Shown here: one piece after another, positions 1 through 37,335 of the stretch | Layout of the letters: every line of letters begins with the position of its first letter | How positions within the stretch are numbered: position 1 is the first letter of the stretch | IMG/VR virus record: IMGVR_UViG_3300035534_000081 | Span: 1-37,335 of that record | Strand: one strand, 5' to 3' | Source: a virus | Taxonomy: Duplodnaviria; Caudoviricetes | DNA length: 37,335 bases | Made by a program: the position numbers and the translations under genes | Notes under the pieces: model-generated | Told to the model about the DNA's origin: nothing | The model's input: only the letters and a program-made list of their open reading frames with translations | Database searches by the model: none

Positions 1-597
1 CTTATCTACCTTCGCGAATCTTTCAGCGAAACTGTACCAACTAAGGCCCTCGGTACCAGTTATAGGTGTTGCATTATACTTTGATTCAACACCACCGTTA
101 CCATCGTCACTGGCTAAATAAATATCTACCCAAAGGTTTCCTACCTTAGCCATTCCCTCAGGGGAACATTTAGGGCGATTAACAAGGTCCCAGACTGAGT
201 TAGGCACAATACTTTCTGATACATCAGAAACTGTAGAACTGTTCCTCACCCGGCCATAATGGAACCCACCGATTTTCCGAGTGTTATCAGCGCTCGGTGT
301 AACTCCAGAAGGAATCGTATCTGGGTAAGTTGAATTAGCTGAAAGCACAAAATCTGGCTCAATACCATCAGCTGGCTGACAGGCATAGATATAATAATCT
401 GTACCCATCGCAAAACTAGAAAAACTGCCATCATTGTCTGCGGCAGTTAGTGCTGATGCTGATTCAATTTTTAAGTTCTGTCTATTAATTCTTAATGCCA
501 GGGCCGGAATATCTACTCCCTGGACTCCGGCTGTCTTTTCTATGTTTCCTTCTGCATTATAAAAAGCAGGACTATCTACTCCTACTACACTTAGCAT
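1..597 (-). CDS. mtd: Mtd-like receptor-binding protein (major tropism determinant, C-type-lectin-fold family), 5' part only, runs off the window
   Basis: My translation from ATG 597 is open for 199 codons to base 1: MLSVVGVDSPAFY...GTDYYIYACQP...RKIGGFHYGRVR...PNSVWDLVNRPKCSPEGMAKVGNLWVDIYLAS...ESKYNATP...WYSFAERFAKVDK. The motif order matches BPP-1 Mtd as I recall it (GGFHY, SLWD..RP, P.GM, W.DIYL, SKYN, WY.FAE...KRL). Located at the distal end of the tail module. Confidence 0.85.
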   Translation of the reverse strand, partial: MLSVVGVDSPAFYNAEGNIEKTAGVQGVDIPALALRINRQNLKIESASALTAADNDGSFSSFAMGTDYYIYACQPADGIEPDFVLSANSTYPDTIPSGVTPSADNTRKIGGFHYGRVRNSSTVSDVSESIVPNSVWDLVNRPKCSPEGMAKVGNLWVDIYLASDDGNGGVESKYNATPITGTEGLSWYSFAERFAKVDK

Positions 598-908
598 AAG
601 TCAATCACCTCTTGAACTTCAGATTTTGTAAAACCTAACTCTTTTAGCTTTGAGTCAGGGTTATCTACTAATTTATACTGAACGATTCTAACTGTCTCGG
701 TTTCCTGATCATCTTCTTTCATTACTTTATAATCAGGGAGCGGGCCAGTCCTTTCATCTTCAGATGCTAGTTCTTTATCAAATACATAATGCTGATCAGT
801 TTCTAATAATGCTTGATAAGCTTCTTTAACTTTCTGAGTGTAGCCGAAATCATCGACTATATTTTCATAATCTTTTTTAGTCTTAAGTTTTTTCGGAAAT
901 CCTTTCAT
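591..908 (-). CDS. Tail-fibre/RBP-associated small protein (adaptor or chaperone)
   Basis: 105 aa, MKGFPKKLKTKKDYENI N-terminus, overlaps the mtd start; function assigned from position only. Confidence 0.6.
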   Translation of the reverse strand: MKGFPKKLKTKKDYENIVDDFGYTQKVKEAYQALLETDQHYVFDKELASEDERTGPLPDYKVMKEDDQETETVRIVQYKLVDNPDSKLKELGFTKSEVQEVIDLC

Positions 909-909
909 A

Positions 910-1176
910 TTACACCAACTCCTCTAATACTAATGAACCATCAACTATTAGTAATTTATATTTTTCTGTTCCAGCTTCATTAGATACAGCAACATCAAAG
1001 TCGCCATTCTGAATATCTGTAAAAATATTATCATGTTCTATTAAGCTCTCATAAGTTCTATTAAATAACCAGTTAAACCACTCCGCAGGAGGCCTTTCTC
1101 CTTCCTGCCAGCCCTGGTCTTTTTTCGATTGAGGAGGAACAGCTCCTGCTGCATTCCATTCTGGTCTTTCTGCCAT
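910..1176 (-). CDS. Short tail-fibre baseplate-anchor protein
   Basis: PEW...PP..KK..GW..GERPPAEWFNWLF motif typical of myovirus tail-fibre N-termini; only 88 aa. Confidence 0.7.
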   Translation of the reverse strand: MAERPEWNAAGAVPPQSKKDQGWQEGERPPAEWFNWLFNRTYESLIEHDNIFTDIQNGDFDVAVSNEAGTEKYKLLIVDGSLVLEELV

Positions 1177-1193
1177 GCGATCATCTCCTTATT

Positions 1194-1907
1194 TTATTCT
1201 ATTACTGAGCCAAAAAAACCACCTTTGTTCTGTTCGATGTCTGCAAATCCTTTATCTGCATCTGATGTATCAACGCTGCTTAAAAATTTACCACCAGATA
1301 CTGTATAATTTTCAACACTTGAAAAACCAGTATTCAAATCTGATTCAGATGTTTCTGGCTGTGAAGAAAATTGAAAAATACCTGTTAATTCTTTTGCAAA
1401 TTGAAAAGTACCGCGTGAATGAGCAGTAAACCTAACACCTGCAGCTCTCAACATATCTACAATATCGTAAATTTCTTGCAATTGTATGCCAGCTGCAGCT
1501 AAATCTGTCGCTTCTGCTTCTATTGTAAAATGAGCCGGTTCTATATCTGGGTGTTCATGAATCCATAAGTTTTCTGCAGGAACATCGAGTATAACAGCTA
1601 GATAATTATACAGTTGGTTAATATCTCCACCGGATAAGTTCTGCTGTATTTTAGCCTTTATTATTGTTCGATACCTCTCATCAGTCATTGATCCTCTAGG
1701 CTGGCCCACTGTTTTGCCAAGTAGATCTAAATAATTGCCAGTTGCCTGGTCAATATCCTGAGCATTTTCAAACATTTTTTTACTATCATTTACTTCAGTT
1801 AACTGCTCAGCAATAACTTTAATTAGCTTTGCAAGATTGCTTTCTTCATCTTTAGTGTAATTATGAGGCAAAAAATCAATTAATCTGTCAATTATTTTCT
1901 GTATCAT
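1194..1907 (-). CDS. Baseplate wedge subunit (DUF2612-like)
   Basis: DIDQATGNYLDLLGKTVGQPR..MTDERYRTIIKAKI motif; follows baseplate J. Confidence 0.8.
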   Translation of the reverse strand: MIQKIIDRLIDFLPHNYTKDEESNLAKLIKVIAEQLTEVNDSKKMFENAQDIDQATGNYLDLLGKTVGQPRGSMTDERYRTIIKAKIQQNLSGGDINQLYNYLAVILDVPAENLWIHEHPDIEPAHFTIEAEATDLAAAGIQLQEIYDIVDMLRAAGVRFTAHSRGTFQFAKELTGIFQFSSQPETSESDLNTGFSSVENYTVSGGKFLSSVDTSDADKGFADIEQNKGGFFGSVIE

Positions 1908-3037
1908 GTTATCACAACCGAACCTATATCTGATACTTCTCTGAAACCTATAGTAATATTGGCTTCACCAGTCGGAGGATCTACAGTATCAATATACAAT
2001 GCATTAACATCAATAACTCCAGTCACATTGAATATAACATCAATTATTTTTCTGTAAATCACATTTTCATTAATGCTTAAACTATTAATATATGTTTCAA
2101 TTTCATCTATAACTTGAGCATCTCCATCAGCTGGATAATCTTCGCTGGTGACTAAATCAACCTCTACATAAATATCAATTCCTGCCGCTCTTGAAAAACT
2201 AACATCCTGATTGTTGCCGCTATCATCTACTACAATCTCTGTTATACTTCCATAAGGTTCTATTCCGGCTGGTTTCTTCTCAAATATAGCATCTGCAATA
2301 GCTTGATTAGCCCCTCCGAATACTATAGTTTCAAAGCTTTTTGCGGGTAAGCCATTGCCGTCAACTTCCATATTAATATTCTCTAAAATTATGCAGTCAG
2401 ACGTTTCTGTTTCTTCTAAAACATTAGCTCTGACAGATGTTGTAGTTGAACCTCCGGCTCTATCAAGTGATTGAAAGTATCTTTCTCTTAATTCTGTGTC
2501 GGTTTCTCTGTCTCTACCTCCAAAGGTTTCAGCTTCGTTTGTTACATCATCAATACCAGCTAAAACTTCTGTCATTTTGGTTATTGTGTTTGAAGTTACG
2601 TTATACTCGCTTCCTCCTTCAATAGAAATTATTTCAACAGTTATACTACCAGATGTTATTATTACTTGTTCAGTTGTTTCGAATATTTTTGGCTCATCTT
2701 CATCAGTTTCTACCTGAAAACCGGCTGGTATTAAAACATTATTGTCGCCTGTAAAAGTAACTTCACCTACTGCTTTGGCTGATGAATATCTTCTGATGCC
2801 TATTTTTTTAGCAAGATTATCAAGGTCCTGCCCTTCTGCTGCATTAATATCCATGGCATTATAAATAGCTTCTAAACCAAGCCAAAGCAGAGATATCGGA
2901 TAACTGATAAGATGAATGAATATCCCTATAAAAGTATTGATAGTTAAATTAATATCATTACCCCAGAGGTTTTTAGCTTTAGCCTGCATGTCAGCAACTA
3001 TTTCAGTTCTTGTTTTTCTTTCGAATCCATTGCTCAT
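1904..3037 (-). CDS. Baseplate J/gp47-family protein
   Basis: AEGQDLDNLA..IGIRR, A.GEVTFTG and GGRDRETDTELRER motifs; 377 aa. Confidence 0.92.
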   Translation of the reverse strand: MSNGFERKTRTEIVADMQAKAKNLWGNDINLTINTFIGIFIHLISYPISLLWLGLEAIYNAMDINAAEGQDLDNLAKKIGIRRYSSAKAVGEVTFTGDNNVLIPAGFQVETDEDEPKIFETTEQVIITSGSITVEIISIEGGSEYNVTSNTITKMTEVLAGIDDVTNEAETFGGRDRETDTELRERYFQSLDRAGGSTTTSVRANVLEETETSDCIILENINMEVDGNGLPAKSFETIVFGGANQAIADAIFEKKPAGIEPYGSITEIVVDDSGNNQDVSFSRAAGIDIYVEVDLVTSEDYPADGDAQVIDEIETYINSLSINENVIYRKIIDVIFNVTGVIDVNALYIDTVDPPTGEANITIGFREVSDIGSVVIT

Positions 3038-3390
3038 TCAATCACCACGCTTTCTACAATGGTATTTTCTCCAACTTCAACTATGAAATTTATCTCTAAA
3101 CTTCTGTTAGCTCTATCAAATTCAGTGTTAACTTCTCTGATTTTGTCTACAGCCGGCTCATCATTTAGCACTTTTAAAACTTCTTTCCTGAATTCAGCCG
3201 GTGGATCACCTTCACCCAGCATCTTTAGCCAGGGCACACCAAAATCAAGGTTAAGAAACCATTCTTCCATCTCGGTGATCAGCGATATTTTAAGCCGCTG
3301 CTTAATTTCATCTATACCATCAATCATTTTAACTTCATTCATGCTGTCAAACTCAAAATCTCCGTTATCATTAAGATAAACACTTCTCAT
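3034..3390 (-). CDS. Baseplate/sheath initiator (gp25-like, DUF2634-like)
   Basis: EWFLNLDFGVPW motif; position before baseplate J. Confidence 0.8.
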   Translation of the reverse strand: MRSVYLNDNGDFEFDSMNEVKMIDGIDEIKQRLKISLITEMEEWFLNLDFGVPWLKMLGEGDPPAEFRKEVLKVLNDEPAVDKIREVNTEFDRANRSLEINFIVEVGENTIVESVVIE

Positions 3391-3398
3391 ATAATCAC

Positions 3399-4100
3399 CT
3401 AATTCGTAAATACTTTGCTGCTTGGTGCTGGACTTGGAGAGGTAGGTGGCCCTGTTGTTCCACCGCTGTCTCCCGGATGAGTGTGGCCGTCAAGATAAGA
3501 TTTTAAAGTTTCACCAAAACTTAAACCTTCTCCACCATCACCACCTAAATGAGTTTCTGCATCAACAATAACTTTTGGTGCTGTTATAGTAGTTGTATCA
3601 GTAGATATTGCATTAACTTTACCAGTAGTTTCTATTAGCAGTTCACCATTAGCTTTCATTACAATTCGGCTATCAGCTTCTCGATTTTCTATTAGCAAAT
3701 CATTTGTATAACTGCTGTTTAAATCACTTTCAGACTCCAACTGCAGGCTGTTAACTATTATTGCATCATCTATGCTGTGTTTTCTTTTATATTTTGGGTT
3801 CTCTGGATCTCCACTGATTAAAAGTTTATCTATAGCTCTTTCTGAAAAAGCTACTACTACTGCATCACCTTTTTGGAATGGTGGGCGGATAATGAAATTA
3901 CCTGCTTTAATAAAACCAACTGGCACCTCTAAGATAGGTGGTATCTTAACCAATTCCCCTTCTAAATCTTTTTTATTTAAAAGAGTTATTTCAGCCCGCA
4001 TTTTTTGAGCATCATACTTGTTAATTTTGGCAGGTAGAGCTGTATGAAGATCACTTATTGCATCATCTATCAACTTGCGAGTTATATCATTAAGATTCAT
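3399..4100 (-). CDS. Gp138-family baseplate central spike
   Basis: LHTALPAKI, VPV..P, VVVAFSERAID and RKHSIDDA motifs; C-terminal HTH (His-x-His) metal-binding tip followed by GGTTGPP. Confidence 0.85.
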   Translation of the reverse strand: MNLNDITRKLIDDAISDLHTALPAKINKYDAQKMRAEITLLNKKDLEGELVKIPPILEVPVGFIKAGNFIIRPPFQKGDAVVVAFSERAIDKLLISGDPENPKYKRKHSIDDAIIVNSLQLESESDLNSSYTNDLLIENREADSRIVMKANGELLIETTGKVNAISTDTTTITAPKVIVDAETHLGGDGGEGLSFGETLKSYLDGHTHPGDSGGTTGPPTSPSPAPSSKVFTN

Positions 4101-4878
4101 ACTTATCCACCTCCATTGTTGTAATGAAATCGCCGCCGGCTATTGAGTGAGAGCCACCTTTAACCTTATAGAGCCCATTAATTGTCTTACTATCTATATT
4201 TATGATGCTGTCGGTCCATATTCGGTAATTTAATAAACTATCAACCTCATAAAAAGTATTACCATCACTCTCTGATATAGTCGGTGTACCAATCAGTCCA
4301 GTATCTTTATTCAGATTGACTATTTCAATACTGGCCTGTTTAGGTTTTCTGAAGTAGATAAAACCTCTTGAGACATGCAGTTTTGCACCTAAATCAGCTG
4401 CTATCTCTTCAAGCAGTGATTTAATAGTCCCTGAATGAGTCTTGCCTTTAGGGTAGTTTATTGTGTCTGTCTCATAGCCTTTAAAATTAAACGGCAGCAT
4501 ATCAGCACAGGTTTTAACTATCCTGTCAGATGTAATTCCTGTCTTCCAGGTCTTATTGATAGTTGCATTAAGCCAGCGTTCAGTGCCATCGCCTACAATA
4601 ACTTCAGTTACTTTGTCAGTTCCTTCATAATTAGTTGTAGTTTTAATAATAATGCCAGGCAGAAGGCTTCCTACATCACCTTCATACCCGGCATTTAGTT
4701 GAATCATCTTATCTTTTTTTAGTTTCTTTATACTTTTATCAGAAAGGTTATGCAGCTTGATCATACCAATATTACTCTCTGAGCTGTCATTAAAGTTAAT
4801 TTCAGCTTCAATATGCAGTTCTGGATAAGTAACCTTCCAATCACCTACAACCACTTCGGCTTTACGATATATGAGCAT
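4090..4878 (-). CDS. Baseplate hub protein
   Basis: IKLHNLS, LNAGY and TGLIGTP motifs; position before the spike gene. Confidence 0.8.
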   Translation of the reverse strand: MLIYRKAEVVVGDWKVTYPELHIEAEINFNDSSESNIGMIKLHNLSDKSIKKLKKDKMIQLNAGYEGDVGSLLPGIIIKTTTNYEGTDKVTEVIVGDGTERWLNATINKTWKTGITSDRIVKTCADMLPFNFKGYETDTINYPKGKTHSGTIKSLLEEIAADLGAKLHVSRGFIYFRKPKQASIEIVNLNKDTGLIGTPTISESDGNTFYEVDSLLNYRIWTDSIINIDSKTINGLYKVKGGSHSIAGGDFITTMEVDKYES

Positions 4879-5213
4879 TACTGATCACCTGCAGCAAAAA
4901 TATAACATTTAACCGAGTCCATAAAGTTATCATAAGTTATATGATCATCTTCTACTGCCGGGTTAACCGGTAGTATTTGTACTCCTGGAACTCTTTCATC
5001 AATTATATTATCCAGCATGTCGACATTATAAGTTATTTTTCGACCTGATATTATTAGATTCTCATCTATATCGTACATGTTGAAAGCAAAATATTCTCCA
5101 ATGGGATTCCAGTAGACTTCAAATATATAGTTATTCTCATCCAGTTCAATGATAAAGCGGTCCGTTTTAGTTTTTGATTTAGTTATAGGCAAATAATTTA
5201 ATTGGACCATCAA
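4878..5213 (-). CDS. Baseplate plug-like protein
   Basis: 111 aa, Y.F.VYWN motif; position between tube initiator and hub. Confidence 0.65.
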   Translation of the reverse strand: MMVQLNYLPITKSKTKTDRFIIELDENNYIFEVYWNPIGEYFAFNMYDIDENLIISGRKITYNVDMLDNIIDERVPGVQILPVNPAVEDDHITYDNFMDSVKCYIFAAGDQ

Positions 5214-5761
5214 TTATCACCATCCGATCCAAAAACACTTTCAAATAATTTTATTGGTAAGCTTTTGTTATTGACAGTCTCTTCATCTACATTTTCACTT
5301 TCGCTATCTTTTGTTGAGGTTTCTCCGCTTTCTTTTTCTGGAGCTGGTTGCTTTTCTCCATCAATAACAGGTGGTGCAACTTCCACTATAATTGTTTCTG
5401 CGGTAGCAAATTTAACTTGTTGGAAAGATACTGTTCCTGAGTAGCCTTTAATATTTTTTACTGTCTTTTCAAGCGATAACTCACTGATTGCCATGTTTTC
5501 ATAAACTTGAAGAGCTCCAACAACTGTAATTATTTCTCTGTTGTCTCTGATTTCAAGTAATCTCTCATACTTTTCTTGCGGAGTGTCACCGTATTCACCA
5601 GTTATAACAATATTTAGAGAAAAGGTAACGGGGTTGTTGTTAATATGATCAGTAATGACAGTACCATCTTCAACCGGCTTTTCAGTAATTTCATTAGAAA
5701 AGGTAGGGGTTTCGCTTTCGACAACATCTACTAACACATCATCAATATATGTCCAATCCAT
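5210..5761 (-). CDS. Tail tube initiator / Dit-like baseplate protein
   Basis: EITEKPVEDG..ITDHI..NP and YENMAI motifs; directly after the tape measure gene. Confidence 0.8.
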   Translation of the reverse strand: MDWTYIDDVLVDVVESETPTFSNEITEKPVEDGTVITDHINNNPVTFSLNIVITGEYGDTPQEKYERLLEIRDNREIITVVGALQVYENMAISELSLEKTVKNIKGYSGTVSFQQVKFATAETIIVEVAPPVIDGEKQPAPEKESGETSTKDSESENVDEETVNNKSLPIKLFESVFGSDGDN

Positions 5762-7414
5762 TTATGCTCCTACCCCCCCCGCTAATTGCCTTTCGTAAGT
5801 AGCAATTCCTCTTTTTACTGCTTTTGCTGTTTCTTCTGGATTGTTTCCGCCTTCAACTTTAATTTCTCCTATATTTATTGAATTATCAACATTTTCTGTT
5901 TTAATTGAACTATTTTTTTGAATTTCTTCAGATTCTTTGTTTATATTATCTGATGTAACATCATTATCGCCCCAGCCTAACCAATCCGGAACCCATTCAG
6001 GTTTGGGTAAACTAAAGTCAAATTTTTCTTCGATAATTTTTTTAATGTTAAAGTTGTCATCAAACCAATCGTTTATGCCCTGCCACCAATCATCAAAATT
6101 AAAAGTGGGTAAATTGAAGCTCAAATCTTCAAAATTAGTGAATTTATCAGTTATTGAATCAATTTTGCCGCTTATCCAATTTTGGAATTCATTTATTTTA
6201 GTTTGGAATCCTTCTGTCCATTCGTCTAAATTTTCAAAGCTTATTTCAGTGTTTTCCCATTCTCGAAACTTAACTGTCAAATCATCAAACCAGTCAATTA
6301 TTTTTCCTGTGACAGATTCTCCACCCTGCCACCAAGTCCATAAATCTTCAAAAGCAATTACTAGTCCTGCTATCGCTAATGCGCCTAATGCTATTGGTCC
6401 CGCGCCTATACCTAATGCGCCAGCAAGAGCATATACTACTCCAGCACTACCAGCAAGCCCTGCAAAAACAGTTGCTAAAGCTCCAACCCTCGCTATTGGT
6501 TTTGTCCATTCCGATTCAATTAAAGTATCTAAAAAATCATTAGTTACATTGAGACCTTCTGTCATGTTTGGTATATAACTGTTTCCTATTGCAATCCCTA
6601 GATCTCTCAAATTTCCTTTCATTGCTAGCTTTTGGTTATTGTATTCATCTGATGTTCTGGTGGCATCATTGACAGCATCACTTGATTGTCTAATCATTTC
6701 TTGGAATCTTAATTGCATTTTAGTCAAATTGTCTAGTTCTCTAAAACTTTGATTGTAACCTTCATTTTGGGCTACTATGTCTAATTGTGTTTCACTTAGC
6801 TGTATTCCAAGCATTCTAACAGCTTCATGATTTCCAACGAGAGCTGACTGCATTGCTCTAGCAGCTTCTGCTGTGGGCACATTGTTAAACGAACCTAAAT
6901 CAGCAGCAAGAGTAACCATTTCTTGAGATAAACCAGCTGCTTCATCTCGGGCTAACCCCATAGGAACTAAAACATCCTGAAAGCTATTCAACCAGTTCAT
7001 TGTTGCATATTCGCTTCTGCCAATAGCATCAGAATAATTTTTAGCCCATTGTCTAGTTTGGCCAGCCACTTCTCCGAATACTACATTAAACTTATTTATT
7101 GTCTCTTGGGCATTTCCTGCCATGCTTGTTAATTTAAATATACCAAAAGTACCAGCTGCACTTAACCCTAGCAATTCATATCTGTAATCAGCTAAAAATT
7201 GCATACCTGATTTTATTTTATTCGTTGCAGCATCAAAAGCTCTTGATATTTTATCACCAGCTGTATTTCCCGCTCTACCCAGCTGATCCATTTCATTTTC
7301 AGCCTGATTTGCATTGTTTATCAAGCCATCAGTTTTCTTATTAGCTTGTATAAGACCTTTATTATCAACATTCCAGCCTATACCTATTGCCATTTGTCTT
7401 ACTAATCCATTCAC
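5762..7414 (-). CDS. Tail tape measure protein (short, 550 aa)
   Basis: LAADLGSFNN and ALVGNHEAVRMLGI TMP motifs, hydrophobic segment, Trp-periodic repeats; follows the chaperones. Confidence 0.9.
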   Translation of the reverse strand: MNGLVRQMAIGIGWNVDNKGLIQANKKTDGLINNANQAENEMDQLGRAGNTAGDKISRAFDAATNKIKSGMQFLADYRYELLGLSAAGTFGIFKLTSMAGNAQETINKFNVVFGEVAGQTRQWAKNYSDAIGRSEYATMNWLNSFQDVLVPMGLARDEAAGLSQEMVTLAADLGSFNNVPTAEAARAMQSALVGNHEAVRMLGIQLSETQLDIVAQNEGYNQSFRELDNLTKMQLRFQEMIRQSSDAVNDATRTSDEYNNQKLAMKGNLRDLGIAIGNSYIPNMTEGLNVTNDFLDTLIESEWTKPIARVGALATVFAGLAGSAGVVYALAGALGIGAGPIALGALAIAGLVIAFEDLWTWWQGGESVTGKIIDWFDDLTVKFREWENTEISFENLDEWTEGFQTKINEFQNWISGKIDSITDKFTNFEDLSFNLPTFNFDDWWQGINDWFDDNFNIKKIIEEKFDFSLPKPEWVPDWLGWGDNDVTSDNINKESEEIQKNSSIKTENVDNSINIGEIKVEGGNNPEETAKAVKRGIATYERQLAGGVGA

Positions 7415-7624
7415 TTAATCACCTCTTTTCTGCTTTGATAACACAGAAAGAGCAGCAAAGGCTTCAAGCATTTCATCAAAAGTCATCTTATCTACTTCTG
7501 ATTTTTGCAATCGGCCTTCAAATATCAGCTGCCAATATATTTTTTTGTTTCCTTTTATCTTTCTTTTGTATGTTGATAAGTTTATCTCTTTTTTATCTGC
7601 ATATTCTATTACATGAGTTGGATC
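7415..7624 (-). CDS. Tail assembly chaperone C-terminal extension (T part), reached by +1 frameshift
   Basis: The +1 frame after CTT-TGA is open for 69 codons (DPTHVIEY...EVDKMTFDEMLEAFAALSVLSKQKRGD) and stops one base before the TMP GTG. Confidence 0.75.
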   Translation of the reverse strand, partial: DPTHVIEYADKKEINLSTYKRKIKGNKKIYWQLIFEGRLQKSEVDKMTFDEMLEAFAALSVLSKQKRGD

Positions 7625-7874
7625 AAAGAAACTTCCTAACTTTCTCTTGGAATTCAGTAACTTCGTCTAACCCTCCAAAATCATCAATATCAAAATTTGC
7701 TGGTTCAATAACTACATTATCGAGAAAGCCCTGCACAAAATCAGAAGTTTTTATGTTTCCGTTTCTATCTCTGCAAGCATAATCATGATCTAAACACCAT
7801 TTGATTCCTGGATGTTGAAGTGTAAATTCCTTATCTCCAACTTTTATCTTTTTATTATCATTTTTTTTGCCCAT
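7623..7874 (-). CDS. Tail assembly chaperone (G part)
   Basis: 83 aa between tube and TMP, EFTLQHPG motif, ends ...RKFL at TTT CTT TGA. Confidence 0.8.
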   Translation of the reverse strand: MGKKNDNKKIKVGDKEFTLQHPGIKWCLDHDYACRDRNGNIKTSDFVQGFLDNVVIEPANFDIDDFGGLDEVTEFQEKVRKFL

Positions 7875-7889
7875 TATTAATTCCTCCTA

Positions 7890-8288
7890 TTAATAAAACT
7901 CATCATAATTAGCTATACCAATAGTTATAGTTTTATCTGATACATCATCACCACGATCATAATTGCCCATTGACATAACTTTAGCTTCTGTTCCGCCTGC
8001 TCTACTGCCATCCATGATATCGCTAACTGTTACCGGAAACTTTTCTCCAGTATCATATAACCTTTTAAAGTATGGCAAAGAAGCGGAATTATGTTTCAGA
8101 GTGATTTCAAAAGTTCCGCTTTTATCTCCGCTTTCAACAAAAGTCACTTCGCCTTTAGAACCTACATTCATTGACTGTTTATCACTGCTTCTGCTTCCGG
8201 ATATCATTGTACCTTCAGCAAAACCTACAACTCTATGATTTTTTGCAAATACATTAACTTTTTTTGGATCATAACTATCTGCTGGCAT
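7890..8288 (-). CDS. Tail tube protein (DUF3277-like)
   Basis: SYDPKKVNV..GFAEG...SG.FEITL motif; after the sheath gene. Confidence 0.8.
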   Translation of the reverse strand: MPADSYDPKKVNVFAKNHRVVGFAEGTMISGSRSSDKQSMNVGSKGEVTFVESGDKSGTFEITLKHNSASLPYFKRLYDTGEKFPVTVSDIMDGSRAGGTEAKVMSMGNYDRGDDVSDKTITIGIANYDEFY

Positions 8289-8302
8289 TTATAACAACCC
8301 CT

Positions 8303-9337
8303 TTACACTTTAAGTACGCCGGCAACATCTACTGAATGAACAGCTCCGGCTACAGTGGCTTCAAAATCAACATCCGGCAGTATTCTATTAGCTCTGGTAT
8401 TAGTTGGAATGTCTGTTCTGGAAGGAATATCAAGAGTATATAAAGGAACCCCTTCGCTGTCTACTGCAATAACATCTCTATCAACTGCCAGTCTTAATAT
8501 TTCTTCTAACCTTGATACAACCTGAGCTATACCATCATCTGTATAAGGCACTTTATCAGTATTAATCATTAGCTGGAATATATTTTCAGTTATTCTTGCT
8601 TCCATCCAGTCAATAGCTCTAGTAATATCTAAGAAGCTACCATCACCTGTTTTGCCCTCGGCTGTATAATACACTCCTTTTTCATAAATAACAGGGTTCA
8701 TAAAAGGCTCGCCTTCATCCGGGCTTAACATAGATGAAATTTCAGTGTTAGTATAACCGGAAGAAGTAACACCGTTGAGTGTTTTCCACTTCCATGTCGC
8801 ACTACCTGGATCAGTCGCAAACATCCGGGCCATTATAGCAGCGTCAATTGCCTGTTCTTCAATGCTAGGGAATATACCGGTGTTATTATATCCCGCTAAG
8901 CTATAAGCGCTCAAAGCTGTCCAGTCGGCTTCTACTGGCTGAGTGATGAACATCTTATTAGCTGGTACCCAACCTGCAGCAGCCTCAATATCCGCCTGGT
9001 CTCTGCTTGCCAACAACAAACCATACCAATCATCATGGTCTTCATAAACTTGATTAAGAGCTTCTGCAATATCAACTGCGGTGCCGTCTGGATCATTGAC
9101 ATAAATCCCCTGCATTGTAATAACACCAGCTGTAGGTGATTGACTTAGATAAGCGTTAGCCATATCTTGAGCTAATTGACCTGCATCAGCAGGTATATCA
9201 TCTACACTTCTTACTTCTGTGTAAGCATATTCATCAGCAGAAGCAGCTACTGGTTCTAACATAAATGCTGTACCAAAACCAGCCTGAGAAACAGGTTTAG
9301 TTTGGTCAGTTATATTTACTTCAATAAATCTGCTCAT
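8303..9337 (-). CDS. Tail sheath protein (DUF3383-like)
   Basis: PGSATWKWKTL.GV, FLDITRAIDW, KVPYTDDG and AGAVHSV motifs. Confidence 0.88.
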   Translation of the reverse strand: MSRFIEVNITDQTKPVSQAGFGTAFMLEPVAASADEYAYTEVRSVDDIPADAGQLAQDMANAYLSQSPTAGVITMQGIYVNDPDGTAVDIAEALNQVYEDHDDWYGLLLASRDQADIEAAAGWVPANKMFITQPVEADWTALSAYSLAGYNNTGIFPSIEEQAIDAAIMARMFATDPGSATWKWKTLNGVTSSGYTNTEISSMLSPDEGEPFMNPVIYEKGVYYTAEGKTGDGSFLDITRAIDWMEARITENIFQLMINTDKVPYTDDGIAQVVSRLEEILRLAVDRDVIAVDSEGVPLYTLDIPSRTDIPTNTRANRILPDVDFEATVAGAVHSVDVAGVLKV

Positions 9338-9886
9338 TTATAAATCCTCCTCATAAGGTATTCCGTTGATTGTTCCTGTCACTTTTTCAATCGTGTCTAG
9401 TCTATCTTCAACAATGTCTCTAAAATTAAGTATTAAATCAAAACCGTATCTATTCTCAAAATCAGTCTCCAAAAACGCGGTCCTGTTCTGCACTTCAGTA
9501 ATATCTCTTATAGAACAGTTCCAGTTATCATGCAGCCAGATATCTCCACGATTAGGGATGTTAAACCACTCTCTAATCTGCTGCAGGTTATCAATTGCAT
9601 CCGGGCCAAATCCATTAAAAGATATTGTTGCATCCGGATATAAAATAGAAGTCCGCATTATATCACTTTCAAAGTTTTCATTTGCGCTCGGAACCACTTC
9701 ATCAGATTGCTGAATTGACTGCCTGGTATAATTGCCCGGCATTGAAATCATTTTATAAACAACTCTATTTTTTTCTAAATTACCTGGTGGAACTTCCTGA
9801 TCAGCTAATAAAATCTGTAAGTTGCCGCTGAAAATAGTATCTAATGGTCCCCACAAATCTTCTAAAAATTGTTTAGTATCTATCAT
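9338..9886 (-). CDS. Neck/tail terminator protein
   Basis: Position before the sheath gene; C-terminal ENRYGFDL motif. Confidence 0.65.
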   Translation of the reverse strand: MIDTKQFLEDLWGPLDTIFSGNLQILLADQEVPPGNLEKNRVVYKMISMPGNYTRQSIQQSDEVVPSANENFESDIMRTSILYPDATISFNGFGPDAIDNLQQIREWFNIPNRGDIWLHDNWNCSIRDITEVQNRTAFLETDFENRYGFDLILNFRDIVEDRLDTIEKVTGTINGIPYEEDL

Positions 9887-10233
9887 TGATTCTCAACTCG
9901 CTTCGCAAACCACTTAATAAAATCAGAATGAGTGGTCCTATCATCTGGCCTGTCTAACTCATAAGTTTCACCTTTATATTCAAGAGTATCTTCTTTCTTA
10001 AAACCAATATCCTCTGACTCGGGAAGGAATATTTTAATGTCTTTAGTTGTATACCCTAAACCATCATATCTGGCAACATCTTTAGTGCTGAAGGAAAATA
10101 TAGCGCAATCAACATCAATTTGAACAAGCTCGCCTTCTACCCAGTTAGGGCCATCAAAGTGACCTTCTCCAGTAGTGGTGAAAGTATAAGTGCTGCTATG
10201 CTTTTTGATTAACCTTTCAAATCTAGCTTTCAT
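9883..10233 (-). CDS. Head-closure/head-tail joining protein
   Basis: 116 aa, D.LEYKGETY motif; neck position. Confidence 0.6.
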   Translation of the reverse strand: MKARFERLIKKHSSTYTFTTTGEGHFDGPNWVEGELVQIDVDCAIFSFSTKDVARYDGLGYTTKDIKIFLPESEDIGFKKEDTLEYKGETYELDRPDDRTTHSDFIKWFAKRVENQ

Positions 10234-10234
10234 A

Positions 10235-10750
10235 TTAATTACTCCTTATTTTGTAGGTTATTCCTTCATCTCTTAACTTTCCACTGTTGATTAATGGGTT
10301 GCTGCTCTTTTTATTTCTTACTGTTGCCGGATGATTGGCTGGTTCTCTAAGCTTGGTCATATAAGATTGTATTTGAGTCACCATGATCTGGCCCAGTGAT
10401 TCCATTGCCGGTTTAGCTTTAGTTTTCATCATCAAAACATCAGTAATCAGCTTTTCCGCTTGCTTTTGTATTTTTTTCTGCCTATTATCAAAGCCAGCTC
10501 TCATGAAAGAACGTTCGGGTATTTTAACCTGCTCGGTGCTGTCGCTTAAATGTATTCCTATATAGTGCAGATATGATCTCATTTTGGGTGTCACATCTAT
10601 ATCAACACCAAACTCATGAACTCTTGCAATCATCAGCAACTCGCTATCATCTTCACCAAATACACCAATCTCGATATGATGATTCATGATATATCTCAAT
10701 TCTTTCTGAATATCAGGAATATGATTAAACCCTTCATTAACTTTTACCAT
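10235..10750 (-). CDS. Neck / virion morphogenesis protein (HK97 gp10-like)
   Basis: IARVHEFG, IPERSFMR and NPLINSG motifs. Confidence 0.75.
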   Translation of the reverse strand: MVKVNEGFNHIPDIQKELRYIMNHHIEIGVFGEDDSELLMIARVHEFGVDIDVTPKMRSYLHYIGIHLSDSTEQVKIPERSFMRAGFDNRQKKIQKQAEKLITDVLMMKTKAKPAMESLGQIMVTQIQSYMTKLREPANHPATVRNKKSSNPLINSGKLRDEGITYKIRSN

Positions 10751-11001
10751 TTGAATCGCCTAATATTGTGCAAAGGTTTCATTACACTTTCATAAAAATC
10801 TTTCTTGTTTCCAAAAGACTGCGATAAATCATCAATACTTTCCGAAAGGATATTATCATCACCAGGACTATGATTTGCTATCAAACTTTCTAAAACAATA
10901 GCTGCTTCTCCTGGTGGGCTGGTCCAATCAATTTCATAGCCTACATAACCATCAATAATATCTTGATAAGCATTTTTTATTTCTTCTTCCGTCATAGTCA
11001 T
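10744..11001 (-). CDS. Head-tail connector (gp6/gp15-like)
   Basis: SESIDDLSQSF motif; position after the capsid genes. Confidence 0.65.
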   Translation of the reverse strand: MTMTEEEIKNAYQDIIDGYVGYEIDWTSPPGEAAIVLESLIANHSPGDDNILSESIDDLSQSFGNKKDFYESVMKPLHNIRRFKW

Positions 11002-11183
11002 TATTTATCACTTTCTTTCAGCACAGCTATAGCATCATCTTTTCTTAAATTATTATCAAATCCTGGTATATCATACCAACCGCCACCAATGTGGTAATTC
11101 TTTATTTTTTCTTCATAATTTACTTCTTTCTCTTTTTCAGCGGCTAATCTTCTTCTCATCCTATTAAATCCTGTAAGGCTCAT
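11001..11183 (-). CDS. Small post-capsid protein
   Basis: True start is likely ATG 11183 (GGAGGTG RBS): MSLTGFNRMRR...HIGGGWY. Confidence 0.65.
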   Translation of the reverse strand: MSLTGFNRMRRRLAAEKEKEVNYEEKIKNYHIGGGWYDIPGFDNNLRKDDAIAVLKESDK

Positions 11184-11195
11184 AACTTCACCTCC

Positions 11196-11221
11196 AAAAA
11201 GAAAAGCCGGGAAACCCCGGC
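11196..11221 (-). terminator. Intrinsic terminator/attenuator after the major capsid gene
   Basis: GCCGGG-GTTT-CCCGGC stem-loop followed by TTTTCTTTTT on the minus strand. Confidence 0.8.
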
Positions 11222-11230
11222 ACAACTTCA

Positions 11231-12217
11231 TTAACCATTAGTAACAATCTTAACCATTCTAATGTTTTTCTGGGGATATACTCTATCCCAGTTAGCAGCA
11301 TCTTCGCATTCTGCATTAGTTGGAAATGTAGCTGCAACAGAACTTTCTGTCCATTTAACTCCTCTAGGATGCAGAATAAAGTTTCTACGGTTAATTAATA
11401 CATCTTGATCAGCAAGAGCATCTCTGGCATCTTCTACAGGGTTTTTAACATTTCCTTCCCCATATCCAATGGCTCCACTACCGAACATATATGAGGTATA
11501 CTTTTTGCCAGAAATACTTGCATCTGCAACAGGCACTCCATCATCAACAATGATTGTCATTCCTAAGAATGTACCAAAACCAATATCAATATCACTTTCT
11601 GGGTAGTATTCAACTAACTGCTTTTTCTGCAGGTTAGTGTGAACCTGTGAGTGCATTGTAATAGCAGCTAAATCGCCTTTGGCATCCCCAAGCTTCTGCT
11701 TAGAATCTAAGATTACACCACCATCAAGCTCAACAGCTCCATTTGTGTCTACATCTTCATCAGCAACATCATTAACTAAGTCGCTGGAATCATTTGCAGT
11801 ATTATCAGCAAATACACCTGTAAGAGTCGCGATAAGTAGAACCTGCATTCTTCTTGCCCAATAATCAGCTACACGATCACCGATAGCTTCCATTGGGTTT
11901 GCTCCTGATAATTCAGCAGCTAAGTCTTCAACTCCCCAGGCTTGAGCTCTAGCATGCAATCTTGCAATGTCTTTTCCAGTAGTGATGTTGTTTACAGTTA
12001 AAGTGCTATCTGTATCCCTAACCTGATCATCACCATCTAAATCATTAAAAAACGGCATGTTAATTAAATCTCCACCACCATTTAATTGTTCATCAATTCT
12101 TGGGTCAGTGGAAATAATTCCACTTTGGAATAATGCTGATTTCTCTTTTGTTCTCTCAATAGTATAAGGCACCCATACCTCAGGTATTATAATATCTCCT
12201 ACCAATGTTGCGGCCAT
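11231..12217 (-). CDS. Major capsid protein
   Basis: 328 aa; DIIIPEVW.PY, INMPFFNDL, LSGANPMEAIG, MHS and R.FILHPRG motifs; follows the scaffold gene. Confidence 0.93.
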   Translation of the reverse strand: MAATLVGDIIIPEVWVPYTIERTKEKSALFQSGIISTDPRIDEQLNGGGDLINMPFFNDLDGDDQVRDTDSTLTVNNITTGKDIARLHARAQAWGVEDLAAELSGANPMEAIGDRVADYWARRMQVLLIATLTGVFADNTANDSSDLVNDVADEDVDTNGAVELDGGVILDSKQKLGDAKGDLAAITMHSQVHTNLQKKQLVEYYPESDIDIGFGTFLGMTIIVDDGVPVADASISGKKYTSYMFGSGAIGYGEGNVKNPVEDARDALADQDVLINRRNFILHPRGVKWTESSVAATFPTNAECEDAANWDRVYPQKNIRMVKIVTNG

Positions 12218-12243
12218 TTATAACATCTCCTTTAAAATTTTAT

Positions 12244-12894
12244 TTATAATCCATATGTTGCGGGATTTTTACCAGCAGCTTTAATTAACTTTTTAGCTGT
12301 CTCTGGCTTTTCTTTTACTAATTCGCCCTGCTTTTTCAAGTTAAAAGTATCGCTTGCGAATGGATTATCGACTATTTTACCTTCATCACCATCTTGCGGT
12401 TTATTTCCTGTAATCTTTTCTTTGGCAAATGCAGATGGTCTTTTTTCTTTAGCTTTTTCTCTCTGGCTTTCATAATTCATAAGTTTTCCATCTTCGCTAA
12501 GTTCTAAATTATCAATGTCAAAATCATTTGCCACAAGATCGACTAAATCTTCTGGCACATTATCTGCAAGAAGATTTTTTTCAAGAGCATTCTTTGTTTT
12601 AATATTCTTTATTCTTGCCTCTTCCTGCTCTTTATAGTCGCTATATTCGCTTTGTATCTCATTAAGTTTTTCTTTGAGTTCATCAGCATTCTCAGCTTTA
12701 ACTTCAAGATTATCTACTTTTTCATTCATTGCATCAAGTTGAGTTTTGGCAGTATCCAATTCAGATTGCAGTTCATCAACTTTCTCTGCTTTTTTGTTAT
12801 ATTGTTCTTTAGGAACTGCATGTTTAGGAAATTCTTGCTTGACTTTTTCCAACTGTTCGTCATCTAATTCCAATAATTTCTTTAACCATTCCAT
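12244..12894 (-). CDS. Capsid scaffolding protein (GP20-like)
   Basis: VPKEQYN motif, long acidic coiled coil, C-terminal NPF..DTFNL..QG. Confidence 0.85.
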   Translation of the reverse strand: MEWLKKLLELDDEQLEKVKQEFPKHAVPKEQYNKKAEKVDELQSELDTAKTQLDAMNEKVDNLEVKAENADELKEKLNEIQSEYSDYKEQEEARIKNIKTKNALEKNLLADNVPEDLVDLVANDFDIDNLELSEDGKLMNYESQREKAKEKRPSAFAKEKITGNKPQDGDEGKIVDNPFASDTFNLKKQGELVKEKPETAKKLIKAAGKNPATYGL

Positions 12895-12913
12895 CTATTA
12901 ACATCTCCTTTTA

Positions 12914-12999
12914 GTTTTTATAGTGTACTGCACTTTAGGATTAGCTTTTATAGTCTTGTGCTGACTACGATTGAGTTTATAGACTTCCCAGGTCAGTCA
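12914..12999 (-). repeat. Three hairpin+CTATAAA units in the scaffold 5' leader
   Basis: TTTATAG (+ strand) at 12917, 12947 and 12976, each next to a short stem-loop. Confidence 0.7.
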
Positions 13000-13000
13000 A

Positions 13001-13240
13001 CTATTTAGCTTTTTTGATAATTTTAAAATCTATTGTGTCTTCAAATTCTTTTTGGTTACTTACAGCAACTAAGCATTCATAATTAACACTTTTCTCTAGA
13101 TCATTCAACTTATTCCCTTCGCAATCATACTTATCTCTAATAACTAAACCTAATATAGCAACTTCATCATCGCAACAAACAACTTCTCTTTCGTGTCCAT
13201 CAAAAATAACTGTGTCACCTTTGCCAAAAATTCTAGACAT
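13001..13240 (-). CDS. Hypothetical protein
   Basis: 79 aa with GGGGG RBS, in the head operon. Confidence 0.6.
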   Translation of the reverse strand: MSRIFGKGDTVIFDGHEREVVCCDDEVAILGLVIRDKYDCEGNKLNDLEKSVNYECLVAVSNQKEFEDTIDFKIIKKAK

Positions 13241-13250
13241 TTTATCCCCC

Positions 13251-13622
13251 TTATGTTATCTTTGTGTATCCAGAAATAAATATTGTAGCTTGATTTTGGG
13301 TATCATTAATCAAGGTTAAAGTAGTGTCTTCTCCTTCTTTTCCTTTGAGAGCAGTTGAAAATTCTATTTCTAAAGGCTGGCCAGTAATGAATGATTCCAT
13401 CACAGTAGTTGAATTAGTCAATAGCTCAACCTTTCCCGCCGCATTATCAGCCTCAAAACTGGCTCCAACATGAGTAATGAAATGTGTTTTTCCAGTTTCT
13501 CCAGGAACGGTTAATACTGCATTTTCATTTGCTGGATGTGTGTCTGAATAACTCCAATCTGTTTCAGCCGTCTCGAATATACTCTTAATTAATTGCCATA
13601 TCTTATAAAGCGATGTAATCAC
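13251..13622 (-). CDS. Hypothetical beta-rich protein (possible virion accessory)
   Basis: 123 aa, Thr/Gly-rich with a beta-strand pattern. Confidence 0.55.
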   Translation of the reverse strand: MITSLYKIWQLIKSIFETAETDWSYSDTHPANENAVLTVPGETGKTHFITHVGASFEADNAAGKVELLTNSTTVMESFITGQPLEIEFSTALKGKEGEDTTLTLINDTQNQATIFISGYTKIT

Positions 13623-13627
13623 CTCTC

Positions 13628-14503
13628 TTATTCATCATCAGTATTTACTACATAACCAGCTATACATCTGCAGTTAATATCATCAGCTGCTACTCCCAAC
13701 TGTCCAGGAGTCGGCCCTTTGCCTCCAGTTTGTTCATTAACAAAATCTTGATCAACTGGTATTGGATCATCTTCATTGTATTTACTGTCCATATGGTTAT
13801 GAGAACTTCTAACTCTTTCGTCTTCTGAAGACATCCAATATTTTTTCATGTCAACCCCCTGGTTAACTGCATGCTCAACACTGTCATATTTTGATTTTTC
13901 CATAACTCTATGAGATTCGGTCCTAACTATTCTTTCGGCTTTTTCTACATCTCCTTCAAGGGTTTTTTTGAGCCTTTTAGACATGTTAGAGTATGTTTCT
14001 CCTTGATATAGTCCTTGGCCGACAGTTTCGCGTACTCTGCCGATTATATATCTTCTTCTGCGTTCCAACCTGTCATTGAGGGTTAACCCGCTAACAGGCA
14101 TCTGCAGTGCTTTTTGAACAACCTCATTTTTGACCTGACCTCTTATAACTCTTTCTGCAGCATCCTCAATAAATTTTTGGGTAGTTGTAAAACTGCTCTT
14201 GTAAGTTTGTCTTAATACTTCCCTGGTTAACTTTGATGCACTTACATGAGTAGCTTGAACAGCTGCAGCCAATTCAGCATCTAATTTCTTTTTTCTGGTG
14301 TACTTAGTCATTTCTTCATAAGTCAATTCACCATCCTCATTTGCATACTTGTCATATCTTTTACGAATAATATTTCTGGTTTCTTCAAGGGCTTCTGCAT
14401 ACTCTCTGGCTATCTTTTTCATAGTTTTATCAGCTATTTTATCTATTTCCCGCTGAAGCTTATTAAACTCATCAAATAAATTATCCTTGGCCATTTTCAC
14501 CAT
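13628..14503 (-). CDS. Minor head protein (SPP1 gp7 / Mu F family)
   Basis: AERIVRTE, K.W.SS.DERVRSSH and INCRC motifs. Confidence 0.9.
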   Translation of the reverse strand: MVKMAKDNLFDEFNKLQREIDKIADKTMKKIAREYAEALEETRNIIRKRYDKYANEDGELTYEEMTKYTRKKKLDAELAAAVQATHVSASKLTREVLRQTYKSSFTTTQKFIEDAAERVIRGQVKNEVVQKALQMPVSGLTLNDRLERRRRYIIGRVRETVGQGLYQGETYSNMSKRLKKTLEGDVEKAERIVRTESHRVMEKSKYDSVEHAVNQGVDMKKYWMSSEDERVRSSHNHMDSKYNEDDPIPVDQDFVNEQTGGKGPTPGQLGVAADDINCRCIAGYVVNTDDE

Positions 14504-15941
14504 CGCCTACGTCATCTAGGTTATATCCAGAGCCTTCGTTTTCCATCTTAGCTTTTTCCTCTTCTGAATCATTAACCCATGGGTGATTGCTCAATCTGGT
14601 ATCTTCTGAAACATTATCTTTTTGACCATTGTTAGCATTAAGCAGTTCGACTTCGTTGATCATCATAGATCTATCAAAGGTAATATCATCAAGTTCTATT
14701 TCAGATTTACCCTTTATTTCTCTGTATCTATTTACAAAATACATAAAGCTATTAATAAATCTCTTTATCTCATCTTCAAACTGATCAGCTTTGAGGTCCA
14801 GATTAGCAAATCTAGCTTTAATTACTACATTTGTTAAGCTACCACCCTGCAAATTGTTAGGATTAACTCCCTGGCCAAAAGTAAATATATCTTTTTCTAA
14901 ACCTTCCTTAGCTTCTTTCCTCGCTTCATGAGGTATATCAATAGTTTCTGGCCTTGCATCACCATCTTCAGCAACTTTCAATGATCGATATTTTTTAACC
15001 TGGTCTAAGAATGTATTAAGATTTTCGCCATCATATCCTTTGAGAATCCAATAAACATCCTGGAAATCCTCTAAGTTATTAACAAAATCAGAGTTAACTA
15101 CATCATAAGCATCAATAAATCTTTTTACTGGCTGCAGGTCATAGTCTCCCTCATCATTGTTGTAGAGTGGCACAAACGGGACCTTGCCCCAACTTAATCC
15201 TTTAGACTCTTGTATTCTTTCACCTAAAAAGGTGTCTTTTTGAAAATGATATTTTGGATTTGGATAAGCTCTGCCAAATATCATGGCCATTTCAGTTTCA
15301 TCAAGCAAGTGATATTTGCTATCTTCTGTAGTCTCCTGGTAATAAGTAACTTGTTCATCATCCCATACTTCAACTCTATTCACTTTAACCGCTTTACTTT
15401 CATTATTGAGAGTGGTCACTGAATAATATCTTATAATCATCTCTAACTCTTCGCTATTATGAGTTGAATAAACTGGTATAATCTGTTCAGTAGGTATTTT
15501 TTTGTAACCAAAATCTCCGTTTTCATCAATATAAACCTGAGCCCAGGCTATTGCTTTCTTGCTTGATTCTTTGCCTAATTTTTTAACATCAGATTGAAAG
15601 TCTTTACCCACAATCTCTTGGAATCCGTCATCATCGCTTGTGCTGATTGTCATATCATTACCTAAAAGATAGTTAACTTTCTGGTCGATAAGTATCTTAA
15701 GATAACCGGAAGCAAGCTTATTATTTGCTTTATAAGGGTCTTCCATTTCAACTGGATCACCATTATCATCCTGTGCATAAATATAGAACTTCCTGTTCAT
15801 TATCTCTGTATTTTCTGAGCGATAATAATCAGAACCAAGCTCCATCTTTTCTTTTTTCTCGCTTTGTTCAAAATCACCGATATAAGTATTGATTAGTTCA
15901 GTTACAGCTTCAGGCACTTCAAATTGATTAATTCTGTTCAC
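14481..15941 (-). CDS. Portal protein (SPP1 gp6 family)
   Basis: NNKL, IDQKVNYLLG, WGKVPF and IDAYD motifs; start likely GTG 15941 after the GGGGTGGT RBS. Confidence 0.92.
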   Translation of the reverse strand: MNRINQFEVPEAVTELINTYIGDFEQSEKKEKMELGSDYYRSENTEIMNRKFYIYAQDDNGDPVEMEDPYKANNKLASGYLKILIDQKVNYLLGNDMTISTSDDDGFQEIVGKDFQSDVKKLGKESSKKAIAWAQVYIDENGDFGYKKIPTEQIIPVYSTHNSEELEMIIRYYSVTTLNNESKAVKVNRVEVWDDEQVTYYQETTEDSKYHLLDETEMAMIFGRAYPNPKYHFQKDTFLGERIQESKGLSWGKVPFVPLYNNDEGDYDLQPVKRFIDAYDVVNSDFVNNLEDFQDVYWILKGYDGENLNTFLDQVKKYRSLKVAEDGDARPETIDIPHEARKEAKEGLEKDIFTFGQGVNPNNLQGGSLTNVVIKARFANLDLKADQFEDEIKRFINSFMYFVNRYREIKGKSEIELDDITFDRSMMINEVELLNANNGQKDNVSEDTRLSNHPWVNDSEEEKAKMENEGSGYNLDDVGDGENGQG

Positions 15942-15942
15942 T

Positions 15943-17256
15943 TTACCACCCCCAACTCTCTTTATCTCCATGCTTAAAGTACATAGCTATGTTATCAATG
16001 CAGTCATCATGCTTGTTTTCTTTAGGGTCCTTGTTATAATCCATTACCTCAGTTATAAAATCATTATAATCTTCATCTCCATCGTCACGAACAAAAAAAT
16101 CAACTCTCATTCTACCGGATTGACTAAGAATTTTTTCATGTTTATTTTCTGTTGATCTAAACTTGCTGACCTTGATTTTCTTTCTGGTTTTTTTCTTAAG
16201 CTCACTTTCATAATAAAGCCCTTCGTGATTTTCCTCTACTCTAACATTTTGAGGCTCAAATTTATTAATCATGCTGGCCATAATTGGTATGACAATATTA
16301 GCATCACGATCATCTTTATAAGCTGACACTAGGTAATGATGTTCTTCATCATACTTAGCATATATTCCAAGAGTGGCACTATCTTCACCGCTGGAAGCAG
16401 TATCGACTATTGCAGTTAATTTTGCTGCTTGACTTAGTTCTAATTTTGATAGACTGAATTTACTTAGCTCTTTAAGCAGCGTCCCTTCAGGCTTAACAAA
16501 CTTACCCTCAGCAAGCATCTTGTATAAATCTGGGTCACTATGCTTTAATTCTTCGATGGCTGCTATCTGCTGCAGAGTTAGATATCTATTATCTTTGTAA
16601 GTGGTAACTATAACCATACAGGTAGTAACTACTTCCTGATCACCAACTTCAACCACTATATCTTTAGTAAATACTTTTGGCCTTCCATCATCAAAGTACT
16701 CAAAAACTTGATCGGGTTTCTGCTTAAAAAAATAATTGTTTATAAATCCATCTTGATTGATAGGATTCATTGTAAGGAATAACTTTCTATCTTGAGGGTT
16801 ACCACCCCGCAGCTGCATCTGTAAAGCTTTAAACTGTTCATAGGTAATATTTTGAGCCTCTTCATACCAGGCTGATGTTATTCCATTTAAAGATTTGACT
16901 CTTTTCTGCTGCTTTTTTGAGTGATAGCCTTTAAATAAAACAGAATTACCTGTAGCTTTATGCACTATCCTTGGAGGTTGTTTTGTATCATGAAAGATGC
17001 TGCTATAACCAAACTCTTCTATTCTGTCGATTATATTGGTCTTAACACCTTCGTTGATATTTGTTTCAACATCCTCAACCACCAAAAACTTATAATCATC
17101 AGCATTATTGAGCATCATTGTTGAATACTGTCCCATAAAGTGAGTTTTACCTGAATTACGACCACCAACTAAAATATAGACTGGATAATCAGTATCTAAA
17201 ACATAATCATAGTAAATAGGCAGTATCTCAATATTTTTAACTTTTTTATCCGCCAT
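15943..17256 (-). CDS. terL: Terminase large subunit (PBSX/SPP1-like, probably headful packaging)
   Basis: Walker A GGRNSGKT, Walker B AWYEEA, LTMNP, nuclease motifs IVD and HDDCID. Confidence 0.95.
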   Translation of the reverse strand: MADKKVKNIEILPIYYDYVLDTDYPVYILVGGRNSGKTHFMGQYSTMMLNNADDYKFLVVEDVETNINEGVKTNIIDRIEEFGYSSIFHDTKQPPRIVHKATGNSVLFKGYHSKKQQKRVKSLNGITSAWYEEAQNITYEQFKALQMQLRGGNPQDRKLFLTMNPINQDGFINNYFFKQKPDQVFEYFDDGRPKVFTKDIVVEVGDQEVVTTCMVIVTTYKDNRYLTLQQIAAIEELKHSDPDLYKMLAEGKFVKPEGTLLKELSKFSLSKLELSQAAKLTAIVDTASSGEDSATLGIYAKYDEEHHYLVSAYKDDRDANIVIPIMASMINKFEPQNVRVEENHEGLYYESELKKKTRKKIKVSKFRSTENKHEKILSQSGRMRVDFFVRDDGDEDYNDFITEVMDYNKDPKENKHDDCIDNIAMYFKHGDKESWGW

Positions 17257-17809
17257 TTTCTTTTCCTCTAACTAGATTGATGGTTGGCAGCTCATTAATT
17301 TCTAATTCTTTTTTGTCAACAAATATAGCATATCTTTTACCAAGCAGTTCGGCAGCTTTTGTTCTTTCTCTTATTTTGGGAGGTTGTCTTATCTCTCTTT
17401 CTTGGCCACGGTCATCAAAAAAGATATCAACTTCATCTTTTTCTCCCCTCATTACTTCTGTAAGATATTCTAAAACTTCATCCTGAGTTGCTATTCTTGC
17501 CGCTTCTTTTTCTTTGAGCCTTTTTTCTATATATTTTTTAATGTGAGGTTTAGTCAAGTTTTCATGACCAATCTCTTTTGCGCTATTTTTACTATAGCCA
17601 GCTTTAATTGCTGCATCAGTTGCGTTTAGAGATATAATATACTCATCAGCAAAAGCTTTTTGTTTTTCAGTTAAATCTAAATCATTATTTTTTTCAACTG
17701 GATGTTGCCAGCATCTCCACTCTTTTGGAGCTTGTTCATCTTCAAATTCTTTTTCTCTGGTGCATCTACTTCCATCACTTTTTAGACCAATACATCTTAA
17801 TTTCTTCAC
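17246..17809 (-). CDS. terS: Terminase small subunit with N-terminal Cys/His zinc-finger
   Basis: LTEKQKAFADEY..LNATDAAIKAGYS and R.KAAELLGK motifs; start likely GTG 17809 after AGGAGGTG. Confidence 0.92.
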   Translation of the reverse strand: MKKLRCIGLKSDGSRCTREKEFEDEQAPKEWRCWQHPVEKNNDLDLTEKQKAFADEYIISLNATDAAIKAGYSKNSAKEIGHENLTKPHIKKYIEKRLKEKEAARIATQDEVLEYLTEVMRGEKDEVDIFFDDRGQEREIRQPPKIRERTKAAELLGKRYAIFVDKKELEINELPTINLVRGKENGG

Positions 17810-17924
17810 TGACAACACCTCCTATTACTTATTAGTTAATATATTAATATAAATATATATAAGCTCTATAGTTATATATAAACATAACTTCAAACTTTCA
17901 AAAAAACCCACAAAAAAAGTTTTC

Positions 17925-18101
17925 TTAAATCACTGTGCCGATTATCTTTTTTTTGCCGTTTACTTTTGTGTAAATGTGATAACATTGTTTGTCAAATTCA
18001 TTAAAACTGTGAATATCCAACCAACCCTTTCTATAACCTTGAACGTGATCAGTAAAGTTTTTCTGCAAATACTGCTCAATTCTATCTGGATAACGAAACA
18101 T
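17925..18101 (-). CDS. Small hypothetical protein (58 aa), not in the ORF track
   Basis: GGAG RBS, then MFRYPDRIEQYLQKNF...KKIIGTVI*. Confidence 0.6.
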   Translation of the reverse strand: MFRYPDRIEQYLQKNFTDHVQGYRKGWLDIHSFNEFDKQCYHIYTKVNGKKKIIGTVI

Positions 18102-18207
18102 CTTATCAACTCCAAAATATATTTTAAAGGGCAGCCTTTATACGGAGAGTAATCGCTTTTGCTGCACTCAAACAGCTGTGAGATTATTTCCACTGCCCTT
18201 TGTTTAA

Positions 18208-18372
18208 ATAATTAAAGCCCTGGAATCTCAACCAGGGCAATCGAAAGGAGGTGAACATTAATGAAAAAACTGGCTTACCAGTTAATTGCATAATAATAGC
18301 CCCAGCTCTGGATAACTGGGGCTTATAATAGGAGTGAATAATTGAAAAAGCTTTTTAGATTTATTTCCACAC
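18208..18372 (-). ncRNA. Candidate structured RNA with two anti-Shine-Dalgarno modules
   Basis: Hairpins at ~18298-18323, ~18268-18283 and ~18217-18238, separated by UUUUUCA..UUCAC(C)UCCU tracts; TGTGATATTCT extended -10-like element just upstream. Confidence 0.45.
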
Positions 18373-18416
18373 TATTAGAATATCACATTATAACAATAAT
18401 TCTACTCGCAGAGTAA

Positions 18417-18929
18417 TCATTTTGTGCTCATTTCCTTCTCAATCTCACAAAATCCAACCTTTTTTAGCTTATTTAGCACTTCAAGCTTCATTCTTTGGAT
18501 TGTTGGTATCGAATATTCTCTGTAATCTTCCATAACCTTTCCTTTTGAATTTCTAAACATCTTTTTTTCATTTTCTATCATTCTGAAAACTATTTCTTTA
18601 TCACTAAAATCTTGAAAATATTTTAATTCCACTAACTTATATTGTCTCCAGGTCAAACAATTCAATGCACTTTCTATTTTTTCCTTTTCTAAAATCAATT
18701 CATAAACTTCCGGATATTTATCAAGTTTACTCTGGATAAATGTTTCAACTTCAGAGCTTATGTTATTTGTCTTACCTCCGGGAATTTGTGAGTAGTCAAC
18801 AGCTTTAGCTGCATAATCTTCTTCAGAAGCTATTTGATTTTTTCTAATTTTAATTTTAGACTTAAGCAAAGGATAATTCCTTAATTGGTTTTCTATCCAC
18901 TCTTTAATTTCTTGATCCATCACCCGCAA
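18417..18929 (-). CDS. Late transcriptional activator (RinA/ArpU-like)
   Basis: IENQLRNYP and IESALNCL..RQYKLVELKYF sigma-region-4-like motifs; last early gene before terS. Confidence 0.8.
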   Translation of the reverse strand: MRVMDQEIKEWIENQLRNYPLLKSKIKIRKNQIASEEDYAAKAVDYSQIPGGKTNNISSEVETFIQSKLDKYPEVYELILEKEKIESALNCLTWRQYKLVELKYFQDFSDKEIVFRMIENEKKMFRNSKGKVMEDYREYSIPTIQRMKLEVLNKLKKVGFCEIEKEMSTK

Positions 18930-19177
18930 TCACCTCTGTTAGTGCGCATTTCTATATCTGTCCCCTTATGCTTTTCTACCCAGTCGGCCTGCTCTTCCTC
19001 TAGCAGCTCCTCAATATGTTTTTCTTTATTACACCTAATGCATTTAGCTTTTTTAGTAACACTGTCTATAATCATGGTCCTGTTTCTACATTGAGGACAT
19101 AGTACCGGAACCTGTATGTGCATTTTTATTCCCTGTATGTTACATATCTCTCTAGCTATTTTTAGCAACTTATCCAC
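18920..19177 (-). CDS. Zinc-ribbon protein
   Basis: CPQC...CIRC motif. Confidence 0.65.
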   Translation of the reverse strand: MDKLLKIAREICNIQGIKMHIQVPVLCPQCRNRTMIIDSVTKKAKCIRCNKEKHIEELLEEEQADWVEKHKGTDIEMRTNRGDCG

Positions 19178-19538
19178 CTAATTTCTCTATTTTTTCTAGA
19201 TAATCAATTGCTTCATCAGCTCCAAATGCTACTTTAGTTTCCCACATTCTGTTACTCAAAGCATTTAGCCACTTTTTTTGACTATCCCTCACATCAGAAG
19301 GTTTCCCATTTTTTCTTTTAAGCTCTATTGCTATACCACCATTTGAGATGAAAATAAGTACATCAGGCACACCTTTTTTCACGCCTTGCCTTTTTAATTT
19401 AGCTCCTGTAATAGCGTTCCTGTTACCGCCGTTCGGTACATGGCACCAAAGATAACCTTTCATGTCTAAGTATTGAGCAAGCTTAACTTGCTCATCATAT
19501 TCAGTTGGATTCTCTTTTTTGCTATTCCATCTAGTCAT
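19170..19538 (-). CDS. VRR-NUC domain nuclease (Holliday-junction-resolvase-like)
   Basis: E.DEQ, HVPNGG.R, GV.KGVPD, IELK and Q..W motifs. Confidence 0.9.
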   Translation of the reverse strand: MTRWNSKKENPTEYDEQVKLAQYLDMKGYLWCHVPNGGNRNAITGAKLKRQGVKKGVPDVLIFISNGGIAIELKRKNGKPSDVRDSQKKWLNALSNRMWETKVAFGADEAIDYLEKIEKLGG

Positions 19539-19550
19539 ATTAGCTCCTTT

Positions 19551-20747
19551 CTAATCATCTTTTAGGTGTTTTGTGGTCCAATGTCTGCAATTAACTACTC
19601 TATTTATTGTGCTTGTTGATAAATTATATTTATTTCCTAATAAATTGTAGTTAGTTTCCAAGTTTTTGTATTCATTATAAATTTTAATGGCTGTTTTTTT
19701 ATCAAGTTTGCTTTTCGGGTTTTTTAGACCTTTAGCACCACCAACTTTACTAATTGGTTCTAAATTTTTTGTGAATTTATGTTTTGCTCTAGTAATCGTA
19801 TTTATTACTTGAATTGAAAAATCATACTCTTTAGCTAAATCTTTTAATTTAATATTATTATTTTTATATTTATTATAAATTCCCAACGCTTGTTTTTTAG
19901 TGACATTTTTTTCAATAGGTTTTTTGCTTTTAGTAGTCCAGTGTTGTCCTCTTGCAATATTACCTATACTGCTTTCCGAAACATCATATTTTTTAGCTAA
20001 TTCTTTATATGATATATTATTTTCTTTGTACTCTTTGAAAATTTCAACACCTGTCTTTTTATCAATTTTTGAAGCGGGATTTTTGGAGCCGCGCAGATAT
20101 TTGTTGGTTTTTATAATTGGTTCCAGGTGTTCAGTGGCAAAATGTTCGCCTCTTGTTATTCTTTGTACAGTGTCATAGCTAATATTGTTTTTTTCTGCCA
20201 GCTTAGATTTTGAGATATTTTTATTTCTATATAAATAATATATTTCTATAGCTTTATTTTTGCTAATACTATTCCAATTTTTTTCACCTTCTAATTTGGA
20301 TTTCATTCTTTTTTTAGCATCTTTTGGCATTTTGTTTCCTTTGTTAGCTTTGCTAATTTTTTCTTTAGTTTTTTTAGTATGTTGTTTTCCATAGAAATGA
20401 TTTTTTTCTCCTTTATATTTACCCTTTTTGCTTTCGCTCATTCTTTTCCTAACTTCTTTTGACCAATGTTTATTATAATTTGGGTGGTTTTCTCCAGCAA
20501 GCCCTAAAACTCCATTTTCTACCATTTCTATAGCATTTTCTTTTAATTGCGAGCGAGTGTTGTTTGTAAAACATTCAGCATTTCCGTTTTTACATGGAGG
20601 CCGAGTTTCTATTCCGTATCTTTTCATGTAAGTATATACTGTAGATTTAGCGCATCCGATTTTTTTAGCAATTGTTGGAGCTCCTAATTCAGTGCCCGGC
20701 TCACCCCAATACATCTCTTCTAATTCTTCTTTGCTTATCAATGCCAT
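19551..20747 (-). CDS. Multi-module DNA-binding protein: HTH + NUMOD3 motifs + four tandem homing-endonuclease-type HTH repeats, no visible nuclease domain
   Basis: GENHPNYNKHWS.E.RKRMSES and GEKNHFYGKQHT..TKEKIS (NUMOD3); four copies of K..A.EI..Y......LA.KY..S...I..I.RG.HW. Confidence 0.8.
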   Translation of the reverse strand: MALISKEELEEMYWGEPGTELGAPTIAKKIGCAKSTVYTYMKRYGIETRPPCKNGNAECFTNNTRSQLKENAIEMVENGVLGLAGENHPNYNKHWSKEVRKRMSESKKGKYKGEKNHFYGKQHTKKTKEKISKANKGNKMPKDAKKRMKSKLEGEKNWNSISKNKAIEIYYLYRNKNISKSKLAEKNNISYDTVQRITRGEHFATEHLEPIIKTNKYLRGSKNPASKIDKKTGVEIFKEYKENNISYKELAKKYDVSESSIGNIARGQHWTTKSKKPIEKNVTKKQALGIYNKYKNNNIKLKDLAKEYDFSIQVINTITRAKHKFTKNLEPISKVGGAKGLKNPKSKLDKKTAIKIYNEYKNLETNYNLLGNKYNLSTSTINRVVNCRHWTTKHLKDD

Positions 20748-20758
20748 ATTATCACTCC

Positions 20759-21211
20759 TTAAAAAGGCACATCGAAGTCATCTGCATCAAAGTTGTCATC
20801 AAACTGCTTCTCAAACTCTTCATCAGCAGCCTGTTTTTGCTCATTCTGAACACTTGTATTGTTTGCTTGAGTATTATTACCTTTAGAACCTTCGTTCGCA
20901 TAATCAAGAAATCTGACGTTATCTGCATTGACTTCTGGGTTGATATACTTCCTGCCGTCTTTTTCTGACTTCCTTATGTGCAGCTGGCCCTCTACTCCGA
21001 CTAATCTGCCCTTTCCTAAATGTCTAGCACAGCTTTCAGCAAGTCCTCTCCAGGTTACAATATTGATAAAGTCAACATCACGTTCACCATCGCGATTGCT
21101 ATAATTGCGTTCGCAAGCTATTCGAAAATTACAAACTGGAGTTCCATTTCCAGTATAGCGAAGTTCAGGGTCCCTAGTTAATCTTCCTATCAATACTATT
21201 CTATTAAGAAT
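20759..21211 (-). CDS. ssb: Single-stranded DNA-binding protein
   Basis: LNRIVLIGRLTRDPELRYT and KGRLVGVEG motifs; acidic tail DDFDVPF. Start may be ATT 21211. Confidence 0.95.
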   Translation of the reverse strand: MLNRIVLIGRLTRDPELRYTGNGTPVCNFRIACERNYSNRDGERDVDFINIVTWRGLAESCARHLGKGRLVGVEGQLHIRKSEKDGRKYINPEVNADNVRFLDYANEGSKGNNTQANNTSVQNEQKQAADEEFEKQFDDNFDADDFDVPF

Positions 21212-21353
21212 TATCATCATCTCCTTTGCCGGTTACCCTCTTAATTTCATTAAACATTTCTTTTGGTGTCATATTGGTTATATCTATAGTTTCTTTAACT
21301 TTTCTGCCTTTTTCTTGATAACTAACTTCCATAGTTTCTTTATTATTACTCAT
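21204..21353 (-). CDS. Small hypothetical protein (49 aa)
   Basis: My translation MSNNKETMEVSY...; overlaps both neighbours. Confidence 0.5.
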   Translation of the reverse strand: MSNNKETMEVSYQEKGRKVKETIDITNMTPKEMFNEIKRVTGKGDDDNS

Positions 21354-21498
21354 TATCTTCCCCTTTCAGCTTTTCAAGCAATTCATCAAGCTGTTCTTTT
21401 ACCTTGACATAAGCATATCTATTGTTCCCTCTAATCTTCATGAATGTCATTCTTCGACTCAAAAACTTTAAATGCTCAATTTCCTGTTCTATATTCAT
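21346..21498 (-). CDS. Small hypothetical protein (50 aa)
   Basis: GGGGAG RBS, MNIEQEIEHLKF... Confidence 0.55.
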   Translation of the reverse strand: MNIEQEIEHLKFLSRRMTFMKIRGNNRYAYVKVKEQLDELLEKLKGEDNE

Positions 21499-21501
21499 AA
21501 T

Positions 21502-21843
21502 TCACTCCCCGTTAAATTTTATATAAATTTCTTTTTTATTTATATCAAATGGAAACTTAATAAATGGTTTTTCCGGCTCAATTAAATTGCTTTTATCTCC
21601 ATCAATTCTGCCAGTTAAAACACATTTGCCACAATAACCTTGTTCTTCGCAAAGTTGAGTCCACACAGTTTCTTTATACCATGGTCTATAAGGATTAATT
21701 TCCCAAAAATCGTGATATTCTGGCGATACTGCCCAACTAACTAAATTTGCTGAACAAATACCTTTAAATCTATTTAAATAATCAAATAACCACCATCTGA
21801 ATTTTCTTCTTATTTCATTTATATATTTCATCTCGCACCACAC
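21502..21843 (-). CDS. Hypothetical protein
   Basis: In-operon ORF, Cys/Trp-rich. Confidence 0.6.
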   Translation of the reverse strand: MWCEMKYINEIRRKFRWWLFDYLNRFKGICSANLVSWAVSPEYHDFWEINPYRPWYKETVWTQLCEEQGYCGKCVLTGRIDGDKSNLIEPEKPFIKFPFDINKKEIYIKFNGE

Positions 21844-22022
21844 ACCCCACTCTCACAATCTGGATCAACTTCTCTCGGCATATCATCTGGGTTCAATTTA
21901 AGTTTTGACTCCTCAAGGTCCTCGATAATTATCTGATTAATTTTAACTATCGCTTCATCGCTCAACATGTCGTATTTCAGACATTTTTCTACTCTATTCA
22001 AAACTTCTTGTTTTTCAGTCAT
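21828..22022 (-). CDS. Hypothetical protein
   Basis: GGAGG RBS, in operon. Confidence 0.6.
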   Translation of the reverse strand: MTEKQEVLNRVEKCLKYDMLSDEAIVKINQIIIEDLEESKLKLNPDDMPREVDPDCESGVCGAR

Positions 22023-22025
22023 TAT

Positions 22026-22298
22026 TTACCCTCCCTGATTTAAGTTTAGTAACTTCTCAACATTTTCTATGTTTTCTATCGGATCTATCTGCTTCTCGCA
22101 ATTTTTGCAGTCCAGCTTGTAAATCGGCTTATCAAAAAGGCCGCACCATTCTACTGGCAAACTTAATTTCTTGTGATAGTAATAAGCACAACTCCTGTTA
22201 AGTATGCTTCTATGATAATGACAGTATTTATTCTCAAATGTGCCATTTGTGCAGCCTGGTATTTGACAAGTGTGATTAATCTGCTTATACATGATCAA
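22026..22298 (-). CDS. Cys/His-rich hypothetical protein
   Basis: C..PGC...YC..H motif, further Cys residues. Confidence 0.6.
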   Translation of the reverse strand: MIMYKQINHTCQIPGCTNGTFENKYCHYHRSILNRSCAYYYHKKLSLPVEWCGLFDKPIYKLDCKNCEKQIDPIENIENVEKLLNLNQGG

Positions 22299-22524
22299 CT
22301 AACAAAGTGCCATATAACTCCATTACTTCGCTATCCTCAAAGCTTTCTTCTCCTACTATGCTGTAGGTTAATTCATATTTTTCATTTGGCTCGATATGCT
22401 GTAACAATTCAGCAAACATCTTATCTTTGACCTTATTCTCATATATTTTGCGAAAATTCATTCTAGAATTAATAGCTTCATTGATATTATAGCTTTCTTT
22501 AGCTTTGATTATCTTTAATACCAT
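22285..22524 (-). CDS. Hypothetical protein
   Basis: GGAGGAG RBS, in operon. Confidence 0.6.
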   Translation of the reverse strand: MVLKIIKAKESYNINEAINSRMNFRKIYENKVKDKMFAELLQHIEPNEKYELTYSIVGEESFEDSEVMELYGTLLVDHV

Positions 22525-22681
22525 GATTTAACTCCTCCGCTTTCATAATCTGCACTGCATATTCTTCGCCATTTTTAAATCCCTTCCAATATTCATCCTC
22601 TAATTTTCCTGCAAAAAATACTACACACATTAACCAGCCTGCCATAAATCCCGTTCCTGCTGTAACCCAAGCTGCTAGCAT
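22499..22681 (-). CDS. Small membrane protein
   Basis: One N-terminal hydrophobic helix, Y.KGF..G motif. Confidence 0.6.
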   Translation of the reverse strand: MLAAWVTAGTGFMAGWLMCVVFFAGKLEDEYWKGFKNGEEYAVQIMKAEELNHGIKDNQS

Positions 22682-22809
22682 TAAAACGGCACCTCCTGCT
22701 CAATTAATCCTATCTCATCGCGAACTATCTCCCTGATCAGTTCCTCTAGTGCTTCAGCATCTTCACCTTTGAGACAAAATACAGCTTCAATCTTCTCTCT
22801 TATTGTCAT
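22681..22809 (-). CDS. Small hypothetical protein (42 aa)
   Basis: My translation MTIREKIEAVFCL...EVPF*; fills the operon gap with coupled ends. Confidence 0.5.
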   Translation of the reverse strand: MTIREKIEAVFCLKGEDAEALEELIREIVRDEIGLIEQEVPF

Positions 22810-23060
22810 AATTCCACTCCTTTAGCTTTTTTAATTGCTTCATCTAAGCCTTCTGAACCAATTCCTTCCCAATCCATTCTGCTCTTAGCTTTTTCAGCCG
22901 CTTCCAATAATTCAGGTGCAGCTGCTATTAATTGAGCATTAGCAATTGCTTCTGGCTTTGAAATTGAGTCAATCGGATGTGTAACCTCATAATTAATTAT
23001 GATTTCTCCATTAGGAGTTAATTTTGCTGTTTTAGCTTCAACTTCCCATTCTTCACTCAT
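22806..23060 (-). CDS. Phage protein with ANAxLIAAAPELLEA motif
   Basis: Motif commonly seen in small phage early proteins. Confidence 0.7.
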   Translation of the reverse strand: MSEEWEVEAKTAKLTPNGEIIINYEVTHPIDSISKPEAIANAQLIAAAPELLEAAEKAKSRMDWEGIGSEGLDEAIKKAKGVEL

Positions 23061-23062
23061 TG

Positions 23063-23233
23063 TTACTCCTCCAATTTAAGTTCTTTTTGAGTTTTTGCTA
23101 TAACTTTTACAACTCTAACATTATTTTTATCTAAATTTCTAGCAGCCTCAATAGCTTCTTCCTCACTATCAAATTCGCCATTCTCAATACATAACCATCC
23201 ACCAAACGCGAACCAAAATTCAACTTTATACAT
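23063..23233 (-). CDS. Small hypothetical protein (56 aa)
   Basis: My translation MYKVEFWFAFGGW...FDSEEEAIEAA. Confidence 0.55.
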   Translation of the reverse strand: MYKVEFWFAFGGWLCIENGEFDSEEEAIEAARNLDKNNVRVVKVIAKTQKELKLEE

Positions 23234-23375
23234 TATTCAACATCCTTTCTATTATCGGATCTGTTATCTTATCCATTATTTTCTCAATCCACAAAAGAAA
23301 CTTTGGTATCCTATACTTTGCCAGTTTCCTGTACTCATCAGGCTGATTAGTCTTGATTATCTGCTCTATCCTCAT
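23226..23375 (-). CDS. Small hypothetical protein
   Basis: Likely start MRIEQ at 23375 after GGAAGG. Confidence 0.5.
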   Translation of the reverse strand: MRIEQIIKTNQPDEYRKLAKYRIPKFLLWIEKIMDKITDPIIERMLNNV

Positions 23376-23490
23376 TTTCAACCTTCCTTTCTGCTTCTTC
23401 AATAATCTTTTCAATCTGGCTTGATGAAAGTATACTGTATTCTTTTTTTATTTTTTCCTCAATTTCTTTTTTATAGTCAAATTCTTTCAT
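23347..23490 (-). CDS. Small hypothetical protein (47 aa)
   Basis: AGGAGG RBS, MKEFDYKKEIEEKIK... Confidence 0.5.
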   Translation of the reverse strand: MKEFDYKKEIEEKIKKEYSILSSSQIEKIIEEAERKVENEDRADNQD

Positions 23491-23732
23491 GATGGCCTCC
23501 TAACCTTCTCATTAACTTCCAGCCTGATGAAGTTAATATCTTCTCTTAACTCAATATCTAGATCATCTAAGCAGTAACCTTCACTCTCAAGCGCTTTTTC
23601 CACTATCTTTTGTGCCTGGCTAATCCTCTTGCCTGGATTCTCCCTCTTAAAATTAATCAATAAGTAAGCTAGATCATCTTTTGTCTGCATCCCCACATTA
23701 CCGTTAACAATTAACTTTTCTGCTATGTTCAT
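23487..23732 (-). CDS. Hypothetical protein
   Basis: In operon, GGAG RBS. Confidence 0.6.
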   Translation of the reverse strand: MNIAEKLIVNGNVGMQTKDDLAYLLINFKRENPGKRISQAQKIVEKALESEGYCLDDLDIELREDINFIRLEVNEKVRRPS

Positions 23733-24210
23733 TTTTCCACTCCTTCCAGTATTGACAATCTTCTAATTTGATTTCGCAACCTTCTTTTTCAAGACATAGA
23801 TTGCAGAATTCATTTTCCACTTTTTCATCAAATATTTCTCTGTAATCTAGTATATTTTCATCGACATATTTCGCCTTAAATTCTCTCCAACTAATTCTTG
23901 CTTTAATAAAATAATAACCTGGCGCTCCTATTTTTTTTGCATATTTTCTATAAGTATTAATTGTTAGATTTTCTTCGCCACTCTCCTTTTTAGCAATTTT
24001 AGCAGCTCTTTGAGCATCTGCCATCGTTTTTATTCTATTCTTAAAAGCAAATGCTATAATCTCATTCCATCTATGACCTTTTAAAATTCTGTAAATAGGC
24101 GGAATTTCATTATCTTTATAGCTTAATTCTTTATATTTTTTCATAGTTATTTTCCCGTCTATCTTTTTCTCAGCTTTTTGAATTATTTTTATTTTTTCTT
24201 CTAGCTGCAT
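23704..24210 (-). CDS. Protein with two homing-endonuclease-associated-type repeats and a C-terminal Cys cluster
   Basis: Two T...Y......P....I.....W units; C..C...C...C tail; start likely MQLEEK. Confidence 0.55.
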   Translation of the reverse strand: MQLEEKIKIIQKAEKKIDGKITMKKYKELSYKDNEIPPIYRILKGHRWNEIIAFAFKNRIKTMADAQRAAKIAKKESGEENLTINTYRKYAKKIGAPGYYFIKARISWREFKAKYVDENILDYREIFDEKVENEFCNLCLEKEGCEIKLEDCQYWKEWKNEHSRKVNC

Positions 24211-24361
24211 TCTTTCTCCTTTCATTGCGAAATCCATACCTTTTCACACACGGGAAAAATGGGCAATATCCTTTTCCCTTATTATCCTTAATACTTGATT
24301 TGCTCTGGCCATTATCTCGAAACCATTCACAACCTTCGCAGTGACTATCACTAACCAGCAT
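24170..24361 (-). CDS. Cys-containing hypothetical protein
   Basis: CEGC...CPFFPC motif, GGAG RBS. Confidence 0.55.
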   Translation of the reverse strand: MLVSDSHCEGCEWFRDNGQSKSSIKDNKGKGYCPFFPCVKRYGFRNERRKNAARRKNKNNSKS

Positions 24362-24378
24362 AATTTCAACTCCTATAT

Positions 24379-25194
24379 TTATTTCTTGTATTTATCAAAG
24401 TCAATGAAAAAATCTTTCCACTTATAATCACAGTCTAGATCATCATTGTTTTTTGAAGCTTTTTCTAGATCCTTGACACTTTCTATACCTTTTTCCTGCC
24501 AGTCATTTAAAACTGTTCTACAGTATGCCATAGGTTTATTTGCCTTCATAGAAATTTTACAGGCATTTAAAACTACCCCTTTAGACATCTTCTCCAAAAA
24601 TGGTTCTAGTTGTTTTTGGTTTTCTTCAAAAAAAGATTCAAAGTCAAAATCGTCAATTTTCCTTTCTGACTCTGTATTTGTATTTGTATCTGTATTTGTA
24701 TTGATACCCTTTCCATACCCTTTCGATACCCCTTCAATAGGGTATATTTCTTCTTCTTTTATTTGGTCATCATAAACATTTAAAATCATTTTATAAAGAG
24801 CTTCATTTTCTACCTTATGCTTGGCAACACAGGAAACAAAGGTATTTAATAAATCTTTATCAGGTAGATTTTCTATTGTATTAATTGCGCCTTTTGCTTG
24901 TTTGGAACCTTTGACTGGATTAAATTTTAGGAAATTGTGGATAACTACCATATCAGACTCCTCTGAATAGGTTATTAATCCCCTATCTTCTAACCTATTA
25001 AGCCCCTCTGATACCCTATCGATAGGGTATCTCAAATCAGCTGCTGCATAATTAATATTAAGATAAAACCAGCCAACCATATTAGTATGAGGAGAAGTCA
25101 ACAAGTAGAAAAATATTGTTCTAAATTGATCCTCTAACTCTCTAATTGTTTTATCTTGCCAAATAACTGAAAATACTTTTGAATACTTTCTCAT
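24379..25194 (-). CDS. Replication initiator / replisome organiser with C-terminal DnaD-like domain
   Basis: IWQD....L...FFYLLT.PHTN..G winged-HTH N-terminus; Y...VLNDW..KGI.SV.D DnaD motif; internal iterons. Confidence 0.85.
   Translation of the reverse strand: MRKYSKVFSVIWQDKTIRELEDQFRTIFFYLLTSPHTNMVGWFYLNINYAAADLRYPIDRVSEGLNRLEDRGLITYSEESDMVVIHNFLKFNPVKGSKQAKGAINTIENLPDKDLLNTFVSCVAKHKVENEALYKMILNVYDDQIKEEEIYPIEGVSKGYGKGINTNTDTNTNTESERKIDDFDFESFFEENQKQLEPFLEKMSKGVVLNACKISMKANKPMAYCRTVLNDWQEKGIESVKDLEKASKNNDDLDCDYKWKDFFIDFDKYKK
24673..24745. repeat. Putative replication origin: 11-bp iterons plus hexamer tract
   Basis: GATACCCTTTC / CATACCCTTTC / GATACCCCTTC in tandem (24703-24735), an inverted copy AATAGGGTAT (24736-24745), and 5x TGTATY (24673-24702). 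Confidence 0.75.
25010..25031. repeat. Perfect 22-bp palindrome made of two iteron-like half-sites
   Basis: GATACCCTATC-GATAGGGTATC. Confidence 0.75.
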
Positions 25195-25490
25195 AAGATA
25201 CCACCAGTTTCTATCTTATTATTTTTAATGTTATTGCATTTCATACATAAAGTTTGAAGATTATCTATCTTGTCGCTTCCACCTTTAGACTCAGGCATTT
25301 TATGATCAATCTGCAATTCTTTACCGCTTTCAAAATCCCATATTGTTAATTCTCCTGTATAATTATCGGGTATAAGTTCTTCAGGTGGCCGCCATCCACA
25401 TCTCTGACAAGTAAAATTATCTCTTTCATATATCTTTTTTCTTTTTTTAATGTTTTTCTTAATTCTGTAATCTATACCCATATGTTTCAC
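25191..25490 (-). CDS. HNH endonuclease
   Basis: RDNFTCQRCG...IDHKMPESKGG....NLQTLC..CN motif. Confidence 0.9.
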   Translation of the reverse strand: MKHMGIDYRIKKNIKKRKKIYERDNFTCQRCGWRPPEELIPDNYTGELTIWDFESGKELQIDHKMPESKGGSDKIDNLQTLCMKCNNIKNNKIETGGIL

Positions 25491-26215
25491 CTGCTCCCAG
25501 CTACCTTGACCATCTTGCCTGTTATTCCCTGGATTTCTTTTTTAAAAAGCTCAGCATTTGAGTTTCTATCACTCAGATGAAGCAGCCAAATCTCTCTAAC
25601 CTTTGATAGATCATTGGCCTTAAGAAAATCTTTAACATTCTTCAAACTGAAATGACTCTTAAGTAATCTATTCTTCTGGACCATTGGCACTCTACCAGCT
25701 GCTATATTTTCATCTAATATCTTTTTGCTGTAGTTACATTCAATCATGATGTAGTTAAGATTATTAAACTTATATTTTGTGTAAAAACTATCAGTGATAT
25801 AAACCAACTTATCGCCTGTTTCTTTACTCCAGAGAAGATAATTAACAGGATCTGCAGCATCATGCTCTGCTTCAAATGATTTAATTATCCAGCTGCCAAT
25901 CTTAAAAGGATCATAAACCTTATGAGTAATAATTCTGTGATTATCCTCAGTAAATTTTTCATCAAGCAAAGCTTTCTTAGTTCCCGGACTCATATGACAG
26001 TTAATTCCTGCCCTCATAACTTCATTTAAAGCTTTGCAGTGGTCTTTATGTTCGTGTGATATCAAACAACCTTCTATCTCTGATAGCTTAAATTCAAGCC
26101 CTTCCTGCAATTTTTTATATGATATTCCGCATTCCAAGAGTAAGGGTGTCTTATAATCAGACACCCTGTAAGTATTTCCTGAGCTCCCAGAAGCTAAGGA
26201 TTTAATTTCTAGCAT
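25487..26215 (-). CDS. MBL-fold metallo-hydrolase (putative exonuclease of the recombination module)
   Basis: LASGSSGN, ISHEHKDH, HD, TD, IECNY and LLHLS motifs. Confidence 0.9.
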   Translation of the reverse strand: MLEIKSLASGSSGNTYRVSDYKTPLLLECGISYKKLQEGLEFKLSEIEGCLISHEHKDHCKALNEVMRAGINCHMSPGTKKALLDEKFTEDNHRIITHKVYDPFKIGSWIIKSFEAEHDAADPVNYLLWSKETGDKLVYITDSFYTKYKFNNLNYIMIECNYSKKILDENIAAGRVPMVQKNRLLKSHFSLKNVKDFLKANDLSKVREIWLLHLSDRNSNAELFKKEIQGITGKMVKVAGSR

Positions 26216-26217
26216 GA

Positions 26218-27177
26218 TTAAAACCCTGGTCCATCTGTTCCTGTCATATCTAACTGCTGCTGTTCTGTTTTTGCTTCTTCTTTCTCTTCCTCAGTTTCAG
26301 GCTCAGCCCCTTCTTTGGGCTCTTCAATAACTTCTGGTTCTTCCTCTTCTGCTTCAATATCAATAGTTTGGCTGTTAGCATTCTCAGCTATCTCTCTATT
26401 AGCTTCAGCTTCAACACTTCCGGTCTCTTCTTTAATTATCGATTGGGCATTAACTTTTTCTGGGTCCAAATCAATTAAATCGACCACTCTTCTCACAATT
26501 GTCTTATATCTCATTTTTTCAGGCCATTCGTTCCAGATCATATTAGTTTTAGCTTTTTTCTTAGCTTTATTGAAATCATCTTCTGTTAAAACCAAAAGCT
26601 GATTCTTAGTAGGATCATCATATTCAATATATCCAAAACCGCCTATCACAGGGCCTCTATCAAAAGGATTTTCTATTTCAAATTCATAGCCTTCAACTTC
26701 TCTTTCAAAGTTAGATTTTAATATCTTAAAATGGTCATTTTTGTGGACAAGCTCACATGTTACTTTCTTAGGTGGGTCAATGGCATATTTTTGAGCGATA
26801 TAAAGCAAGCCTTTAAATCCAGTCTGTAAATCTAAGTCATACTTTTTGTTCTTACCATTAAGATAGGGTATTACATGTATATGATTTTTCATTAAAGCAT
26901 CAAGTCCTAAATTAACTTTATGAACCGCTTCAAGTGCTAAATCCTTAACATTTACATTATCCCAAGTGTAAGGAGTCTTGCCGGTGTTGTTTTTGCTAAC
27001 TCTTCTTTCTTCAAATTCCTTCAGTGCCTGGTCCGCTTTCAAGAATAAATGCTGGGCCAACTTCTTCTGATGATCAGAGAAAACTATATCATTACCCATT
27101 TCCTGTCCGAACTGTCTTTCTACCTCACCAACAAATCTAACTGATACCGCTGTGTTTTTCTTCTTATCTTCACTCAT
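26218..27177 (-). CDS. recT: RecT-family single-strand annealing recombinase
   Basis: LGLD...IPY...Q.GFKGL, V..ND.F, RG.VIG and W......M..KT..RR motifs. Confidence 0.85.
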   Translation of the reverse strand: MSEDKKKNTAVSVRFVGEVERQFGQEMGNDIVFSDHQKKLAQHLFLKADQALKEFEERRVSKNNTGKTPYTWDNVNVKDLALEAVHKVNLGLDALMKNHIHVIPYLNGKNKKYDLDLQTGFKGLLYIAQKYAIDPPKKVTCELVHKNDHFKILKSNFEREVEGYEFEIENPFDRGPVIGGFGYIEYDDPTKNQLLVLTEDDFNKAKKKAKTNMIWNEWPEKMRYKTIVRRVVDLIDLDPEKVNAQSIIKEETGSVEAEANREIAENANSQTIDIEAEEEEPEVIEEPKEGAEPETEEEKEEAKTEQQQLDMTGTDGPGF

Positions 27178-29145
27178 TTAAATTGCCTCCTTCATGTTTT
27201 TTGATTCTTCTTCAACTCTCAATTTGTCATCTTCAGCGCTTACAACCAATTTAATGACCTGACTATCAATATCTAATATATTGCTTACACTCTCAGCGTT
27301 ATCAATAAATACTGGAGCTCTAAATCCATAATGTTCAGCTAGTGTGTTAATGATATCCAGACCTACATTTATTTGAGCACCATTGTTAAGGCCAGAGCTG
27401 TAAGGAACTCCTTTATATAAAGTCTCGCATGTATCTTTAAGTCCTCCGTTAACCTGTTCTTCAAATAGTTTAAAATTAGCAAGTTCAAAGTGATCATTAA
27501 TTTTACTTTCTACCAGGTCAACCTTTGCTCTGTCGAACTCTTCCATCAAGTAAATTTGGTGTTCAAACTCTTCATATTTCTGGGCCAGTTCTTTTTCCTG
27601 AGCTGACAGTTCTTCAATTCTTTCCTCAGCTTTCTCTTTCTGCTCAAATTTATTCAATTCGGCCTGTAATTCTTCAATTTCATTTTCAACCTCTTTGATA
27701 TTTTCTTTAATCTCAGCTTTGGAATCTGCTTTATTTTCCTGCAGCTCCTGAATAGACTCCTCAACATTTTCTCTCTCCTTAAGCTTTTTCTTATACTGGA
27801 AACTATCCTGATAAGCTTCTGCTTTTTCCCTTAATTCTGACAGATCATCAAATAAATCATCTTTCACTTTCTTAAGTCCGGGCAGCTGCTCTTCCATTGA
27901 TTGAATTTCATCTTCTAATTCAGCTACCTCAGACTTTAACTTTTCTATCTTCTGCTTCTTTTTAACGCCGGTCTGGTTAATATTCTCTAATCTCTCTGAC
28001 TTATCAAGTTTAGCTTTCTTAACAGCGTTCTCTATTTCATCTTCTGGGAGCTTCTGTCCGCAGGTAGGGCATTTATCCTCTACATCAATTTCCTCTGAAT
28101 TTACCTCATTCCAGCTCGCTCTGAGCTCGTTCATTTCCCCTTTAATAATCTCTATTCTTTCTTCTTTATCAGCTTTTTTAATTTTTTTATTAGTTATCTT
28201 TCTCTTAAGTTCTGAGAGTTGGTCCTTAATTTCCTCAACATCCTGTTTTGTTTCCTTGATCTTCTCATCATATTCTTCAGTGTGATCGTGTTTTATCTGC
28301 TGCAGCTCAGTATCCATCTCAGCCAGTCTTTTTCTCTTTTCCGCAATTTCACCTCCATTTTCGATACCAGATAACTTCTTATCCAGCTTTTTCTTAACAT
28401 TTTTATGCTGCTGAATATTTTCCTTAATAGATTTCTTGTTATCCTCTGGCAGCTCCGGAATATTATTGTTAACCTCATCAATCCGGACTGGTATTTTTTC
28501 TAAGTCATCATTAATTTTTTTCATCTTAGATTTAATCATCTTACGGTGTTCTTTTAATGACCTGTCCTCTAAGGCCTCAGATAGCTTTTTAAGGCGGTCA
28601 TCACTTTCAATGACTTCTGCATCGCTTACATCACCAAAAGCTTCAAATAGTATGTTTTTTCTGTCCTCCCAGTGTAATTGCTCATTGAAGTAAGCTGGAT
28701 TTGTAAGAAGCTTAAATCTTTCTTCATCTATCAGTTCATTAATCTTTGCATCATACTCTGATTTTTTAACAGGGACATCATTGATATAGTAATCAGTAGT
28801 GTGGCCAGTAAACTTTTCTGTAGCTGATCCTCTCTTTTTGGTCCACTTTTCATAATAGATTTTTCTTAATTCCATTTTTTTGTCATTAATCTTAATTCCA
28901 CCTGAAACTTCATGTTCTAAGTTATGAATAACTTCATTATTTTTATCAAGTGTTTTTATATCAAATTGAGAGTTTCCTTTGCTATCTTTATCAAAAAGCA
29001 ACCAACAAAATGCATTGAAAATAGTTGTTTTGCCAGCTCCATTGTCACCATATATTTTTAAATCTTTGCCTTCAGGTTTTAATTCAAAATACTTAACACC
29101 TTGAAAATTCTTTAGTGTTAGCCAGTTTAGTTTTAATTCTTTCAT
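27178..29145 (-). CDS. Rad50/SbcC-like SMC-type ATPase
   Basis: Walker A GDNGAGKTT, long coiled coils, zinc hook CPTCGQ, signature LNNG, Walker B VFIDNAES. Confidence 0.9.
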   Translation of the reverse strand: MKELKLNWLTLKNFQGVKYFELKPEGKDLKIYGDNGAGKTTIFNAFCWLLFDKDSKGNSQFDIKTLDKNNEVIHNLEHEVSGGIKINDKKMELRKIYYEKWTKKRGSATEKFTGHTTDYYINDVPVKKSEYDAKINELIDEERFKLLTNPAYFNEQLHWEDRKNILFEAFGDVSDAEVIESDDRLKKLSEALEDRSLKEHRKMIKSKMKKINDDLEKIPVRIDEVNNNIPELPEDNKKSIKENIQQHKNVKKKLDKKLSGIENGGEIAEKRKRLAEMDTELQQIKHDHTEEYDEKIKETKQDVEEIKDQLSELKRKITNKKIKKADKEERIEIIKGEMNELRASWNEVNSEEIDVEDKCPTCGQKLPEDEIENAVKKAKLDKSERLENINQTGVKKKQKIEKLKSEVAELEDEIQSMEEQLPGLKKVKDDLFDDLSELREKAEAYQDSFQYKKKLKERENVEESIQELQENKADSKAEIKENIKEVENEIEELQAELNKFEQKEKAEERIEELSAQEKELAQKYEEFEHQIYLMEEFDRAKVDLVESKINDHFELANFKLFEEQVNGGLKDTCETLYKGVPYSSGLNNGAQINVGLDIINTLAEHYGFRAPVFIDNAESVSNILDIDSQVIKLVVSAEDDKLRVEEESKNMKEAI

Positions 29146-29146
29146 C

Positions 29147-29236
29147 TTTAATCTCCTTTCTTTTTAACCATTCAGCGTAATTTTCTTCATGTAATTCTTC
29201 CTCTTTTTCATGCAGCCATACTAATGTATTGTGCAT
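29147..29236 (-). CDS. Small hypothetical peptide (29 aa)
   Basis: MHNTLVWLHEKEEELHEENYAEWLKKKGD*, coupled to the upstream stop codon. Confidence 0.4.
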
Positions 29237-29538
29237 TATTCCCACCTCTCAAAGTTCTGTTTGTGGAAATTCTTTGGATAGTCTGGTATACTATACTTTG
29301 TAACATTTCCTTTATTGCGTTCAGCTGTGCCATCAGCTGGGCTTTTTGCATTTCCTCTGCTCTTAGACCATATTTTTCTACACTTTATAAAAAAACTCAC
29401 TAACTGCTTTTTTGCCAGTTTATAAAGATGGGAAAATGCTTCTTTCGAGTCTTTAAATAATAAGGGTAAAACCTTTATTATCAACACTCCCCAAAGTATT
29501 CCTACTATAAATATCTGCCATTTGAATGCTTCGCTCAT
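29236..29538 (-). CDS. Membrane-anchored hypothetical protein
   Basis: N-terminal hydrophobic helix; start likely MSEAF after GGAGTG. Confidence 0.6.
   Translation of the reverse strand: MSEAFKWQIFIVGILWGVLIIKVLPLLFKDSKEAFSHLYKLAKKQLVSFFIKCRKIWSKSRGNAKSPADGTAERNKGNVTKYSIPDYPKNFHKQNFERWE
29284..29347 (+). ncRNA. Candidate antisense small RNA (extended -10 promoter + intrinsic terminator)
   Basis: TG-G-TATACT at 29284-29292, then GTTCAGCTG-TGCCAT-CAGCTGGGC-TTTTT; the G-U pairs work only on the + strand. Confidence 0.5.
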
Positions 29539-29549
29539 ATCATCACTCC

Positions 29550-29714
29550 TCAATTATTTCTGTAATTTAAATCTGTTTCATTGTATAAATCGAAATATAA
29601 ATTAGCTTCGTTATCTTCCTGGCATTCTAGAGGATCCTTTCCACAAGTTTCAGAATTTTTAATGCAATCCTTGCAATAAGTTAACTTTTTCTTACTGTTA
29701 GCTATCTTAGCCAT
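29550..29714 (-). CDS. Small Cys-containing protein (54 aa)
   Basis: My translation MAKIANSKKKLTYCKDC..C...C. Confidence 0.55.
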   Translation of the reverse strand: MAKIANSKKKLTYCKDCIKNSETCGKDPLECQEDNEANLYFDLYNETDLNYRNN

Positions 29715-29719
29715 CTTAA

Positions 29720-30244
29720 TCATGCTCTCGATAAGTAACCACGGCTATAGTATTTATCAGTACAGCGCTTATTTCTCTTTTCCAAGTCGGCCCCTAAGTC
29801 TTCTGATGCTACATCCAACATGTCACAAGCATGATTTGCATCCTCTATCTCATCAAGCATATGCTCAAATTTTTCTTGCTGATTTTCTGTCATTTCACTT
29901 TTAGAATTTACATTATGTGCAAAAGCTAAAACATCTTTGATACTCGTTATCGCCTCTTCAAATTCCTCGATAGCTTTGACTGCCGAGCGATAAAATTCAA
30001 TTTGAGCTTTGTCAAAAACTATATTTGCTGATGTCGTACCGTAAACCTTAATTCTTAAAATAGGATTCTGCAAATAGGAAACAAGCTTCCTTTTGATATG
30101 ATCAGGTATATTCAAATGTCCATTCATGTACTTAGAAAGAGTTGTTCTGTCAATATCAAGATACCTGGCAACTTGAGCCTGAGTTAATCCTTTCTTCTTC
30201 ATTCCTTCTCTGATAGCGTCTCCTAAAGTCCTCGATTGTCTCAT
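29720..30244 (-). CDS. XRE-family HTH transcriptional regulator
   Basis: GLTQAQVARYLDIDRTTLSKYMNG. Confidence 0.88.
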   Translation of the reverse strand: MRQSRTLGDAIREGMKKKGLTQAQVARYLDIDRTTLSKYMNGHLNIPDHIKRKLVSYLQNPILRIKVYGTTSANIVFDKAQIEFYRSAVKAIEEFEEAITSIKDVLAFAHNVNSKSEMTENQQEKFEHMLDEIEDANHACDMLDVASEDLGADLEKRNKRCTDKYYSRGYLSRA

Positions 30245-30317
30245 AATATTTACCTCCTTTTAGTTTTATTGGCACCTTTGAATATTAATTGTGAACAATA
30301 TTCAGATTATAATTTAC

Positions 30318-30668
30318 TTAAGATAACTCCTTTAAGATAAAATCTTCTCTTTCTATTTGATTATTTTTTATTTCTTTCACTTCCATATTATCCATCGCCT
30401 CTTCTATCATCCACTCTTTTAATAATGATTTAGAAAAAATAAGCCTATTTCCCAAATAAACATGAGGCAGCTGCTCCTGGTGTCTAGCTATTGAAGATTT
30501 ACTAACCCCTAAATAATCCGCAACCTCTTCAAGTTTCAAACCTTCCTTATCTTTAAACTTACTTTCCATTTCCGGTGAAGGTTGCCCAACTGTAGCCGGA
30601 AGCTTATCCACCTTCTCTTTGAGCTCTTCTAAATCTTTTGCTATCTTTTCTAGCATACCCATTCCCAT
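30318..30668 (-). CDS. Excisionase-like HTH_17 DNA-binding protein
   Basis: L.LEEVADYLGVS...LPHV.LG.R.IFSK..L.EW motif. Confidence 0.8.
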   Translation of the reverse strand: MGMGMLEKIAKDLEELKEKVDKLPATVGQPSPEMESKFKDKEGLKLEEVADYLGVSKSSIARHQEQLPHVYLGNRLIFSKSLLKEWMIEEAMDNMEVKEIKNNQIEREDFILKELS

Positions 30669-30911
30669 TTAAATCACCTCCTGAAAAAGCTCTTCTGGTC
30701 CCTCTTTTTGTAACTGCCAACTTATATCAGCTTGAAGCAATATCATTCCGTTTGAATAGTTTGCACTCTTAACACTATCTAAAGAACATATTTTAGTGTT
30801 TTCTCCATCTGCTTTCGAGTATTTGACTTCCTCATCAACTAGATCAACAAAGTAAATGCCTCTCGCTTCCTGGTTAAACTCTTTGAACATGTCGATTAAG
30901 ATGTTTTTCAT
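30669..30911 (-). CDS. Hypothetical protein
   Basis: In operon, GAGGAGG RBS. Confidence 0.6.
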   Translation of the reverse strand: MKNILIDMFKEFNQEARGIYFVDLVDEEVKYSKADGENTKICSLDSVKSANYSNGMILLQADISWQLQKEGPEELFQEVI

Positions 30912-31264
30912 TTAGTTTCCTCCTCTCCAACTTCTATAAAATCATTTATGTCAAATTTAGAATCTGATAGATTTAAAATTTTACCTTTTTCGCCTGAAAC
31001 TAAATTAGTGATGTCAGAAATCTTCTCTAAAAATAGTTTATTTTCTAATCTAAGTAATCCGATTTGCTCTTTTCTATTATAGATATAGGCTCTATTAAAT
31101 CCGTCGCAATCTTTCATTTTGTCAAACTCTATCCTGGTAACATTCTTAAACTCAAAATTGTCAAGCTGCAAAATATCGTTATCTTTTAATTGGACAATAA
31201 TTTTATCGTTTGCGCCAACTGCTTGGATTTCATCTGTAGTTATTTCAAGATCTAAAATATCCAT
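30908..31264 (-). CDS. Hypothetical protein
   Basis: AGGAGGT RBS, in operon. Confidence 0.65.
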   Translation of the reverse strand: MDILDLEITTDEIQAVGANDKIIVQLKDNDILQLDNFEFKNVTRIEFDKMKDCDGFNRAYIYNRKEQIGLLRLENKLFLEKISDITNLVSGEKGKILNLSDSKFDINDFIEVGEEETK

Positions 31265-31276
31265 TTATTTACCTCC

Positions 31277-31942
31277 TTAATTTAATAAATTATCTTCTTT
31301 TTCTAATCTTTTATCTTCGATTTTAAAAATTTTATCAAGTTTTTTGTTAGCAACCTTATTTACTATTTTGTCAACTATTCTCTCTAAATCATCAATAGTA
31401 GCATTCTCTGGAAAACTATAATTGCTTACTGTTTTATAAGAAGAGTTAATGCTTTCATGATAAAAACTTCTTAACTTCTTTTGATAATGCATTTTCAAAG
31501 CTATTCTATTAGCAGCTGGGCTAACAAATCCATTTTCAATAGTTTTTATCGATTCTTCTGTTTTGAAATCGTATATTTTGTGTTTCATAATTCTAATACA
31601 ATCATCAACATAATTCTTATTTGAAAAAAGTTTTTTAAATTCAATTCTCTTTTTATTATTAGATGAATATTTATCAAATATATATTCTTTGAATTTATTA
31701 AAAGATTTCTCAAGTGAAACAAAAAGCAAATTAGATAATTTCTCTTTATGCTCCATATTCTTAATCCACAAATTCAATTGATAAGAAATGCTTCTGGAAT
31801 TTTCCTTTCCTATTTTTGACCGGCAAGTGTCTTTATAATTAAGTTCTAAAACATGTAAATTTCTTTCCTCTAATTCCATTTCCCTCTGTAGCAAATTCAT
31901 TTCTTTTCTTTGCTTTTGAATTACCTCGAAAGCATTAGACAT
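31277..31942 (-). CDS. Hypothetical protein coupled to the ParB-like gene
   Basis: 221 aa, overlaps the stop of the ParB-like ORF. Confidence 0.7.
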   Translation of the reverse strand: MSNAFEVIQKQRKEMNLLQREMELEERNLHVLELNYKDTCRSKIGKENSRSISYQLNLWIKNMEHKEKLSNLLFVSLEKSFNKFKEYIFDKYSSNNKKRIEFKKLFSNKNYVDDCIRIMKHKIYDFKTEESIKTIENGFVSPAANRIALKMHYQKKLRSFYHESINSSYKTVSNYSFPENATIDDLERIVDKIVNKVANKKLDKIFKIEDKRLEKEDNLLN

Positions 31943-33020
31943 TTATAACATCTCCTTCATATTCATATTTAGATTTTTGAGTAGCAATATACTCATACAA
32001 TTTCTCCGCTATTTCATTTAATGAATCTGCATTTAATCCAATTATGTTTAGATCTTCAGAATCTAATTCAACATCTCTTTTTAACAACATCTCTATTTCA
32101 GCTTTTTTCTCCTTGAACTTTCTGATCGGACCGCAAATGCCCTGGACTATTTTAGCCTTCTGTGCTACTAAATTATTTCTGTCTTCTAGTTCTCTTATAA
32201 ATTCGCTTTGTTCGTCTATTTCATTTTCCAGCTGTCTCTTTTTCTTTTGATAATTTTTTATTTCCTCTTTTTGATCTTCTAGTTCGCCTACTTGCTCTTT
32301 TAGTTTTCTCAAATCTTCCAATTCTCTTTTTATTTCCTCAGGTACAACCTCAACTTCTTCAACTCTTTCAATTACCTCTGGTTCTTTATTTTCAAATTCC
32401 TTTAACTTTTCATATGCTGCTTTTTTTCTTTCTTTCTCTTGATCTCTTTCTTTGATTAGTTCATCTCTAATCTCTTCAAGAAATTCATTTGATTCTTTAA
32501 GCTGTTCTTTCTCTTTTTTTAGTTTTTGATAAGCTCCATGAATACTGATTTGCTCTTCATCAAGTTGTTTAATAGTTTCTTCGTCTGCGTTTTCAGAAAT
32601 AAACTTCTCTTTATAGTACTGTCGCCTGCTTCCGATACCAATTTCTTTAGCGGCTTCTTTTTCAGCTTGGTGCAAATTTGCACCAGTTGACTTTTTTAAT
32701 TCAATTAATTTCTGCATATATTCCTGTCTTTCAGATAAACTAAAATCCTTTCTGTTTTCATTTTCTGCAATCTCAATTCTTAAAGCCTGCTCAGCATCTG
32801 CGACAGAAATCAAATTAACTTTTACTTTTTCTTTGCCTAAACTTTTGCAAGCTCTCAATCTTCTTTCCCCAGCTATTAATCTATACCTATTATTAAGCTC
32901 AACAACTGTGATCGGATTGATAAGCCCGTTCTTTTGAATGTCTGCAGCAAGCTCATTTATATCTCCATAATCTTTTCTAATTCGATCTTTAACCTTAATT
33001 TCATCAACATTAACTTTCAT
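31935..33020 (-). CDS. ParB/Srx N-terminal domain protein with HTH and long coiled coil
   Basis: RIRKDYGDI.ELA.DI..NGLINPI, LIAGERRLRA and EIAENENRKDF motifs. Confidence 0.88.
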   Translation of the reverse strand: MKVNVDEIKVKDRIRKDYGDINELAADIQKNGLINPITVVELNNRYRLIAGERRLRACKSLGKEKVKVNLISVADAEQALRIEIAENENRKDFSLSERQEYMQKLIELKKSTGANLHQAEKEAAKEIGIGSRRQYYKEKFISENADEETIKQLDEEQISIHGAYQKLKKEKEQLKESNEFLEEIRDELIKERDQEKERKKAAYEKLKEFENKEPEVIERVEEVEVVPEEIKRELEDLRKLKEQVGELEDQKEEIKNYQKKKRQLENEIDEQSEFIRELEDRNNLVAQKAKIVQGICGPIRKFKEKKAEIEMLLKRDVELDSEDLNIIGLNADSLNEIAEKLYEYIATQKSKYEYEGDVINV

Positions 33021-33034
33021 TGCAGCTCTCCTTC

Positions 33035-33280
33035 CTATGCAGTATGGTTATTTTTTCTGCCAGCTGGCAAATCATTAGTAAAAAAAATATCTTCAAACTC
33101 AAAACCTGTATTTGTGAGTACTTTTGCAACAAATTTAGGACCAACATTCCGCTGACCTCTTAAAACTCGGTAAACAGTAGTATAATCTAAATCTAACAAA
33201 ATAGCTAAATCTTGTTCTGATAATTCATTATCTTTCATATATTTTTCTAAAACTTCTTTTTTTAAGTGTATTCTAGCCAT
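33035..33280 (-). CDS. Cro-like XRE regulator
   Basis: LSEQDLAILLDLDYTTVYRVLRG HTH; start MARIH after the GGGGGT RBS; divergent from CI. Confidence 0.85.
   Translation of the reverse strand: MARIHLKKEVLEKYMKDNELSEQDLAILLDLDYTTVYRVLRGQRNVGPKFVAKVLTNTGFEFEDIFFTNDLPAGRKNNHTA
33058..33069. promoter_or_regulatory. Distal operator (perfect palindrome TGCCAGCTGGCA) inside the cro 3' end
   Basis: Perfect version of the four sites in the switch region. Confidence 0.75.
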
Positions 33281-33297
33281 TAAATTTACCCCCTTTC

Positions 33298-33398
33298 TGA
33301 CTGCTGGCAATTATAATTATAAATTAGATTCTGCCAGTTGTCAAGTATTTTTTAATTTATTTTGCCAGCGGGTAATATTTATTTATTGACAGTAGGCA
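33298..33398. promoter_or_regulatory. Four repressor operators of the genetic switch
   Basis: TGACTGCTGGCA (33298), TGCCAGTTGTCA (33332), TGCCAGCGGGTA (33363), TGACAGTAGGCA (33387). Confidence 0.85.
33316..33344 (-). promoter_or_regulatory. Lytic early promoter (sigma-A consensus)
   Basis: TTGACA (33344-33339) - 17 bp - TATAAT (33321-33316). Confidence 0.9.
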
Positions 33399-33414
33399 AT
33401 AGTTATTATAAAAT
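33386..33414 (+). promoter_or_regulatory. Lysogenic (cI) promoter
   Basis: TTGACA (33386) - 17 bp - TAAAAT (33409). Confidence 0.85.
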
Positions 33415-33433
33415 TGTGCTAGGAGGCAATGAA

Positions 33434-33841
33434 ATGACAAGTGCCATAGGTGATTTAATTAAAAAATTAAGAAAAAATAATAATATGACTTTATCATATT
33501 TAGAGCAAAAATCTGGAGTAAGCAATTCTCATATTTCTAGAATAGAAAGAGGATTAAGAGAACCATCTCCAGAAACTTTAAAAAAATTAGCTAAACCTTT
33601 GGGAGTATCTTATAAAAAATTATTAAAGGTTGCTGGTTATCTTGATGATGATGAACCTAATAACAAAATTAAAAAAGCTATTTCTAATGATCCGGAACTC
33701 CAGGATGTATGGGAACAAATTTCAAAGCGGGAGGATCTACAGCTGCTGTTTAAGCAGACTAAAGATTTAGATGAAGCATCTATCAAACAAGTTATAAGGA
33801 TTATTAAAGCTATTGAGGATGAAGAACAGGCTAATCAATGA
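33434..33841 (+). CDS. CI/ImmR-like repressor (XRE HTH)
   Basis: MTLSYLEQKSGVSNSHISRIERGLREPSPETLKKLA; start ATG 33434 after AGGAGG; no S24 autoprotease domain. Confidence 0.9.
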   Translation: MTSAIGDLIKKLRKNNNMTLSYLEQKSGVSNSHISRIERGLREPSPETLKKLAKPLGVSYKKLLKVAGYLDDDEPNNKIKKAISNDPELQDVWEQISKREDLQLLFKQTKDLDEASIKQVIRIIKAIEDEEQANQ

Positions 33842-33860
33842 TAAAATCATATAAAGGAGA

Positions 33861-34202
33861 GTGATGTGCATGATAGAAAGAAAAAAGCGTACAGCTCTCC
33901 AGCGAACATACATAAATTATCAAGAGTGGGCCAGAGATAATAATATATACCAAACAATCATACCATTAAACCCAGTAATATACGGCTTTGTTTACCTCTC
34001 TTCTACGCATAAATATTTTATTATAATTAATAAAAACCTCACTCTAGAACTTCAAAAGGAGGTGTTTATGCACGAAGTAGAGCACATTATGTATGATATG
34101 CCGGAGATAGGATATTTTATTGGTGTAGACATGCAGTATAGCAAAATGGAAAAGCAGGCTGATGAATTTATTAAAGAAACAGCTGCTAATTTTTTTAAAT
34201 AA
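33861..34202 (+). CDS. ImmA/IrrE-family metallopeptidase (anti-repressor)
   Basis: I.IN..L.......VFMHEVEH (HExxH) and E.QAD.F motifs; directly after the repressor. Confidence 0.88.
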   Translation: MMCMIERKKRTALQRTYINYQEWARDNNIYQTIIPLNPVIYGFVYLSSTHKYFIIINKNLTLELQKEVFMHEVEHIMYDMPEIGYFIGVDMQYSKMEKQADEFIKETAANFFK

Positions 34203-34206
34203 TATG

Positions 34207-34220
34207 CGAACAAAAGTTTG
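34207..34220. promoter_or_regulatory. Putative Gram-positive LexA (SOS) box
   Basis: CGAAC-AAAA-GTTTG versus consensus CGAAC-RNRY-GTTYG. Confidence 0.5.
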
Positions 34221-34257
34221 TTAAATGTGAATATAAATAAATACGAGGGGTGTTATT

Positions 34258-34446
34258 GTGAAAATAATTGGCACTATTTTATTTATTATTGGAGTGTTAG
34301 GTATTTTGCTTGGGTCAATGATGTTTGGGGATATTGGGCTCGCAGCAATAATAGGATCATTAGCAGCTTTATTTTCAGGAGTTGGTTTTTTTAGATTTGA
34401 AAAGAAAGTAAAGGAATATGCCAAAGAAGTTGATTTTGATGAATAA
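34258..34446 (+). CDS. Small two-TM membrane protein
   Basis: Two hydrophobic helices; GAGGGG RBS. Confidence 0.75.
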   Translation: MKIIGTILFIIGVLGILLGSMMFGDIGLAAIIGSLAALFSGVGFFRFEKKVKEYAKEVDFDE

Positions 34447-35098
34447 AAAAATTTTTATTATCATATTAATAATTGCATTATTTGCTTCTTTAACGGTCAA
34501 TTCTAAAGAATATCCTAAAAACCCAAACTTATATATTGAAGCAGCAAATGATTTAAAAAAAGAAAAACCAGGTCAGGCTATAGCAGCTTATCATTTCGCT
34601 TATATTTTTTCTAAACAAGAAAAACAAAAAGAAGAAATAGAGAAAAAAATAAAATCATTAAGAAAAAATGTTAAGTATCAAAGGGGATATGGTTTTAATA
34701 ATGATATAATTGTTGAGTTTGTTGAAACTACAGAATCAGTAAAAAGTAAATTTGGTATAGAAAATTATACAAGCTATCGAATGTTTATAATTAACCAAAA
34801 TGATTTTCCAATTCAAATTAATTCAATTATGACTAAAATAAATGCTATTTCAAAAGAAGGAAAACAATACGAAGCTATAAATGCAACAAATTTTATGGGT
34901 TCAGATGTAAAGCAAGAAAACATGTTAGAATTACAAGGTAAATTACCAGCTAATCAAAAAATATATTCAGAATCAGAATTAAATTTATTAGTTCTTTTTA
35001 AAAATAATTTTGTTCCAAAAAAGATTATTGTAGATGGTTTAAACAAAGAAAATATACTTGATAATTTTAGAGTAGATGTTCTTTTTATTGGTTTATAA
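34439..35098 (+). CDS. Secreted/membrane-anchored moron protein (possible superinfection exclusion)
   Basis: Signal-peptide-like MNKKIFIIILIIALFASLTVNS; AT-rich; in the lysogeny operon. Confidence 0.7.
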   Translation: MNKKIFIIILIIALFASLTVNSKEYPKNPNLYIEAANDLKKEKPGQAIAAYHFAYIFSKQEKQKEEIEKKIKSLRKNVKYQRGYGFNNDIIVEFVETTESVKSKFGIENYTSYRMFIINQNDFPIQINSIMTKINAISKEGKQYEAINATNFMGSDVKQENMLELQGKLPANQKIYSESELNLLVLFKNNFVPKKIIVDGLNKENILDNFRVDVLFIGL

Positions 35099-35105
35099 AT
35101 TAACT

Positions 35106-35129
35106 AAGCCCTCCGAGGCTTCTCTTTTT
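35106..35129 (+). terminator. Intrinsic terminator before the integrase
   Basis: AAGCC-CTCCGA-GGCTT hairpin followed by CTCTTTTT. Confidence 0.6.
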
Positions 35130-35213
35130 ACACAATAAACGAACAAACGTATTAAAAAAAGCACATAAATATATAAAAAATGATATTTAATCAACATATA
35201 AGGAGGAATTGTT

Positions 35214-36347
35214 ATGTCGCATCTAAGAAAGAGAGGTAAGAAAAAATATCAGATTGTAATTGAGTTGGACTCTGACCCAAATGGAAAGAGAAATTTTATC
35301 TACAAAACTGTTAATGCTAAAAAAGATAAAGCCAGAGATATTATGGACAAAATGGAAAAGGAAATTAAAAGCGGAGTTTTTGAGGGTAAAAAAGTCAAAC
35401 TTGAAAAATTTTTAAATGACTGGATAGAAAACCACAGAAAAAGACTGAAATTATCAACTTATGAAAATTATAAGCATATAATCGAAAGACATATAATACC
35501 TATACTTGGAGATTATACTCTCGGAGAATTAATCAATAACCCTATGCTATTAGAAAATTACTACGATCATAAGCTTAAAAAAGGTAACTTAGCAACGGGA
35601 AAAGGGTTGTCTAATAGATTTGTAAGGTATCATCATTCTATTATGCATAAAGCTTTTAGCAGCGCTGTTAAATGGAAAATGATAAAGATTAATCCTGCTG
35701 ATTTAGTTGATCCACCTAAAAAAATAACTAAAGAAGCAAAATATATGAATTCTAGTAAAATTGAAGGGTTTTTAAAAACAGTAGATAATAAATACTATAG
35801 AAGGTTATTTGAATTTGCAGCTAGAACTGGTTTAAGGCGGGGAGAAATACTCGGTTTGCAGTGGAGTTTAATAAATCTTAATGATAAAAAAATTACTGTA
35901 AAGCAGTCTTTGCTGAGGACTAAAGGGCAAACTTTTATCCAGGAAACAACTAAAAATAATCTGGTTAGAAGTGTTCCTGTTTCTCAAAAAGTATATGACA
36001 TTTTAAAAAATATAAAAAATAAGCAAGAAGAAATAAAAAATAAGTTGATGCTAAAAAATTATAATAAACATGATTTGGTTTTTGCTAGAGAGGATGGAAC
36101 TCCTCCAGACCCGGACTCAATCAGCCATGCATTTAAAAGATATGCAAGAGCTGCAGACATGGGTGAATATACATTTCACAGCCTAAGGCACTCATTTGCC
36201 TCTATTTTAAAAGAAAGCGGACAGGATATACAAACTATCCAAAAGCTTTTAGGACACACTATGCGGTCAACCACAGCTGATATTTACACCCATGTAGCTG
36301 ATAAAAGTAAAAATTCAGCTGTAAATAAATTAGATGATATTTTCTGA
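35214..36347 (+). CDS. int: Tyrosine integrase
   Basis: Catalytic motifs TGLRRGE, TTKN, HSLRH, LGH and IYTH; N-terminal arm-binding domain and SAM-like domain. Confidence 0.96.
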   Translation: MSHLRKRGKKKYQIVIELDSDPNGKRNFIYKTVNAKKDKARDIMDKMEKEIKSGVFEGKKVKLEKFLNDWIENHRKRLKLSTYENYKHIIERHIIPILGDYTLGELINNPMLLENYYDHKLKKGNLATGKGLSNRFVRYHHSIMHKAFSSAVKWKMIKINPADLVDPPKKITKEAKYMNSSKIEGFLKTVDNKYYRRLFEFAARTGLRRGEILGLQWSLINLNDKKITVKQSLLRTKGQTFIQETTKNNLVRSVPVSQKVYDILKNIKNKQEEIKNKLMLKNYNKHDLVFAREDGTPPDPDSISHAFKRYARAADMGEYTFHSLRHSFASILKESGQDIQTIQKLLGHTMRSTTADIYTHVADKSKNSAVNKLDDIF

Positions 36348-36532
36348 TTTTGGGTTAATTCCCCACCTTGCCACCACTTTTGAAAACAGTCAATTTTTCT
36401 GCCTGCGAGCTGCCTGCAGAGAATAAATATTTATTGAATTTAGTTGATGTTATAAAAAATAAAAACCCCTGTTATATTAAGAATCAACAGGGGTTAAGAA
36501 TACGTATATTTGCATATGAAATATATTTGTTT

Positions 36533-36591
36533 TAGATTCAGGGTCTAGTGGCCGCAAGGCCGTGAGGGTTCGAATCCCTCCTTTCGCACCA
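36533..36591 (+). tRNA. 3' fragment of tRNA-Leu(CAG) forming the att core (not a complete tRNA)
   Basis: TAGA-TTCAGGG-TCTA anticodon arm (CAG at 36539), long variable arm GGCCGCAAGGCC, T arm GAGGGTTCGAATCCCTC, ending ACCA; D arm and 5' acceptor strand absent. Confidence 0.9.
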
Positions 36592-36608
36592 GCCTACATA
36601 ACAGTGAT

Positions 36609-36634
36609 AAGAGCCTTTTTTAGGGCTCTTTTTT
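36609..36634 (+). terminator. Replacement terminator for the target tRNA
   Basis: AAGAGCC...GGCTCTT hairpin plus T tract just after the CCA. Confidence 0.8.
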
Positions 36635-36773
36635 ATTTGTTGTAAAATAGACTCTAACGCTTACTGCCTGCATAATGCCTGCGGAACAAAATAATTATCA
36701 AATTAACTATTAATGTTTATCGTGATTATTTTACTATATATTTAATTCTATTGCAAAAATATTATATGCTATT

Positions 36774-37004
36774 CTATAATAATGTAAACAAAATCCAGTA
36801 AAATAAAAAACCATATATCCCTAGAAGTGCTATGAAAATTATCCCTACTAAAATCCAGGCAAATAAAGCTTCTCCAAGACTTCCGGTTCCACAGCTAGAA
36901 TTTTTGCTTATTTTATTAGACCATTTAATTAATATAAAATATGAGGTTCCTGCACTAAAAAATAAATCTAATATCATTAAAAAGAAAAACTTTAAGTATT
37001 GCAT
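36774..37004 (-). CDS. Two-TM small membrane protein at the end of the late/lysis region
   Basis: AAGGAG RBS; two hydrophobic segments. Confidence 0.65.
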   Translation of the reverse strand: MQYLKFFFLMILDLFFSAGTSYFILIKWSNKISKNSSCGTGSLGEALFAWILVGIIFIALLGIYGFLFYWILFTLL

Positions 37005-37016
37005 GTTTCTCCTTCC

Positions 37017-37335
37017 CTAAAATTGAAAATCAAATCCAAGTATTATTCCACTATTTTCTATATTAGCAGGGACCACATTGACCCCTGTTATTATTCCAAT
37101 GTTCTTTTTATTTAAAATATCATCTATCATTTGTTTTTGAGTATCAATCAAATCCTGCAATCTATTATTAGAGTCTATTAATTTTCGATTGTTCTCCTCA
37201 GCTGATTCATAAAATTGCCTGTATTCCTCAACATCTGCTTCCGCCTGGTTGTATAATTTTTTATACTCAGTGACATCTTTTTCTGCTTCCTCATAAAGCT
37301 TTTTATATTTTTGAGCGATATCGTACATGTCACGA
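37017..37335 (-). CDS. Coiled-coil protein with C-terminal beta-strands ending in Phe (lysis accessory/spanin-like candidate), 5'-truncated
   Basis: Frame is open to the window edge; 14-aa repeats YKKLYxxAExDVxE; ends GIITGVNV...SGIILGFDFQF. Confidence 0.6.
   Translation of the reverse strand, partial: RDMYDIAQKYKKLYEEAEKDVTEYKKLYNQAEADVEEYRQFYESAEENNRKLIDSNNRLQDLIDTQKQMIDDILNKKNIGIITGVNVVPANIENSGIILGFDFQF

What the first reader, a model, noticed from the sequence alone, without database searches (positions are those of the whole stretch)
18208..18372. Tandem anti-Shine-Dalgarno structured RNA at the start of the late operon
Seen: on the transcribed (-) strand a module occurs twice: small hairpin - UUUUUCA..UUCAC(C)UCCU - GC-rich hairpin. 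Each single-stranded tract is the exact complement of a full initiation region: AAAGGAGGTGA-ACATTA-ATG AAA AAA CTG (18244-18272) and ATAGGAGTGAATAA-TTG AAA AAG CTT (18328-18353). Both read 'SD + start + KKL'. On + they open only 10- and 24-codon frames. The terS start (TAATAGGAGGTG...GTG AAG AAA TTA, MKKL) shares TAATAGGAG with one module. Inference: a late-induced sRNA array that occludes ribosome-binding sites, either in cis (terS) or on host MKKL-type signal-peptide mRNAs such as surface/receptor proteins. The alternative is two antisense micropeptides. I do not recognise it as a described family.
Basis: partly seen in the sequence, partly recalled or inferred. Interest (0 to 1): 0.7.

Follow-up and report, generated by a model that had tools for sequence, protein, structure and literature searches.

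The report
Anti-ribosome-site RNA units behind late promoter
Just behind the predicted late promoter of a Halanaerobium-type prophage lie two short hairpin-ended units that each carry the mirror image of a ribosome-binding site, and because related phages keep one to three such units there, they are likely small RNAs that would block translation of other messages, although no transcript or target has been shown.

Summary
The two modules are real. They follow a RinA/ArpU-like (Ltr) gene, its 11-bp-spaced repeats and a conserved -10/+1 box. All five related lineages (Ltr 49-89% identical; one named Halanaerobium congolense) keep 1-3 units of U-rich stretch, CCUCCU and terminator-like hairpin. 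Anti-SD precedes 6 of 8 distinct leader hairpins but 1 of 15 other intergenic terminators. U.G wobbles and U-tails favour the late strand. The + strand micro-ORFs are not conserved, and the anti-start tract is variable and partly just the 3' arm of a 5' hairpin. No target stands out: terS gives p 0.44 and 0.013 against shuffles. Tracts of relatives favour early-gene sites, the window's do not. Host targets and expression could not be tested. Best reading: csRNA-like anti-RBS RNAs released by leaky termination of the late transcript, placed like StxS and Listeria RliG but matching no Rfam family. The scan has noted similar late anti-SD RNA candidates on other phages. Plain terminators remain a strong rival.

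The parts
18417..18920 (-). Ltr-type (RinA/ArpU-like) late transcription activator gene
   Evidence: PHROG 36 and 248 hits; weak ArpU/RinA hits below the curated cut-offs; a 57%-identical relative is named RinA-family, H. congolense
18402..18441 (-). four degenerate 7-nt repeats at 11-bp period, predicted Ltr binding site
   Evidence: positions; cleaner repeats at the same place in relatives; repeats distal to the ltr gene are the binding site in PMC3753634 (passages)
18377..18387 (-). conserved extended -10-like box; predicted start about 18370 (a second TGnTATAAT at 18387-18395 is private to this phage)
   Evidence: box plus GTGGA(A/T)ATA present in 23 of 23 ltr-bearing loci examined, 9 distinct leaders; not reported by the sigma-70 scan; start site inferred
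18290..18370 (-). unit 1: 5' GUGGAAAU, U-rich tract with anti-UUG, anti-SD (18330-18336), hairpin 18298-18323, U/A tail
   Evidence: homologous first unit in all relatives
18208..18290 (-). unit 2: small hairpin 18268-18283, UUUUUUCAU, anti-SD (18244-18253), hairpin 18217-18238, U tail
18261..18293 (+). 10-codon frame opposite unit 2; not conserved
18342..18416 (+). 24-codon TTG frame opposite unit 1 and the promoter; start codon not conserved
18126..18201 (-). third structured element (long closing stem, CUCUCCGUAUAA), loosely homologous in the G015 lineage
   Evidence: z -3.2; alignment of 3 copies; no Rfam match
17925..18101 (-). 58-aa ORF of the leader, no family hit, with homologues in relatives
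17246..17809 (-). terminase small subunit; candidate target of unit 2 only
   Evidence: PHROG 51; duplex -23.8 kcal/mol, nominal p 0.013
29720..30244 (-). early XRE-HTH gene ('QSRT'), candidate target
   Evidence: HTH_3; rank 6/56 for unit 2; orthologue ranks 1/58 and 2/61 for the G013 and G014 tracts

Best explanation
The two modules are conserved anti-Shine-Dalgarno-plus-hairpin units behind a predicted Ltr-dependent late promoter, and they likely make short RNAs (about 80 and 160 nt) that would pair with ribosome-binding sites of other mRNAs and lower their translation. Shown: the units, their position, their conservation, their strand and the enrichment of the anti-SD. Inferred: transcription starts near 18370; each hairpin with its imperfect U-tail terminates only part of the polymerases, so short RNAs pile up while the rest read on into terS. 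The exposed CCUCCU core gives broad specificity and the variable U-rich flank tunes it. My leading guess for targets is the phage's own early-gene messages (an early-to-late hand-over, or damping of leaky early expression in the lysogen), with terS-type start regions second. Both are predictions.
For: Anti-SD unit present in all 5 lineages (first unit in 4 of 5; second unit in the G015 lineage). No lineage was selected on the motif: they came from terS, Ltr or promoter-box searches. The unit occurs 1-3 times per leader, in L037 next to a tRNA-Ser. Anti-SD lies before 8 of 10 leader hairpins, 1 of 25 other intergenic hairpins and 0 of 22 hairpins inside genes; after removing near-duplicates 6 of 8 against 1 of 15, Fisher p 0.002. 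Stem: 92.5% of 80 cells paired, 4 of 8 pairs with two-sided change. The 3' 45 nt fold at least 2 kcal/mol better on the late strand in 8 of 11 Halanaerobium-type units and about equally in 3. The model finds no copy outside the leaders at E<0.4 in 242 kb. Tracts of G013, G014 and G015 unit 2 pair better with early than with late start regions (p 0.002, 0.007, 0.003; 16S-like control 0.052, 0.037, 0.52). Precedents: csRNA architecture and comC repression (PMC3091779, PMC4387999, passages); StxS made by termination behind a late promoter (PMC7547250, abstract); RliG maps directly behind the A118 ArpU gene and is expressed in lysogeny (PMC7397523, passages).
Against: No transcript or target is shown. 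The window's own tracts show no early/late bias (p 0.42, 0.18), nor do G015 unit 3 or G016, and their best phage matches are no better than shuffles. G013, G014 and G016 share one unit, so the early-gene signal rests on two lineages and was tested post hoc. In relatives the first bases of CCUCC close a 5' hairpin with GUGGAAAU, so part of the motif may be kept for structure (anti-SD 0.4-0.6 unpaired in L031, L046, L037). The first unit of the G015 lineage lacks the anti-SD. Of 21 cultured Firmicutes phage leaders read by eye, only two C. difficile ones had a comparable C-run before a terminator, and none scored with the model (best leader hit E 1.9). CCTCCT before a terminator hairpin also occurs in unrelated phages, about 21 of 63 distinct loci right after a stop codon (rough ORF calls).
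Confidence: 0.45

Rival explanations
1. Ordinary late-leader terminators or attenuators that hold back basal late transcription; the C-rich stretch is kept as the 3' arm of a 5' hairpin or as a pause element and pairs with nothing in trans.
For: A terminator in the ltr-terS interval is known (PMC3152322, PMC3753634, passages). Promoter-then-terminator without anti-SD is seen in TPDSL_ph2, OlisA2, Javan583, PK5.2 and phiCTC2A. GUGGAAAU pairs with UUUCC/UUUCCAU in relatives. One first unit lacks the motif.
Against: Downstream units without the 5' GUGGAAAU (window unit 2, L037 units 2 and 3) still carry CCUCC, 0.98 unpaired in window unit 2. Other terminators of the same genomes almost never do.
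Confidence: 0.3
2. Cis-acting brake: in read-through transcripts the tracts fold onto the start region of terS or the first late gene and delay terminase synthesis.
For: terS ranks 4/56 and 2/56 in the window. L037 unit 2 fits terS-type start regions (own p 0.04; window terS rank 1/276). The G017 tract fits the HNH gene before terS of G015 at -34 kcal/mol, 0/25 null.
Against: Unit 1 p 0.44. G013 and G014 tracts do not fit their own terS. The two strongest fits are to genes of other phages, and shuffling removes the anti-start spacing, which inflates such p values. The distance is over 400 nt.
Confidence: 0.1
3. The + strand is the functional one: two micropeptides, or relics of terminator-RBS-gene junctions of lost opposite-strand genes.
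For: Canonical SD and start in both window units and in L049. The reverse of an ordinary terminator-RBS junction looks the same (five such cases). Three lineages keep the same frame across the promoter.
Against: ATG or TTG opposite only 4 of 12 units examined, ATA in 5, none in 3; lengths 3-24 codons; no shared peptide beyond what the promoter DNA imposes. U-tails and wobbles are on the late strand. + promoter matches are at chance level.
Confidence: 0.08
4. Decoy of the 16S rRNA 3' end for a protein or nuclease that recognises the anti-SD (speculative; rests on recalled knowledge).
For: Unit 2 carries UCACCUCCUUU, identical to the recalled Firmicutes 16S 3' end (sequence).
Against: Bases 5' of CCUCC vary between units (UUUU, AUUA, GUAU, UUCA), and the hairpin lies 3' of the motif rather than 5' as helix 45 does (recalled).
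Confidence: 0.05

Closest known systems
csRNAs (cia-dependent small RNAs) of Streptococcus (PMC3091779, PMC4387999; passages read)
   Same: 5' stem-loop, unpaired anti-SD and anti-start stretch, terminator stem-loop; 60-160 nt; several copies
   Different: phage-borne, behind Ltr repeats; anti-start not constant; no Rfam match; repression untested
StxS of Stx phages (PMC7547250; abstract and outline read)
   Same: short RNA expected from termination just behind a phage late promoter, co-opted as a base-pairing regulator
   Different: Q antiterminator, Hfq, RNase E and Proteobacteria there; Ltr-type regulator, tandem units and an anti-SD seed here
RliG / rli62 of Listeria phages (Rfam RF02415, RF01486; PMC7397523 passages)
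   Same: same slot, directly behind the ArpU gene on the late strand
   Different: no sequence match to the window; function unknown; no CCTCC run in the A118 leader
Betaproteobacteria toxic small RNA (Rfam RF02278)
   Same: short CUCCUC tract before a GC-rich terminator
   Different: only 20.8 bits against a cut-off of 50, E 3.1, on relatives L020 and L021; mechanism recalled, papers seen only as a listing
Ltr (RinA/ArpU) late promoters (PMC3152322, PMC3753634; passages read)
   Same: repeats directly distal to the activator gene; terminator in the interval
   Different: [quoted passage not shown]

Membership tests
csRNA | CiaR-dependent promoter | not tested
   No CiaR-box scan run. PMC3091779 says CiaRH is apparently limited to streptococci; relatives here are Halanaerobium prophages and the upstream element is Ltr-type repeats, so unlikely.
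csRNA | two stem-loops with an unpaired anti-SD between them | tested here: met
   Clear for unit 2, weak 5' stem for unit 1
csRNA | anti-start codon in the unpaired stretch (CAU in 53 of 61) | tested here: inconclusive
   Present in both window units; anti-ATG/TTG in 4 of 12 units, wobble UAU in 5, none in 3; partly paired
csRNA | sequence similarity to a curated family | tested here: not met
   No Rfam hit at gathering in the window; only sub-threshold hits at E up to 5 in six loci
csRNA | expressed, and represses targets by base pairing | not testable with these tools
   Needs RNA data and reporters
StxS-like late-leader sRNA | lies between the late promoter and its first terminator | tested here: inconclusive
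   Geometry fits but the promoter is only predicted
StxS-like late-leader sRNA | Q-type antitermination | not tested
   The regulator is Ltr-like; read-through mechanism unknown
RliG / rli62 | Rfam model match | tested here: not met
   Models hit A118 and PSA but not the window or its relatives
Betaproteobacteria toxic sRNA | Rfam gathering score 50 | tested here: not met
   20.8 bits on relatives
Ltr late promoter | 7-nt direct repeats just distal to the activator gene | tested here: met
   18402-18441, degenerate here, clear in relatives
Ltr late promoter | activator is a RinA/ArpU family member | tested here: inconclusive
   PHROG hits, but TIGR01636/01637 scores are below cut-off
Type I toxin-antitoxin or antisense micropeptide | conserved small ORF opposite the RNA | tested here: not met
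   Start codon, length and peptide not conserved

The most novel reading that the evidence does not exclude
Ltr-type temperate phages build a swappable array of anti-RBS RNAs into the late leader, in the slot that also takes tRNA genes. Each unit is tuned to a class of start regions, so that firing of the late promoter shuts down the phage's own early genes, and the lysogen's leaky copy silences the packaging genes of related incoming or co-resident phages. This would be an RNA-based early-to-late switch and phage-versus-phage weapon in Firmicutes.
Probability: 0.15. Interest if true: 0.8.

Novelty: new variant of a known kind. Interest (0 to 1): 0.5.

Why it matters
Ltr-dependent late leaders are treated as promoter plus terminator, and the one RNA known from that slot (RliG) has no assigned function. 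A compact, repeated unit with an exposed anti-SD gives a direct test of whether such leaders yield base-pairing regulators in Firmicutes phages, as StxS does in lambdoid phages. It also raises the question of how late transcription passes two or three terminators when the regulator is described as a plain activator.

Tried and rejected
Expression: no RNA holder listed; DNA contigs laid on the region showed no variants; neither bears on expression. DNA searches of cultured phages and plasmids found nothing meaningful. The genome-contig scan gave one distant locus in a 12-genome phylum that was uninformative, so no host chromosome was available for host targets or for asking whether the unit copies a host sRNA. 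A third tract/target pair for the QSRT gene was sought; L159 is a different phage from G015 (75% DNA identity) and has no leader. The broad pattern scan (88 loci, 63 distinct) mostly returned unrelated high-GC phages; only 4 distinct loci were Ltr leaders, and the printout was cut in the middle, so the classes come from the saved file. terS relatives L005 (no ltr gene upstream), L007 (contig ends), L014, L015 and distant L002 were left out of the leader counts; L014 has a promoter and terminator without anti-SD. Loci repeating the same contigs were also left out. The better pairing of window tracts with the 8 M-K-K genes among 281 called genes was not counted as evidence: it follows from the tract sequence. 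Literature searches with no description of this element: (open-access library only; supplements not read, and Supplementary Figures S2/S3 of PMC3152322 and PMC3753634 show where their terminators lie).

Full report
Setting. The window is a whole 37-kb temperate-phage record held in oil-field metagenome runs. The finding lies between an Ltr-type regulator gene (18417-18920) and terS. An Ltr protein 57% identical to it is named from Halanaerobium congolense, so the host is probably a Halanaerobium relative (inference).

Observation. Two such images were reached by 1 of 2000 shuffles, and the hairpins exceed chance. Two details fail: unit 1 has no stable small hairpin, and the anti-start stretch of unit 2 is about half paired.

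Relatives. Searches with terS, Ltr and the promoter box gave 23 ltr-bearing loci after repeats of the same contigs were dropped: 9 distinct leaders in five lineages with Ltr identities of 49-89%. All 23 have the same -10-like box and GTGGA(A/T)ATA start, preceded by 7-nt repeats at 11-bp period. These match the Ltr binding sites described in PMC3753634 (passages). The first unit carries CCUCCU in four lineages; the fifth (G015) has it in its second unit. L037 has three units followed by tRNA-Ser; G015 has three hairpin units around a tRNA-like fragment. The number of units is therefore variable and the slot also takes tRNA.

Which strand. On ten units the terminal stem is 92.5% paired with four two-sided changes (related sequences can beat this shuffle control without structure). 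Single changes are mostly U.A to U.G, which pair only on the late strand; 8 of 11 units fold at least 2 kcal/mol better there, and the U-tails are there. On the other strand ATG or TTG follows the SD in 4 of 12 units, ATA in 5 and nothing in 3, with no common peptide. In G015 unit 2 a hairpin separates the SD image from the ATG image by about 35 nt. The micropeptide reading is therefore unlikely.

Is the anti-SD more than a terminator's neighbour? In eight related sequences, terminator-like hairpins had CCTCC or CTCCT within 20 nt upstream in 8 of 10 leader cases, 1 of 25 other intergenic cases without an opposite gene start, and 0 of 22 inside genes. After removing near-duplicates the count is 6 of 8 against 1 of 15 (p 0.002). 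Against this, in relatives the first CC closes a 5' hairpin with GUGGAAAU, whose complement itself reads like an anti-start, so the anti-start of first units is not independent evidence. Units without that 5' end still keep the motif.

Targets. Against 276 distinct start regions from these phages, the window tracts' best matches are no better than those of 5'-shuffled tracts (13/25, 7/25). terS gives p 0.44 for unit 1 and a nominal 0.013 for unit 2; G013 and G014 tracts do not fit their own terS. An early XRE-HTH gene ranks 6/56 for window unit 2 and 1/58 and 2/61 for the G013 and G014 tracts, with a poor cross-fit of the window tract to the G013 copy (39/58), but this is two lineages, chosen after looking. 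Early start regions pair better than late ones for G013, G014 and G015 unit 2, but not for the window, G015 unit 3 or G016. One of 11 tracts (G017) has an outstanding fit, -34 kcal/mol, to the HNH gene before terS of another phage. These are leads. Host targets could not be tested.

Range. A covariance model of the ten units finds no copy outside the leaders in 242 kb (a + strand hit at E 0.008 overlaps the units themselves) and nothing significant in 20 cultured-phage loci. By eye, C. difficile phiMMP02, phiCD119 and phiCD27 share the start sequence and 5' hairpin, and the first two end their leaders with a C-run before a terminator; many other leaders have promoter and terminator only (21 leaders). 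CCTCCT before a terminator hairpin is also common in unrelated phages. The unit is thus clade-limited in sequence and generic in design.

Mechanism. Shown: position, conservation, strand and enrichment. Inferred: a start near 18370, partial termination at each imperfect U-tail, stable RNAs of about 80 and 160 nt, and pairing of the open CCUCCU with ribosome-binding sites. I put this at 0.45, plain terminators at 0.3, a cis brake on terS at 0.1, + strand coding or relics at 0.08 and a protein decoy at 0.05.

Known systems. It is built like streptococcal csRNAs (PMC3091779, PMC4387999; passages) and placed like StxS (PMC7547250; abstract) and Listeria RliG, which Rfam maps right behind the A118 ArpU gene and which is expressed in lysogeny, dispensable for virion production and of unknown function (PMC7397523; passages). 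It matches no Rfam family. Five searches and passages of one review (PMC12197685) showed no description of it. Earlier notes of this scan list similar late anti-SD RNA candidates in other phage groups, and one Firmicutes case judged mostly a by-product; none is on this sequence. These notes are leads, not support.

Verdict. A real, conserved late-leader RNA unit and probably a new variant of anti-RBS small RNA; function and target unproven. Interest 0.5.

Noticed in passing
window 18126-18201 (-); L036 2070-2142; L050 1248-1322: Third structured element behind unit 2 with a long closing stem and a shared CUCUCCGUAUAA stretch; no Rfam match.
   Followed up: partly
window 17925-18101 (-); L019 3771-3983; L037 about 1840-2010: 58-aa ORF without any family hit, with homologues in the leaders of three lineages.
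   Followed up: partly
L037 1732-1815; L036 about 1795-1870: tRNA-Ser(GCT) after three anti-SD units; a decayed tRNA-like piece between units in the G015 lineage.
   Followed up: partly
L031 about 2628-2660; L037 about 2020-2055; L023 about 1600-1635: G-rich GAGGGGG...ATTATAGAGGG element downstream of the units in most relatives, absent from the window; it could pair with the C-rich tracts.
   Followed up: no
window 17812-17822; G013 terS; L037 terS; G015 29656 gene: A shared GGTGTTGTCAG start-region motif heads terS or the neighbouring HNH gene in several lineages.
   Followed up: partly
G015 early versus late genes: GGAGGA-type ribosome-binding sites in 11 of 31 early but 2 of 27 late genes.
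   Followed up: partly
L162 3230-3270; L165; L181: C. difficile phage late leaders share the GTGGAAAT start and 5' hairpin with these Halanaerobium-type phages.
   Followed up: partly
L060, L065 (opposite the pattern match): Conserved 28-aa ORF with hairpin and SD beside a YafQ-like gene (family recalled, not tested): a case where this layout does look coding.
   Followed up: no
L056, L061, L062, L118 and about 20 more loci: Stand-alone CCTCCT-plus-terminator units without an evident ORF in unrelated phages.
   Followed up: no
window 19551-20747 (-): 398-aa protein with repeated HTH-like and endonuclease-like PHROG hits in the early region.
   Followed up: no
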